Below, piece after piece: positions 1-64,000 of a stretch of 64,000 bases of DNA. The stretch comes from Ignisphaera sp. GTDB taxonomy: Archaea > Thermoproteota > Thermoprotei_A > Sulfolobales > Ignisphaeraceae. A model generated the notes under the pieces. It saw nothing but the letters and a program-made list of their open reading frames with translations, did not search any database and was not told where the DNA came from. A program made the translations under genes and the position numbers. How positions within the stretch are numbered: position 1 is the first letter of the stretch; the number at the start of each line of letters is the position of its first letter. Location of the stretch: positions 108,930 through 172,929 of the forward strand of contig JAWAHS010000002.1 of the NCBI GenBank assembly GCA_038889075.1, in the 5' to 3' direction.

Positions 1-1
1 A

Positions 2-268
2 GAATTCATTGAAAAACAAAATGCTGAACAAGGGCTGATGCCAATAATACCAGATGAAGCCATAACATATGGTTACCATGCTGAGGATAAGCATATGGTA
101 GAATCATTCCTAGCAGGGAAAATGCCTACAGAGAACTGGTATGATGGATACCTAGTTGTAGAACTAATGATGCATACTTATTTATCTGCAGAAAAGGGAG
201 TTAAAATAAGATTTGATCCTACACAAGTAGAGGACTACATACCTCCATATGCCAGAGGAAAAAGTTAG
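2..268 (+). CDS. Gfo/Idh/MocA family oxidoreductase, C-terminal part (5' truncated by window edge)
   Basis: Frame is open from base 2 (EFIEKQNAEQGLMP...); C-terminus with F..G..P..../DG..V.EL....Y.SA..G pattern typical of the family; two paralogues are adjacent. Confidence 0.7.
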   Translation, partial: EFIEKQNAEQGLMPIIPDEAITYGYHAEDKHMVESFLAGKMPTENWYDGYLVVELMMHTYLSAEKGVKIRFDPTQVEDYIPPYARGKS

Positions 269-291
269 CAAATCCTGTACTTGCTTGTATA

Positions 292-1371
292 CTACACCTC
301 AGGCAACTCTATTTTTACCTCCCTACCTATAGTTGAAGAGGTGTATACTGCATCTATTATTGTATGCAATATTATACTCTGATACCCTGTTACAGGTGGT
401 TCGTGATCCTCAGTAATGCTATGTATAAATGATTTGACCATTTCGAAAGCCATATCGGCAGATCTTAAAATTGGTTTCGCATCGTATAGAAACCTCTCTG
501 ATCTACTGTGGAACGATATATCCTTCATAGCTTCATCACCCTTAGCTTCAATACCACCCTTATCACCAAGGATTTTCATGTAGCCAACCTCTCCTACATG
601 TGATACATTTGCAGCCCATGCGACTTCAAAAACCATTGTAAGTCCTCCCTCAAATCTTACAAAACCAGTAGCAAAATCATCTAATTTAAATTTTGAAGGA
701 TCCCAACTACCCCAATTGAATTTGATTTCATCAGCAACATTACCAAATTTGGTATAGACCGCACCAGTAACATACAGCGGCTTCCTATACCCTGTTGCCG
801 CAAGGAGATTGTCAATTATATAGCATCCTATATCAAGCAGGGCGCCTCTACCGCCTGATAGTGTTTTATCGATGAACGTTGGTGATCCTGGGATACCACG
901 TCTTCTAATGAGGTAGCCATAGGCATAGTAGGGATCTCCAAGAAGACCTCCACTATAGATATCGATTGCGTACTGCAATGCTGGTGAGAATCTACTCCAA
1001 TATCCAACCATAATCTTTCTATTCATCTTTTTAGCCATTTTAACGACTTCGACAACTTCGTTTACGTTTACTCCAAGGGGCTTATCAACAAGTACATGAA
1101 TACCATTCTTTAGCATATCTATAGCTATAGTTGCATGTAGACCTGTGGGGGTAACGATACTCGCAGCATCTACTTCCTCTTTACTAATCATATCCATATA
1201 ATCTGTATAACACTTTGTATTATATTTAGAGGCAATCTCTTCACATCTAGACTTATTTATATCGGCAACAGCAACCAATTTAACATTTGAAACTCTGAGT
1301 AATGGAATTAGATGTCTGTTTACTCCATGTCCTCCAACACCAACAATAGCATATTTAACTGTAGCACTCAT
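292..1371 (-). CDS. Gfo/Idh/MocA family NAD(P)-dependent oxidoreductase
   Basis: Rossmann motif IVGVGGHG, TPTGLH, HVLVDKP (EKP variant), GGRGALLDIGCY. Confidence 0.9.
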   Translation of the reverse strand: MSATVKYAIVGVGGHGVNRHLIPLLRVSNVKLVAVADINKSRCEEIASKYNTKCYTDYMDMISKEEVDAASIVTPTGLHATIAIDMLKNGIHVLVDKPLGVNVNEVVEVVKMAKKMNRKIMVGYWSRFSPALQYAIDIYSGGLLGDPYYAYGYLIRRRGIPGSPTFIDKTLSGGRGALLDIGCYIIDNLLAATGYRKPLYVTGAVYTKFGNVADEIKFNWGSWDPSKFKLDDFATGFVRFEGGLTMVFEVAWAANVSHVGEVGYMKILGDKGGIEAKGDEAMKDISFHSRSERFLYDAKPILRSADMAFEMVKSFIHSITEDHEPPVTGYQSIILHTIIDAVYTSSTIGREVKIELPEV

Positions 1372-1380
1372 ACAAAATCC

Positions 1381-2496
1381 CTACTGTTTTAGGCACTTCA
1401 GCTGTTCCCTAGCACAATCAATTAATTTATCTGGAACATCTATTCTAATCTCTCTACCACTTATTGAAGATTCATAGATAGTAGTAAGAATAATTACATC
1501 AATAGCGCCTTGTTCAGCCGTAGCGATAGGACATAGGGAAGCACTATCATTACGTTCAATAGCTGTTAGAAACCTTCTCCAAGCCTCCTTATGGCTGTTG
1601 ACATGCGGTATCGATGGTGGTGTAGCTATGAGGAACTCTCTTTCAACTGAGGTCATATAGCTCAGACCGCTATTATCTATCTGGATACCACCTCTATCAC
1701 CGAGGATAACATATTCAATTCTATTCTCTTTTACATATGAAGCCCAGCTGACCTCAACATACATGGTAATATTATTTTCGAATGATATGTATGCTGAACC
1801 GAAGTCCTCTACTTCAGATACCATGCCGGGTTGCGGTGGTTGAGGATAATTCATACCAAACTCTTCTATTCTTTCACCGAAAGCTCTATATACAAACCCC
1901 TTAACACCTACAGGTTTTGGATATCCAGATAAATAGAGTAGCATATCTACAGCATGTGAAGCAATATCATAGACTGCACCACCTTTTGCAAGATCCCTCT
2001 TTATAAATGTAGGAGCCGGAGGAATTCCACGCTGTCTAAGTATAAACCCTCTTGCATAATATATCCTCCCTATATTCCCCCTGTGAATGAATTTAGCTGC
2101 TGTAGAGCTTCTGTAATCAAATCGACCATTGTGTCCCACGACAGCGAATCTATCTCTGCTACGCATTGTTTCGACAATTTTTAGAGCCTCTTCACTACTT
2201 ACTGACATAGGCTTCTCGATATAGACGTGGGCACCGTTTTCCAAGGCATCAATAGCTATTCTAGCGTGAAAGGCGTTGGGTGTAGCAACCAGTACAACAT
2301 CAGGATTTTCATTTTTCAACATCTCCCTATAGTCACTGTAACCCTTGCATCCTGTTTTTTCAATAAATGATTTCACCTTGTACTCATCTACATCAACACA
2401 TAAATCAACGTTGAATCCCAGCTCCTTTATAGCTGGTAAGTGTGCCTGTGAAGCTATGCCTCCCAAACCTACGAACGCTATGGTAATCTTGGGCAT
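1381..2496 (-). CDS. Gfo/Idh/MocA family NAD(P)-dependent oxidoreductase
   Basis: FVGLGGIA, VATPNAFH, HVYIEKP, GGAVYDIASH motifs. Confidence 0.92.
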   Translation of the reverse strand: MPKITIAFVGLGGIASQAHLPAIKELGFNVDLCVDVDEYKVKSFIEKTGCKGYSDYREMLKNENPDVVLVATPNAFHARIAIDALENGAHVYIEKPMSVSSEEALKIVETMRSRDRFAVVGHNGRFDYRSSTAAKFIHRGNIGRIYYARGFILRQRGIPPAPTFIKRDLAKGGAVYDIASHAVDMLLYLSGYPKPVGVKGFVYRAFGERIEEFGMNYPQPPQPGMVSEVEDFGSAYISFENNITMYVEVSWASYVKENRIEYVILGDRGGIQIDNSGLSYMTSVEREFLIATPPSIPHVNSHKEAWRRFLTAIERNDSASLCPIATAEQGAIDVIILTTIYESSISGREIRIDVPDKLIDCAREQLKCLKQ

Positions 2497-2761
2497 GTTT
2501 AAAGACCTCTATTAGTAAGTACTGTATGACATAAAAATGTGTGTTCAATGGACCTAATATACAGATGGTATGGATACTATATTATCACCATCTCAAATAA
2601 TAAGTGATGCAATGCGCTGACAATATTAAATGCCCTAGCAATTCCGTTTCCAAGTATCATTGTCAAACCCATGTGATATTGGACCCTATAAATTACGTGG
2701 AGGGCAGCTATTCAGGTATCCAAATTGTTTTGATGCAAATTGTTGGTGTTTCCCTGCTAAA

Positions 2762-4450
2762 CTAATCTAGGAGATCATGTATCCCTGCAGCTCTCCAGAA
2801 CCTACCAACGATATTTTCAAGACCTTCGATCTTTCTTTCTCTGAGCCATAGATTAGAGTACTCTCTAGCTAACGCTATATATTCAGATACCTTTATATTT
2901 CCATTAATAGATTTCAATGTTGCTTCAAGAAAGCTACGGATAAAGTTGAGATCATCAGGAAGTACCAAATCCTTTACGTACTCTAGCGTTCTTTCAATGG
3001 CATTTCTTAAATTCGCAATTTCTTCGGCTGGTATGAATCTAGTAATTAGCTTTGAAATCTCTGTCTTCAGTAGAATATGCTTGGGAAGCCAGATTCCCCA
3101 TCTCACATTCCATTTTGTTATAACAGTATCGACCTCGCCAAATAGCTTTCTAGCATTTACCACTCTAGGTTCTTCACCTATTAAACTTGCCCATTTATCT
3201 TCCCAATTACCGTTACCCTCGGCAAACTCTATCGCAGCTAGTATTAATGGATCTAGGAGTGAAAATAGACACTCCGAGCCATCGTCGCCCCATGCGGTTA
3301 CTAGAAAGCCGCTAATACCCTCTTCTCTTGCTGCTTCTAGAAAATTCTTCAGATTTTCAAGTGCTGTTGGAAAGTCAGGGTAGTATCTATTCCAGTTCCA
3401 GAGTCCTGGAGCAACAATTTGTTCGATGTTCTTCTCTTTAAATAATCTTATCTTTTCTCTAAAATATTCTTTTGAATTTGGTGAGTAATCCCAGTTGACA
3501 ACCACCACCTCTTTCCATATTGGACTATCTAAAAGTCTTTTCCACTGTTCCTTTTCACTCTCTCTAAGATATGCTGCAGTGATCATATCACCCCATACCA
3601 TGGGTACCTTATTTCTAGTCTTCACAATTTTAATCATGTTGTAGTGATGCCTCTCATAGAGTTCAGGACCAATAAATTTCAATGATTTATCGAGACTCCT
3701 ACCTCTACCAAGTGCCCACGTTTCATCACCTCCAATATGGATGTATCTGCTTGGGAAGAAGTCCACTACCTCCTTAAGTAGATTATATGCGAACTCCCTA
3801 GCCTCCTCATTATCAACATTCAGAACACCCTCTTTAGGATTATGCCACTCGCTATATCTATGAAATGGTGGAAGGATTAGGATATTCTCCATGTGACCGC
3901 ATAGTTCAAGCGATGGAAAAACCTCGATACCGAGATTTGCACCATAGTCCACAATCTCTTTCAACTCATTCTCACTGTATCTACCTCTAAAGAAACCTAT
4001 ATCTGGATACCCCTTCCATGGGAATAGATCCTCTAAATAGATGGCAAAGTAGTTGTATTTCAATATATATAGCCATCGTAGAATCTTCTTTAGAGTATTT
4101 ACGGTAGGAACTCCACCTCTGGCTACATCCAGATGAAAGCCTCTAAATTTGAATCTAAACGATTCAACAATCTTAGCCTCTGGTAGACGGGATTCATTTT
4201 GAAGAAGCAATTGAATTATGGTAGCATATGCAATCTTTTCATCACCCCATACCCTTACAGTACCCTTCGTTATCTCTATACCAGCATCGCCTTCACCAGT
4301 TACCTTAACTATTTCCCAATCACCTATAGGGATGCTGAACTCCTTTGTTAGGAATTCAGGAAAGTTAGAGAAGCCATTGAATTCGAACCATCTACCTGTG
4401 AATTCAATAATTTTAGGCTCAGGGACTATGTAGATACGTTTTTGGGACAT
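2762..4450 (-). CDS. GH20 beta-N-acetylhexosaminidase
   Basis: FRGFHLDVARG, ELCGH, catalytic HIGGDET, VVNWDY, TAWGDDG. Confidence 0.9.
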   Translation of the reverse strand: MSQKRIYIVPEPKIIEFTGRWFEFNGFSNFPEFLTKEFSIPIGDWEIVKVTGEGDAGIEITKGTVRVWGDEKIAYATIIQLLLQNESRLPEAKIVESFRFKFRGFHLDVARGGVPTVNTLKKILRWLYILKYNYFAIYLEDLFPWKGYPDIGFFRGRYSENELKEIVDYGANLGIEVFPSLELCGHMENILILPPFHRYSEWHNPKEGVLNVDNEEAREFAYNLLKEVVDFFPSRYIHIGGDETWALGRGRSLDKSLKFIGPELYERHHYNMIKIVKTRNKVPMVWGDMITAAYLRESEKEQWKRLLDSPIWKEVVVVNWDYSPNSKEYFREKIRLFKEKNIEQIVAPGLWNWNRYYPDFPTALENLKNFLEAAREEGISGFLVTAWGDDGSECLFSLLDPLILAAIEFAEGNGNWEDKWASLIGEEPRVVNARKLFGEVDTVITKWNVRWGIWLPKHILLKTEISKLITRFIPAEEIANLRNAIERTLEYVKDLVLPDDLNFIRSFLEATLKSINGNIKVSEYIALAREYSNLWLRERKIEGLENIVGRFWRAAGIHDLLD

Positions 4451-4548
4451 CTAATACACCAGAATATGTACGGTGAGTAAAATATAATATAAATTGAGAT
4501 GAAATAAGACGGTACAACCTAATTGTAAATAGCGGTTAATCGTGTTAG

Positions 4549-6627
4549 CTAATGCTGGACATCAAATCTATACCGATTTCTCCACTCCTCAAATATCTTA
4601 TAGACCTTTGAATCCTTTACAAATATCGGAATAACGTCGAGCGCCACACTATATTCTATCCATTGACCACCACTATAGCTATCGCCAGTATTTGCATCAA
4701 TCCATTCTACACCTCTCGGTAAATAGACACTTCTCTTTGTTGCACCCCTCTCTAGCACTGGAGCAACAAGAATTTCTGAACCAAACATGTATTCATCTTC
4801 AATGCTATACGTATTTAGATCGTGGGGGAAATCGAAGAATAATGGTCTTATAATTGGCAATCCTTCTTCATGAGCCCTTCTGACCTGTTCAAGAATATAT
4901 TGTTTTAATAATTCTCTTAGAAATAAAAGGCTCCTTATGATTCGGTAAGCTTCGTCACCAAAACTCCATATCTCATTTGGACCACCAGTCAATTCATATA
5001 CATCACATGTAGATCCGTCCCTTGGATACGGTTTTCTATAACCATGCAGTCTAAAAATTGGACAGAAGACACCGAATTGAAACCATCTAATGATCAGCTC
5101 CCTGAATTCGGGATCACTTGGATCACCCCCGTAGAAACCACCTATATCTGTAGTCCAGTAGACTATTCCAGACAATGCCATATTTAGTCCAGCCTTTACC
5201 TGTCTCTTTAACGAATCAAAGGTAGATGGAATATCGCCAGACCATACAACAATTGGGTATCTCTGTGAACCTATCCAAGCAGCTCTAATTAGTAAGACAA
5301 ATTCTCTTTCACCCTCCGTCTCTAGTCCGTCATAGAAGGTTTTTGCATAGTAAAATGGATATAGATTTGAAACTTCGAGACCGTTACCAAGGTAGTACCT
5401 TACGTTATCGTAATGATAGGGTAGGATATTAAAGTAGTCAAAGCTCCAGCCGAACTCGGGCTCTGCTTCGTCCAGCCAGAACAGCCTAATTCCATGCTTA
5501 CAGTAGTTTTCTCTAACCTTACTCCATACGAATAATCTTGCCTCTGGATTGGTAAAATCGACATATGTAGTAAGTCCTCTAAACGTTTGAAGTATTGGTA
5601 TACCTTTCTCAGTTTTTACAAGAAGACCTCTTCTAACCATTTCATCGTAATTTTCACTAGACACGTCGACAGTAGGCCATATAGATACCATAACCTTTAC
5701 TCCAAGCTCTTCGAGTTCTTTAACCATTCTCTCGGGATCAGGCCAATACCTAGAATCGAATTTCCAATCACCTTGGTTTGTCCAGTGAAAGAAATCTATA
5801 ACAATTATGGATAGTGGTAATCTTCTTCTCTTGTATTCGTATGCTATATTTATTAGCTCCTCCTGACTTCTATACCTAAGCTTAGATTGCCAGAAGCCGA
5901 AAGCCCATTCTGGTAAAACAGGTGGATTTCCGGTTATCTCAAAATATCTTTTCAATACCTCAGCTGGTGAGCTACCATATATAACAAGATAGTCTATTTG
6001 TTTAGATGCCTTGCACATCCATACTGTTGAATTTTTAGCAAATATGGCCTTGCCTATACATGGGTTATTCCATACAAATCCATAAAATATCCCATCATGT
6101 GGACGAATGATTAAAGCAAATGGAATGCTTATCTGTGTGTTTCTATGGGCAAGCTCTAATGCACATCCTTTCAAATTCATATAGCCAATAGCATACTGTC
6201 CCATACCATATATATGGTCATCATCGTTAGCTTTAAGGTATAACTCGATTTCATACAGATCACCATGTATATGCCTATAGTTCCTAGCTTTTAGAAGATC
6301 AGCATTGTTAACTCTATAATCAATCCAGAGCTCCTCAAATAGCAGCTTGTCATTACCATAGTAGCCAACAGCACCATCATTGCTAACCTTGACGACAAGG
6401 TTTCCACACTCCATATAGGCCCCATTATCGTTAATAGATATGTTAATAGATGAGTGTAGCGAAGGTCTAAGCAAAGTCCAGTTTTCATCTACAATGCTTC
6501 CAGTAACTGATGACCTGAAACGTATAACGTTCTCATTCCATGGCTCAATCCTTATAATTTCTCCAGATCCTTTAGCAACTAGAGCATTACCATCTCTATA
6601 AAATAGATAGAGTGAAGTCTGTGGCAA
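4549..6627 (-). CDS. GH31 alpha-glycosidase (alpha-xylosidase/glucosidase-like)
   Basis: WAFGFWQSKLRY, IDFFHW, nucleophile WLDEAEP, WSGD, WTTDIGGF, RWFQFG, EYMFG..ILVAPV. Confidence 0.92.
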   Translation of the reverse strand: MPQTSLYLFYRDGNALVAKGSGEIIRIEPWNENVIRFRSSVTGSIVDENWTLLRPSLHSSINISINDNGAYMECGNLVVKVSNDGAVGYYGNDKLLFEELWIDYRVNNADLLKARNYRHIHGDLYEIELYLKANDDDHIYGMGQYAIGYMNLKGCALELAHRNTQISIPFALIIRPHDGIFYGFVWNNPCIGKAIFAKNSTVWMCKASKQIDYLVIYGSSPAEVLKRYFEITGNPPVLPEWAFGFWQSKLRYRSQEELINIAYEYKRRRLPLSIIVIDFFHWTNQGDWKFDSRYWPDPERMVKELEELGVKVMVSIWPTVDVSSENYDEMVRRGLLVKTEKGIPILQTFRGLTTYVDFTNPEARLFVWSKVRENYCKHGIRLFWLDEAEPEFGWSFDYFNILPYHYDNVRYYLGNGLEVSNLYPFYYAKTFYDGLETEGEREFVLLIRAAWIGSQRYPIVVWSGDIPSTFDSLKRQVKAGLNMALSGIVYWTTDIGGFYGGDPSDPEFRELIIRWFQFGVFCPIFRLHGYRKPYPRDGSTCDVYELTGGPNEIWSFGDEAYRIIRSLLFLRELLKQYILEQVRRAHEEGLPIIRPLFFDFPHDLNTYSIEDEYMFGSEILVAPVLERGATKRSVYLPRGVEWIDANTGDSYSGGQWIEYSVALDVIPIFVKDSKVYKIFEEWRNRYRFDVQH

Positions 6628-6877
6628 AACTACCAGCCGTATATCTATATCTATGGGGTATGTTTATAAGATCAAGTTCTGCAATAAATGTATTGGAGCG
6701 GATTGAATGTTGCATCAAGTACCTTGTCATGTTATTTATATTACAATCGGTGGTTATTGCTATAAAGTGTATAACATCTCAATTCATAGATTAAACTCTC
6801 TCTAATAAGAATATTTTTAAACTTTTACCTCACAATATAGAGGTAATTTATACAGTGCACAGTATCATTTAAGATAG

Positions 6878-7984
6878 GTGGTACTGACTATGATTGTAGC
6901 AACTAGGTATGCTATGTTGAAGAGATTAGGAAAGTATATTGCAATACGGGGTACAGCCATTTTAGTAACCACCATTATAGCAATATATATTGTCATATTC
7001 ATTGCAAATATGGGAGGATTTGTTGATGAGATAATAAAAAGTGAAATACAGTTTAGTGTATATGAGGCAATTAGGAACAATCCTGCATATAGAGGTATGA
7101 ATAAAAGTGTTATCGAATTGATAGCACGGGATATGATTGAAATGGAGATAAAGAGGATAGGTCTTGACAAACCATTTATATATAGAAGCTTTAACTATCT
7201 TATAGATGCTCTCACCCTAAATCTTGGGAGAGCTATTAGAATAACGAGTGCTAGTGGGTCTAGGCAGGTAAGAATTATAATTCTTGAAAGGCTTCCTGCG
7301 TCAATACTTCTGTTTACTACAATACAGATTATGTTGTTCTTTTCAAGCTTGGTCACAGGTTTGTACCTCTCTAGACGGTATGGAAGTAAGATTGATAAGA
7401 TTATTGTAGCTCTCTCACCACTATCCTCTATGCCAGGTTGGTTCTACGGATTATTCTTAATTATGATTTTTGCATCATGGCTTGGGATACTTCCATATGG
7501 CGGGCTTGTGGATGCTCCACCTCCAGAACATCCTCTACTCTATGCATTAAGTGTTCTAAAACATATGGTACTTCCTATGATGTCGTGGTTTATAGCATAC
7601 TTTGCAATAAATACGTACTCTATGAGAACATTCTTCTTAATGTTCTCATCTGAAGATTATGTAGAGCTAGCAAAGGCTAAGGGGGTTCCTGCCAGAGAGA
7701 TAGAAAGAAGATACATACTTAGACCAACACTTCCGCCAATAGTCACGCAGCTAGCGTTGCTTCTCATATCCTCGTGGATGGGTGCAATAGTAACTGAAAA
7801 CATATTTAATTGGCCAGGTATAGGTACGTTAATATGGATGGCTATAGCAAATAACGATTCACCGGTTCTCATAGGTATAGTGACGATATATGCCTATTTA
7901 CTTGCAATTACAGTACTTCTACTAGATATAATCTATGTATTGATAGATCCTAGAATCAAGATAGGAGGTGTAGGTACCTCATGA
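6878..7984 (+). CDS. Dpp/Opp-family ABC transporter permease (DppB-like); start may be a few codons downstream
   Basis: Multiple TM segments, EAA loop EDYVELAKAKG, TENIFNWPGIG, YVLIDPRI. Confidence 0.92.
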   Translation: MVLTMIVATRYAMLKRLGKYIAIRGTAILVTTIIAIYIVIFIANMGGFVDEIIKSEIQFSVYEAIRNNPAYRGMNKSVIELIARDMIEMEIKRIGLDKPFIYRSFNYLIDALTLNLGRAIRITSASGSRQVRIIILERLPASILLFTTIQIMLFFSSLVTGLYLSRRYGSKIDKIIVALSPLSSMPGWFYGLFLIMIFASWLGILPYGGLVDAPPPEHPLLYALSVLKHMVLPMMSWFIAYFAINTYSMRTFFLMFSSEDYVELAKAKGVPAREIERRYILRPTLPPIVTQLALLLISSWMGAIVTENIFNWPGIGTLIWMAIANNDSPVLIGIVTIYAYLLAITVLLLDIIYVLIDPRIKIGGVGTS

Positions 7985-9390
7985 TAAAGCAATTAACGGC
8001 ATTTGCTAGGGAACTGCTAATCTACAGATCAGCCTTAGTTGGAATAATAATAATAAGTTCCCTAATACTACTTTCACTATATGCAGTAATTACAGTACCA
8101 TACGAGGAAATTGTAAGAAAGTGGAATTCGATTGAGATTTGGGAGGATTTCCCTAGGAATGCAATGCCTAGCTGGATAAATATTTTTACACATAGAAAGC
8201 TTCCTGAGACAATAATATTAGATAGCCGAAGGAAGGAACTAGGCATAAATAAGACCATAATCACTATTGCAAGCGGAAAATATATTTTGAGAATCCTCTT
8301 TACATTCAATTATATATATGATGATTTTCCGAGCGAGATAATACTGAGACTATATTCGAATACCACAAAACAGACTACAACTCAGATAACATGGATAAAG
8401 CCTGGTGAAATAGAGTATATACTAGGTAGGAAGCTACTGAGAGGATATGAATCGTACTACATCTCTAGTGATGAGGAATTTCTTAAGAAATTCAATGCAA
8501 ATCTTATATCTAAGCTAGGTTCGAAGCCCAACTATGATCTCAGCGTAAATATAGCACTATTCGCTAAAGAAGATCCATCCATACTTAGCAGAGATACTGT
8601 TGAAGTATCCAAAGGTGAATACAGGGTTATAGTTGATGCATTGATAGGAGAGGAGGATCTAGGCAGAGCTCAGGTAGATGCTAAATTAGTAGTCTATGGA
8701 AAAGTATATGGAGTTGCAGGTACTGATCATAGGAGACGCGATCTGGCACTCGCACTCATATGGGGAGCACCAATAGCGTTAGCCTTTGGACTGGTAGCCT
8801 CAATTACTATAACATTTGCACAGATGTTTATTGCGGCAATAAGTGCTTGGTATGGCAAAAGTCTCGATTTCGTCATTCAGAGGATAACTGAGATATTCAT
8901 GGTATTACCATTTCTACCAATACTGTTGATGATCTCGTATTTCTACAAGATAACAATATGGACCTTGCTTGCAGTAGTTATACTTCTAAGTATCTTTGGA
9001 TCAGGTGTGAAGAATTACCGGGCAATGTTTCTCCAAATAAAGGAGATACCATATATAGAAGCTGCTATAGCCTATGGTACTAGTAGCCTTAGAATAGTTT
9101 TTAGATACATGATACCCAAGATACTACCTACAATAATACCTACAATAGTTTTATCGGTACCGGATTTCGTATTTCTAGAGGCGGTTTTGGCACTACTTGG
9201 TGTAGGTGACCCACGAGCTGTAACATGGGGTAGGGTATTAGAGGATGCTGCAAGGGAAGCAGCCCTCTACAAGGGGTACTACTACTGGATCTTGGAACCA
9301 TCAATACTATTACTACTTACAGCACTGGGATTCGCATTGCTTGGACTTACATTAGATAAAATACTCAATCCTAGACTAAGGGAGATGTAG
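7981..9390 (+). CDS. Dpp/Opp-family ABC transporter permease (DppC-like) with large extracytoplasmic insertion
   Basis: GTDHRRRD, YIEAAIAYG, LNPRLR; ATGA overlap with upstream gene. Confidence 0.92.
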   Translation: MIKQLTAFARELLIYRSALVGIIIISSLILLSLYAVITVPYEEIVRKWNSIEIWEDFPRNAMPSWINIFTHRKLPETIILDSRRKELGINKTIITIASGKYILRILFTFNYIYDDFPSEIILRLYSNTTKQTTTQITWIKPGEIEYILGRKLLRGYESYYISSDEEFLKKFNANLISKLGSKPNYDLSVNIALFAKEDPSILSRDTVEVSKGEYRVIVDALIGEEDLGRAQVDAKLVVYGKVYGVAGTDHRRRDLALALIWGAPIALAFGLVASITITFAQMFIAAISAWYGKSLDFVIQRITEIFMVLPFLPILLMISYFYKITIWTLLAVVILLSIFGSGVKNYRAMFLQIKEIPYIEAAIAYGTSSLRIVFRYMIPKILPTIIPTIVLSVPDFVFLEAVLALLGVGDPRAVTWGRVLEDAAREAALYKGYYYWILEPSILLLLTALGFALLGLTLDKILNPRLREM

Positions 9391-9391
9391 A

Positions 9392-10357
9392 TTGATGAAA
9401 ACTATACTTAATATCAAGGATCTATATCTATATTATAGAGTTAGGGCAGGCCTTGTTAAAGCTGTTGATGGTGTATCCCTCGATCTGTATAATGATGAGT
9501 CGTTGGCCGTTCTTGGAGAATCAGGAAGTGGTAAAAGCTCTTTTGCGAGGGCAATACTAAGATTGCTTCCTAAGAATGTCTATAGATTTGAGGGGAGTAT
9601 ATACATAGATGGAGAGGATGTAATGAAACTTAGCGATGATGAGTTTAATGATAGGATTAGATGGAGTAAAATATCAATGGTTCCACAAGCCTCTATGAAT
9701 GCATTGAATCCGGTAATAAAAATAGGTGAACAGCTGGCCGAACCTCTGGTAATTCATAGAAATATGAATAAGAGTGATGCTCTAGAAAGAGCTAGAGAAA
9801 TGCTGAAATTTGTGGGAATACCACAAGAATTTGTAGATAGGTATCCATTTGAGCTATCAGGGGGTATGAGACAGAGAGTAGTCATAGCGATGGCTTTAAT
9901 CACACAGCCTTCTATAGTTATACTGGATGAGCCGACATCAGCCTTGGATGTCCTTACACAGGCAAATATAATGAACCTACTGAAGAAGATTAAGATCGAT
10001 AGGAAGGTTAGCTATGTATTCATAACACATGACATTGCTTTATCAAGTGAAATTTCTGACAGGATTGCCGTTATGTATGCAGGGCAGATAGTCGAATACA
10101 ATCATGCAGATAAATTCTATAAAGAACCTCAGCATCCATATTCACAATTGTTACTTTCAAGTGTACCGACCCTTAGAGAGGATAAAAAGATAAAGTTTAT
10201 TCCAGGTGAGCCTCCCAGTTTGTTAAGTCCGCCTCCTGGTTGTAGATTCCATCCCCGATGTCCCTATGCAATGGATATATGTAGAAGAGAAGAACCGCCC
10301 ATTCTATATATGGACGGACACAGCTATGTGAGGTGCTGGCTATATGCAAAAAGGTGA
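9392..10357 (+). CDS. Dpp/Opp ABC transporter ATP-binding protein (DppD-like)
   Basis: GESGSGKS, LSGGMRQR, LDEPT, C-terminal GCRFHPRCP domain. Confidence 0.95.
   Translation: MMKTILNIKDLYLYYRVRAGLVKAVDGVSLDLYNDESLAVLGESGSGKSSFARAILRLLPKNVYRFEGSIYIDGEDVMKLSDDEFNDRIRWSKISMVPQASMNALNPVIKIGEQLAEPLVIHRNMNKSDALERAREMLKFVGIPQEFVDRYPFELSGGMRQRVVIAMALITQPSIVILDEPTSALDVLTQANIMNLLKKIKIDRKVSYVFITHDIALSSEISDRIAVMYAGQIVEYNHADKFYKEPQHPYSQLLLSSVPTLREDKKIKFIPGEPPSLLSPPPGCRFHPRCPYAMDICRREEPPILYMDGHSYVRCWLYAKR
10201..10299 (+). repeat. 99-bp perfect direct repeat, copy 1 (copy 2 at 11192-11290)
   Basis: TCCAGGTGAGCCTCCCAGTTTG...GAAGAACCGCC is identical in both ATPase genes. Confidence 0.95.
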
Positions 10358-11342
10358 ATATACTAAACCATGTAATCCCAAAGATATTCTGTGTATTAGG
10401 GAGCTATGTGTTTGGCATCCCATAAGGAAGTTCCTAACAATTTCAGGATATGTAAGAGCGTTAGATGACGTTAATCTTGATTTGGAACGAGGCAGAATTC
10501 TTGCGGTAGTTGGTGAAAGTGGCTCAGGTAAGACTACGCTTGGTAAGACCATATTAAAGATTTATAATCCAACAAAGGGAAAGATTGTATATGAGAACAG
10601 AGATATAACATTTCTTAAAGGAAAGGAAATCAAGTGGTATAGAAGGGAGGTAGGCTACGTTCAGCAAGATCCCTATGGAGCACTACCACCATTTATGAAT
10701 ATTAGACAGATACTCGAAGAACCTCTAATTATACATGGAGTAAAGAAGAGTGAAAGAATACACAGAATTCGAGAAGCTCTTGAAGAGGTAAAGTTGATAC
10801 CAGTAGAGGATTTTATAAATAAGTATCCCCATATGCTAAGTGGTGGACAACAGCAACGTGTTGTTATTGCTAGGGCTCTAATCTTAAGACCTAAATTAAT
10901 TGTGGCAGACGAGCCTGTATCTATGCTCGATGCTTCCGTCAGAATAGAGATTCTTACACTATTTCGAGAACTTCAGAAAAAATACAATTTAAGTATAATA
11001 TACATAACGCACGATCTCTCAACTGCAAAATACTTCTCAGATAGGATTGCCGTTATGTATGCAGGGCATATAGTTGAGATGGCTCAAACAGATGCAATGC
11101 TGTCCAAGCCATTACACCCCTATACACAATCATTAATTAAAGCGATACCAGATCCGGATCCAAGGAATAGGACTCTATTTAGAGAGGTACCTCCAGGTGA
11201 GCCTCCCAGTTTGTTAAGTCCGCCTCCTGGTTGTAGATTCCATCCCCGATGTCCCTATGCAATGGATATATGTAGAAGAGAAGAACCGCCTACAATAGAG
11301 ATTAATGGAACACATAGTGTGAAGTGCTGGCTATATGGCTAA
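10344..11342 (+). CDS. Dpp/Opp ABC transporter ATP-binding protein (DppF-like)
   Basis: GESGSGKT, LSGGQQQR, ADEPV, C-terminal GCRFHPRCP domain. Confidence 0.95.
   Translation: MQKGEYTKPCNPKDILCIRELCVWHPIRKFLTISGYVRALDDVNLDLERGRILAVVGESGSGKTTLGKTILKIYNPTKGKIVYENRDITFLKGKEIKWYRREVGYVQQDPYGALPPFMNIRQILEEPLIIHGVKKSERIHRIREALEEVKLIPVEDFINKYPHMLSGGQQQRVVIARALILRPKLIVADEPVSMLDASVRIEILTLFRELQKKYNLSIIYITHDLSTAKYFSDRIAVMYAGHIVEMAQTDAMLSKPLHPYTQSLIKAIPDPDPRNRTLFREVPPGEPPSLLSPPPGCRFHPRCPYAMDICRREEPPTIEINGTHSVKCWLYG
11192..11290 (+). repeat. 99-bp perfect direct repeat, copy 2
   Basis: Identical to 10201-10299. Confidence 0.95.
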
Positions 11343-11529
11343 ACCATCGTATATCGTCATCGGCGGGCTTTTCTTACTTATAGCATTTTTAATACCTTTT
11401 CTAATGGTTATAAGAGTGTTAGAATCTAGTTTAGTCGTACTAATTATAGCATATATAATGTCTGTGATTGGCTTAGTTTTAGGAATATATGGTGTAGTAG
11501 AAAAGTATTCAAAGCAAATCCGAGACTAA
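11335..11529 (+). CDS. small two-TM membrane protein, last gene of the ABC operon
   Basis: Start overlaps the dppF end; two hydrophobic helices and a basic tail. Confidence 0.7.
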   Translation: MAKPSYIVIGGLFLLIAFLIPFLMVIRVLESSLVVLIIAYIMSVIGLVLGIYGVVEKYSKQIRD

Positions 11530-11945
11530 GAACACCACTCTTAAACAAATACATGTTCTATATGGCTAAAGTTATATCTCTTTATGATAGGGATGAAGAA
11601 AAATTCGTAGACTATTGCATTAGCGATGTACATCTTATTACTGGTTCTACATCTCGGAAACTACTTCTGAATAGGAGTAGTATTCGGCAGTACCCTTTGG
11701 TGGTACTATATTTCATACCTCTGGAATGTCTTCATGGGATAAGGAGTGTGGATGGAAATGGGCTACAATTGAATGTATAGGACTGGTATCCTGAGATATC
11801 CTTTCTCTTAGGACAGGAAGGCAAGCATGTGCATCGTGTTCTCATGTACAATAGAAGCTTTTTAGCTTAAAAACCGCTTCAAATATACTTATATTGTAAA
11901 CTGATAGGTAATAGTAGTATCTTATACTAATAGGGAGAGTATGAG

Positions 11946-12413
11946 ATGTCGATTGAGTACAGACATATAGTTAGGGTAGCAGAAACCGATATACCTGGTG
12001 AGTTGCCAGTAGCTTGGGGACTTGCAAGAATTAAGGGGGTAGGCTACAATTTTGCTATAGGAATATGTAGGGTGCTTAAACTGGATCCGAATATGCTAGT
12101 GGGCTACTTAAGTGATGAAGATGTTACAAGAATTGAGGAGTTGATTAAGGATCCCAAGAAGTTTGGATTTCCCACATGGGTTCTAAATCGAAGGAAAGAC
12201 TACGAGACGGGTGAGGATCTGCATCTAGCTAGTTCCGATCTTATTTACTATGCTAGAGAAGATATAAATAGAGAGATTAGGATTAGGAGCTGGAGAGGTG
12301 TAAGACACTCACAAGGATACAAAGTTAGGGGTCAGAAAACACACACAACTGGAAGGCTTGGACCTATTGTTGGTGTACAGAGGAAGAAGGCTCAACAGCA
12401 GCAGCAGAAATAG
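11946..12413 (+). CDS. rps13: 30S ribosomal protein S13 (uS13)
   Basis: IKGVG, NRRKDYETGED, WRGVRH..GYKVRGQKT; operon position. Confidence 0.97.
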   Translation: MSIEYRHIVRVAETDIPGELPVAWGLARIKGVGYNFAIGICRVLKLDPNMLVGYLSDEDVTRIEELIKDPKKFGFPTWVLNRRKDYETGEDLHLASSDLIYYAREDINREIRIRSWRGVRHSQGYKVRGQKTHTTGRLGPIVGVQRKKAQQQQQK

Positions 12414-12424
12414 GGTGAAACTCT

Positions 12425-12940
12425 ATGGGTGATCCAAGGAAGTCGCGTAGAAAATGGGAATCGCCTGGGCATCCATGGATTAAGACACGGTTACAGAAAG
12501 AAATGGAGTTAATGGGGATATATGGACTTAGAAACAAACGGGAGCTATGGATTGCTGAAACATTACTAAGAAGGATAAAACATAGGGCCAGATCATTACT
12601 GGCTCTTCCAGTTGAAGAACAAAGAAAACAGCTTCAACAACTTTCTCTAAAGCTATATAGATTGGGGATAATAAATACGGAATCGGCAGAGATAAATGAC
12701 ATACTTAATCTCACCGTTGAGAATATATTAGAGAGAAGGCTACAAACAATCGTATTGAAGAGAGGACTTGCAAAAACGATTCATCAGGCAAGGCAGATTA
12801 TAGTGCACGGTCATATAGCTATTAAAGGTAGGAGAGTTACATCACCAGGACACATAGTTACAAGAGACGAGGAACCCTACATCTCCATATACCCAATATC
12901 ACCTTTATTAAGTAGTAGAGAAACTGCAGAGGAAACATAG
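12425..12940 (+). CDS. rps4: 30S ribosomal protein S4 (uS4)
   Basis: [37 protein letters not shown]. Confidence 0.97.
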
Positions 12941-12960
12941 CCTATAGGGGTGAGGTAGGG

Positions 12961-13362
12961 ATGTCATTTGCAGCTAGAGAACTCAGATGGGGTATAGCTC
13001 ATATATATGCATCATTTAACAATACAATAATCCATGTAACTGATCTAAGTGGTGCTGAAACCGTTGCTAGAGGCTCTGGAGGTATGGTTGTGAGAGCAGA
13101 TAGAGAAAAACCAAGTCCATATGCAGCAATGATGGTTGCATATAGAGTTGCTCAAGAATCCATTGAAAAGGGGGTGACTGCAATACATATCAGGGTACGA
13201 GCTCCCGGTGGTCACGGTCCAAAGATACCTGGTCCAGGTGCACAGGCTGCAATAAGGGCTTTGGCAAGGGCTGGATTTATAATTGGCCGTATAGAGGATG
13301 CGACACCAATACCTCACGATACTACTAGAAGACCTGGTGGTAGGCGTGGTAGAAGGGTGTAG
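12961..13362 (+). CDS. rps11: 30S ribosomal protein S11 (uS11)
   Basis: [36 protein letters not shown]. Confidence 0.98.
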
Positions 13363-13367
13363 AGTAA

Positions 13368-14222
13368 ATGGAGCTGATTGTGCGTAAATTAGATAGAGAG
13401 AGAATAGAATTTCTGGTAGAGGGTGCACCTCTTCCACTACTGAATGCTATACGCAGATATTCTCTAGCAAAGGTACCAACATACGCTATTGATGAAGTCA
13501 TGATAATTGTAAATACGTCGGCCATGTTTGATGAAATTCTAGCCCACAGACTTGGTATGATTCCTTTAACAAGCGAGGAGGGGCTGAATAAATTAGGAGA
13601 TATAGATCCGGATCTATGTTCTAAATGTAGTGAGGCAGAAGAAAAACCCTCTGCAGAATTTTGTGAAAAATGCTACGTCCACATGATATTAGAAGTTGAG
13701 GCTGGTAACGACGAAGTAACGGTATATTCAGGTGGTATAAAATCTGAAGATCCATATATTAGACCAGCTTATGATAACATACCTATAGTTATTTTAGCAC
13801 CTGGACAGAAGATTTCCTTGGAACTTAAGGCAAGAATAGGTAGAGGTCTTGAACACGCCAAGTGGAGCCCCGCTACTGTGGCTGTTGTTAGACATGTACC
13901 AAATATATCAATAGACTGGTCTCTATGTAATCTATGTGGAAAATGTATCGAAGTGTGTCCCAAGAGGATCCTGAAAATAGATGATAGTAAAGTTACTGTT
14001 AATAATCCATATGAGTGTATAATATGTTGGCAGTGCGTGCATTCATGTCCACTAAAGGCGATAAATATAGCAATTGATGAAAATAGAAATATAGTTAAGA
14101 TAGAAAGTAGTGGTTCACTAAATCCTGAGACCATAGTTCGCAAATCTGCTGAAATCCTCTTAAATGAACTTAAAATAATTTCCAAATCTATTACAGAGTT
14201 CAAAGTAGGTGGAGAGAAATGA
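13368..14222 (+). CDS. rpoD: RNA polymerase subunit Rpo3 (D) with ferredoxin-like domain
   Basis: NAIRR, NTS..FDEILAHRLGMIP, G.G.EHAKWSP; two CxxCxxCxxxCP motifs. Confidence 0.96.
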   Translation: MELIVRKLDRERIEFLVEGAPLPLLNAIRRYSLAKVPTYAIDEVMIIVNTSAMFDEILAHRLGMIPLTSEEGLNKLGDIDPDLCSKCSEAEEKPSAEFCEKCYVHMILEVEAGNDEVTVYSGGIKSEDPYIRPAYDNIPIVILAPGQKISLELKARIGRGLEHAKWSPATVAVVRHVPNISIDWSLCNLCGKCIEVCPKRILKIDDSKVTVNNPYECIICWQCVHSCPLKAINIAIDENRNIVKIESSGSLNPETIVRKSAEILLNELKIISKSITEFKVGGEK

Positions 14223-14581
14223 AGCGTACCGGATCCACAAACTATATCTGGAGAAAGACAATTAGAATACTAAGAAAGGTTGCCAAGAATAATGACGCTA
14301 GAATATGGAGATACATAGCAGAGCTTCTTGAAAAACCGAGGAGGAAAAGAATAGCAGTTAATATAAGTAAAATAAGTAGGTATTCGAGGGATGGTGATAT
14401 TATTGTTGTGCCCGGTAAGGTTTTGGGTGCAGGTTCTATAAATCACAGAATTATCGTAGTAGCCATGTCTTTCTCCAAACAGGCTGTCAGAAAGGTGAAG
14501 GGTGCAGGAGGAAGAGCTGTACATATACTCGAATTTTTGAATGAGAATCCAAAAGGGAGCAGGGTCAAGGTGATTATATGA
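14219..14581 (+). CDS. rpl18e: 50S ribosomal protein L18e
   Basis: VNISKI, VVPGKVLG.G, KGS.VKVI. Confidence 0.96.
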   Translation: MKRTGSTNYIWRKTIRILRKVAKNNDARIWRYIAELLEKPRRKRIAVNISKISRYSRDGDIIVVPGKVLGAGSINHRIIVVAMSFSKQAVRKVKGAGGRAVHILEFLNENPKGSRVKVII

Positions 14582-15081
14582 GTACAGCACTTGAGATAAG
14601 TTCAAAGGATTTATACAGGTATTTAGCCACTTTGAAAAATAGAGAGATTGTAATAGATGCAGAAAATGCACTACTTGGACGGCTTGCAAGCAACGTTGCT
14701 AAACTGCTATTAATGGGATTCAAAGTTCATGTTATTAATATTGAGAAAGCGTTGGTTTCAGGTGATAGGAAAATGGTTATTGAGAGCTACAAGCTTCTAC
14801 TTAATGTCAGAACGCATAGAAATCCGTACAGGCACTCCATGAAGAGGCCTAGAAATCCCATTGCAATATTTAAGAGCAGTGTAAAAAGAATGCTTCCAAA
14901 ACATAATTGGAGGGGAGTTACCATTCTTAAGAATGTAAAGGCATACATTGGTACACCTAAGGAATTTGATGGAAGAGAACGTATAAAAATAGCAGATATC
15001 GATGCGGAGAATCTTAAGAGAAGAACCGTGGTAAGAGTTTCAGAGATAGCTGAAGCGTTAGGTTGGAGGCAGACGCCGTAG
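14578..15081 (+). CDS. rpl13: 50S ribosomal protein L13 (uL13)
   Basis: IDAENALLGRLAS.VAK, P..IF...V..MLP. Confidence 0.95.
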   Translation: MSTALEISSKDLYRYLATLKNREIVIDAENALLGRLASNVAKLLLMGFKVHVINIEKALVSGDRKMVIESYKLLLNVRTHRNPYRHSMKRPRNPIAIFKSSVKRMLPKHNWRGVTILKNVKAYIGTPKEFDGRERIKIADIDAENLKRRTVVRVSEIAEALGWRQTP

Positions 15082-15092
15082 GTGAATGTCTA

Positions 15093-15557
15093 ATGGAATC
15101 AGCCACATCTGAAGAAATTAAAATTGCAGGAGCATACCAGCAGATAGTTAGTGGTAAAAAGATTGTTGTAAGTGTTGGAAAAAGGAAAACAGCTGTTGCT
15201 CGAGCAATAATAAAGGCTGGAGGTGGTAGATGTAAGGTAAATGGCATCCCAGTAGAGATATGGCCAATAGAAGTAGCTAGACTCAAAATGATGGAGCCTC
15301 TAATGCTCTTAAATGATAAATTGCGAAATGCTATAGATATTGATGTTATTGTTGAAGGTGGTGGTGTAATGGCACAAGCATATGCTATTAGAAATGCTAT
15401 AGCGAGAGGGATTATAGTATACTTCAACATCCCCATACTAAGAGATATATTTAAGGAATTCGATAGAACTATGATATCTGGTGATCCAAGAAGAACAGAA
15501 TCTGAGAAATGGATGAGGTACAGTGCTAGGAGATTTAGACAGAAATCATATAGGTGA
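15093..15557 (+). CDS. rps9: 30S ribosomal protein S9 (uS9)
   Basis: [38 protein letters not shown]; ATG at 15093 follows a GGTGA SD. Confidence 0.96.
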   Translation: MESATSEEIKIAGAYQQIVSGKKIVVSVGKRKTAVARAIIKAGGGRCKVNGIPVEIWPIEVARLKMMEPLMLLNDKLRNAIDIDVIVEGGGVMAQAYAIRNAIARGIIVYFNIPILRDIFKEFDRTMISGDPRRTESEKWMRYSARRFRQKSYR

Positions 15558-15563
15558 TAAGGT

Positions 15564-15764
15564 ATGATAATACCCGTAAGATGCTTTACATGCGGTTATC
15601 CAATTGGCGCGAAGTGGGAGGAATTCCACAGAAGAGTTATTAAGGGTGAGGATCCAAAAAAAGTATTAGACGACCTAGGTATAGATAGATACTGTTGTCG
15701 AAGGATGATGCTATCACATATTGAATTATTTAGAGAGACGATAAAATATGGTACAGTAAAGTAG
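15564..15764 (+). CDS. rpoN: RNA polymerase subunit Rpo10 (N)
   Basis: [11 protein letters not shown]...RYCCRRM. Confidence 0.98.
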
Positions 15765-15773
15765 GTGTGGAAT

Positions 15774-16400
15774 ATGGCAGAAGAACAGAAAATGGTCTCG
15801 CAACAAGTTGAACTTCTAGTTCCACTAGAAATGTACTTGCAAGCAGGGGTTCACATAGGGACACATACATGTACCAAGCATATGGAGAGATTTGTATTCA
15901 GGGTAAGACCAGATGGCCTATATATTTTAGATATAAAGAAAACTGATGAAAGACTTAGAATTGCGGGTAAGTTCTTGAGTAGATATGAACCATCGAAGAT
16001 AATGGTTATCGCAACAAGGCAGTATGGTAAGCAACCAGTCTCAAAATTTTCTGAATTTGTTAAGGCAAAACCAGTTGTCGGTCGATTTGTTCCTGGAACA
16101 TTAACAAATCCGAAACTTGAGTGGTACTATGAACCTGAGGTTATAGTATTGACAGATCCCAGAATAGATTCACAACCACTTGAGGAGGCATTGAAAGTCG
16201 GAATACCAATAGTGGCATTCGTAAGTACTGATAATAGGCTTGAAGGAATCGATTTGGCGATACCTGGTAATAATAAAGGTAGAAAATCTTTAGCATTACT
16301 ATATTGGACTCTAGCAAGACAGATACTTAGGGAAAGAGGAGAATTAGGGCCTAATGATAACCTTCCGCTAGGACCAGAAGCTTTTGAAACCACAACATAG
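15774..16400 (+). CDS. rps2: 30S ribosomal protein S2 (uS2)
   Basis: [31 protein letters not shown]. Confidence 0.97.
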
Positions 16401-16635
16401 AGTTCAACACCGATTAATATCATCAACTCTGAGACTCTAAATTTCAACTAAATATACAATCAATTTTTTCTCGATACTTAGACGTTTCAACACTCTATAG
16501 TTTTTAAACCTATAAATTTAATGTGTTTCTACATATTATATAGTACTATATGTATGTGATAGATATAGGGATTGCAATGAATATTAGAACAAGGATCATG
16601 ATGTATGTTATAATCTGTGGGTGGTGTAGATAAAC

Positions 16636-17466
16636 ATGGATAAAGTAGTATTGTTTAAGGAGGTTCGGATACCATTTCCATTAATTGGTATACCTATAGT
16701 TAATCATTTCAATACATATGTGTCTGCATTAACCAATTCAAAGTGTGTTATAAGGACTCGGTTAAGTTTAAGAAGACACTGTAATGACGAGAATGGTGAT
16801 ACGATTCACGAGTTAGACGATTTAAGGAAATATATTCTAAATAGATTTAACACAGTGTTAGGAAATATAGGGAAGGAATGCATTGAGGGGGACCTAGATG
16901 TACAATGCGATAATGACCTACCATTAATATTGGTACTCCCGGTGCTAGAGTGTGAAATATCCAGAAAGTTGCTGATGATAGGTGGTACTAGCTATACACA
17001 TATACTTAACATTTTCTCAAATTTAGATACAGAAATGCTAAATGTAGATCCAGGTTATCTCAGATCACTTCGATGTTCATACCTCTTTAAAGCGATGTGT
17101 ATTAGTAGAGGATATGAGGACATAGTACACAATGTCGATTTAGCATTGAGTATCGAAAATGTCAATAGATATAAATGTGATTCTAAAACATGCACATATA
17201 TCAGTAATCCATATGATAATTACTTACTTTCTCTTCTATATAAGTTGACTACGCACACCATTTCTCAGTTTATACATAGTCTTGTTAATAATGGAACGGT
17301 GGAGCCATGGTTAAGAAATATGATTAGACTAGTCTACATTATAGAGAGTGAAATTATAAGAAACTCCCTAGGGATTAAAATGAATTACCCAATTGATGAA
17401 GCAAATCTATATAAGGTTATTGCAGATTTGAATCAAGTTGTAATTTACAGAATTACGCTATCGTAG
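16636..17466 (+). CDS. hypothetical protein, possibly a degenerate GHMP kinase (mevalonate kinase position)
   Basis: 276-aa ORF with GGTG SD, 11 nt upstream of ipk; no intact GHMP glycine loop. Confidence 0.7.
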   Translation: MDKVVLFKEVRIPFPLIGIPIVNHFNTYVSALTNSKCVIRTRLSLRRHCNDENGDTIHELDDLRKYILNRFNTVLGNIGKECIEGDLDVQCDNDLPLILVLPVLECEISRKLLMIGGTSYTHILNIFSNLDTEMLNVDPGYLRSLRCSYLFKAMCISRGYEDIVHNVDLALSIENVNRYKCDSKTCTYISNPYDNYLLSLLYKLTTHTISQFIHSLVNNGTVEPWLRNMIRLVYIIESEIIRNSLGIKMNYPIDEANLYKVIADLNQVVIYRITLS

Positions 17467-17477
17467 AGGAATAGGAA

Positions 17478-18257
17478 ATGAAAATTACAATTATATTAAA
17501 ATTGGGAGGCGCACTTATAACTAATAAGGAAAAACCTTTTTCCTTGAACTATTCTGTGCTATACAGAATTTGTGACGAGATAAGCCAGGCATACAGAGAA
17601 TGCAACAATAGGATCATAATAATACATGGAGGTGGCAGCTATGGTCATTACGTAGTAAAAGAGCATGAAGAGCATGGCAATATATATTCTACTGAAAGCA
17701 TTGCACAAGTTGTGTGGTTCATGAGAGAATTAAATATGATTATTACCGATATGCTAAACTCGTATGGATTACCAGCGCTACCCGTAGATACGCATGCAAT
17801 GTTTTTAAGGGTCAGCGATAGACTAGCTGTTTTTAGTAAACCTCTTATCGCAATGATTAATAATGGGCTTATACCCATCTTATATGGGGATATAATTTTC
17901 AATAGAATAGGTAAAGCAGAGATTCTATCTGGGGATGAAATCGCATGGTACTTTGCTTCACTACTAAAGCCCTCTAGATTACTATTCGCGACAGCAGTTG
18001 ATGGCATTTTCGATAGGGATCCTGCAGATAGAAATGCTAGGTTACTACCTACCGTAAAACTGTCTGAATTAGATAGGTTAGATACTAAGGGTGTAAGGGG
18101 AATAGATGTTACAGGAGGTATGAGAACAAAGTTGCTATTAGGATTAAAGTATATGGGGGAGGGTATGGATGTCTACATATTTAATGGAGTAAAAACAGGA
18201 ACCATATACCAGGCTATTTGCAACAATGAAATATTTGGCACAAGGGTTGTGATATGA
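17478..18257 (+). CDS. ipk: isopentenyl phosphate kinase
   Basis: LKLGGALIT.K, HGGGSYGH, ILSGD, DVTGGM..K; adjacent to fni. Confidence 0.93.
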   Translation: MKITIILKLGGALITNKEKPFSLNYSVLYRICDEISQAYRECNNRIIIIHGGGSYGHYVVKEHEEHGNIYSTESIAQVVWFMRELNMIITDMLNSYGLPALPVDTHAMFLRVSDRLAVFSKPLIAMINNGLIPILYGDIIFNRIGKAEILSGDEIAWYFASLLKPSRLLFATAVDGIFDRDPADRNARLLPTVKLSELDRLDTKGVRGIDVTGGMRTKLLLGLKYMGEGMDVYIFNGVKTGTIYQAICNNEIFGTRVVI

Positions 18258-19339
18258 GTATTGAGAATAGAAAGAGTGAACACATAGAGCATGCAGTGAA
18301 CCAGATATCACAAGGACCTTTGACAACACTTTTAGAGAATGTGATAATAGTCCACCAGGCTTTTACAGAACTTTCAATGGATGAGATAGATCTATCTACG
18401 GAATTTCTCGGGTACAAACTACAAGCTCCAGTACTAATCTCAGGTATGACTGGGGGATTTGATGGAGCATTTAACATAAATAAAAAGTTGGCTGAATTAG
18501 CAGAGGAATACAGATTGGCAATAGGTGTTGGTAGCCAGAGGGCGATGATCTTAAAACCTGAGCTTAGCTATACCTATAGAGTGGTAAGAGATGTAGCACA
18601 TAGTGTGCCAGTTATAGCGAACATAGGTATAGCACAGCTTTCTACAATTAACTATGAATCAATAGAATGGATTGTAGAATCGTTGGAAGCAGACGCTCTC
18701 GCAATACACTTGAACATGCTTCAAGAACTCATTCAGTGTGAGGGGGATAGGAGCTTCAAGGGGGCTATTAAATCGCTTGAGAAAATTATTGAGAAAATTG
18801 ATGTTCCGATAATAATTAAGGAAGTCGGCAATGGACTGTCTCGCGAAGTAGCTAGCAAATTCTATAACTTAGGAATAAGAATATTCGATGTTGCAGGAGC
18901 TGGTGGAACTAACTGGGTTACGATAGAAATGTTAAGGATGGAGGGAAAACACAGTAAGATAGGAGAGGCATTTAGGACATGGGGGATACCTACAGCAGCA
19001 TCGATAGTAGAGGCGTCATCTATAGGATCTGATGTTATAGTTATTGCCAGCGGTGGTATAAGAACAGGTGTTGATATTGCTAAGGCAATATCACTAGGTG
19101 CGGAGCTTGTGGGTATTGCACAACCATTTCTTAGGGCAGTATTATCGGGTAGAGAAAAAGAATACACAGATACATTGCTTAAACAGTTGAGAATAGCAAT
19201 GATGTTGGCTGGTTGCAGAAATATTATGGAGCTTAAGAATATACACATAGTTGTACACGGTCTTCTAGCTCAATGGTTATGTGCGCGAAAACTTAAAATA
19301 AGAAATAACAACTCCTATATACCATGCTTCATTAACTAA
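18254..19339 (+). CDS. fni: type 2 isopentenyl-diphosphate delta-isomerase (FMN-dependent)
   Basis: RKSEHI, GMTGG, GVGSQR, HLN..QE..Q.EGD, KEVG.G, GAGGT.W, WGIPT, SGGIR.G. Confidence 0.96.
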   Translation: MSIENRKSEHIEHAVNQISQGPLTTLLENVIIVHQAFTELSMDEIDLSTEFLGYKLQAPVLISGMTGGFDGAFNINKKLAELAEEYRLAIGVGSQRAMILKPELSYTYRVVRDVAHSVPVIANIGIAQLSTINYESIEWIVESLEADALAIHLNMLQELIQCEGDRSFKGAIKSLEKIIEKIDVPIIIKEVGNGLSREVASKFYNLGIRIFDVAGAGGTNWVTIEMLRMEGKHSKIGEAFRTWGIPTAASIVEASSIGSDVIVIASGGIRTGVDIAKAISLGAELVGIAQPFLRAVLSGREKEYTDTLLKQLRIAMMLAGCRNIMELKNIHIVVHGLLAQWLCARKLKIRNNNSYIPCFIN

Positions 19340-19353
19340 TAAGGTGCAGTGTA

Positions 19354-20349
19354 ATGAAGTTTTTATCATATGCTACTGAAATATCTAAGAAGGTCGAAAG
19401 GTTTATATATGAAATAATAGAAGGAGAACCCAAGATCCTATACGAATCAGCACTTCATTATATAAAAGCTGGTGGGAAGAGAGTAAGACCCCTCATAACA
19501 GTACTATCTGCTAGACTCTGCGGTGGATCTGAAGATATAGCAATACCTGGAGCCGCCGCAGTAGAGGTTCTTCACACATTTACATTAGTTCATGATGATA
19601 TCATAGATAGAGATGAGTTTAGAAGAGGGGTTCCTACAGTTCATAAAATATGGGGTAGCGATATGGCCATAATTTCAGGAGATCTGCTATTTGCATATGC
19701 ATATAGGTGTCTAATTAAATCACTAAGCTATGGAATACCAAGTGATAGAGTTGTTAGGGCAGTGGATATACTTACTGATGCAACTATTACTGTAGCAGAG
19801 GGTCAAGCACTTGATATGCTACTGCCAACATTTAATGGAGTAGACGTCCATAGCTATATTGAGATGGTTAGAAAGAAGACAGCAGCTCTTTTTGCATCTT
19901 CAGCAGCTATAGGGGCTGTATTGGCTGGAGGGAATACGGAGATTATTGAAAAACTTAGAGAAGCTATGATTAATGCTGGCATAGCGTTCCAAATTAGGGA
20001 TGATGTCCTAGGCCTGCTAGGTGATGAAAAGGTATTGGGAAAACCTGTTTATAGTGATATTAGAGAGGGTAAGATGACCATACTCGTAATCTATACTCTA
20101 AATAATGCTGATGAGAATAAGAGAAGGAGGCTGAAAAGCATTTTAGGTAATAGAAATGCAAATTTACAGGAATTAAGTGAAGCTGCAGAAATAATAAAAT
20201 CAAGTGGAGCTATAGAGTATGCTGAAGATTTAGCTGAACATTATGCTATCAAAGCTATTAATATAAGCAGAAGTATTGAATCAAAAGATGACGAGGCCTT
20301 AAATATGTTTAGGGAAGTCGTAGAATTTATGGTGAAGAGAAATTACTAA
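19354..20349 (+). CDS. gds: geranylgeranyl diphosphate synthase
   Basis: GGKRVRP, FTLVHDDIID...RRG, GQ.LD, KT, FQIRDDVL. Confidence 0.94.
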   Translation: MKFLSYATEISKKVERFIYEIIEGEPKILYESALHYIKAGGKRVRPLITVLSARLCGGSEDIAIPGAAAVEVLHTFTLVHDDIIDRDEFRRGVPTVHKIWGSDMAIISGDLLFAYAYRCLIKSLSYGIPSDRVVRAVDILTDATITVAEGQALDMLLPTFNGVDVHSYIEMVRKKTAALFASSAAIGAVLAGGNTEIIEKLREAMINAGIAFQIRDDVLGLLGDEKVLGKPVYSDIREGKMTILVIYTLNNADENKRRRLKSILGNRNANLQELSEAAEIIKSSGAIEYAEDLAEHYAIKAINISRSIESKDDEALNMFREVVEFMVKRNY

Positions 20350-20497
20350 GCGTGAAGCAGCCGAGCAGAGAGAGCTACTCTCTAATTCTCCACTAGCCTT
20401 CATAAATCTAAAGGATCTAAAAAAATTGAGATCTAGAATACAGAGAGAGTTGTCGGCAGTAGGTTCTGCTTCAGATACTCTAGATAAACTGTTGAAT

Positions 20498-20944
20498 ATG
20501 AGATCGAGAGTCTATGTGGATCTGGTGTCGGGCACTTTCTGTAGCCAAGCTATGGATAGTGGTAATGAAGAGTTTGTAGAAATAGTATACGAGAAGGTTC
20601 TTGGCTATATAATAGATATGGAATTGGGTAAGATAGTTACTGACACGGCCATATACTGTCCGAATAGGGATGTCCTCCTCTACATTAAAGCAGACAGCGA
20701 TGTGAAGATTATTGAAGCAAAGGGAAAGAGGATCTATCCTCTAGTCTCTGAAGGGGACAGAGTTAGCTTTGGTAACAAGCTATTTTACATAGTTACAGGT
20801 AAGAATGAGGTACGCGTTATTAAATCAGATGTAAGGGGTGTTGTAGTGTTTATAGGCGAAGTTTTTTCTAATGGTATTCAGCAAGAGGTTATGACTATAA
20901 TTGAGGAAGGTGAGGTGCGTGAGTTTACTAGGTGCCGATATTAA
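20498..20944 (+). CDS. conserved archaeal protein, DUF2118-like (barrel-sandwich hybrid fold); ATG at 20498 preferred over TTG at 20426
   Basis: P.VSEGDRV..G..L.Y.VTGK.EVR...S...G.V pattern; overlaps gltX start. Confidence 0.7.
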   Translation: MRSRVYVDLVSGTFCSQAMDSGNEEFVEIVYEKVLGYIIDMELGKIVTDTAIYCPNRDVLLYIKADSDVKIIEAKGKRIYPLVSEGDRVSFGNKLFYIVTGKNEVRVIKSDVRGVVVFIGEVFSNGIQQEVMTIIEEGEVREFTRCRY

Positions 20945-22673
20945 GGAAGAGGTAAAGAAAGTAGCATTAAGATACGCTCTTCAGAACAAGTTAAAGCATG
21001 GACAGGCAGCAATAGGACCTGTACTCAATAAGGTAATCGGACATTTTAAAGAACACAAGTCAGCGATTAAAGAAATAGGTGAAATAGTTAAGGATGTAGT
21101 AGATTACGTAAATACTCTAAGTATTGAAGAGGCTATGAAAAAAATTGAAGAGTATGGCATTAGTGAAAGTAAAAAGGAGGAAACGAGAGGAACGCTACCT
21201 CCTCTACCAAATGTTGATGTATGGAAAGTCATTGTAACTAGGTTTGCTCCAAATCCAGACTTTGTGATACATCTTGGTAATGCAAGAGCAGCACTACTCA
21301 GCTACGAATATGCAAGGCTGTATAATGGTAGGTTTATACTAAGATTTGAAGATACGGATCCTAGAATCAAGAGACCATTACCAGAGGCTTATGAACTTAT
21401 TAGGGAGGACCTTAGGTGGCTTGGGATTAAATGGGATGAAGAGTACATACAGAGTTTAAGAATGGAACTATACTACAGCATAGCGAAAAAACTTCTCGAG
21501 ATGGGAGCAGCATATGTAGATCTATGTAATTCTGATACATTTAAAAATTATAGAAATCTTGGAAAAGCCTGTCCACATAGAGATGAAGATCCAACCATCC
21601 ATTTGGAAAGATTTGAGAAGATATTAATGGGTGAATATAGTGAAGGAGAAGCTGTAGTAAGAATAAAAACGGATCTAAATCATCCAGATCCAGCTATTAG
21701 AGACTGGGTAATGTTTAGAATTGTAGATACAGTAAAGTACCCCCATCCAATTACAGGAGATAGATATAGGCTTTGGCCAACATACAATTTCGCTGCTGCA
21801 GTAGATGACCATTTCATGAATATAAGTCATATATTTAGAGGTAGGGAACATACACTAAATACCCTAAAGCAACTATATCTATACAAGTACATGGGCTGGC
21901 GCTATCCAGAGGTTGTAAATTTTGGACGCGTAGGAATTGAGGGATTCATACTGAGTAAAAGCTGGGTAAAAACTCAACTTAAGAACAATCCAGAGAAATT
22001 TATGGGATTCGATGATATAAGGTTTGCAACACTTTCAGCTCTTAGAAGAAGAGGCATAGCATCAGAAACAATAAAACAGATAATGATGGAACTTGGCATA
22101 AGAGGTGTCGATGCAAAAATTAGTTGGGTTAACATCTCAGCGTTAAATAGGAAGATACTAGATCCAAAATCGAAAAGAATATTCATAGTTTGCAATCCAA
22201 TCAAAATCCTACTAAAAGGATTAGAGGTTCCATTGAAGGTTACAATACCGTTCCACCCAGCTAGCAATCTCGGAGTGAGAACAATTATACTACGTAAGCC
22301 CGAGGTCTACATTTCAAATGACGATTTGCAGAATCTGATGAAAACTGGCTATATTAGATTGATGGAGTTTGCAAATATTCGCTATCTAAATACTATCAAT
22401 GGTAATACAATAGAGGCTGAATATATTGGTAGAAGTTTGGAAGACGCAAAGAAACTAGGTTTACAGATTGTGCAGTGGGTACCGGTAGAGGATAACATCA
22501 GAGTTACGGTCTATAAAACATGTAATAGCAAGTTGAAAAGGATTGCATGTCTAGGCGAAAAGTCGTTACTCGAACTTCGTGTAGATGAAGTAATCCAGAT
22601 GGTCAGGTTAGGTTTTGGTAGAATTGATAGTATTAAAAGGAATGGTGTTTCGATAATTTACGCACATGAATGA
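20919..22673 (+). CDS. gltX: glutamyl-tRNA synthetase
   Basis: TRFAPNP...HLGNAR, RFEDTDP, WPTYNFA, LSKS; GTG at 20919 follows AGGTGAGG. Confidence 0.97.
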   Translation: MSLLGADIKEEVKKVALRYALQNKLKHGQAAIGPVLNKVIGHFKEHKSAIKEIGEIVKDVVDYVNTLSIEEAMKKIEEYGISESKKEETRGTLPPLPNVDVWKVIVTRFAPNPDFVIHLGNARAALLSYEYARLYNGRFILRFEDTDPRIKRPLPEAYELIREDLRWLGIKWDEEYIQSLRMELYYSIAKKLLEMGAAYVDLCNSDTFKNYRNLGKACPHRDEDPTIHLERFEKILMGEYSEGEAVVRIKTDLNHPDPAIRDWVMFRIVDTVKYPHPITGDRYRLWPTYNFAAAVDDHFMNISHIFRGREHTLNTLKQLYLYKYMGWRYPEVVNFGRVGIEGFILSKSWVKTQLKNNPEKFMGFDDIRFATLSALRRRGIASETIKQIMMELGIRGVDAKISWVNISALNRKILDPKSKRIFIVCNPIKILLKGLEVPLKVTIPFHPASNLGVRTIILRKPEVYISNDDLQNLMKTGYIRLMEFANIRYLNTINGNTIEAEYIGRSLEDAKKLGLQIVQWVPVEDNIRVTVYKTCNSKLKRIACLGEKSLLELRVDEVIQMVRLGFGRIDSIKRNGVSIIYAHE

Positions 22674-22745
22674 CATTTTTCAAAATACCTTAAATACCAG
22701 TGCAAAAGCTTAGAACAGTGACAATCTAAAGAAAAGGTGATGGAA

Positions 22746-23126
22746 ATGTCAAAACCATTTTATGTAAAGTTCGAGGTGCCCTCAGAGATATCTGAAAAAG
22801 CATACCAAGCATTAAAAAAGGCGAGGGAAACCGGTGGGAAAATAAGGAAAGGCACCAATGAGGTTACAAAGGGGGTTGAGAGAGGATTATGTAAAATAGT
22901 ATTTATCGCAGAGGATGTGGATCCACCAGAAGTCGTGGCACACCTACCACTACTATGTGAAGAGAAAAAGGTACCATATCTGTACGTACCAAGTAAAAAG
23001 AGATTAGGAGAAGCTGCAGGGATAGAGGTTGCAGCAGCTTCTGCATGTATTGTTGAACCAGGAGAGGCTAAAGCCGATGTAGATGAACTTACATCTAGAT
23101 TCCAAGAGCTTAGAGCAAAAGCGTGA
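22746..23126 (+). CDS. rpl7ae: 50S ribosomal protein L7Ae / sRNP core protein
   Basis: [27 protein letters not shown]. Confidence 0.98.
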
Positions 23127-23164
23127 ATAAGATAATACTAGAAAGAATAAGATAATACTAGAAA
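23125..23164 (+). repeat. 20-bp perfect tandem duplication GAATAAGATAATACTAGAAA x2
   Basis: Read directly, starting within the rpl7ae stop codon. Confidence 0.9.
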
Positions 23165-23293
23165 GTTAGCATATCACAGTTCAAAGAGTTTTTAATCTGT
23201 TAAATATAATCCATCACTATTCAATCCTAATTACTTTATATTTTACTAGTCATACATCTACTCTTAGCTCCTATATTGTCTCTTCTGTATTGT

Positions 23294-23557
23294 CTACCTT
23301 CTCACACTTAACTTTCTGGCTTCCCGCTCTGTTTCCCTAAGAATGATGATATCGCCTACTCTTACAGGACCTCTAACATTTCTGGTTAGAATACGGCCCT
23401 TATCTCTACCTTCAAGTATTCTAACTCTAACTTGTGTAACCTCACCAGTTACACCAGTTCTTCCAATTATTTGGACAACTTCTGCTGGAAACCCTATTTT
23501 CTCTACAACATTTATTTCGTATTCCTTGCCTTTCTCTTCTACTACAGTATTTGACAT
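23294..23557 (-). CDS. rps28e: 30S ribosomal protein S28e
   Basis: [40 protein letters not shown]. Confidence 0.97.
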
Positions 23558-23650
23558 CAGCACTGCACCCTATATCTCTGATTTTTTCGAAAGAAAGAGC
23601 TTATAAGCTTTAGCATGAAGTCTTATCTATATAAGCAGGTGAAATTTGTC

Positions 23651-23833
23651 ATGGTCTCTAAACACATATGCAGCTATTGTGGAAACACTATAGAGCCTGG
23701 AAATGGCTTGATGTTTGTAAGAAATAATGGTACAATAATCTGGTTTTGTTCGAGTAAATGTTTTAAGAACTTCAAACTTGGAAGAGATCCAAAGAAATTG
23801 CCTTGGACAAAACTATATAGCGGAAGAGGATAG
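23651..23833 (+). CDS. rpl24e: 50S ribosomal protein L24e
   Basis: CSYCG..IEPG.G.M.V..G....FCSSKC...R.P.K..WT; ATG follows GGTGA. Confidence 0.97.
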   Translation: MVSKHICSYCGNTIEPGNGLMFVRNNGTIIWFCSSKCFKNFKLGRDPKKLPWTKLYSGRG

Positions 23834-24102
23834 CATCATCTCATGCTACTTCTCTACCTATTTTTGTAGAGACTATTGTATTGGTAGATTTATTGGCTTC
23901 TAGCAGATTATGTAGCTCGGTAAGCCTAATATAATATAGTATCTACTTAATACACTCCTTTCTTTATCATAATAGTTAATGTGGAAATTTCAATATTTTT
24001 AGATGCATTGTAATTCCATTATGTATTCAATATTTTTAGAACAGTAGTGAGTATTTATGGGTATTTCGAAATTAAAATTGTGAAGCGAAAACTTGAAACC
24101 AA

Positions 24103-25914
24103 TTATATCTGCGTTAAAAAGATGGTATATCCAATATCTATGGCCGACTTTATTTTGATTATCTCTCTTAACACATCTACGGCATCAGGCGAGAGCATGT
24201 CCTTAAATTTCGACAGTAATAACTTGATATGATCTAGAGGTATATCAGTATATAGAAGATCATTTTCCTTTATATGACGTCCTACCATTACATTCCCTTT
24301 AATTGATATAGCGACCTCTTGACCAGCCTTAGCATCCTTTATAGATTTCCCCATGTGTTGTATCTGCTGGATTTCTCCAACATATTTACCGTCCATCTTC
24401 ATTAATGGTACACCAGATCTTATCATACCACCCACAACCTCTACACCTACAATTGCAGGATCGCTACGCCGAAATATATAGCCAGGTAAAATCCTTATCT
24501 TTCCAGGAGGTATTATTTTCTCAAACTCTTTTTGAAGTTCTCCAGACTTTTCTTTTTCTAACCATTCAATGTATTCTTCGATAAGTCTATATATTATATT
24601 GCTTCTAAACACGGGTACACCTTCTTTTTGAGCTAGTTCTTCGGCTTCCTGAATTGCCTTGACGTTGAATAGTAGTATTACACCTAGATATCTATCAATT
24701 TTTGCAACAATACTAGCTTCTATAACATCCCGTTTTGTAAGGGGGCCTACGTCAGCTATTCTTACCGGCACTGATTTCTTATTCAATGCATTTACAATAG
24801 CTTCCAATGTTCCAAGCGTATCAGCTTTAACTATCACACCATTTATTTCCCGTCTAAATCTTATAGTCTCAATTTCTTCGAGTAGTTTATTTCTGTACTC
24901 CTCTGCACGTTCTTCAGATGGAATAACATATAGTGGAGAGCCGGCCAAAGTCTCTTCAATATCAGGTGCTATTATTCTCACACCTGCAGCAGCTACAACT
25001 TCTTCGATGGGTCTAAGCTCTGTTTTTGCCACCCGAATATCAGTTAATGGTTTAGGTACCAGTATGGCCCTAACTCTTGTAAATATAGGGCCATTAATGC
25101 CCGCGACAATTATAGGATCATGCTGTTTTAGAATACCATCATATATTATGACATCTAGTGCAGTTCCATATCCAGGTTGCTCCTTAACCTCTAGAACAAC
25201 CCCTCTAGCAGGACCTTCAGTATACATAATTTTTTCGCTCATATATCTCTGTGTAATGCCGGCCACCACGGCTAGTAATTCAGGTATACCCTCTCCAGTC
25301 TTAGCTGATAAGGGGATTATAGGGACAGTCTTGGTAAAATCACGCACACGATCAAATAAGTCAGAATTTATTCCATAATTTGATAACTGAGCTATTAATT
25401 TGTATATCTCCATTTCAACTTTTTTAACTATTTGAGGACTCTGATTTTTTAAACTAAATATTATCGGTTTGTCTTGATACGGCTTCCAGCCAGCTATCTT
25501 GTCTATTTTATTCGCAGCTACTACAAAGGGTACACCACGGGATTTTAGTATTTCTATGCATTCGATTGTCTGAGGCATAACACCCTCATTTATATCGATG
25601 ACCAGAATGGCTATATCAGCTACACTTCCACCTCTTCTTCTAAGGTTTGAGAATAATTCGTGGCCGGGGGTATCTATAAATAACAATCCTGGGATTTCAA
25701 GTTTAAATGGTATTACTTTTTTCAATGGTTCTGCAATTCTTTCAATAACAGAAGCTGGAACGAGACTTGCACCTACATGTTGCGTCATCTCCCCTGCCTC
25801 CTTCCGTACAACAGCTGTACCCCTTATTTTATCTAATAGTGTGGTCTTTCCATGGTCAACATGCCCAAGGACCACGACTATAGGTTGGCGGAGTCGCTTT
25901 TGCCGTTGAACCAT
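24103..25914 (-). CDS. infB: translation initiation factor aIF5B (IF2)
   Basis: LRQPIVVVLGHVDHGKTTLLD, TQHVGA, DTPGHE, NKID. Confidence 0.98.
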   Translation of the reverse strand: MVQRQKRLRQPIVVVLGHVDHGKTTLLDKIRGTAVVRKEAGEMTQHVGASLVPASVIERIAEPLKKVIPFKLEIPGLLFIDTPGHELFSNLRRRGGSVADIAILVIDINEGVMPQTIECIEILKSRGVPFVVAANKIDKIAGWKPYQDKPIIFSLKNQSPQIVKKVEMEIYKLIAQLSNYGINSDLFDRVRDFTKTVPIIPLSAKTGEGIPELLAVVAGITQRYMSEKIMYTEGPARGVVLEVKEQPGYGTALDVIIYDGILKQHDPIIVAGINGPIFTRVRAILVPKPLTDIRVAKTELRPIEEVVAAAGVRIIAPDIEETLAGSPLYVIPSEERAEEYRNKLLEEIETIRFRREINGVIVKADTLGTLEAIVNALNKKSVPVRIADVGPLTKRDVIEASIVAKIDRYLGVILLFNVKAIQEAEELAQKEGVPVFRSNIIYRLIEEYIEWLEKEKSGELQKEFEKIIPPGKIRILPGYIFRRSDPAIVGVEVVGGMIRSGVPLMKMDGKYVGEIQQIQHMGKSIKDAKAGQEVAISIKGNVMVGRHIKENDLLYTDIPLDHIKLLLSKFKDMLSPDAVDVLREIIKIKSAIDIGYTIFLTQI

Positions 25915-26050
25915 TCCTAGCCTACCTCATTTAATTAATTAAGTTATTAAAGTAGCATAGATGTGGATACTACAATATATAGTCTCAAAACAGCTTTTTA
26001 GGTTTACACGTTAGAAATAAAACCTACAGTCTAGGGGTGTACTAGCAAAG

Positions 26051-26695
26051 ATGCCTGAGTTTAAGTTAGTGATCTCTGATCCTAGAGTTAAGAATCTGCG
26101 GATAGTACCAGTAAAGGTAGTAGGCTCTGAATCGCTGGAGTATACTGATGTACATAAGGAACAAAGAGAGTTGGCAAGAGTAAAACTTAATCCTGCTCTC
26201 ATAAAATTGCTGAATCCCGAACTAGGTGTTGTAATAGTAAGGATATGGAAGAATAGAGCTAGCAGGGAGAAGGTTAATTTAACAGCTAGAGTAGTTGAGG
26301 ATGCTTCAGTTGATACACAAACTGCTATGGTGCCCATGGCATTCATGAGAGAAAGATTAGGAGCTTCTGAAGCAATAGGGGAAGTTTTTAGAGCACCTGC
26401 ATTTCAGATAAGAATAGCAGGATCAACATATCAGAGTCTGATTGGTCTAAAGATAGGTGAAAGAATTGATGGCAGAATCGTGGGTTTACCCAATATTAGG
26501 CTTGAGATTCGAGGGGGATCCGATCTAGCAGGCTTTCCTATGAGGGTGGATGTAGCTGGACCTGTTAAAAAATACGTTTTACTTTCACAGGGACCAGGCT
26601 TTAGACCTAAAGAGGATGGAGAAAAAAGGAGGAAACTCATAAGAGGCAATACGATATCTGAAGACATAGTACAGATAAATACTGTAATTGTATAA
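26051..26695 (+). CDS. rps6e: 30S ribosomal protein S6e (long crenarchaeal form)
   Basis: FKLVISDP, GGSD.AGFPM, GE.RRK..RGN, IVQIN. Confidence 0.95.
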   Translation: MPEFKLVISDPRVKNLRIVPVKVVGSESLEYTDVHKEQRELARVKLNPALIKLLNPELGVVIVRIWKNRASREKVNLTARVVEDASVDTQTAMVPMAFMRERLGASEAIGEVFRAPAFQIRIAGSTYQSLIGLKIGERIDGRIVGLPNIRLEIRGGSDLAGFPMRVDVAGPVKKYVLLSQGPGFRPKEDGEKRRKLIRGNTISEDIVQINTVIV

Positions 26696-26759
26696 ATTGT
26701 AAAGATATTTTTGCTATACTAAATAGTATTTATATATCGATAATACGGTGCGCAAGTTT

Positions 26760-27983
26760 ATGAGCATGATTCCATCAATGAGTATAGGCGTTGTAGGGCA
26801 CGTTGATCATGGTAAAACCACACTTGTACAAGCATTAACTGGTATTTGGACAGCTAGATACTCGGAAGAGTTGAAAAGATCCATGACTATAAAGCTAGGT
26901 TATGCTGAAGGATACATAGGCGTGTGTGAAGGTCTCGAAATACCAGAGGCCTATAATACAAGTGGGGTCTGTCCACAGGGTTCAAAGCTAAAAGTAATTA
27001 AATCGGTATCGTACGTTGATGCTCCAGGCCACGAGGTTCTAATGGCTACAATGTTATCAGGGGCTGCATTGATGGATGCAGCTATACTTGTTATTGCAGC
27101 CAATGAACCATGCCCGCAGCCTCAAACCCGGGAGCACCTCAAGTCATTGGAGATTATAGGTCTAGATCAGCTTATTGTTGTTCAAAATAAGATAGATATT
27201 GTTAGTTATGAGCAGGCTAAGGAGAACTATAGGCAGATAGTAGACTTTCTCGGTACTACAAGGTATTCTAAAGCACCCATAATACCTGTGAGCGCTCTTC
27301 ATAAAGTTAATATAGATGTTCTCGCCATGGGTATGGCTAAAATGTTTAGAGAGCCTGAACGGGACTATAGTAAACCTGCTATGATGTTAATTGCAAGAAG
27401 TTTTGATGTTAACTTACCAGGTACAAAGCCTGATAAACTTGTAGGTGGTGTAGTCGGTGGTAGTATACTGAAGGGGGTGCTGAGGATTGGAGACGAGGTT
27501 GAGATAAAACCTGGTATAAGAATTGAATTAAAGGGAGGTAGGGTGAAGTACGAACCTTTGGTAACAAGAGTTTCAAGCATTAGGTATGGAAATATTAATG
27601 TAGATGAAGCAAAGCCAGGTGGTCTAGTAGCAATAGGAACACTACTCGATCCTTCTATAACTAAAGGTGATTCACTTATGGGTAACGTTCTAGGTCACAG
27701 TGTTCCTGATCCAGTATCTGACATTAGAGTGGAGTATAATTTATTTGAACGTGTATTAGGTAGTAGGACTCAGGAGGTAATAGAACCACTAAAGGTACGT
27801 GAAACAATATTTTTGATAATTAAAACAGCCTGGGCACGTGGTGTATTAACTAGGGTAACGAGGGATGAATTTGAAATTAAGCTGGAGAAGCCTGTTGTAA
27901 CATTAGGAAAGGATAAGGTAGCTATAATTAGGCAGGTTCGAGGTAGATGGAGATTAGTAGGGTGGGGTCAAGTAAAAGGCTAG
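26760..27983 (+). CDS. eif2g: translation initiation factor aIF2 gamma subunit
   Basis: GHVDHGKT, TIKLGYA, DAPGHE.LMATMLSG, QNKID, RSFDVN.PG, WRL.G.G. Confidence 0.97.
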   Translation: MSMIPSMSIGVVGHVDHGKTTLVQALTGIWTARYSEELKRSMTIKLGYAEGYIGVCEGLEIPEAYNTSGVCPQGSKLKVIKSVSYVDAPGHEVLMATMLSGAALMDAAILVIAANEPCPQPQTREHLKSLEIIGLDQLIVVQNKIDIVSYEQAKENYRQIVDFLGTTRYSKAPIIPVSALHKVNIDVLAMGMAKMFREPERDYSKPAMMLIARSFDVNLPGTKPDKLVGGVVGGSILKGVLRIGDEVEIKPGIRIELKGGRVKYEPLVTRVSSIRYGNINVDEAKPGGLVAIGTLLDPSITKGDSLMGNVLGHSVPDPVSDIRVEYNLFERVLGSRTQEVIEPLKVRETIFLIIKTAWARGVLTRVTRDEFEIKLEKPVVTLGKDKVAIIRQVRGRWRLVGWGQVKG

Positions 27984-28402
27984 AGGAATTCAACTGTATA
28001 GCTATTGTGGATACCAGTGTAATACTCTTGATATCAGCAAGGGAGGCACACCTTGATGATATGATAGACTTGATACCTGGTTGCGCTGCGGTTGTGCTAA
28101 CGCCTGTTATAAGTGAACTACAATTAATAGCTAGAAAGGGGAATTCAGAGAAATCACATATAGCAAAATGGGCCTTGGAGAACCTCCTACGTTTATTAAA
28201 CGTTGTTGAGGTACCTGTAATGGAGCAGAGGAAGGTTGATGATCTGATAGTAGAATTTGCCGAAGAGATGAAAAAGGCAAAGAGGGTTCTAATTGTAACT
28301 GCTGATACGAAGTTGAAAAATGATGCAGTGCGAAGAGGCATTAATGTTCTATGGTATCGCAAGGAGAAAAAAGGATTTGAGATGTTAATAGATATAATAT
28401 AA
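27947..28402 (+). CDS. PIN-domain protein (Fcf1/Utp24-like); start uncertain
   Basis: VDTS, V..EL, VDD, VTAD..L acidic motifs; conserved position after eif2g. Confidence 0.85.
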   Translation: MEISRVGSSKRLEEFNCIAIVDTSVILLISAREAHLDDMIDLIPGCAAVVLTPVISELQLIARKGNSEKSHIAKWALENLLRLLNVVEVPVMEQRKVDDLIVEFAEEMKKAKRVLIVTADTKLKNDAVRRGINVLWYRKEKKGFEMLIDII

Positions 28403-28511
28403 AGTGTTCTGTAGATGTAGGCTTACTAACAGCTTCATTCAGTTATTTGTAGCTATATGTACGTTAAATATTTAAAAGCTTTATTTTACAGTAGTGCTCT
28501 AGGGTTTTTCA

Positions 28512-29051
28512 TTGTTTAGGATATATAGACTACGCGATATAGTGAGGATAGATCCATCGAAAATAGATAGACCATTAGAGGAGACAGCCTTTGATGAGAT
28601 TAGAAAAAAGTATGAGGGATTGAGGGACAGGAATTTAGGGATAGTAGTAGCGATAACAAATATAAAAGTTGATCCAATGGGAGTACTGCCGCTTGGTGAT
28701 GGTGCACCGCATTACAGAGTTGTATTTGATGCACTTACTTACATACCAGTAATTAATGAGGTAGTTGAGGGCCCTGTTGAAGTACTGGGGAGAATGGGAC
28801 TTACTGTTAGAGTGGGTCCTATAGAGGGATTCATTCATATATCGCAAGTGGCTGATGACGAAGTTTCCTATGATCCCGCTAGAAATATGGTTATATGTAA
28901 GAATAGCAAGAGATTTGTAATGCAGGGCGACATGGTTAGAGCTAGAATAACATCGATTTCGCTGGGTACACCTCAAAGATTACCCAGAGTCAGTATGACT
29001 ATGAGACAGCCATATTTAGGTAAAATTGAATGGCTGTCTAAATCTAAATAG
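28512..29051 (+). CDS. rpoE1: RNA polymerase subunit Rpo7 (E')
   Basis: D.VRI.P, GDGA, GP.EG.IH.SQ, GD.VRARI, TMRQP.LGK.EW. Confidence 0.96.
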   Translation: MFRIYRLRDIVRIDPSKIDRPLEETAFDEIRKKYEGLRDRNLGIVVAITNIKVDPMGVLPLGDGAPHYRVVFDALTYIPVINEVVEGPVEVLGRMGLTVRVGPIEGFIHISQVADDEVSYDPARNMVICKNSKRFVMQGDMVRARITSISLGTPQRLPRVSMTMRQPYLGKIEWLSKSK

Positions 29052-29104
29052 TTAAAAAGCGGTAATGGACGGTGAACTATATGGAGTTTTTAAATCCCTG
29101 TATA

Positions 29105-29157
29105 GTGATGAGCCTTGTAAGGTCTGAGGATGAAAAGTGATGAAACAGGGGAACTGA
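29105..29157 (+). ncRNA. box C/D sRNA
   Basis: C GTGATGA 29105-29111; 12-nt guide GCCTTGTAAGGT; D' CTGA 29124-29127; C' GTGATGA 29137-29143; 10-nt guide AACAGGGGAA; D CTGA 29154-29157; intergenic. Confidence 0.82.
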
Positions 29158-29568
29158 TTGGTCTGGCTCAGTAAGAGGGAGATAGCATACTACCTAATAC
29201 TTAAAAAGAGATTTAATGGAAACGTATTCAATATTGGTGAAGCACTCGACGTGTTAATATTTTTTGGGTCAAAAAATATAGCCAAAAAAATTATAAAGAG
29301 ATTAAAATCAAAGGGATTTTTAGAGAGTGTGGGGATTGCGAGTTACAGAATTAGGGATGGGGAGGAGGTGCTTGTGAAACTTCTATCTAACTACATCTCA
29401 GAAAGGCTGTATAGAAACCTAAAGTTGAGAGGATATGGTGTATCGCTCAATAAATTAGAAGGGTACAATGTTATAGAAGTAAATAAATGTGATAGCAATG
29501 TTTTTACAATGTTGGATGTAGTTAGAGAACTTGGCATAGAAATGAGATGTATCGATTGGAAAGGGTAA
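29158..29568 (+). CDS. hypothetical winged-helix protein
   Basis: K.I.RL.SKGFL...G...YRI wHTH-like pattern; TTG start directly after the sRNA D box. Confidence 0.65.
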   Translation: MVWLSKREIAYYLILKKRFNGNVFNIGEALDVLIFFGSKNIAKKIIKRLKSKGFLESVGIASYRIRDGEEVLVKLLSNYISERLYRNLKLRGYGVSLNKLEGYNVIEVNKCDSNVFTMLDVVRELGIEMRCIDWKG

Positions 29569-29612
29569 AAAACAGTAAAATCTATTTTATATCTATAGTC
29601 AGGTTCGCTACT

Positions 29613-29906
29613 TTACTCTTTTTTTGATATCACTATCTCTATTGTTGAAACTCTGCTTTGTCTACCATCACTGCTTGTTATTGATTGGCTTCCTATTGAA
29701 ACTCCTCTAACTTCTACCCTTCCCGGTAGGAATCTGTTTCTAACTATTTCAATGGCATCAACGGCTTTGCTTATAGCTCTACCTCTAGCTTTTACTACTA
29801 TCTCACTTACTCCTTGATTTAGTAATGTCAGTATTGCTAATACGTAGTTCATTACAGGCTTCTTACCTACTAGTACGGTATTTGCTGCAGATGGTGTTTG
29901 GGACAT
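29613..29906 (-). CDS. albA: chromatin protein Alba
   Basis: [34 protein letters not shown]. Confidence 0.98.
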
Positions 29907-30040
29907 TTCTTACACCTTTTGCTGAGGTTTTAGTTTTCTAAGGATAGTGTAAAATGGGTCTAGAATAAAAGTTTATCGCATGCATATCTGATGAGTTTTA
30001 CGTCTTTTGAATAATCTGCATAGCCATTTAAAGATTAAAG

Positions 30041-33000
30041 ATGGGTAATAGTATAATGATTGTAGCATACAGACATGGATGCCCTGTGTGCGGAGGATAT
30101 ATAACTAATGAGGAGTTGGCTATCGGAAGGTGTAGTAGATGCAACTCCGATTTAGGCACAAGTAATATAGGCGAACGGCTATTACAGATTTTAATTAAGG
30201 AAGTGGAAAATTTTGAAAACTTCTTTACTGCGGTAACAGGTTTTAAGCCCTTACCTCTTCAAGTGTATTGGATTAAAAGACTCCTCTTTGGCGATTCCTT
30301 TGCATTAATAGCTCCTACGGGAATAGGCAAATCAACACTACTAGCTATATATGCATTATACCGTGCGTACTTCTATGGAAATAAAGTCTATATAATAACA
30401 CCTACAAGAGAGATAGCAAAGCAATTCTATACAAGGATATGTGGCTATATTGAAAATATGCGCAGGTATGGATATATTTCAGATAAAATTAGAATTGTTT
30501 TCTACGACTCAACGGCAAAGAATACCTCTGAACTTAAGGATGCCGTTAAGGATGGTGTATTCGATATTTTAATAACCTCTGCAGCATTTTTATCGAGATA
30601 CCATACTGTGATCACTGATAAGAAAATAGATATCGTTATAGCCGACGATCTAGATTCTATTCTAAAAAATTCTAAAAATATTGATAGACTGCTAAGATTG
30701 CTAGGATTTACTGATACCGTTATAGAAAAGTGTATAAAACTGGTAAAGATGAAGCAGAATCTGATTGTCGCTAAGGCATCAAAGAAGCCTGAAATTGTTG
30801 AAGAATTGAGAAATACCATTATGGGTCTTGAAGCTGAAGTAAAGAATGAGATATCAAAGAGGGCAACTCAGCTAGTAGTAGCATCTGCCACGGGTAGAGC
30901 AAGAGGATTGAAATCCCATGTTCTAAGAGAGCTGCTAGGATTTGACACGGGTGCTATGTTTGAATACTGGAGAAATATTGAGGATCTGTATTCGTACATT
31001 GATTCAGAAATGTATACAAGGATTCTGGAAATAGTGAAGAATGCTAATAGTGGAATAATATTCTATTCAAATATGTACAAAGAGTATGTTGACAATCTGT
31101 GCGAAGAATTTGCTAAAAATGGCATAAAATTCGCTATAGCGAAAAGCGGTAATAGAGCCGTTGATAAATTTCGTAGTGGAGAAATCAATGTAGTAGTCGG
31201 ACCAGCATCATACTACGGCATACTTGTTAGAGGACTTGATGAACCTCTGAGAGTTAGGTTTACAATATTTATTGGTATTCCTCAAATAGTACGGGACCTC
31301 TATGAAAGTCTAAATAATATAAGATTTATGTATATCGTCCTTAGAAAGCTGGAAGAGATAGGGATAGAATTATCTACATTACGTAATCAGCTAATCGAAA
31401 TTATCCAAAAGAGCACACCAGCACTCCTCATAGTCTATTCAAAACTTCTAAAAAATCCCATTAATATTCCTCAAGACCTTGCTAACAACATACGTGTGCT
31501 CCAGCATATAAAGGAACGTCTGTATGAGGAAGTAAGGAGACAGGTTAATGTAAACGGTAAACTAGTTATAGATGGGTATTGTATAATAGTAGAGCATGGA
31601 GGTAAATTAATGGTGGTGAAACCTGATCCATATACATATGTACAGGCAAGTGGAAGGGCTTCGAGACTTTTTAATGGCTATAAAACATTTGGTCTTTCCA
31701 TAGTTTTTGAAAAGTATAAGGAACTCATAGATATTCTTGAATACAGATTGAAACGTTTAGTCAACTTTAATGGATTTAGAGAACTCGATATGAAAAATAT
31801 TGAAGAATGCATTTGTAAAATAGTAGAGTCTAGAATTCACCGTAATAGTAGTGATATTAGAGGTGGCATCTCTACAGCACTTATAGTTGTTGAGTCGCCT
31901 ACAAAAGCAAAGACTATAGCATCAATGTTCGGAAAGCCTGCAAAGAGAATCTTTAATGATGTAATTGTATATGAAACCATCGTTCCCATTGATATGGATA
32001 GGGTTTATATTGCTATGGTTACGGCAACACTTGGACACATGGTTGATCTGGTTACCGATGAAGGATTCCATGGTGTTAAAACCGAACAGGGTAAGTACAT
32101 CCCTATATATGACTTTATAGCTAGGTGTAGAAATTGTGGATATCAACATGTTGGAGTATACGACTCATGTCCATACTGCGGTTCTCTGAATATATTTGTA
32201 AGTTCATCGGTATACAACGTTTTAAAGAAGCTAGCCCTGGAGGTTGATAAAATATTTATTGCTAGCGATCCCGATACTGAGGGTGAAAAGATAGCTTTTG
32301 ATGTGAAATCACTCCTTCTACCATACAATAAAAATGTGTATAGAATAGAATTTAGAGAGGTTACAAGGAGCGCATTTCTAGAGAGTCTTAAGAATCATAG
32401 AGATGTAGATATCAAAAAAGTTGAGGCGCAAATAACGAGGAGGATAGCTGATAGGTGGATAGGATTTGAAGTAAGTTTATGGTTACAGAACTACTTTAAT
32501 AAACCTTGGCTTGGTGCTGGCAGGGTACAAACCCCTATACTACTATGGAATGTAGATAGGTACAGGGAGTATAGAGAGAAGCTAGGATATGTAGTGAAAT
32601 TTGATATAAATGGGTATACTGGAAGGCTATACCTAGGTAATATTGGTAGAGAGTATGTTGAGAGGATAGTGTCTATCATCAATGAAAAGGGATTTGAAGT
32701 AGAGAATGTTAAGGTATACGAGAAGATTATACCACCACCACCTCCATATACAACAGATACACTATTGAGTGATGCTAGCAACTTTCTAACCTTTTCAGCT
32801 TCGAAAACCATGTCGATAGCACAGACGCTATTTGAATTAGGTTTTATAACCTATCATAGAACCGATTCAACGAGGGTCTCGCCCATAGGGATAGCAATAG
32901 CCAGAGAGGTGCTTAGTAGGGCTGGTATGATACAGCAGTTCACTCCAAGGACCTGGGATAGGGCTATAGAGGGGGAGAATGCACACGAAGCTATAAGGCC

Positions 33001-33718
33001 AACCAATCCCTACACCCCTGATGAGCTTATAGAGATGGCGGTACGGGGCGAGGTGGGAATCATTGTAAATATTGGTAAGGAGCATATCAAACTCTATGAC
33101 CTGATATTTAGACGTTTTATAGCGAGCCAAATGAGCCATGCAAAAATTAGATTTATGAGTGCTACTCTTAAGATTGATAGATATAGCGTGGATGTGGAGG
33201 TACCAGTAGAGATTATTGAAGAAGGATTCACTAAGGTATATAGAATAGTATACCTATTTCCTCAGTTAAAGGAATTATTAAATGTAGGAAGTATAAAACC
33301 TTCCTCAATTACTGTAACTAAGGGTTCTGATAGGGGATTGTACAGGGTTTCGGATTTGATTAGATTACTTAAGGAACATGGTATAGGGAGACCCAGTACT
33401 TATGCAAAAGCCATAGACAATAATATTAGACACGGTTATATAATACTAAGTAAGAGGAAGAAGGTAGCTATACCTACTAAACTTGGAATCGAAGTATCGG
33501 ATATAATAAGGGAGCACTTCGAAAATATTGTTGGAGCTAATGCTACACGAGATCTTGAGAAACTCATAGACTATGTTGAAGAAGGATCGATGGAGATCTA
33601 CGAGGCTCTTAACCGGATTAAAAGTGTCGTCGATGCTGTACAATCAGCAACTAGCATACAATCCTTAGCAGGATTGAATACCAGCACAGATTTAGCTTTA
33701 ATTACCTCGGTACAGTGA
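30041..33718 (+). CDS. rgy: reverse gyrase
   Basis: N-terminal Zn finger, APTGIGKS, DDLD, QASGRASR, VESPTKA, DPDTEGE, catalytic ITYHRTDS, AHEAIRP, GIGRPSTYA. Confidence 0.97.
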   Translation: MGNSIMIVAYRHGCPVCGGYITNEELAIGRCSRCNSDLGTSNIGERLLQILIKEVENFENFFTAVTGFKPLPLQVYWIKRLLFGDSFALIAPTGIGKSTLLAIYALYRAYFYGNKVYIITPTREIAKQFYTRICGYIENMRRYGYISDKIRIVFYDSTAKNTSELKDAVKDGVFDILITSAAFLSRYHTVITDKKIDIVIADDLDSILKNSKNIDRLLRLLGFTDTVIEKCIKLVKMKQNLIVAKASKKPEIVEELRNTIMGLEAEVKNEISKRATQLVVASATGRARGLKSHVLRELLGFDTGAMFEYWRNIEDLYSYIDSEMYTRILEIVKNANSGIIFYSNMYKEYVDNLCEEFAKNGIKFAIAKSGNRAVDKFRSGEINVVVGPASYYGILVRGLDEPLRVRFTIFIGIPQIVRDLYESLNNIRFMYIVLRKLEEIGIELSTLRNQLIEIIQKSTPALLIVYSKLLKNPINIPQDLANNIRVLQHIKERLYEEVRRQVNVNGKLVIDGYCIIVEHGGKLMVVKPDPYTYVQASGRASRLFNGYKTFGLSIVFEKYKELIDILEYRLKRLVNFNGFRELDMKNIEECICKIVESRIHRNSSDIRGGISTALIVVESPTKAKTIASMFGKPAKRIFNDVIVYETIVPIDMDRVYIAMVTATLGHMVDLVTDEGFHGVKTEQGKYIPIYDFIARCRNCGYQHVGVYDSCPYCGSLNIFVSSSVYNVLKKLALEVDKIFIASDPDTEGEKIAFDVKSLLLPYNKNVYRIEFREVTRSAFLESLKNHRDVDIKKVEAQITRRIADRWIGFEVSLWLQNYFNKPWLGAGRVQTPILLWNVDRYREYREKLGYVVKFDINGYTGRLYLGNIGREYVERIVSIINEKGFEVENVKVYEKIIPPPPPYTTDTLLSDASNFLTFSASKTMSIAQTLFELGFITYHRTDSTRVSPIGIAIAREVLSRAGMIQQFTPRTWDRAIEGENAHEAIRPTNPYTPDELIEMAVRGEVGIIVNIGKEHIKLYDLIFRRFIASQMSHAKIRFMSATLKIDRYSVDVEVPVEIIEEGFTKVYRIVYLFPQLKELLNVGSIKPSSITVTKGSDRGLYRVSDLIRLLKEHGIGRPSTYAKAIDNNIRHGYIILSKRKKVAIPTKLGIEVSDIIREHFENIVGANATRDLEKLIDYVEEGSMEIYEALNRIKSVVDAVQSATSIQSLAGLNTSTDLALITSVQ

Positions 33719-33789
33719 ACCTTAGTCCACAGTTGAAAGCCTGCCCTCTGAGGCTGGAGGAGATAGGATATAGGGGAACATTTCAATAA

Positions 33790-34080
33790 CTATGATTTCT
33801 GTATGGATATTTTTATATATGAAATCCTGCGACCCTTAATTAGTTGGCTACCTATCTCAACATTTCTAAGTGTAATTCTATCTCCAAGTCTTGTTAGTAG
33901 TATGTTATAGAGTGTTACGGCTCTGGAGATGTGCCTCCCTCTTCCAAGAATTTCTATAGAATTAACATCTCTATTCAGATTAACTATTGCTTCAAGGAGA
34001 TAATCTCTTAACGGTCTATTACCTAAAACTATAGTTCTCGTAGAGTCCTCAGATCGAAAGCTCAAATCCTTCAACCTCAT
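33790..34080 (-). CDS. Alba paralogue (Alba2-like)
   Basis: I.LG.RP..DY, GRGRHISRAV, VEIGS, ISYIKI. Confidence 0.85.
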   Translation of the reverse strand: MRLKDLSFRSEDSTRTIVLGNRPLRDYLLEAIVNLNRDVNSIEILGRGRHISRAVTLYNILLTRLGDRITLRNVEIGSQLIKGRRISYIKISIQKS

Positions 34081-34332
34081 AATAGATTTAGCTCTTCACT
34101 GACTATTAAGTAGATATGATAATATATGAGAATATAAGTGTTATGGACAGTGACGTAGATGATCTGGTAAAAGGATTGGCTGTGGTCATCTTCTAGGTGC
34201 AGTAAAATGGTAGGCATACTCAATTCTAGCCCTAGGTATACAATCAATGAGTACAGCATTTCTAGGGTATGCAGCTACCTAGTATTATAGTGACATCACA
34301 TTATATATTTACAGCTACATTTGGGCAAAACT

Positions 34333-36096
34333 ATGGTTAGATACATAGAGGGTAAGAAAATCTCGAGTAGATATAGTATTGATATGAGAATTTACAGGGA
34401 ATATATTGTAGAACTCATAATCACTTTAGTAGTATTGATAGGTGAAACCTTAGCTATAGTATTGAATATAGATAGATTTAAAATTGCTTCACTATATGAA
34501 TTGGCTTCAAATCCTGTTAAACTCATTGTTTATACAGCATACGTCTTGAGTATAGTTATCGTTCCTATCCTTGTGATGCTGAGTTTTAATGCTGCTAAAG
34601 AATTGGTAGAGATATATAGAAGATTTAGTTTAAAGAGTTTAAGTAATGTTAACGTTAATTGGATAAGAAGAAATATATGGCTGGTGCCGGTATTAACGGT
34701 ACTGTCATTCACCTCAATTTTATTTGGTATCATCACAAATTACCGTTACATAGTACTATTCTCATTGATGCCTCTACTTCCACTCACTATAGTGATTTTG
34801 AAGCCTATTATAGAGGTGTACAACCATAGAAGATCAATCGATATTGAATTGAAATGGTTTCTAATAATGCTATCGATCATTGAGGGTATAGGTACTAATA
34901 TAGGGTTTTTAATTGAGAAATTAAAAAGAGCTCCCATTTTAAAATCTATAGCAAAGGAAATGATTGTAATAGATAGAGATTCTAAGATCTACTTTCTATC
35001 CCACATAGATGCGATGCTATATAGGGCGAGAGCCACCCCCAATGAGAAGCTCGGAAGAATTTTCATGGGATATGCATCCAAAGTTAGAGAGGGTGGCAAT
35101 GTGTCAGCATGGCTTAAAACTAGAATTGATGAAGAGATTCTAGGAAGCGAATTTAGTATGAAGCTATATGTTGAACGAATGGCCATAACTATAAGTCAGA
35201 TAGCACTGGTTATCTATGTCATTCTTCCACTAATCATGGTCTCTACTTCAATGGTTCTAAACATTCAGTTTGCAATAGTAATTGCAGTTCTAGCGACTCC
35301 TTTCCTTATATCAATTACCTATTCAATAAGACCTAAGACACTGGATGTCATACCTATAAAATATATAGTGCAACCGGTAATAGTATACATAGTACTTTCA
35401 ATTATTCTATATAACATCATACCAGGTTACTCCCTACTACTCTCATGGATTGTAGGGCTTGTGGTTGGCTATAGAACATATAGAATGGTGAAGGATGTAG
35501 AGGGTCTCGATAGAGATTCGCTGGAAATTTTAAAGAATGTTATAGAGCTTAGAAGAAGTGGATACAGCATTATAAAAGCATTGGAGTATATAAAGCAAAA
35601 CAACATATTGGACAAGGCGACATTAAGGAATCTCGAAATAGTATTGAATAGAGTGGTCCAAGGAAACTCGTTGGCAGAGATAGGAGCAAAAATCCAATCA
35701 CCATCATTTCTATTTCGATATGTAGTATTCATTTTAGGAGTTATCCACGAGTGTGGAGGAGGAGATGATGAAGTGCTTCGATCACTATATGAAAGCATTT
35801 ACAGGATAAAAATCATGGAGAATAACGTTAAAAAATTATCACTATTCTTTGAGATACTGTCAATAGTGAATGTATTTATTATGGTATGGATCTGGAGAAC
35901 AGTCTCCCCCCTAGTAATGGCATTAAATACATACTTGCTAGGAGATATAGGCGCTTCCTCGATTCCAATTCTCATACTTATATCGCTGATATGTTTCAAG
36001 TTCATCTCATCAGTTATTAAGAGGGGGTTGCCGATATTTGAACCGAGAGATTGTATAGCAATAGCTATAGGAGCTATAGCTGTAAATCTAATTTAA
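34333..36096 (+). CDS. type IV pilus/T2SS F-type (TadC/ArlJ-like) membrane platform protein; start uncertain
   Basis: Two cytoplasmic domains (..REGG..; RRSGYS..KAL...QG.S) each followed by about three TM helices; pilin directly downstream. Confidence 0.7.
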   Translation: MVRYIEGKKISSRYSIDMRIYREYIVELIITLVVLIGETLAIVLNIDRFKIASLYELASNPVKLIVYTAYVLSIVIVPILVMLSFNAAKELVEIYRRFSLKSLSNVNVNWIRRNIWLVPVLTVLSFTSILFGIITNYRYIVLFSLMPLLPLTIVILKPIIEVYNHRRSIDIELKWFLIMLSIIEGIGTNIGFLIEKLKRAPILKSIAKEMIVIDRDSKIYFLSHIDAMLYRARATPNEKLGRIFMGYASKVREGGNVSAWLKTRIDEEILGSEFSMKLYVERMAITISQIALVIYVILPLIMVSTSMVLNIQFAIVIAVLATPFLISITYSIRPKTLDVIPIKYIVQPVIVYIVLSIILYNIIPGYSLLLSWIVGLVVGYRTYRMVKDVEGLDRDSLEILKNVIELRRSGYSIIKALEYIKQNNILDKATLRNLEIVLNRVVQGNSLAEIGAKIQSPSFLFRYVVFILGVIHECGGGDDEVLRSLYESIYRIKIMENNVKKLSLFFEILSIVNVFIMVWIWRTVSPLVMALNTYLLGDIGASSIPILILISLICFKFISSVIKRGLPIFEPRDCIAIAIGAIAVNLI

Positions 36097-36151
36097 GTAA
36101 AACGTAATACATCTACACACTTTAAAAATCTAGGGATATCCTGGGGAGAAA

Positions 36152-36649
36152 ATGGCAGAGTACATATCTTTGAAGAGAATTACTACTAGAGCGATGAGTG
36201 AGCTACTAGCTTTAGTACTAGGTATAGCAATAACGGTGGCTGTAGGAATGACGCTCTACACATTCATACCAAACTATCTAACTTCAATGCAGCAACAACA
36301 GAAAATAGCCCTAGTAGTCCACGACGTCTTTTCGGTAAGTAGCAGTGAAGCTATATTAACACTATCTATAAGAAATCTTGGTACAAAGGAGGTAAAGGCA
36401 GTAAATATAACCATGCTATCGCCCGTAAATTTAAATGTCGAGTTAATAGCGCCTAGCATCAAGTATAAGGTAGTAAACTCTACGCTAGGAATAGATAAGC
36501 TGGGTTTGCCTCCAGGACATGAAAGCATACTAACAATTCGATTGAAGGGAAGCGATATAAGCGTCGGATCCAAGGTTGTCATAACAGTCTCAGCCAACTA
36601 TATAGATGGTAGTACAGCATCGGCATCGGTACAAGCTCTCATAGTCTAA
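36152..36649 (+). CDS. archaeal type IV pilin
   Basis: Class III signal peptide KRITTRA|MSELLALVLGIAITVAVG; IRN.G motif; beta-rich C-terminal domain. Confidence 0.82.
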   Translation: MAEYISLKRITTRAMSELLALVLGIAITVAVGMTLYTFIPNYLTSMQQQQKIALVVHDVFSVSSSEAILTLSIRNLGTKEVKAVNITMLSPVNLNVELIAPSIKYKVVNSTLGIDKLGLPPGHESILTIRLKGSDISVGSKVVITVSANYIDGSTASASVQALIV

Positions 36650-36714
36650 TCATGATAAAATATCTAGGTAGACCAATGTTTTTTTATATTACGGCATTGC
36701 TATATTTCATGTTC

Positions 36715-36730
36715 AAGAAAAGTTTATAAA
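36715..36730 (+). promoter_or_regulatory. BRE/TATA promoter of tRNA-Tyr
   Basis: Purine-rich AAGAAAAG followed by TTTATAAA, ending 28 nt before the mature tRNA start. Confidence 0.75.
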
Positions 36731-36757
36731 ACTAGATAGCCTCTTCCTACAATAGAT

Positions 36758-36847
36758 CCCGCCGTAGCTCAGCGGCAGAGCGCCCGGCTGTAGTGGGGCA
36801 GGGCTGTAGATACCGGGTGGTCGGGGGTTCAAGTCCCCCCGGCGGGA
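36758..36847 (+). tRNA. tRNA-Tyr(GTA) with an 18-nt intron at 37/38 (36794-36811)
   Basis: Acceptor CCCGCCG/CGGCGGG+A; D arm GCTC..GAGC; anticodon stem CCCGG/CCGGG with CTGTAG; T loop GGTTCAAGTCC; BHB-compatible junctions; CCA not encoded. Confidence 0.96.
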
Positions 36848-37044
36848 TTTTAAATCTCCATCGTATTTCACTCTGATCACCATGTTATTAGAAATTTGTT
36901 TAAAATCATTTCTGATCATATAACATTTCCAATTCTGAAAGAACTACCATTTCTTTGAATAATTTACTAGTAAACTATCTAAATGAAACTCAGTTATCAA
37001 GAGATTAAAATTTAGGAAGACAGATTATAATATACGAAGATTTA

Positions 37045-37101
37045 ATGATGATGGAGGTGATCTCAGACCCTCCTAGGGATGATGGAAGATCAACCATCTG
37101 A
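37045..37101 (+). ncRNA. box C/D sRNA (guides match 16S rRNA 3' end and, weakly, 5' end)
   Basis: C ATGATGA 37045-37051; guide TGGAGGTGATCT; D' CAGA 37064-37067; CCCT-CCT-AGGG stem; C' ATGATGG 37079-37085; guide AAGATCAACCAT; D CTGA 37098-37101. Confidence 0.8.
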
Positions 37102-37155
37102 GGTAATTAGTCGAGTATACATTAGGGTCGCATAGATGAATTGTAACGGTATTTT

Positions 37156-37204
37156 TCAGACCATGAAAGTGTCATCATGTATCAGCTCCTGCCAGTAACA
37201 TCAT
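37156..37204 (-). ncRNA. box C/D sRNA, convergent with the one at 37045-37101
   Basis: Minus strand reads ATGATGT-TACTGGCAGGAG-CTGA-TAC-ATGATGA-CACTTTCATGGT-CTGA: near-canonical boxes and two 12-nt guides. Confidence 0.88.
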
Positions 37205-37485
37205 AAAAGCTTACGATCCAATACATCTACTACAATCTTGTCACTGTATTTGGATTTAAAAATTTTGTGCGACATCTCTTTCGATAAACTTACAGAGTGT
37301 TTGAATTTATCTAAGGCATATTATCAATGGTGTGAAATAGCAAATATTTAGTTATCCAATTTAATAATATAAGCTAATCAGTTAAATAATATCTCTACCT
37401 ATAGACCATGTGATATGGCATGTATAATATGTATAGGGGATGAGATGCTATCAGTATATAAGCCTCTTCTAAATAAAATATATCG

Positions 37486-38109
37486 TTGGTGATAGATGTG
37501 GGGCTCGTTAGGAGAACAGGTCCTGGAACAAAGTTGAAGGGTAGGAAGGTTGCTATAATAGTGGCAAATGAATTTGAAGATGTGGAGCTACTCTATCCAT
37601 TTCTAAGACTTAGCGAGGAAGGGGCTGAGGTAATAATCATGCCTGTTAAAACGGGTCTCCATCCACGGCCAGCAATTTCTGAAAAGCCTGTAACTGGTAG
37701 ATTTGGTACTCCGATACCGTTGATGGTGTTTGGAGAGGGTGAAAGGTATGTTATAAAGAGTTTGGATGAAGTTAAGCCTGGGGAAATAGACGCTCTAATA
37801 ATACCAGGAGGGTTCTCACCCGATTCACTACGTATAAATGAGAAAGTTCTAAGATTTGTAAAGGACGTATATGATGCAGGCAAGATAATTGCAGCCATAT
37901 GTCATGGACCGCAGGTACTAATTTCTGCAGGTCTTGTAAAGGGTAAGAAGGTTACTAGCTATAAGGCAGTAAAAGATGATCTAATAAATGCCGGTGCCAT
38001 GTTCGTTGACGAGCCAGCTGTAAGGGATGGTAATATAATTACCGGTAGGGTTCCCGATGATCTACCTGAATTTTGTCAGCTAATAATAGAAGCACTATCT
38101 TCAAAGTAG
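37486..38109 (+). CDS. pfpI: PfpI/DJ-1 family intracellular protease/deglycase; start may be GTG 37498
   Basis: FED.EL, LIIPGG.SPD.LR, AAICHGP, DGN.IT.R.P.DL. Confidence 0.92.
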   Translation: MVIDVGLVRRTGPGTKLKGRKVAIIVANEFEDVELLYPFLRLSEEGAEVIIMPVKTGLHPRPAISEKPVTGRFGTPIPLMVFGEGERYVIKSLDEVKPGEIDALIIPGGFSPDSLRINEKVLRFVKDVYDAGKIIAAICHGPQVLISAGLVKGKKVTSYKAVKDDLINAGAMFVDEPAVRDGNIITGRVPDDLPEFCQLIIEALSSK

Positions 38110-38173
38110 ATTGATGGTTGCTAACAACGTTTTTTAAATTATAATAATTCAAATTACGTTCTAGGTTATTGGT

Positions 38174-39052
38174 GTGACTAAAGAAGTTGAGAGGTATCCC
38201 CTACGTAACAAGCCATTCATATCGATAGCCATTCCATCATCATTTATATCAGAAGCGCCGGATCTGAGGGAGAAAACACGTAAAATCGGATACATTGGAC
38301 GGGCATCGGCTATTTTCCGTGTAGAGGAGGTCATGATATATGTAGATGATAATGACGAAAATGCTGAAATTATCACAAAAATTTTAAGGTATCAGGAAAT
38401 ACCGCCGTATCTGAAAAAGAGAATGGTAAGCAGGGATCCTATACTTAAATATGCCGGAATTTTGCCTCCCCTTAAAACACCTCATCATATAAACCCAAAA
38501 ATCTATGGTTTGAATATCCGTGAGGGAATTGTAGAGTATAGCAATAATATAAAGAGCATAGTCGATATAGGGATGGATAAGAAAGGCATTATGTATAACT
38601 CAATCCTGCCCATAAGGACTAGAATTACCGTGAGGATTGTTGAAGAAACGCAGGATTACTATATTGTAAAACCTATTGAGAAAAGTGATGTTGAGGTGTA
38701 CTGGGGGTATACGGTTAAAAAATTCGGTTCGCTTCGAAATCTAATAGACTATTCTATATCTAAAAGCTATATGATTATAGGAGCATCTAAAAAAGGTTCG
38801 ATGCTATACAGTATAGAGAGTGAATTGGGCAATGCTATGATAAGAGCAGGGAAGGTACTACTACTATTTGGAGGGCCTAGGCTTGATATAGATGAGATAG
38901 CCTTAAGTGAAGGCATAGATATAGATAGGTATTGTCACTATATAGTGAATTTCGTACCACGCCAGGGAGTAGAGAGTATACGTACAGAGGAAGCAGTATT
39001 CATAGTACTTTCTATAGTCAACTATCTTAAGGAAAAATTACTGCTGCAATAA
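38174..39052 (+). CDS. SPOUT-family RNA methyltransferase (DUF171/SPOUT1-like)
   Basis: SIAIPSS, G.I.RA.AIFRV, PPYL.K, GILPPL.TPHH, YWGY, Q...IRTEEA. Confidence 0.9.
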   Translation: MTKEVERYPLRNKPFISIAIPSSFISEAPDLREKTRKIGYIGRASAIFRVEEVMIYVDDNDENAEIITKILRYQEIPPYLKKRMVSRDPILKYAGILPPLKTPHHINPKIYGLNIREGIVEYSNNIKSIVDIGMDKKGIMYNSILPIRTRITVRIVEETQDYYIVKPIEKSDVEVYWGYTVKKFGSLRNLIDYSISKSYMIIGASKKGSMLYSIESELGNAMIRAGKVLLLFGGPRLDIDEIALSEGIDIDRYCHYIVNFVPRQGVESIRTEEAVFIVLSIVNYLKEKLLLQ

Positions 39053-39135
39053 TGCACTAAAATGCGCTAAACCAATACTCGTATATTGAGGATTCAGATT
39101 TAATACTGTGTCACGTTATAGTAACGATAGCAGAA

Positions 39136-40395
39136 ATGGGGTGTTTATTAAGGATGGATACAATTGAAAAGGTTGTAAATGGATTCAAAGAGAGATACAG
39201 TCAAGAACCAAACAGCATCGCCTCTGCTCCAGGACGATTAGATTTTCTAAATACACATCAAGACTATAAAGGGCTGCCTGTTGTAGCTGTTGGAGTAAAT
39301 CTAAGAACATATGTAGCTATTAGAAAAAGTAATGAGAAATACTGTGAAATTTTTTCAGAGAATATAGGTCTTAAGGACGAATTTAATATAGACAATATTA
39401 GCCTTGTTAGAGGAAGATGGTTTGGCGACTATCTAAGGGCCTCCATAATTGCTCTGAGGAAACACGGATATGATGTAACGGGATTCAGGGCATATATCAA
39501 TAGTGAAATACCCATAGCATCTGGTTTAGGTAGTAGTGCTGCATTAACCGTTGCCTTCATAAAAGCACTGGATTCTGAGTTCAATCTCAAGTTATCTAAA
39601 AAAGAGATTGCAGAGCTCGCCTTTGAAGCTGAGAATCAGATAATGGGAATACCATGTGGGAGGCTAGACCAATACGCCTCATCATATGGAGGAGTGGTAT
39701 TAATTAATACAAGACCTCCATACAATGTTGATGAGCTAAGGTTTAGCAAAGGGCTATTCATAGTTGTCGACTCAGGAATAAGGCACTCAACAGCTGATAT
39801 ACATCCTAATAGGCAGAGGGAGATAGAAGAGGGTCTTAGAGAACTTCTGTCAATGGAGATACCCAATCACATTAGGAATAAACTCGGCTATAGATTTTGG
39901 GAACCGAAGTGGGAAGAGTTGTCAGAAGATGAGCTGAAGCCCTATCTTGCAAATATAAATAGAATTTCTCTAAATAGAATACTATTTACATTAAGAATGC
40001 ATAGATCAACAATCATTGCTATAAAAATCATGAAAGGTGAGAAAATCAGTATCGATGAGATAAGTACTGCAATAGAAATTAGCAAAGGTGAAGTAGAGGG
40101 CATTCTAAATACTAGTGATTGGGATTTAAGGCTCCTAGGTATTGTGATGCTATATCAACACCGACTCCTAGGCGAACTCTACAATGTAAGTCTACCAGAG
40201 TTGGATAGGATAGTAATTGAAATAACAAATTCGGGTGCATATGGTGCAAAGCTATCAGGTGCAGGTCTAGGGGGTGCAGTCATAGGTTTGGTAAAGGATT
40301 CTAAAATAGGTAAAAAGGCACTCAGTAAAGTAATAGGTAGCTATGCTACTAACGGATACATCGTTAATGTAGATATAGGTGTAACAGCTCACTAA
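39136..40395 (+). CDS. galK: galactokinase (GHMP kinase)
   Basis: SAPGR.DF.N.H.DY, PIASGLGSSAA, CG.LDQ, GAKLSGAG.GG; next to galT. Confidence 0.88.
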   Translation: MGCLLRMDTIEKVVNGFKERYSQEPNSIASAPGRLDFLNTHQDYKGLPVVAVGVNLRTYVAIRKSNEKYCEIFSENIGLKDEFNIDNISLVRGRWFGDYLRASIIALRKHGYDVTGFRAYINSEIPIASGLGSSAALTVAFIKALDSEFNLKLSKKEIAELAFEAENQIMGIPCGRLDQYASSYGGVVLINTRPPYNVDELRFSKGLFIVVDSGIRHSTADIHPNRQREIEEGLRELLSMEIPNHIRNKLGYRFWEPKWEELSEDELKPYLANINRISLNRILFTLRMHRSTIIAIKIMKGEKISIDEISTAIEISKGEVEGILNTSDWDLRLLGIVMLYQHRLLGELYNVSLPELDRIVIEITNSGAYGAKLSGAGLGGAVIGLVKDSKIGKKALSKVIGSYATNGYIVNVDIGVTAH

Positions 40396-40399
40396 AAGG

Positions 40400-41386
40400 A
40401 TGGTGAAGTCTATGGAGTATAGAAAGGTACAGGAGCTTAGATGGGATCCTACACTAGGTGAGTGGATAATGGTATCTAACATCAGGGATTTAAGACCATG
40501 GCAACCTGAGAACTTCTGCCCCTTTTGCCCCGGAGCACCTGAAACTGGATTTGGGTGGGATACACTAATATTGAAAAATAGGTATCCTATGCTAAGTGAA
40601 GAACCCATTCCACCTGGGAAGTACAACTTCTACTCTACAGCACCATCCTATGGAAAATGCTATGTTGTAATAGAGACTCCAAAACACGACGTTGATGACA
40701 TAAGCGACCTGGACTATACTGAAATCTATAGAGTATTTGAAAATGTTAAGAGAAAAGAAGAGGAAGAAGCGAAGGATCCTAAGGCGGTATACTTCCTCTT
40801 CTTTAGGAATAAAGGTAGAGAGATAGGAGTTTCACTTACACATCCGCATTCACAGATATACGTTCTACCATTCATACCAATTAAAATACTGAGGGAATTG
40901 ATAAATTCAAACAGGTACTACAGTAAAAAAGGACGATGTCTATTTTGTGATATACTGAACACTGAAAGAGAGTACAGAGAAAGAGTAGTCGCTACTACAA
41001 AGTATTGGACTGCCTTCATACCATTCTATGCCCATTGGCCATTTGAGGTACACATATATCCGACGATTCATACGCAATTATTGTTGCAACTAGATTCTGA
41101 AATAGTTGAGGATATGGCTAGAATAGTAAGGAAGGTGTTATGCGGAATTAAAAATATATTTGAAAAGCCTATGCCATATATGATGGTACTTCACCAAGCA
41201 CCACTGAAAGGAAACTATAAATTCTATCATATGCATATAGAGATATACGGCATCTATAGAATGGTAGGGAAATTGAAGTATGCAGCAGGAATGGAAACGG
41301 GTGGAGGTAACTTTACATATGATAGTACACCAGAGGAAGCAGCACATATACTATACGGTGCTATAAGGACGAAATGTGAAGAATAA
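40400..41386 (+). CDS. galT: galactose-1-phosphate uridylyltransferase
   Basis: ELRWDP, CPFCPG, NKG..IGVSL.HPH.Q, KY.AG.E, PE.AA. Confidence 0.94.
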   Translation: MVKSMEYRKVQELRWDPTLGEWIMVSNIRDLRPWQPENFCPFCPGAPETGFGWDTLILKNRYPMLSEEPIPPGKYNFYSTAPSYGKCYVVIETPKHDVDDISDLDYTEIYRVFENVKRKEEEEAKDPKAVYFLFFRNKGREIGVSLTHPHSQIYVLPFIPIKILRELINSNRYYSKKGRCLFCDILNTEREYRERVVATTKYWTAFIPFYAHWPFEVHIYPTIHTQLLLQLDSEIVEDMARIVRKVLCGIKNIFEKPMPYMMVLHQAPLKGNYKFYHMHIEIYGIYRMVGKLKYAAGMETGGGNFTYDSTPEEAAHILYGAIRTKCEE

Positions 41387-41609
41387 AAACTTACACGTTT
41401 TATCGCAAGTGCTAATGGATTTAATGCTTCCAAGATTTTCTAACTATTGAATGATATGACCATTAATTCTAATTTTTATCGAATCGTATTGATGGAGTTC
41501 CATAAGATACCTATAAACATCTTAAGAGATGAATGATGATAGATAGATTCTGCTAGTAAAATAGGATAAAACATTTATTAGCTAGAGATATACTTAATTA
41601 TATGGTGGG

Positions 41610-42845
41610 ATGGTGTTACGTAAAACTATAATACCCTTGGGAGGCCTGGGTACTAGGTTACGTCCACTTACGGTTGAGACTTCAAAGGCTCTAGTTAGAT
41701 TTCTTAATAGACCACTTATAGAATTTACAATTGTTAAGTTAGCTAAACAGGGTGTAACAGAATTCTATATGGGGGTAAGTGGTTATTTTAATTATAGGGA
41801 AGTTTATGACTATTTCGGTGAGGGTCTAAAGATTAGAGTAAAGTATGATTTACCTAATGTTAGGATAAGGTATCAACCAAACGAGGAGAGTATAGGTAGT
41901 GCAGATTGTGTAAGGATAATCATGGATTACTATGATATTAGAGAACCGGTGCTAATTGTACAAGGTGATCTACTGTTTGACATAGATCTTCAAAGTATGT
42001 GGGCATTCCATATAAAAAATAACAGTTTTATGACTATAGCAGTAAAGTATCTTGAGAAGGAAGAGGAGTTATCACATTTTGGTGTAGCAGATATAGATTC
42101 TGAAAATAGAATTAGGAGATTCGTTGAGAAACCTAAAACATTAAAGGAGGCTCCAAGCAATTTCATAAATACGGGGATATATGTACTTTCAACTGGTTTT
42201 AGAGATTTTCTAAATAGCGATATAGTTAATTATATGAGGCAGAGAAACATGATGGATTTTGGGCAGCACATAATTCCATTGGTTATACAGATGTTTGGCA
42301 GTGTTTATGCATATGAGCTAAAAGGATACTGGTTTGACATTGGAACGCCAGAGAGATATTTAGAGGCAGTATTCTATCTTCTCCAACATATGACACCAGA
42401 GGAGCTGGAGGCAAAGCCATTAACACCCAATGTTAAGGTGCAAGGGAAGAGCCGAGAATCTAATATGCTACACCAGGAAATACTATCAAAGATTGTGAGA
42501 GGTGAGATAAAAACTGATGGCGAGATTCTTATAGGTAGGCATGTAAAAATAGGAAAGAATGTTTCACTATCGGATTCCGTAGTAGATAACTATACTATTA
42601 TCGAAGACGAAGTAAACATCAACAGGAGTGTAGTCATGGATAGATGTAGAATAGGTGCTCGAACCTCTATATCAAATAGTATAATAGGAAGGCATGTCAG
42701 AATACAAAAAAATGTTAAAATAGTTAACAGTGTTATAGGTGATGACACGATAATCGGGGATAATGTTACTCTTGTGAATACAAGGGTATGGGCTCATAAA
42801 GAGATTTCTCCAAACGCCCATATAGAAAACATAATTTTTAGCTAG
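41610..42845 (+). CDS. NDP-sugar synthase (sugar-1-phosphate nucleotidyltransferase with left-handed beta-helix)
   Basis: GG.GTRLRPLT...K, F.EKP, INTGIY, GYWFDIGTP, hexapeptide repeats. Confidence 0.9.
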   Translation: MVLRKTIIPLGGLGTRLRPLTVETSKALVRFLNRPLIEFTIVKLAKQGVTEFYMGVSGYFNYREVYDYFGEGLKIRVKYDLPNVRIRYQPNEESIGSADCVRIIMDYYDIREPVLIVQGDLLFDIDLQSMWAFHIKNNSFMTIAVKYLEKEEELSHFGVADIDSENRIRRFVEKPKTLKEAPSNFINTGIYVLSTGFRDFLNSDIVNYMRQRNMMDFGQHIIPLVIQMFGSVYAYELKGYWFDIGTPERYLEAVFYLLQHMTPEELEAKPLTPNVKVQGKSRESNMLHQEILSKIVRGEIKTDGEILIGRHVKIGKNVSLSDSVVDNYTIIEDEVNINRSVVMDRCRIGARTSISNSIIGRHVRIQKNVKIVNSVIGDDTIIGDNVTLVNTRVWAHKEISPNAHIENIIFS

Positions 42846-42899
42846 CCTTATTGAATTATATGATGAAGATGCAATTTAACTCTCTATTAAAATGCTCTA

Positions 42900-44444
42900 C
42901 TAAATTGCAATCTTAGATAGAAGTGAATAAACACTTGCTAGCCACGATTTTATTGCCTTAGGATTCCAAAATTCAGCCCACCAATAATCGCTATCAAGTA
43001 CGTGATAAAATGACCATAAAGTATTTCTCAGATTTATATCATTTTTCACAATCATTTTATAGAGTCTAATGAGGTCGTAAGCTTTAGAAACTTCGTACCA
43101 TAGAGATTTCTGTTCGTATAGTTCCCCATCCCATTTATAGAAGCCGTTTAGCCATGATGTAGTTGGTATATACAGGAGTTTTCTAATTTGGGAGCAACTT
43201 TTGGTAACCTCATTTAGCGTAGATGTTTTCACAAATCCTTTCCTCTGAAGCACATCAAGATATCTATACATTGTGTAGAGGAAGGGGTATGTATTTCTAG
43301 GATATTTAGAGAAAATCATCCAGTTTTCACCGTCAAGCGCTATTGTAACAATACCTCTTCTTCTTAGAAGCTTCATTATAACGGATTGAGCACCTTTAAT
43401 TGCATGAGATTCTGAAGGAAAGTTGTTATTAAAGCCTATCGTATCACTTATTTCCTGATCCCTAAACAAAACCTTCAGCTTATTGCCATCGTATACAACT
43501 TCATAGGGTTCATATATCGTACCCTTATCTCCAACAGCTCTATGGAAATGGCTTTTGCCACATAGTACAGTATACTCTATACCACTACTGTGGTAGATCT
43601 TTACAAGTCGATCATGCCAAGCCATTTCGGGAGTCCAAGCACCCTTAGCTGAAACCCCGAGAATTTCATAGGTTAGCCTAATCCCCAAATCAAGCTCCTC
43701 TCGAATTATATCCTCCATGCCAAATCTATCTATCAGATAGCCTAGAATTGTATGCGCATAAACAGATGTGAGGACCTCTATGTTATTTGTTGATACAAGA
43801 TCCTTAAACATCTTTAGAGTTTCTTTTACCATTTCTATTTTCACATCACTACTTGGTATAGATATACCATCTTCAGTTGTATATCCATTCTCTATAGCAG
43901 ATTTCCACTGGTATAATAAACTTGGAGATAAATGGACAACGGTCTTTACATTTGGAAATAGGGAGTATATCTTAGCATGGACATAGTAAGGGCCGCCTAG
44001 AGTGTATGGTTCAAAAAGATTGTACCACACCCATCTAAATGGATAATCCGCAAAATATTTTCCGTTTGGAAGATAGTTGGGTGGCTGATGATGATGCCAT
44101 ACGATAATAGCTTCTACCAGTCTTGATGGTCTCTCATGTAGTTCTACTGAAAGAGATTCCTCAGCTATATTATTACATGCTTCCACTCTAGACGTTATGG
44201 ACATTTCTGCATTGCCATAAGTGTTGGATGGTAATGAAAATTGGAATAAGGCATAGGCAGTAGATCCATCTATTATTTTAGCAACCTTTTTCTCTCTATG
44301 TATATCAATTCCTCTATCTATTATTTTAGCCCTAAGCTCTACTTCAATATTATTACAGTTGGAAACGTTATATACATAAACTTCAGTAGCGACATCATCA
44401 CCATGTGTGTATGCCATTGAATCTGGTACTATGGCCACATTCAT
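42900..44444 (-). CDS. GH57 glycoside hydrolase (amylopullulanase/alpha-glucan-active)
   Basis: WHHHQP, YAH.IL, GAW.PEMA, FRD..SD.IGF, ALDGENW, SD.WW. Confidence 0.88.
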   Translation of the reverse strand: MNVAIVPDSMAYTHGDDVATEVYVYNVSNCNNIEVELRAKIIDRGIDIHREKKVAKIIDGSTAYALFQFSLPSNTYGNAEMSITSRVEACNNIAEESLSVELHERPSRLVEAIIVWHHHQPPNYLPNGKYFADYPFRWVWYNLFEPYTLGGPYYVHAKIYSLFPNVKTVVHLSPSLLYQWKSAIENGYTTEDGISIPSSDVKIEMVKETLKMFKDLVSTNNIEVLTSVYAHTILGYLIDRFGMEDIIREELDLGIRLTYEILGVSAKGAWTPEMAWHDRLVKIYHSSGIEYTVLCGKSHFHRAVGDKGTIYEPYEVVYDGNKLKVLFRDQEISDTIGFNNNFPSESHAIKGAQSVIMKLLRRRGIVTIALDGENWMIFSKYPRNTYPFLYTMYRYLDVLQRKGFVKTSTLNEVTKSCSQIRKLLYIPTTSWLNGFYKWDGELYEQKSLWYEVSKAYDLIRLYKMIVKNDINLRNTLWSFYHVLDSDYWWAEFWNPKAIKSWLASVYSLLSKIAI

Positions 44445-44534
44445 TTCAGCACTCCTATGTAGTCTTATTTTACTAAGATAAATAAAAACAGTTATAGTTA
44501 TGTAGTATACTGCAACAGCTTAAGCTTTAATGAA

Positions 44535-46079
44535 CTAAGATACCTTAGATCCACGTAGAATTGAAATTACCATTTCTCGCAATTTTTCATAATCCTTAAT
44601 ACTGTTGACGTTCTGTGACAGTTCTTCTAATCTTGTTGCAATTTCATCTAACATGAAGAATGTTCTTATCCAGTTAGCTAAATCACCCCTACGGAGATGG
44701 TATATAATCGATTCTACTGGAACCTTCTCTAGCAATGTAATGAGTTCTGGGAGACTGCGTGCTTTTAAGCTTAGAGGTCTTCCAGGTGTTAAATAGAATT
44801 GAAATGAATAGAGAGATGGTAGGACAATATTATATGCATATTTGTATGGATTTTCAGCTATTTTACTAGATATAGCTGAGGCAAGAGCTGTTAATGCCTC
44901 AGTGTAAACTCTTAATGCAGTAAATAGGTTTTTGTATGGAGAGAAGTAGGTGTGAACCTCACCGGCAGCGCCACCTTTCATAGAGAGATAGTATAGATGA
45001 TCACTAGAGCCAAGCATTCTCCAGACCCGTAGATGATCATTGCCAACTGCTTTGGCATACGGCTCTAGGAATGTATAGAATTCGAAGATAGTTTTCTGGA
45101 TTTCGTTACCTAGCCAAGCAGATAGATCCCTCTCGTCAGCCCAACTTATTGTATTCCAAGGTGGTACATTATATACGTCTCGAATGGGGTACTTAAATGC
45201 TGCTGTAGAGGGAAATTCTGTAGCTATATTGTACTTTGCAATTTCTAGCGGAAGCCATCTTAGGAATTCGTGTATACCTGTATTGATACTATGATGTTCC
45301 CCAAATGTTTCGTAGTCTATGGCTACAAGTATTACATCGCCACTTGTTTGAGAAAGCCATTGAGCATACTTTTCGGCTGTAAGTGGATACTGATCCCATT
45401 TTTTATCTGAAAATCTAAAACCTATATCATCGCTAAGCCTATAGTTTCTGAGTAACACCCTTATATCTGAACCCCATGCTTTATATACATAATTAGGGCT
45501 TCTCCAACCTAGGACACAGTCTACACCCTCAGTTAGAATAACCCTATATCCCAGTTTATTAAGAAGGTGTGCAATATTGTTATTATATATAAATTCTGTG
45601 TTTTCCACCACAATAGGCTCGATGCCAAATATGTCACGGAGTAGACCTCTGTGCATGGCAATCTGCTCTATAAATTCATCATACTCAGGAAATAGGGATG
45701 CAAGGCTATGGTAATATGTTTGCTCAACAAGTTCTACAATACCATTAGAAACAGCTTCGGAAATCAACTCCACAACCATTCTATTCCATTTCAAAGCCTG
45801 TTCTATAAAAACACCGCTCATACTAAGTGAAAACTTAAAGTATTTGCCATATCCTTTGAGATCCTTATTTACATCAATTAAAATTTTTGTTGCCGGAATG
45901 TAGCAGTTTAGCGCCACTCTATTAAATATATTTCTATTCAAATCCTCATCAAATAAGGCAGTATACAGTAGTCTACTGTTTGACGATGATTTGAAGGAAT
46001 TCTTAATTAGATGGAATACTATGTCGTCTCTTAACCTGTAAGGCTGATGAACTTCAAACATAAATACGATATCAGTCAT
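44535..46079 (-). CDS. GH57 alpha-amylase
   Basis: FEVHQPYR, TYYHSL, NTEFIY, LSDDIGFRFS, DYETFGEH, SWADE.D.SAWLGN. Confidence 0.93.
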   Translation of the reverse strand: MTDIVFMFEVHQPYRLRDDIVFHLIKNSFKSSSNSRLLYTALFDEDLNRNIFNRVALNCYIPATKILIDVNKDLKGYGKYFKFSLSMSGVFIEQALKWNRMVVELISEAVSNGIVELVEQTYYHSLASLFPEYDEFIEQIAMHRGLLRDIFGIEPIVVENTEFIYNNNIAHLLNKLGYRVILTEGVDCVLGWRSPNYVYKAWGSDIRVLLRNYRLSDDIGFRFSDKKWDQYPLTAEKYAQWLSQTSGDVILVAIDYETFGEHHSINTGIHEFLRWLPLEIAKYNIATEFPSTAAFKYPIRDVYNVPPWNTISWADERDLSAWLGNEIQKTIFEFYTFLEPYAKAVGNDHLRVWRMLGSSDHLYYLSMKGGAAGEVHTYFSPYKNLFTALRVYTEALTALASAISSKIAENPYKYAYNIVLPSLYSFQFYLTPGRPLSLKARSLPELITLLEKVPVESIIYHLRRGDLANWIRTFFMLDEIATRLEELSQNVNSIKDYEKLREMVISILRGSKVS

Positions 46080-46151
46080 CTATAACGCCTAGGATTATAA
46101 AAATGAATGATTATATAAATTTTTAATAATATTCTTAATGAGTCACAACTG

Positions 46152-47201
46152 GTGAGTGAATTGGAAAACTCCGACAATCCATATCTTATAGAGAGGTTAA
46201 CTACTATAGAGATTCGGAAGAGGAGTATAAGTGAGCTTATAAGGGCAATGGCCGACACAGCATATCAAGGGCGCGCTCTAGGAGAAGTCCACAACATTAT
46301 TATTGATATGTTGACCGATCCTGATGTAGTTATATTTATGGGTCTAGCAGGCTCTATGAGTACAGCTGGTATGTGGAAGATTATAAAGTGGTTTATTGAG
46401 AACAGATATGTAGATGTACTCGTTTCTACAGGAGCCAATATTTCAGAAGATATATATGAAGCAATGGGGTTTAGCTACTATAAGGGAAGCCCATATGTTG
46501 ATGATGGTGAACTACTAAAATATAAAGTTGACAGATTCTATGATGTATTCGCCAGTGAGATTGCTTATAGAGAGATGGAGAATTTGATAAAAGACTTTAT
46601 ATGCACACTTCCAAGTGGCTCTATCTTTTCAACAGCAGAGTTTCTATATCTATTTGGGAGGTATCTAAACAATAAAAATATAGACGGCATTGTCTCCGCA
46701 GCGTATCGCGTTGGTGTGCCAGTATTTTCACCAGCTCTAGTAGATAGTGGATATGGTATTGCAGCAGTACTAGCATTAAGAGAATCTAACCATAGAGTAG
46801 TACTAGACATGGTTAAAGATTTTGACCAAATTGTTGAAATAGGTAGAAGAGCAACAAAGATGGCCGCAATTTATATTGGTGGGGGGGTTCCAAAAGATTA
46901 TATTAATCTCGTTACTGTAGCACAGACACTAATAGCCGAAAAGGCGGGTTTAAAGGACTACTACAAATCACTCGAGTATGTAGTTCAGATAACAATGGAT
47001 TCACCGCAGTGGGGAGGACTATCTGGTGCAACACTGGAAGAGGCTGTAAGTTGGGGTAAGGTTTCGCCGAGAGCAAGGAAACGGGTCGTCTACGTTGATG
47101 CTACAATAGCATTGCCATTAATTGCTCATGCAGTCTATGAAGAAAATATAAAAAGAAAGAATCCACCTGACTTTAAATGGTTCTTTAATCACCTGGCGTA
47201 G
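46152..47201 (+). CDS. dys: deoxyhypusine synthase
   Basis: VSTGAN, P.L.DS, GGG.PK, GGLSGA...EAVSWGK (catalytic Lys), DATIA.P. Confidence 0.94.
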   Translation: MSELENSDNPYLIERLTTIEIRKRSISELIRAMADTAYQGRALGEVHNIIIDMLTDPDVVIFMGLAGSMSTAGMWKIIKWFIENRYVDVLVSTGANISEDIYEAMGFSYYKGSPYVDDGELLKYKVDRFYDVFASEIAYREMENLIKDFICTLPSGSIFSTAEFLYLFGRYLNNKNIDGIVSAAYRVGVPVFSPALVDSGYGIAAVLALRESNHRVVLDMVKDFDQIVEIGRRATKMAAIYIGGGVPKDYINLVTVAQTLIAEKAGLKDYYKSLEYVVQITMDSPQWGGLSGATLEEAVSWGKVSPRARKRVVYVDATIALPLIAHAVYEENIKRKNPPDFKWFFNHLA

Positions 47202-47286
47202 AAGCAACATAGTCGTATGTTCTAAGTATAAAAACTTATTTTCTCTGTTGTTTATGGTATGCATTAATTGCTGGTGTATGTGCTGA

Positions 47287-48003
47287 ATGTTTAATAGTAA
47301 GGCAATTAAGAAGAGTGAAAAAATAAGAATTCTAAAGATGCTTAAAGCGCTAAACTTCTTCTACAGTTTGAGAGAATTAGAGGAAATGCTAAATATTCCT
47401 TTCCAAAGCCTTTGGAAATATGTGAATTTTATTGGAGTTCCAAGTGATGAGATAGCAAACGAAATTATAGAGAGAATATCTAAATCGAGGATCATTGAGA
47501 ATACATTAGTAGAGATGGCCAAGAGCAATAGCAGCAATTACTATAGTTTAGTTAGAAATATAGGATTTATAGAACTATTTACACTAGTAGTAGAAGAGAT
47601 GCTGAGGAAACTTAATATCGATATAGATTGCATATTTAGTTTGTCACAGGAAGGAGCACCGATAGCAACCTCTCTAGCATTGGAATTAGGATCAGAGATA
47701 TGCTTTCCATTAACAAATAGAAATATTCGTGAAGATGTAGCAAAGATTGTATGGTACTATTCGTATAGTGAAAGGGAATATAAATATATGCTAATTCCAA
47801 GAGAGTGCATTCACAGAGACGAAAGGGTACATATAGTTGATGTAGCTATGGATGATTCTGAGAAACTAAAGCTAATCATATCATTGATGCGAACAAACGG
47901 TGTAGAGGTTGTAGGATTTTCAACTGTATATATATCTAGTGAGTGTCTAAAAGTTCTAGAGGAGAACAATACACAAATTCTTTACTATACACATATAATC
48001 TAA
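47287..48003 (+). CDS. HTH plus phosphoribosyltransferase-like domain protein (putative regulator)
   Basis: N-terminal S.REL...L.IP...L..Y...P HTH; G.PIA..A..LG and RV.IVD degenerate PRPP loop. Confidence 0.75.
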   Translation: MFNSKAIKKSEKIRILKMLKALNFFYSLRELEEMLNIPFQSLWKYVNFIGVPSDEIANEIIERISKSRIIENTLVEMAKSNSSNYYSLVRNIGFIELFTLVVEEMLRKLNIDIDCIFSLSQEGAPIATSLALELGSEICFPLTNRNIREDVAKIVWYYSYSEREYKYMLIPRECIHRDERVHIVDVAMDDSEKLKLIISLMRTNGVEVVGFSTVYISSECLKVLEENNTQILYYTHII

Positions 48004-48065
48004 TGCTATATGTATCTACAGATAATTGAATAAAGTTTTTTAATAACCATATAGTAGGTAATACT

Positions 48066-48149
48066 ATGGTGAAAGAAGTGTCAAAGAAGCCGGAAAAGAA
48101 AGAAGCTAAGAAGGAGGAGGCTAAGAAGGAAGAAAAGAAGAAGAAATAA
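48066..48149 (+). CDS. unannotated 27-aa Lys/Glu-rich microprotein MVKEVSKKPEKKEAKKEEAKKEEKKKK
   Basis: Clean ATG-TAA frame; TATA-like TTTTTTAATA at 48036-48045; alternative in-frame GTG at 48078 after GGTGA. Confidence 0.65.
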   Translation: MVKEVSKKPEKKEAKKEEAKKEEKKKK

Positions 48150-48252
48150 TGCGACTGTTATATGGGTGAGAGGGCTGTTTCTAAATAGATAGTTGTTGTG
48201 GGAAGCTAATGAATTTTTAAAGGAAACACTACTGTGAGGCGTGAGGGGGAGG

Positions 48253-48684
48253 TTACCCAAGCAATATAATGGGTTGACCTACATTAACGTATGAACCATC
48301 CTTAACTAAAATCTTTTTTACAATACCGCTTCTAGGACTTTTAATTTCTATCTCCATTTTCATCGATTCAACTACTGCAATAGTATCACCCATGCTTACT
48401 CTATCACCTTCACTAACAAATATTTTTAGAATGCGTCCAGGTATTTCGGAGAAGATAACATTCTCTTCAAGGAGGCTAGACCCAATCTCTATAGATTTTT
48501 GGATCGTGCTAACATGTTCGTTAACCTTGTTATGGGTATTCCTACTTAATAGCTGTGTAGTATTATTGTTATTATTCTCAACTACATGTACTATATATTC
48601 TTTGGAACCTATTTTTATCCTAAGGGTATCCTTTTGCTCTTCAAATATTTCAACATCATATCTTTTATTATTCAATTCAATCAA
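48253..48684 (-). CDS. biotin carboxyl carrier protein (true start possibly ATA at 48705)
   Basis: IPG.I....V.EGD.V..G, ESMKME biotinylation motif, SP.SG.V. Confidence 0.92.
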   Translation of the reverse strand: MIELNNKRYDVEIFEEQKDTLRIKIGSKEYIVHVVENNNNNTTQLLSRNTHNKVNEHVSTIQKSIEIGSSLLEENVIFSEIPGRILKIFVSEGDRVSMGDTIAVVESMKMEIEIKSPRSGIVKKILVKDGSYVNVGQPIILLG

Positions 48685-48918
48685 TAGTTTATGTCTAGAC
48701 TTTATAGTGTATCACCACTTCAATCCCCAGTCTTCCATTAACTAGCTATATAGTTGAAGTAGGGGTTAGATAAGAGTTTTGTTTGTAATTATGGAATACG
48801 ATTTTTATTAGAATTATTGTTAAGGTGACGCAACCCTTATTTAACTGAGGAGTCTTAGCTGAAGTAAGCACATAGTTTTTGAAATGGTGTTTTTGAAGAT
48901 ATAATCGATTTTGATAGG

Positions 48919-50502
48919 GTGATACAAGTGGTTATGGGGGAAAGGGAAGAGATTACGATGTTGAAGGAAAAGGTTAACATAGCTAAGCTTGGAGGTGGAC
49001 AGGAAGCAATAAATCGACAGCATGCTGCAGGTAAGCTTACCGCTAGGGAACGTCTGGAGTTACTATTTGATGGTGGGATTTACACAGAAATTGATATGTT
49101 TGTAACCCATAGAGCCACAGAGTTTGGTATGAGTACAAGGAAAGCCTATGGTGATGGTGTTGTAACAGCATTTGGCAAGGTTAATGATAGGTTTATTGTA
49201 GCTATAGCACAGGATTTTACATTTATGGGTGGTTCCGTAGGCGAGATGCATGCAGCTAAAATTGTAAAAGCATTGAACTATGCAATGTCATCAGGTGTGC
49301 CAGTAGTTTTCTTTAACGATTCAGGTGGTGCTAGAATTCAGGAGGGTGTAGATTCGTTAAAGGGTTACGGCGATATATTCTACCTAAATGTTATGGCATC
49401 AGGTTCAGTACCACAAATAGCTGTAATAATGGGGCCATGCGCAGGTGGTGCTGTATATTCTCCTGCATTAATGGATTTCATAGTAATGGTTAGTAAAATA
49501 TCGTATATGTTTATCACAGGACCAAAGGTTGTAAAAGCTGCAATCGGGGAAGAGGTTACTGAGATGGAGTTGGGTGGACCAGAGATCCACGTTACAAAGA
49601 GTGGTGTAGCGCATTTCCTAGCAGAGAATGAAAGGGAAGCTATAGATATTGTTAAGAAGCTATTGTCATACATACCATCAAATAGTTTAGAGCTCCCTCC
49701 AAGGATTCAAACAGATGACGACCCAGAGCGAAGAGCTCCGCTACTTAATGATATCATTCCAGAGGATCCTTCAAAACCTTATGATATGTATACAGTGGTT
49801 GAAAATGTTGTAGACCATGGAACATTTTTTGAGGTTCAGAAAGATTTTGCTAAAAATGCAATAATCGGTTTCGCTAGACTACACGGATATAGCGTTGGTG
49901 TTGTTGCTAACCAGCCTCTTTACTATATGGGTGCACTGGACATAGATGCCTCTGATAAAATTGCTAGATTTGTAAGATTTTGCAATGCTTTCAATATACC
50001 AATTGTAACATTTGTTGACGTACCTGGTTTTGTCCCAGGAACATTCCAAGAGTATAGAGGAATAATTAGACATGGAGCAAAGATACTCTACGCATATGCT
50101 GAGGCGGTAGTGCCGAAACTTACCGTAATAACTAGAAAGGCCTATGGAGGAGCATATATAGCTATGGGTTCAAGACATCTAGGTGCAGATTTTGTAATCG
50201 CATGGCCAACAGCAGAGATAGCTGTAATGGGGCCGGATGCCGCAGCCGAGATAATCTGGCGTAAAGAGCTTCAAGCAATTAAAGATGACGGTGAAAGGGA
50301 GAAGATGCTACGAAAACTGGCAGCTGAATATAGGGAGAAACTTACTACACCCTATTATGCAGCATCAAGAGGTTATGTAGATGCTATAGTAGAGCCTAGT
50401 GAAACTAGAAGTATTCTTATAAAAGCACTAGAGTTTCTAATAACGAAAAGGGAGATAAGAATTAGACCACCACCTAAAAAGCATGGTCTAATACCCCTTT
50501 AG
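48919..50502 (+). CDS. acyl-CoA carboxyltransferase subunit (PccB/methylmalonyl-CoA decarboxylase alpha-like)
   Basis: GKLTARER, QDFT..GGS, DSGGARIQEG, GPCAGGAVY, DVPGF.PG, RKAYGGAY, KKHG.IPL. Confidence 0.95.
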   Translation: MIQVVMGEREEITMLKEKVNIAKLGGGQEAINRQHAAGKLTARERLELLFDGGIYTEIDMFVTHRATEFGMSTRKAYGDGVVTAFGKVNDRFIVAIAQDFTFMGGSVGEMHAAKIVKALNYAMSSGVPVVFFNDSGGARIQEGVDSLKGYGDIFYLNVMASGSVPQIAVIMGPCAGGAVYSPALMDFIVMVSKISYMFITGPKVVKAAIGEEVTEMELGGPEIHVTKSGVAHFLAENEREAIDIVKKLLSYIPSNSLELPPRIQTDDDPERRAPLLNDIIPEDPSKPYDMYTVVENVVDHGTFFEVQKDFAKNAIIGFARLHGYSVGVVANQPLYYMGALDIDASDKIARFVRFCNAFNIPIVTFVDVPGFVPGTFQEYRGIIRHGAKILYAYAEAVVPKLTVITRKAYGGAYIAMGSRHLGADFVIAWPTAEIAVMGPDAAAEIIWRKELQAIKDDGEREKMLRKLAAEYREKLTTPYYAASRGYVDAIVEPSETRSILIKALEFLITKREIRIRPPPKKHGLIPL

Positions 50503-50596
50503 TGCTATGATGGATAAATATGTTTTCAGTTTAAAGTCCATATTTTTCAAAAGTTTTTAATTCGAGTAACAATGGGAAGTCTTTTATGGAGGAGCA

Positions 50597-51352
50597 TTGT
50601 TGAACGATAAAGTATCCGTAAATTATCATGAAATCTTAGAGGATCGATATATAGAGGATGTGGTAAGAAGGATAAGGTTACTATTCTACATTGAAGACTC
50701 AATTGAGTTTCGTATTAATGAAGAGGAACTACAGAATTTAGAGATTAGAATAGACGGATTGCTAAAAGAGGATATCGGTAGGATTACGGTCTACGGAGAG
50801 GGAATAGCTGGCAATTTTGAATATAGAGACATTTACGAGGGTGTTGAAATAATTTTTAAACGTGGCAAAGGAATCGGTTACACTATATCGGAAATATATA
50901 GAGTTTTGGGATTTAGGATTGCAAAAAATGCGGTTGGTAGATTAAGTAAGTATTTATCTCATGGTAGAGAATATCTAATGGCGATCCTACTTAATGGAAT
51001 GACAATCATGCTTGAAGGATTTGAAAGATCTGTGGTCATTCCAGTATTGGAAAACACGATATTCATCGCTCACACTCATCCTAAAACATGGCAGACGGTT
51101 TTCTCTCGCAAAGACTTAATTGCTACATTGGATATTATATCAAAGAGAGGACTCGGGGCATGTGTAATTGCTATGGGGGCCGCTCTCTGTATTTTACGTG
51201 AAAAAGCTCTCACATTTGAAGAGTATGAGAAATTCGAGCTCCTCATCAATGACTATGGTATGGCGACAAAAGATGTGCTGGAGAGGGCTGAATTCAAATC
51301 ACTATACATACTATATTCGATGCTCGATCTCTATAGCTATTCCTTTGGATAG
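50597..51352 (+). CDS. hypothetical protein with C-terminal JAB/MPN+-like motif
   Basis: GREY...AHTHP......FSRKD resembles E-HxH-x(7,8)-SxxD. Confidence 0.6.
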   Translation: MLNDKVSVNYHEILEDRYIEDVVRRIRLLFYIEDSIEFRINEEELQNLEIRIDGLLKEDIGRITVYGEGIAGNFEYRDIYEGVEIIFKRGKGIGYTISEIYRVLGFRIAKNAVGRLSKYLSHGREYLMAILLNGMTIMLEGFERSVVIPVLENTIFIAHTHPKTWQTVFSRKDLIATLDIISKRGLGACVIAMGAALCILREKALTFEEYEKFELLINDYGMATKDVLERAEFKSLYILYSMLDLYSYSFG

Positions 51353-52143
51353 TATCTTACCGATTTACCATCTACATCTATATATATATTGAGTAGATTT
51401 TCAAGTCCACTACTCTTGATCTTCGGCATGAGCACAGCTTCCAGTTGGAATAATCCAGCAGATTCACTCATATATACTATAATGTCTATGGGTCTTTTAA
51501 AATTCTGGCTTTTTTCAATATCAACTCTTTTTATGCTTAAAGCTGAAATGGCGTGCATATCCAATTTGCCTAATCTATATGGTATGCGCGCTCTTCCTTC
51601 AGCCATATCAAGGCCATCACTAATTTTTACAATACCACATTCTATTGATAAGCACTGGATATTGTAATCGGATGCATAGATATTGTGTAGTATTTCCTGT
51701 CGTATACTTATTGCTCTACGTCCATCAAATCCCAGTCTACTCAGTACCCTATCTATAATATCCTTTGCAATTACTACACCTAGCAATTCATGATTTACTC
51801 TGTGGATAGCGTTTCCAATATCGTGTAAATAGGAGGAAATAAGTACGATTATCTTTACTTCATCAATGTTTTTAGCCGTTCCATCCCTTATATACGTCAT
51901 CTCGATACCGATGCCGTAAAGAATATCAATGAGTTCCAGCGATGTGCCTGCTACAATTCTGGCGTGTATAATACCATGGTCATTATATTTGAGCCTAGAA
52001 ACAGCCATGATATTGCTCATCCTTAGTAACTCGATAATCTCAGAGTCATCCTCAAGTATCTGATGGACTTTCTTAATAATAGGAAAGGTATTTGAATGTT
52101 TGTATATTAGATCTGGGGAAACGGTAACCATGATTTCAACCAT
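51337..52143 (-). CDS. HD-domain phosphohydrolase
   Basis: R..YNDHG..HA.IV, YLHDIGN.IHR..H, DGLDM..GRAR. Confidence 0.9.
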   Translation of the reverse strand: MVEIMVTVSPDLIYKHSNTFPIIKKVHQILEDDSEIIELLRMSNIMAVSRLKYNDHGIIHARIVAGTSLELIDILYGIGIEMTYIRDGTAKNIDEVKIIVLISSYLHDIGNAIHRVNHELLGVVIAKDIIDRVLSRLGFDGRRAISIRQEILHNIYASDYNIQCLSIECGIVKISDGLDMAEGRARIPYRLGKLDMHAISALSIKRVDIEKSQNFKRPIDIIVYMSESAGLFQLEAVLMPKIKSSGLENLLNIYIDVDGKSVRYYPKE

Positions 52144-52435
52144 TTATATAGAATACATAGTTTGTGCAGCTTTTTAACCTATGATTTAAAAATGGTGAAA
52201 GCAATTGTAGATAACAAGGACGGTCTTCCTATGAGTTTGTAATCAGTATTTGTATTACGGTAAATGCAAGCTCTATGCTACTAGATTTAACAGCTGCCTA
52301 TAATTGACATTAACATCATGTGGGCGGTGAACTATGTGGAAATACTTAGATACAATCACCAAAGATACAGCTACCAAATGGCCAGATATCAGAAATGAAA
52401 ATCTAGGGGTAGATGGTAGAAATTTTCAACTTCAA

Positions 52436-52972
52436 TTACATGTATAACTTATCGGGTTTGCGCAGGTGTTCCGACAATACCTTATTTAGTAGTTCAATAC
52501 ATTTTCGAACCTCACCTTTTACGGCATCCATGGTACCACTAAATAGAAATGTTGATGGAGATAGAATTATATCTGGGTTCGTTGCCCTTATACATCTGGC
52601 TATGTATACGTTTTTGTTTGATGTTTTTTGTATAGCTATATGGTAGTCCTTATTATTTACTATTGCTACAATTCTGTATGGATAGAGCATAGGCATTTTT
52701 TTCGCATTCGATGAACTGATCAATTCATTCAATCTATCGCTGGAAACTCTAAGATAAACCTTTAGATCTACTGTTAAAAAAATTTTCCCAAAATCCTCTA
52801 AACACGTAAATACTCTATCCAGATCTTCAGCCTCAAAATAAATATAGTTATCAATACTGCTAGCTCTTAAATTCTTAGCTCCACAAATAGATAGTCGTTT
52901 TACTGTTTTAGTGAATTCATAATGATCCCTAGTGGCTATTCTAATTGAAGCACGCATAATCATACAAACCAT
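52436..52972 (-). CDS. hypothetical protein, directly downstream of valS
   Basis: 178-aa ORF abutting the valS stop codon; no recognised motif. Confidence 0.65.
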   Translation of the reverse strand: MVCMIMRASIRIATRDHYEFTKTVKRLSICGAKNLRASSIDNYIYFEAEDLDRVFTCLEDFGKIFLTVDLKVYLRVSSDRLNELISSSNAKKMPMLYPYRIVAIVNNKDYHIAIQKTSNKNVYIARCIRATNPDIILSPSTFLFSGTMDAVKGEVRKCIELLNKVLSEHLRKPDKLYM

Positions 52973-55432
52973 CTACGACGAGAAAGGCACTAAAAAGAGA
53001 TTATCGCCTAGATCGATATAGTTTTGAACGCTGGGTTTGCCAATTTGCACCTCCTTGATCCTATGGAGGTACTTGATATCCCGAGCAAATATTGCAATCT
53101 CTTCAGGTATGTAAAGTATCGCTTCTAATTGTTGAGTAAGCTTAATGTTGTTGTCTTTCTTATATTTCCATATCAAGCTGTTTACTCTATATAGATATGG
53201 AAGTCTATGTTTTAAATCGGTCTTGGGTATTTCAATAGCTTTAGGCAAAGTTTCAAAGTGGATCGACTTTTCACTATATATCTTTCTCCATATATAGTCG
53301 GTAATAAACGGTAAGATAGGTGCTAGGAGAAGTAGTGCATTTTTTAGTAATGTGTGTAGTGTAAACCACGCACTCTTTTGCTCATTTTCATTAAATGTAG
53401 CCTCCAGATTGTATATCCGCGGTTTAACCATCTCAATATAATTGTCAGCTATCTCATCCCATATAAAATGGTACAGCGTGTGGATAGGTTTGTAGAAGTC
53501 CATCTCCTCGTAGCTCTTTCTAACATCTTCTATAATTTCATTCATTCTATTCAAAATCGCAAGATCGAGTGGGTATAGCTCGCTGACCTCTTCAATATAT
53601 GGTATAGCTGAAATGAAACGGGCTATGTTTAGGAGCTTTGTAACAAATAAGGCCCCTGTCCTTAGAAGCTGTTCAGAGAATCTATAATCGCTACCAAGTT
53701 TAGCAGCAGCTGCGGACCAAAATCTAAAGGTGTCTGCACCATATTTTTCTATATACGGTTCCGGATAAACAACATTTCCTTTACTTTTATGCATTGCCTC
53801 ACCTTTTTCATCTAAACCCATGCCATTTATTCTAATATAGTCAAAGGCGCATTTCCCAAGTAGCTGGTATATTCTTAGTAATGAATAGTAAAGCCATGTC
53901 CTAATGATTTCGTACCCTTGAGGTCTTAGAGTCTTGGCTCTATTACTAATGTAGAGTTCGAATATGTGCGGATATTTTGATATACCTGCAGCATATAAGA
54001 CAGAGATTGAGGAGTCGAACCATGTGTCGAATACCTTTGTCTCTCCAACTAGGTATTCTTTTGGAGCTCCACAGTTTGGGCAGGAGTCCCATGGAGGAGG
54101 CTCCTTCCACGGTCTATAGTACCTCTTTGCTTCAGGTACTAAAATGGAGCCACACGATTTACATCTCCATATAGGAATCTCAGTTGCATAATATCTTGTC
54201 TTAGATATAGGCCAGTCCATAGTTATAGAATCTATCCAATCTAAAAGCTTCTTTCTATGCTCCTCTGGTATAAATTTAGAGTTCTTAGTGACTTCCTTAA
54301 GAAGGTCTTTGTATTCGAGTTGCCTTAGAAAGAATTCTTGAGTATGTATGAATTCTATCGGTGTGCCACAGCGCCAACATACAGGTACATTTCTCTCAAT
54401 TCTATCAATTTTCACAAGTAAACCTCTATTCTTCAAAAGCTCAATAATATGTTTTCTCGCTTCACTAATCTTAAGATTTGCCAGAATATTTGCACCATCA
54501 TCTATGGTACCATCCATCTTTACTATTAACCTAGGCTTAAGACCTAATTCCCTAATGATCCGAACATCGGTTTGATCGCCATAGCTACAAATCATCATTA
54601 AGCCGGTACCAAATGTGGGGTCAACTGATTTATGTTCTACAATATCAACACTATAGCTATAGAGTGGAACGACGATTTTTTTACCCTTTAAACGCTCATA
54701 TCTCGCATCATTAGGATTGTATGCGACAGCTATGCATGCACCGAGAAGTTCAGGTCTTGTAGTAGCTATCGTGAGAATCTCTCCATCAGATGATTGGAAG
54801 TTTATGTAGTAGAGCTCAGCATTTTCATTTCTGTATTCAACTTCAGCTTCGGCTAACGACGTTTTACACCGGGGGCACCATATAACCGGTCTCTCCGCTT
54901 CATATATATACCCCCTTTTCCACATTTCTATAAAGGTACTTTGTGTGATTTTCCTATATTCTTCGCTATCCGTACCTTCACGCCAATATTCAAAGATACA
55001 GCCAAGCTTCCTCCATATGTTAATAAACTCCTTTTCAGTTTCATCGAGGTGGCTCTTACATAGTGTAAGAAATTTCTCTCTTCCTTCGATAGTTTTCGCA
55101 ACTTCATGGGGATTTATTCCATACGTTCTCTCCACAAAAACTTCAACTGGCAATCCATTTCTATCTGCATAGAACGGTATTAGCACATTGTAGCCTAGCA
55201 TTTTATATGCACGAGCAACCATATCTATTTGAACATAGTGAGCGGCTTGACCAACATGAGGTTTACCAGATATGTATGGAGGTGGGGTATCAATTATAAG
55301 CGTAGGATTTGCAGCATTGTAGCTAAATTTAAATAGACCCTCATTTTCCCATAACTTTACTAGTAATTCTTCATATTCATGCCTCCACCTAGTATCCTCA
55401 ATCTTTGGTTTGAATTTTTGGCTCAGCATCAT
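52973..55432 (-). CDS. valS: valyl-tRNA synthetase
   Basis: IDTPPPY, HVGQ (HIGH), ATTRPEL, TGLMMIC.YGD..D, DTWFDSS, LRPQG.EIIRTW, MHKSKGN. Confidence 0.96.
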   Translation of the reverse strand: MMLSQKFKPKIEDTRWRHEYEELLVKLWENEGLFKFSYNAANPTLIIDTPPPYISGKPHVGQAAHYVQIDMVARAYKMLGYNVLIPFYADRNGLPVEVFVERTYGINPHEVAKTIEGREKFLTLCKSHLDETEKEFINIWRKLGCIFEYWREGTDSEEYRKITQSTFIEMWKRGYIYEAERPVIWCPRCKTSLAEAEVEYRNENAELYYINFQSSDGEILTIATTRPELLGACIAVAYNPNDARYERLKGKKIVVPLYSYSVDIVEHKSVDPTFGTGLMMICSYGDQTDVRIIRELGLKPRLIVKMDGTIDDGANILANLKISEARKHIIELLKNRGLLVKIDRIERNVPVCWRCGTPIEFIHTQEFFLRQLEYKDLLKEVTKNSKFIPEEHRKKLLDWIDSITMDWPISKTRYYATEIPIWRCKSCGSILVPEAKRYYRPWKEPPPWDSCPNCGAPKEYLVGETKVFDTWFDSSISVLYAAGISKYPHIFELYISNRAKTLRPQGYEIIRTWLYYSLLRIYQLLGKCAFDYIRINGMGLDEKGEAMHKSKGNVVYPEPYIEKYGADTFRFWSAAAAKLGSDYRFSEQLLRTGALFVTKLLNIARFISAIPYIEEVSELYPLDLAILNRMNEIIEDVRKSYEEMDFYKPIHTLYHFIWDEIADNYIEMVKPRIYNLEATFNENEQKSAWFTLHTLLKNALLLLAPILPFITDYIWRKIYSEKSIHFETLPKAIEIPKTDLKHRLPYLYRVNSLIWKYKKDNNIKLTQQLEAILYIPEEIAIFARDIKYLHRIKEVQIGKPSVQNYIDLGDNLFLVPFSS

Positions 55433-55550
55433 GTTTCACTCAAACCATTTTAAACTAAGGTTCTAAGACTAAAAGATACAGCTTATCAAATTATAAGCTA
55501 TACTACACCTCTTGCAACCGAAAATTACCTTCCATGATAGAAGGGTTAAC

Positions 55551-55566
55551 GATGTTATATAACATC
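55551..55566. promoter_or_regulatory. perfect 16-bp palindrome GATGTTATATAACATC in the divergent valS/GT2 intergenic region
   Basis: Read directly; function not established. Confidence 0.35.
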
Positions 55567-55673
55567 ACTTGGGTGGGCTAAGATCGATTAACTAATTAAA
55601 GAGATCCTCATTTAAGAATACAATGTTATAGGGCTCTTAGTTGGAGAGTTATTAAGATTTTTATGCCTAGTTT

Positions 55674-56975
55674 TTGGAGGATATCTATCTGAGGTGTAAT
55701 TTCATGCTTCATTTTATCTGGGGAGTTTCTACAACCATAATAATGTTTTCATTTATCTATGGTATACCTTCTCTATACAGTATTCTACGAGATCTTAAAA
55801 GGGTTGTATGGATAAATATTAACTCATCTAGAAATAGTGGGAACCTCTATGATTTACCAATGATATTAATAATCCTACCCTTCTATAAGGAGGATAGAAA
55901 TTCTATTGAGGAAACGTTTACCAGTATTGTGAGGCAGAAGTATCCTCATGAAAAAATTTATGTATTGCTAGTTCTAGAAAGAGATGATGAGCAGACGTAT
56001 AGGCATGTTTTAGAACTTTCAAGTATTTTGTCAAGTGCTGGAATAGATTTCAAACTAGTTTCAAATTCTTCTGAGAGAAGGGGTAAAGCCTATGCAATTA
56101 ATAGAGCAATAGAGTTATTTAAGGAGATGGCAGATATAATTGTTGTATTTGATGCAGGGGATAGAATAGTAGATGACATGTACTTGTATAAAGTTTCCTA
56201 TCTAATATCAAATCATGGATACAGTGTTGTTGGGACTAAAGTCTACAGAGTGAGCAGCAATATTATCGGAAGGCTCTCGTACATCGATACACTTCTGTGG
56301 TACAATGTTGGTCTACCAGGACTTGTAAAAATTACGAAAATTCCTTTAGTTAGTGGTGAAGGTCTGGCATTTTCTAAGAAGTTTTTAGAGGAAATCGGGG
56401 GTCTACCAGAGGTGTTAGCCGAAGATGCTTACCTTACAATACTAGCTGTCTCGATCAATAAACCTATAGCACTTCTGGATAGCGTTATATTTGAGGGGGC
56501 ACCATCGACTATAACTAGCTATGTAAAACAGAGGATGAGGTGGTACAGAGGCACGCTACAATGTTTTAAGGATGTCATTACTAAACATAGGCATCGAGTT
56601 AGGAGAAGGATGCTAATAACGCTTGCTATAGCTTATCTTCAGCCTATAGCGCTGATAGCACCATTTGTATCAACAGTAATTATAATAATGTCTGTATTCA
56701 TAAATGTGCCATATATTACACTACTCGTAGCAAAAATAGAGCTCGTAACAATAGTCTTAGCTCCACTATATGTACTAGTGAACATGAGGTATTTCGATCC
56801 TGTAGCGTTTTTAGAACCATTCAATTGGATGTTACAGGGTATAGTGGCTCTCATTGCATTGATGCCGATAAGAATTCCGTGGTTCAGAACTTCATCCAGG
56901 GCCGGTATAAATATTAGTGATATGTATGTAAAGGTACGGAGAAATACTGTTGTAGATAGAGATTCACAAATTTAA
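55674..56975 (+). CDS. processive-type GT2 glycosyltransferase, membrane-bound
   Basis: P.YKE, GKA.A.N, VFDA.D, LAED, QRMRW motif; N- and C-terminal TM helices. Confidence 0.9.
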   Translation: MEDIYLRCNFMLHFIWGVSTTIIMFSFIYGIPSLYSILRDLKRVVWININSSRNSGNLYDLPMILIILPFYKEDRNSIEETFTSIVRQKYPHEKIYVLLVLERDDEQTYRHVLELSSILSSAGIDFKLVSNSSERRGKAYAINRAIELFKEMADIIVVFDAGDRIVDDMYLYKVSYLISNHGYSVVGTKVYRVSSNIIGRLSYIDTLLWYNVGLPGLVKITKIPLVSGEGLAFSKKFLEEIGGLPEVLAEDAYLTILAVSINKPIALLDSVIFEGAPSTITSYVKQRMRWYRGTLQCFKDVITKHRHRVRRRMLITLAIAYLQPIALIAPFVSTVIIIMSVFINVPYITLLVAKIELVTIVLAPLYVLVNMRYFDPVAFLEPFNWMLQGIVALIALMPIRIPWFRTSSRAGINISDMYVKVRRNTVVDRDSQI

Positions 56976-57177
56976 TCTAGTTAAATGTAGTTGAACAATT
57001 TTGAATTGCGTGGCTGGTATAGAATATTTGATTGAATTGAATAGTTCTGTTCTTTAAATATCTTAATTAATAGTGTGCTGGACAATCGAGGCCTATTCCT
57101 ATATGTCAAAACCGCTTCTTAGCTAAGTAAAGGTTAAATATCCCTATCCTTGCTATCATTAATGCTGGTGTATAAAA

Positions 57178-57408
57178 ATGGCTAAGGTACGTGTAGATAA
57201 AGATACCTGTATAGCCTGTGGGGTGTGCTGGGCTTTAGCACCAGACGTATTCGAACTGGACCCAGCTACTGGTAAAACAAGAATAAGGGAGCCGTACGTA
57301 AAGAGCGATGGCGAGAAGGAGAGCATTGGTGAAATACCTGATACTCTTGTAGAAACGGTAAAGAATGCAGCATCGTCATGTCCTACAGGTTCGATTGTTG
57401 TCGAATAG
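57178..57408 (+). CDS. fdx: monocluster ferredoxin
   Basis: VDKDTCIACGVC...P..F ... AA.SCP.G.I; TATA-like GGTTAAATA upstream. Confidence 0.93.
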   Translation: MAKVRVDKDTCIACGVCWALAPDVFELDPATGKTRIREPYVKSDGEKESIGEIPDTLVETVKNAASSCPTGSIVVE

Positions 57409-57480
57409 ACCAGGTATATCGTAATGTAGTTATTTTTTATACTGCTTTTATATAGCAACACATATTGTAAGACAACAATA

Positions 57481-58794
57481 CTAGCATACATATACTTTCG
57501 AAATCCTTGAAATACTTCTTAGACCATAGATGAGGCCACCATTTCTCAATTCAATAATAAGTTTTGCAATCTTCTCCTGTTCACACCACTCGCCATATGC
57601 CTTACCTAAACCTATGAGTTTTGCAATTGTTTTCCTCATTTTTTCATCGAGGAATTTAGTATTTAGGTCAGAATATGGTGTACCAGGTAATGGGATAAAG
57701 GTGTGTATATGGAATCTCACATTAAATTTGCCAATTTCTTGGATAAATTTTATGGTATCCGTGAGATCGTCTTCTTCTTCAAATGGAAAGCCGAATATTA
57801 AATCTACATCTACTGCGAATCCATATCTATTCAGTATCTCCACAGCAACTACGACATCCTCAACACTATGTTTTCTATGGATTATTTTGAGTATTCTATT
57901 TGAACCACTCTGTGCACCTACAATAACTCTGCTGTTATTAACATACCTTTTCATCTCTCTAATTATATCATCTGATACAGAATCGGGTCTTAATTCACTT
58001 GGGAAAGTTCCAAAGAAAATTCTTCCACCGTATTCCCTAATGCTTCGATGAAGCTTTTGTAGTAAAAGAAGCACTGCATTAAAATCTGGTTTTATACCAT
58101 CTGGACTTCCATAGCCTAGCGAATTCGGTGCTATGAATCTAATATCTTTCAATCCCCTAGATACCATTAGTTTAGAGTATTCAGCTACGTTATCAACATC
58201 TCTATACCGTGGTCTACCAAAAACATAGGTAACTTGGCAGAAGTAACATGCAGATGAACACCCCCTCATAATTTCTATGGGATTAAACCGATTTCTCCAA
58301 TATGGAAAAGGAGCATAGAGATTCAAATCCACATACCTACTTCTCCTCCTTATAACAAGTCTATCATCTTCGATAAAGGCTGTTCCACAGACCCTAAAGT
58401 CATTATTGCATGATATAGCATTGAGAAGTTCGGCCAAGGTCTCCTCTCCCTCACCAAATACTACTACATCAAATCCAAGCTTAGTTAATGTGCCGAGAGG
58501 ATCCCCTGAAGCATGAGGACCTCCAGCTACAAAGATAGCATTATCTAAATAACTTCTTAGCAACCCTACAGCATTTTTGATTATGGGTAGCTGAGGAGTC
58601 ATAAATGTAAAACCTATGACTATCTTTTTACATTTTCTACTAATATCAATTATATTATTGATAGGTAAACCGTGCGAATCCAGTTGAAATAAATAGAAGG
58701 CATAGTTATTTACAATAGGTTCGACTCCTGCCAGCAGGATATTTGCACTATATTTACTATCTTTACTAAAGATCAGTATGAAGCAATCCCTCAT
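57481..58794 (-). CDS. B12-binding radical SAM protein
   Basis: AGGPHA, GEGE, EIMRGC...C.FC, GAQSGS, FIPLPGTP. Confidence 0.92.
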   Translation of the reverse strand: MRDCFILIFSKDSKYSANILLAGVEPIVNNYAFYLFQLDSHGLPINNIIDISRKCKKIVIGFTFMTPQLPIIKNAVGLLRSYLDNAIFVAGGPHASGDPLGTLTKLGFDVVVFGEGEETLAELLNAISCNNDFRVCGTAFIEDDRLVIRRRSRYVDLNLYAPFPYWRNRFNPIEIMRGCSSACYFCQVTYVFGRPRYRDVDNVAEYSKLMVSRGLKDIRFIAPNSLGYGSPDGIKPDFNAVLLLLQKLHRSIREYGGRIFFGTFPSELRPDSVSDDIIREMKRYVNNSRVIVGAQSGSNRILKIIHRKHSVEDVVVAVEILNRYGFAVDVDLIFGFPFEEEDDLTDTIKFIQEIGKFNVRFHIHTFIPLPGTPYSDLNTKFLDEKMRKTIAKLIGLGKAYGEWCEQEKIAKLIIELRNGGLIYGLRSISRISKVYVC

Positions 58795-58898
58795 CTTTAT
58801 ACTAACCCGATTCCAAGTTTTTTAATTTAGACTTAACAGTACTTATGAGGGTTTGATATATATATACTTTGTAAAACAGCGTAGTACAGGGGGAGCCA

Positions 58899-59852
58899 AT
58901 GTTATACGATAGATTCAATAGAGCACTAAGGAATTTAAGAATCAGTGTAACATATGATTGCAACTTCAACTGCATCTACTGTCATAAGGAGGGATGGGGT
59001 TACAGAGATGATGATATCCTCACAGCTGAGGAGATCGGAATTATAGCATCTGTTGCAAAATCTTTAAATATAGACGAATTTAAACTAACAGGTGGTGAGC
59101 CTCTTCTTAGGAAAGATATAGTTAAAATAGTTGAAATTCTTAGAAAGCTTAATCCTAGAGATATTTCAATGACTACAAATGGGTTTCTTCTCGATAGACT
59201 AGCAAGACCTCTCTGCGAAGCGGGTCTTATGAGACTTAATATCAATTTACCTACGCTTAATAGAGAAAAGTATAGAATGATTACCGGTGTAGACGGCTTA
59301 GAAAATATATTAAAGGGGATAGAGGTTGCACACGAATACCGACTACCTATAGCATTAAATGTCGTTCTCCTTAGAGATATTAATGACAATGAATATAGAG
59401 AATTCATAGAGTTTGCACAGCGTTATGAAGCTAAGGTAAGATTTATCGAATTGGAGCCCATTATGATTGATGCTGAGGTATTTAGGAAGCTGTACATCTC
59501 AGCTAGTAAAGTCATCGATTATCTAGAGGGGATAAGTATATCCAAAACCTATAGAGAACTTAACCATAGACCTGTGTATACCCTTAGCAATGGTGTTAAG
59601 GTCGAGGTTATTAAGTGGCTTGGAAATAGGTATTTCTGTTCATACTGTAATAGAATAAGGCTATCTCCTAATGGAGTTCTGAAACCGTGTGTAATGATTG
59701 AATATGGAGTCGATTTAAAACAGTTTCTAAGACCCACAGTAGATCTTGATGGATTAAGAAAAGCATTTGCTGAGGTAAATCAGATGAGAATACCATATAA
59801 TATGGTGCTCCATAATAGAACTTTCATTACAAAATCTATGCAAAACTCTTAA
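58899..59852 (+). CDS. moaA: GTP 3',8-cyclase (molybdopterin biosynthesis)
   Basis: DRFNR...LRISVT..CNF.C.YC, LTGGEPLLR, MTTNG, FC..CNR.RL...G..KPC. Confidence 0.93.
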   Translation: MLYDRFNRALRNLRISVTYDCNFNCIYCHKEGWGYRDDDILTAEEIGIIASVAKSLNIDEFKLTGGEPLLRKDIVKIVEILRKLNPRDISMTTNGFLLDRLARPLCEAGLMRLNINLPTLNREKYRMITGVDGLENILKGIEVAHEYRLPIALNVVLLRDINDNEYREFIEFAQRYEAKVRFIELEPIMIDAEVFRKLYISASKVIDYLEGISISKTYRELNHRPVYTLSNGVKVEVIKWLGNRYFCSYCNRIRLSPNGVLKPCVMIEYGVDLKQFLRPTVDLDGLRKAFAEVNQMRIPYNMVLHNRTFITKSMQNS

Positions 59853-59897
59853 GTCAGCTAGATCTAGTAGAAGCTTTACCTTATAGGGTTAAAATCT

Positions 59898-61163
59898 ATG
59901 GTTATGGTGTATTTTGATCAAGTAAGATACCTTGAAGATACTCTAGAGATAGCATATAGGGATGGTTCTCTAGAGACCAATAGGCTAACTGCTTCAGTAC
60001 ATGGCTATAGATTTAATAGAGATGGATGCTGGTTTATTACATCAATTCAAAATAGCAGTCCAACGGATCTTAATATCATTAAGGCAAAGGCGATGAGATA
60101 TTTAACTGATAGAAGTTGCGGAGGTTTTGCTGAGGCAGCTCTCTTTAAAGGATACATTGAAGTAGGGAGAGAATTGCCTCAAGAAGATGAGATAGTCGAA
60201 CTAATTAAAAATCTATGTGATGAAGCGAAAGCATTGAATAGTATAAGATGTGAGATAATAGTTGATATGAAATCTATGGAAAGAGAAATCGTGAGAGAGA
60301 ATGGCGAGATAGCTCGTGAGGTTAGAAAGGTAGTTGAAATTGAAGTTGGTCTTATGAAATTATATGAGGCCTCCTCACAAATTTTTGCAACAAACTATAC
60401 AGCCATAATTCCATGGACAAAGGAGCACGTCACGAAAACCATAGATATGTTATTTCGGGAAACTATAAATAAATTCAATACGTATTCAAAGGCACGTTCA
60501 TTAAAACCGTATCAGTATGGTAGGGCTAATGTTATACTAGGTTTTGAAGCGGCTGCTGCATTAATACATGAAGTATCTCATCTACTTGAGGCAGATTACC
60601 AGCATAGCCAGAGGTTGGTAGGTAGCATAATTGCATCGAAAGATTTTAATGTATATGATAGTCCGCACGACTATGACTCACCGACAATAAGGTTCTTTGA
60701 TGATGAATCTGTTTCGACTAAGAAAAGAACGTTGGTTGAGGATGGTATTGTAAGGGATTTGCACCATACTAGAAACACTGCTGCGGTACATGGATCAGAA
60801 CCTGGCTCAGCCTACGGATTATTTCAAAGACCAATACCATTTCATACTACATTGGTTCTCAGATCAGGAGATTGGAAAGAGATGGAAATGGTAAGTGAGA
60901 CGAGGGAAGGTTTCTACATTGGGGGAATAGCCATGGCAACTTTAGAGAGAGGTTATATAAGAATGGTACCCGATAATAGCTTTATTATTGAAAATGGTGA
61001 ATTCTCTGAGGCCGTGAAGATTCGTGAGGTTAAGGTACCATTAGCAAGTCTGAAAACAATAAGTGCAATATCTAGAACACCTCGGACCAGAGTATCGAGG
61101 GAGAGGGGATGGATCATAGCTGAGAAGGCACCATATGTAAAACTGGAAGTATTTGTTATGTAG
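59898..61163 (+). CDS. TldD/PmbA family metalloprotease (TldD-like)
   Basis: A..IHE.SH.LEAD (HExxH), FDDE, LV..G. Confidence 0.82.
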   Translation: MVMVYFDQVRYLEDTLEIAYRDGSLETNRLTASVHGYRFNRDGCWFITSIQNSSPTDLNIIKAKAMRYLTDRSCGGFAEAALFKGYIEVGRELPQEDEIVELIKNLCDEAKALNSIRCEIIVDMKSMEREIVRENGEIAREVRKVVEIEVGLMKLYEASSQIFATNYTAIIPWTKEHVTKTIDMLFRETINKFNTYSKARSLKPYQYGRANVILGFEAAAALIHEVSHLLEADYQHSQRLVGSIIASKDFNVYDSPHDYDSPTIRFFDDESVSTKKRTLVEDGIVRDLHHTRNTAAVHGSEPGSAYGLFQRPIPFHTTLVLRSGDWKEMEMVSETREGFYIGGIAMATLERGYIRMVPDNSFIIENGEFSEAVKIREVKVPLASLKTISAISRTPRTRVSRERGWIIAEKAPYVKLEVFVM

Positions 61164-61761
61164 TACATAAATCCATAGCAATCTTTCTTACATATAATGC
61201 TAGCACTAGGGAATCTAGTAATATTATGCCTAAGATTCGATTCATGAAGTGGCAACTATATTTAATTCTTATGGTATGACTATCAATAGGAATGTATAGC
61301 CTTACTTCATTTATATATTCTCCCGAACTCTTTGGATGGATATTTCTAAAGGATTCTATATACTCAATAACTCTATCTACTAATTCCCCTGCACTAGAAT
61401 ATTTCAAAATACCTTTAGCTGTTACTACGATAAAGCTATTTTCCCTATAGATGAGGGTAAGTATGGTAGATATGCTATTATCGAATTTCAATTTTATATT
61501 ACAGAACGTTTTACTGACATATTTCTTCAACTCGTTGAGGTAATTATATAGCACACAATAGAGCAGGTCTGCCTCATAGAATTCAAAAACAATAAAGTTG
61601 TTATTAATATGTCTATATAGAGAACCTAGGCTACAGTCAATACCACTATAGTCACCACGTAGAATAGTTTCACTGGGAACAAAAGCATAGCAGAGATTTC
61701 CATACGTATAGAATCTTTCAGCAATCTTCATTGTCTTCTTTAGTGACATCTTTGTCATCAC
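61156..61761 (-). CDS. hypothetical protein
   Basis: 201-aa ORF filling the space; convergent overlap with the TldD gene; no motif recognised. Confidence 0.5.
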   Translation of the reverse strand: MMTKMSLKKTMKIAERFYTYGNLCYAFVPSETILRGDYSGIDCSLGSLYRHINNNFIVFEFYEADLLYCVLYNYLNELKKYVSKTFCNIKLKFDNSISTILTLIYRENSFIVVTAKGILKYSSAGELVDRVIEYIESFRNIHPKSSGEYINEVRLYIPIDSHTIRIKYSCHFMNRILGIILLDSLVLALYVRKIAMDLCTT

Positions 61762-61966
61762 GTTTTAAAGTCTATGTACGGTCTCTGCTTTAAGATCTTT
61801 AAAGTAAAGAGACTGGGCAAAGCAGGAGGAGATCTCAAGTAGAGGTTTGCCCTAGGTAACGGGAGCTAGTGGTACGGTATGTGATGGGCAAATAGCAAAG
61901 GATTTTTATATGCCGATAAAATCCTATGGAACTCAACTATACTCACACTACTAGCTATGCATGGAT

Positions 61967-62332
61967 CTATGTAATATCTTTAGCATCTAGACCAACATCC
62001 TTTAAGATAATTTCAGCAATTCTCTTTTTAATCTCCATATCATTTGTTGATGATAATATGAAACCTAGTGCAATTATCTTTGTACTCCTTCTAATTGCTG
62101 AAGTCAGGTTATCCATTGAGTCTCTAACTTCCCTAATACTTTGTATAACATGTATTAAGAGCTCCTGTATATGCTCAAGCTGGTGTACTACAGCATCAAT
62201 TCTGGAAACTCCACCTTCCTCGCTAAGGCTATGCTGGTGAATACTCTTTTCAATTTCCTCACTTATTTTTCTTACATCCTCTTCACTCTTAGGAATCTCC
62301 ATTCTACCGAATTTAATCACTATTGTCATCAC
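61967..62332 (-). CDS. hypothetical coiled-coil protein
   Basis: Heptad-like helical pattern; AT-rich promoter-like region upstream. Confidence 0.65.
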   Translation of the reverse strand: MMTIVIKFGRMEIPKSEEDVRKISEEIEKSIHQHSLSEEGGVSRIDAVVHQLEHIQELLIHVIQSIREVRDSMDNLTSAIRRSTKIIALGFILSSTNDMEIKKRIAEIILKDVGLDAKDIT

Positions 62333-62494
62333 CTAGATTTTCGATCTCTCACAGTGAATTTATTATATATAATAACTAATATTTTTATTTTAATATCGAT
62401 CTAATTTATTTTAATAGATTTATCTTATACGATTTAACCTTTCCAGATCTTTGTGCAATATTTAATAGTAATGTTGTATCAATTAGTTGCTTTG

Positions 62495-62980
62495 TCATCT
62501 TATGTTATCTAGGTTTTCGTACTGGTAGCTACCTCGATAGGTAAAGCTTGTTTTTCTATCCATGTAAATGAATACAAGCTGGGCTATCTGAGCAGACGTC
62601 TCAATTTCTATTCCATTTGGATTGAAAACTACCATTAACCCCTCGCCTCTACCATTATATCCAGGATCCCATACAGCAGTATATATTGTTGCTCCTGCTC
62701 TTAATAGAGTTGATCTCGGTATTGCTAGAGCTATTGCATTGTTAGGAACCTCTATTACCTCTTTGTATCGTATTTTGTAGGGTCCAGGTCCGAGTATATA
62801 GAGATTCCTTTCATTAGGTTTAATTTCATCTACTTCAGGCAGATATTTATATTCGCGGTGTAGCTTACCTCTATCTTTAAAGACGAAGATTTTATCTAGA
62901 TGTAGCTTTAGACCAGCACAATCAATATCGTTAACTCTAAGGTTGAATATTTCTAAGAGTGTTTCAGGAGATAATATCAT
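62495..62980 (-). CDS. dUTPase/dCTP deaminase family protein
   Basis: PRSTL.R.G, VWDPGY.G, IAQLVF, Y.G.YQ. Confidence 0.9.
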   Translation of the reverse strand: MILSPETLLEIFNLRVNDIDCAGLKLHLDKIFVFKDRGKLHREYKYLPEVDEIKPNERNLYILGPGPYKIRYKEVIEVPNNAIALAIPRSTLLRAGATIYTAVWDPGYNGRGEGLMVVFNPNGIEIETSAQIAQLVFIYMDRKTSFTYRGSYQYENLDNIR

Positions 62981-63042
62981 TATACAGTTCCCGGTGAAGT
63001 GCTGTAGGTGTAGGAAATTTTATAAAACAGCATCCCTATCCA

Positions 63043-63999
63043 TTAATGGGCCACGGTCTTTGTTAAATACCTTGGGCTATCTATAGGTCTTCCCAATAGT
63101 ACACCAAGTCTATATGCCATAAATTGCAGTGGTATGGTCATGGCTATAGGAGTTAGATGTCTTTCAAAATATGGGATGCGTATTACGGTAGCCTGACTCA
63201 GACTATCTAGATACTGATCTGTATCAAATCCTATTACAACGGTTTTCGCACCTCTATCAATTGCAAGCCGAATGAGATCGTATGTAGGTAGTATAGCAGG
63301 CTTTTCAAAGGGTATGAGGAATATTGTGAATATTCCACTCTCTAATAAAGACTGCGGTCCATGTCTAAATTCACCAGCCTCTACACCCTCGGCATGAACA
63401 TATGCTGTCTCCTTAAACTTTAGAGCCCCTTCTAACGCGATTGGATACGTTATTCCTCTTGAAGTTATATAACCACTCCTACAGTTCATTATGTATTCGG
63501 TAGCTTTTGATGCTTCCATATCTATTCTCCGCATATGGTTTAGTAATACTTCGCCGAAAGACCACAGCTTCTTAATACGCTCCCTATATTCCGAGTCGTG
63601 TAGTCTTCCATTATGGCGTGAGGCATGTAGTGATATTAGGTATAGAAGCGTAAGTGTTGATGTAAAGGTTTTTGTAGCAGGTATAGCAATTTCAGGACCG
63701 GCAGCGACAGGCAGGTAAAGATTTGATAGATTGGCAAGTCTGGATCCTATATAGTTTGTTATACCCATAATAGTTGCACCTCTCACCTTGGCTTCGAAAA
63801 CAGATTGTATAACATCTTTGGTCTCACCAGATTGCGAAATGGCTATAATAACAGTACCTGGAGATACATTCTCTACATAATATAGTGGGAATTCAGCAGC
63901 GCTAACAACAATCGAATTTATTCCAGCAAGCTCAGAGAGGTAGTAAGAGGCTATTAGACCTGCATGGAGACTCGTACCATTACCTATGATAAATACATT
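63043..63999 (-). CDS. glmS: glucosamine-6-phosphate synthase, SIS domains (5' truncated by window edge)
   Basis: Frame open to the edge: G.GTSLHAG, SQSGET.D, AGPEIA..ATK.F, EGALK.KE..Y.HAE, GE.RHGP, PR.L.K.V. Confidence 0.93.
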   Translation of the reverse strand, partial: NVFIIGNGTSLHAGLIASYYLSELAGINSIVVSAAEFPLYYVENVSPGTVIIAISQSGETKDVIQSVFEAKVRGATIMGITNYIGSRLANLSNLYLPVAAGPEIAIPATKTFTSTLTLLYLISLHASRHNGRLHDSEYRERIKKLWSFGEVLLNHMRRIDMEASKATEYIMNCRSGYITSRGITYPIALEGALKFKETAYVHAEGVEAGEFRHGPQSLLESGIFTIFLIPFEKPAILPTYDLIRLAIDRGAKTVVIGFDTDQYLDSLSQATVIRIPYFERHLTPIAMTIPLQFMAYRLGVLLGRPIDSPRYLTKTVAH

Positions 64000-64000
64000 C

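Follow-up and report, generated by a model that had tools for sequence, protein, structure and literature searches.

Positions 37,045 to 37,101 (plus strand) of the 64,000-nucleotide stretch of DNA analyzed here (the window) carry what is, as judged from its sequence, a genuine and conserved archaeal methylation-guide sRNA of the box C/D class that is predicted to be expressed. Its two guides are complementary to the opposite ends of the 16S rRNA of the same organism, an Ignisphaera sp. with a genome (G000) of 1.95 Mb in 25 contigs and a G+C content of 39.4%. The explanation we prefer, at a probability of roughly two in three, is that the RNA is an ordinary double methylation guide, which would direct the formation of Cm1533 and Um13 (E. 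coli numbering) on nascent or precursor 16S rRNA.

An earlier note on this DNA had described a complete C/D'/C'/D layout, and each box and each guide is indeed located in the interval. In 5' to 3' order on the plus strand, box C (ATGATGA, 37045-37051) is followed by the 12-nt D' guide TGGAGGTGATCT (37052-37063), which is complementary to the 16S 3' end GGAUCACCUCC, by a degenerate box D' (CAGA, 37064-37067) that keeps the GA, by an 11-nt D'-C' loop CCCTCCTAGGG (37068-37078), by box C' (ATGATGG, 37079-37085), by the 12-nt D guide AAGATCAACCAT (37086-37097), which is complementary to the 16S 5' end GGUUGAUC, and by box D (CTGA, 37098-37101). The layout and the boxes were read directly from the sequence; the loop was delimited from sequence and fold and may form a mini-hairpin of 4 bp. 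The terminal boxes agree with the archaeal forms RUGAUGA and CUGA, boxes D' and C' enclose a short loop and retain their GA in degenerate surroundings, the guides measure 12 nt each, the length of 57 nt from box C to box D compares with an expected size of about 50-70 nt, and the fifth base upstream of box D or D' is paired at both guides. The non-consensus form of box D' (CAGA) and box C' (ATGATGG) is a point against the dual-guide reading. Beyond the boxes, the two 12-nt guides and the variable loop of 11 nt, the RNA contains no further sequence.

A comparison with Rfam yielded, at gathering score, only the neighboring tRNA and no curated C/D family for 37045-37101. Below threshold, the best model for the interval was sR47 (15.9 bits, E 0.19), which aligned via the boxes only. 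Because the C/D families of Rfam are guide-specific, this non-match is no argument against membership in the C/D class. The neighboring tRNA gene (59.2 bits in Rfam) contains an insert and is located at 36757-36848 on the plus strand (90 nt); ARAGORN labels it 'tRNA-???' with the anticodon unassigned, and contigs of other organisms pile up on it in metagenome runs.

The genes for the proteins expected of a methylating particle are present in the genome: fibrillarin (341.5 bits) and a Nop domain/Nop5 protein (250.5 bits) are encoded side by side on contig C17. The sRNA would assemble with L7Ae, Nop5 and fibrillarin. Contigs of the metatranscriptome run X17 cover positions 36300-36849 and 37508-37700 and none of 36864-37474, a result which is uninformative for an RNA of 57 nt.

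Both guides were scanned against the organism's own 16S rRNA (contig C19; start ATACCGGTTGATCCTGCC, end GGATCACCTCCT), its 23S rRNA and 44 tRNAs, and the two ends of the 16S rRNA ranked best. The D' guide pairs with positions 1495-1505 of the own 16S rRNA by 10 Watson-Crick pairs and one G-U pair (11 contiguous), in agreement with the pairing to the 3' end that the earlier note had proposed; the second-best site has 9 pairs in a row, of which 3-4 are G-U. Position 5 of this guide faces the C of GGAUC, i.e. C1499 of the own 16S rRNA, and the earlier assignment of the D+5 position to the C of GAUC is thereby borne out. C1499 corresponds to C1533 in E. coli numbering when the fragment positions given in the accessible text of PMC5389701 are used. 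Between the 16S and 23S genes, contig C19 shows a run of N and, after it, the 16S 3' end and the spacer start once more, an arrangement that probably reflects either faulty scaffolding or masking.

The best site of the D guide is GGTTGATC at positions 6-13 of the own 16S rRNA, with 8 contiguous Watson-Crick pairs and one more pair past a mismatch; the runner-up site also has a run of 8, but two of its pairs are G-U. The 8-bp match to the 16S 5' end, in the region of helix 1 and the central pseudoknot, had been claimed before from the window and holds on the organism's own rRNA. Position 5 of the D guide faces the first U of GGUU, which is U8 of the own 16S rRNA and which we take to be U13 in E. 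coli numbering. On the same assumed numbering, the guide covers nt 11-18, a segment comprising helix 1 and two of the three bases (17-19) of the pseudoknot. In G000 the guide is mismatched at its positions 1, 2 and 11. Genome-wide, GGTTGATCT, the target of the D-guide core, is found at 22 sites against an expectation of about 15, and besides the reverse complement of the guide itself only three of these sites lie outside long ORFs; CCGGTTGATC is found at the 16S 5' end and once within an ORF, and nowhere else. At about 90 °C eight D-guide pairs may not suffice, which counts against the dual-guide reading.

A second C/D sRNA gene (37153-37208, minus strand) is convergent to the first and scores 29.4 bits (E 2.7e-4) with the snoPyro_CD model, below gathering. 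On the own 16S rRNA, its D' guide fits best at 12-20 (UCCUGCCGG; 8 Watson-Crick pairs and one G-U pair) and its D guide at 48-58 (9 Watson-Crick and 2 G-U pairs). From these sites and that of the D guide of 37045-37101, two neighboring sRNA genes are both aimed at the 5' domain of the 16S rRNA. The second gene is also found downstream of the two-guide homologue in three other genomes (G006, G007 and G015).

Homologues of the two-guide RNA were sought by BLAST in 41 related genomes and by a strict two-guide pattern in 351 genomes of the class. The strict pattern recovered the RNA from G000, from 16 of the other 25 family members and from one of the 52 genomes of family f3, with no occurrence in the other 16 families of the class; the reversed control gave no match in the 351 genomes. 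Four further genomes of the family carry the two-guide RNA with one substitution in the D' guide (GGAGGTGAAC), which brings the family total to 20 of 25. The single genome outside the family, G240 (f3), is a metagenome-assembled genome of 83% completeness whose copy shows the family-specific A at position 11 of the D guide, and its two-guide RNA could represent a transfer or mis-binning. Eight other f3 genomes contain the form GGATCAACC with a different partner guide.

All 18 genomes of the strict pattern set have the same D' guide core GGAGGTGATC, and the D-guide core AGATCAACC is kept in 17 of the 18; the exception, G012, has AGATTAACC (C to T), by which a G-U pair with the target G is retained. 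Box C (TGATGA) is constant in the 18 parsed sequences (G000 and 17 homologues), as the search patterns require, and the constancy of box D (CTGA), which the finding and parsing patterns likewise demand, is no independent observation. An alignment of 12 sequences shows variation in the flanks, in the internal boxes and in the loop (3-16 nt), with TGATGA, GGAGGTGATC, AGATCAACC and CTGA unchanged. The D' boxes of the homologues read CGGA, CCGA, GGGA, CTGA and similar, at the same spacing of 12 nt (a few are ambiguous by 1-3 nt), and the C' boxes read ATGATGA, ATGAAGA or ATGACGA; these internal boxes are closer to the consensus than those of G000. Two strain-level DNA runs contained no variant within 37045-37101 but had variants in both flanks, including one at the base immediately 5' of box C. 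Since the cores are conserved and the flanks are not, and since reversed controls gave 0 matches in 351 genomes and 1 in the 401 genomes of the scan for the D' guide described below, the two-guide feature exceeds what chance would produce.

Among the 18 sequences the two bases of the D guide beside box D are AT (6), AA (1), AG (2), GT (2), GA (2) or GG (5), and a G beside box D extends the match to 9 or 10 contiguous pairs, the five GG sequences reaching 10. For G008 the guide of 10 pairs was confirmed on its own 16S rRNA, which starts GCGATACCGGTTGATCC. Position 11 of the guide is an A throughout the family (a T in two genomes), although the target has a C, and this fixed loss of a pair counts against the dual-guide reading.

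The origin of this guide becomes apparent when it is sought separately. The combination of a C' box, the 5'-end guide and box D was found in 96 of the 351 genomes of the class, with no control match. It is present in 46 of 63 genomes of family f10, 6 of 8 of f7, 4 of 7 of f15, both genomes of f14, 9 of 52 of f3 and 18 of the 25 in the organism's own family, and in none of the 47 genomes of f13. In other families its usual form is GGATCAACCGG, which complements CCGGTTGATCC perfectly over 11 nt, and this match to the 16S 5' end settles what the D guide targets. The D guide of 37045-37101 is best read as a worn copy of that guide in which positions 1, 2 and 11 have been lost. The weakness of the 8-bp match, against which the earlier note had cautioned, is real insofar as G000 has eight pairs only, but the doubt about the target that went with it is removed by the full-length complement in other families. 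In all 31 loci with the 5'-end guide that were examined (L187-L216 and L018) the partner D' guide differs from the anti-Shine-Dalgarno (anti-SD) guide, one example being GGCCCGATAAA. Searchable text contained no record of the 5'-end guide or of U13 methylation in any archaeon, the latter being a further point against the dual-guide reading, and a literature search with GGAUCAACCGG and related strings returned no 5'-end guide, the only matches being to AGAUCAACC in unrelated papers; supplementary sRNA tables such as those of Dennis 2015 may list either guide.

The loss of 3 of the 11 ancestral pairing positions in G000 raises the alternative that the RNA is effectively a single guide, with the D' guide (Cm1533) alone active and the D guide a decaying remnant of the GGATCAACCGG guide. 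The bases beside box D, which vary freely in the genus (AT, AA, GA, GG), fit such a decay. However, the core of 8-9 nt is conserved across 18 genomes and its sole change preserves the pairing, strain variants avoid the RNA, and the pattern used finds no further 5'-end guide in G000. We regard a single active guide as improbable.

The D' guide, too, is older than the family. It is complementary to the anti-SD tail GAUCACCUCC at the 16S 3' end, and its 10-nt core is that of the D guide of Pyrococcus furiosus sR26. In a phylum-wide sample of 401 genomes, 14 have a box C followed by this guide (one control match). With the patterns applied here, the family of Sulfolobus yielded no example of either guide (0 of 15 genomes for the D' guide, 0 of 47 for the D guide). 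A scan of public species genomes gave at least 119 such stretches, of which 80 are listed (31 archaeal and 49 bacterial, the latter inspected by eye only). The archaeal matches listed come from MAGs of Desulfurococcales and Sulfolobales, from Thermoproteales, Geothermarchaeota and Nitrososphaeria, and from three Asgard lineages, and all 31 have the full C/D'/C'/D layout. Just three of these 31 listed anti-SD sRNAs carry the 5'-end guide; the others have about a dozen different D guides, whose target assignments are rough because G000 rRNA served as a stand-in for that of the other lineages. The Asgard carriers are Njord-, Heimdall- and Promethearchaeati MAGs (L105, L139 and L147), each with a different second guide. 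The anti-SD guide with the full layout also occurs in several other families of Thermoproteota (L054-L062), again with a second guide that differs each time.

An anti-SD guide as such is already known, from P. furiosus sR26 and from Nanoarchaeum equitans sR13. The former is a model RNA for the structure and kinetics of the box C/D RNP (Graziadei et al. 2016, PMC4836650; 2020, PMC7089733). According to the accessible text, CGGAGGUGAUCU beside CUGA is its D guide, which methylates the substrate D GUAGAUCACCUCCG in vitro (PMC4836650). As in 37045-37101, the guide core is GGAGGUGAUC and the guide has 12 nt beside its box (CUGA in sR26); the same core at the same spacing gives the same predicted target, the C of GAUCACCUCC. 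Unlike in the RNA studied here, where it occupies the D' site, the anti-SD guide of sR26 is located at the D site, and its partner guide GUGAUGGGCGAA is unrelated to the 16S 5' end. In the accessible parts of the two sR26 papers the target is not discussed as the 16S tail, and the terms '16S rRNA', '16S' and 'Shine' occur 0 times (PMC4836650, PMC7089733).

N. equitans sR13 is a C/D sRNA that, like 37045-37101, pairs one guide with the anti-SD tail (nt 1531-1540), where Am1534 has been measured; its binding was proposed to slow down the folding of the 3' region of the 16S rRNA (Seistrup et al. 2017, PMC5389701, accessible text). It differs in its sites, which are A1534 and, for the second guide, A1408 in helix 44, as compared with the predicted C1533 and the 5' end in the present case (PMC5389701). 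The same text reports Cm1533 as measured in Ignicoccus hospitalis and attributes it to 'a presently unknown sRNA' (PMC5389701). A union of the 5'-end guide and the anti-SD guide on one RNA was not found in the searchable literature.

The two guides are also complementary to each other (TGATCT/AGATCA and ATGG/CCAT), and the earlier note had cautioned that the RNA might for this reason be a closed hairpin or a switch. The complementarity is present, with a minimum free energy of the free RNA of -16 kcal/mol, but the closed structure does not stand: the fold is no more stable than that of shuffled sequences (z-score 0.06; 98 of 200 shuffles as good), and over 12 sequences the 10 pairs of the guide-guide hairpin are without any compensatory change, with one of these pairs disrupted in 8 of the 12. 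The mature ends of the own 16S rRNA are themselves complementary (5' UGAUCC with 3' GGAUCA, and four more pairs past one U-U mismatch). Since the ends match in this way (TGATCC/GGATCA), any guides against both of them necessarily pair with each other, and the pairing of the guides is automatic. The hairpin or switch reading was therefore rejected. So was the proposal, also raised before, that GGAGGTGATC is the ribosome-binding site of a translated small ORF: an ATG does follow the SD-like stretch, at the start of box C', but across 18 genomes the ORF is unconserved, with a length of 1-50 aa and a spacing of 2-97 nt. That the interval is no sRNA at all, for either of these reasons, has in our estimate a probability close to nil.

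Pairs of guides with distant sites are known from other archaea as putative chaperones. Dennis et al. (2015) proposed this role for guides on opposite strands of helices 28 and 30 (PMC4644070), and long-range double-guide sRNAs, for example N. equitans sR15 and sR17, have been proposed as rRNA chaperones (PMC4644070; Breuer et al. 2021, PMC7994747; accessible text in each case). The sites of these RNAs are far apart in sequence, as are those of 37045-37101, and are mutually pairing or close in secondary structure. The published cases, however, lie inside domains of the 16S or 23S rRNA, and none of those in Table 3 of PMC4644070, as far as its accessible text goes, lies at the extreme 5' and 3' ends. 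The targets of 37045-37101 are about 1490 nt apart and come close only in the predicted precursor, beside the processing stem (a fold of truncated RNA at 37 °C). A two-strand fold of the precursor flanks, subject to the same temperature and truncation, predicts that the processing stem extends into the mature 16S ends.

On this basis the RNA could act as a clamp or chaperone, one RNP capturing both ends of the pre-16S rRNA at the base of the processing stem, blocking early formation of helix 1 and the central pseudoknot as well as the pairing of the two ends, and masking the anti-SD tail up to a late stage of maturation; methylation would be of minor importance, or would not take place at the D site. 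One target is no more than about 25 nt and the other no more than about 10 nt away from the predicted processing stem, pairing between the mature ends is likewise predicted, and the D guide presumably extends over positions 11-18 (E. coli numbering), which comprise helix 1 and the larger part of the central pseudoknot strand. The combination of guides has been retained in 20 of 25 family genomes plus G000. A weakened D guide would fit an RNP that binds but turns over inefficiently; for sR26, a dependence of D-site release on the D' site is described (PMC4836650/PMC7089733, accessible text). Precedents are the chaperone proposal of Dennis 2015 (PMC4644070) and the description of N. equitans sR13 as an RNA-based checkpoint that retards folding (Seistrup 2017, PMC5389701), both as given in the accessible text. 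Against a clamp, the partner guides are unrelated in 28 of the 31 anti-SD sRNAs (among the matches listed) and in all 31 of the 5'-end sRNAs, the RNA has no extra sequence for contacts with the spacers, and the supporting cofold is a prediction at 37 °C on truncated RNA. As each guide is widespread with unrelated partners, their union is a lineage-specific combination and no obligate unit, and because both guides assort freely an obligate clamp is disfavored. We consider a clamp unlikely.

The comparison with U3 leads in the same direction. Eukaryotic U3 is a box C/D-class RNA as well, and the predicted pairing of 37045-37101 with the central pseudoknot strand at the 16S 5' end is a likeness between the two. 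In its build and role U3 is different: it is much longer, has hinges to the 5' ETS, B/C boxes and dedicated proteins, and guides no methylation. Such additional ETS-pairing segments and a non-modifying role are features of U3 that 37045-37101 does not share, both of its guides obeying the geometry of methylation guides. On the 5' end of the small-subunit rRNA, U3 prevents early formation of the central pseudoknot, and a review states, in its accessible text, that U3 and modification-independent snoRNPs 'are not known' in archaea (PMC8339473). The suggestion of the earlier note that one RNP clamps the 16S ends and masks the anti-SD tail is not upheld, given guides that each work with unrelated partners and an RNA that lacks any sequence resembling the U3 hinges; a clamp, U3-like or anti-SD-masking role of 37045-37101 is possible but unsupported. 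A bolder version is that the family fused two ancient guides into one particle that seizes both pre-16S ends and masks the anti-SD tail until release, a methylation-competent analogue of U3, and this we hold to be quite unlikely. Just as doubtful is its corollary, in which helix 1 and the central pseudoknot are held open as a late-assembly checkpoint and the D guide of 8 pairs is tuned for timed release, not for catalysis.

In the preferred reading, that of an ordinary double methylation guide, two ancient modules that assort freely among archaeal sRNAs would have come to lie on one RNA in this family. On nascent or precursor rRNA, the D' guide would direct ribose methylation of C1533 in the anti-SD tail, and the D guide that of U13 at the 16S 5' end, in this species probably with lower efficiency. 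As long as it is bound, the RNP would keep helix 1, the central pseudoknot strand (two of its three bases) and the anti-SD tail single-stranded and, because the 16S ends are complementary to each other, would also hold these ends apart. Keeping the ends open and apart is a consequence of guiding, with no demonstrated separate function.

If the ordinary reading alone holds, the archaeal inventory gains one more annotated guide RNA. For the Cm1533 of the anti-SD tail, measured in Ignicoccus hospitalis and attributed to an sRNA that its authors did not know, the two-guide RNA is a concrete candidate guide family. The anti-SD guide reaches from Thermococcales to TACK and Asgard lineages, and a further guide of wide occurrence, directed at the extreme 5' end of the 16S rRNA, comes to light in 96 of 351 genomes of the class. 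With both guides united on one RNA, this family lends itself to testing the old idea of double guides as folding chaperones, and an RNA that binds both termini of the pre-16S rRNA would be the simplest place to seek an archaeal U3-like RNP.
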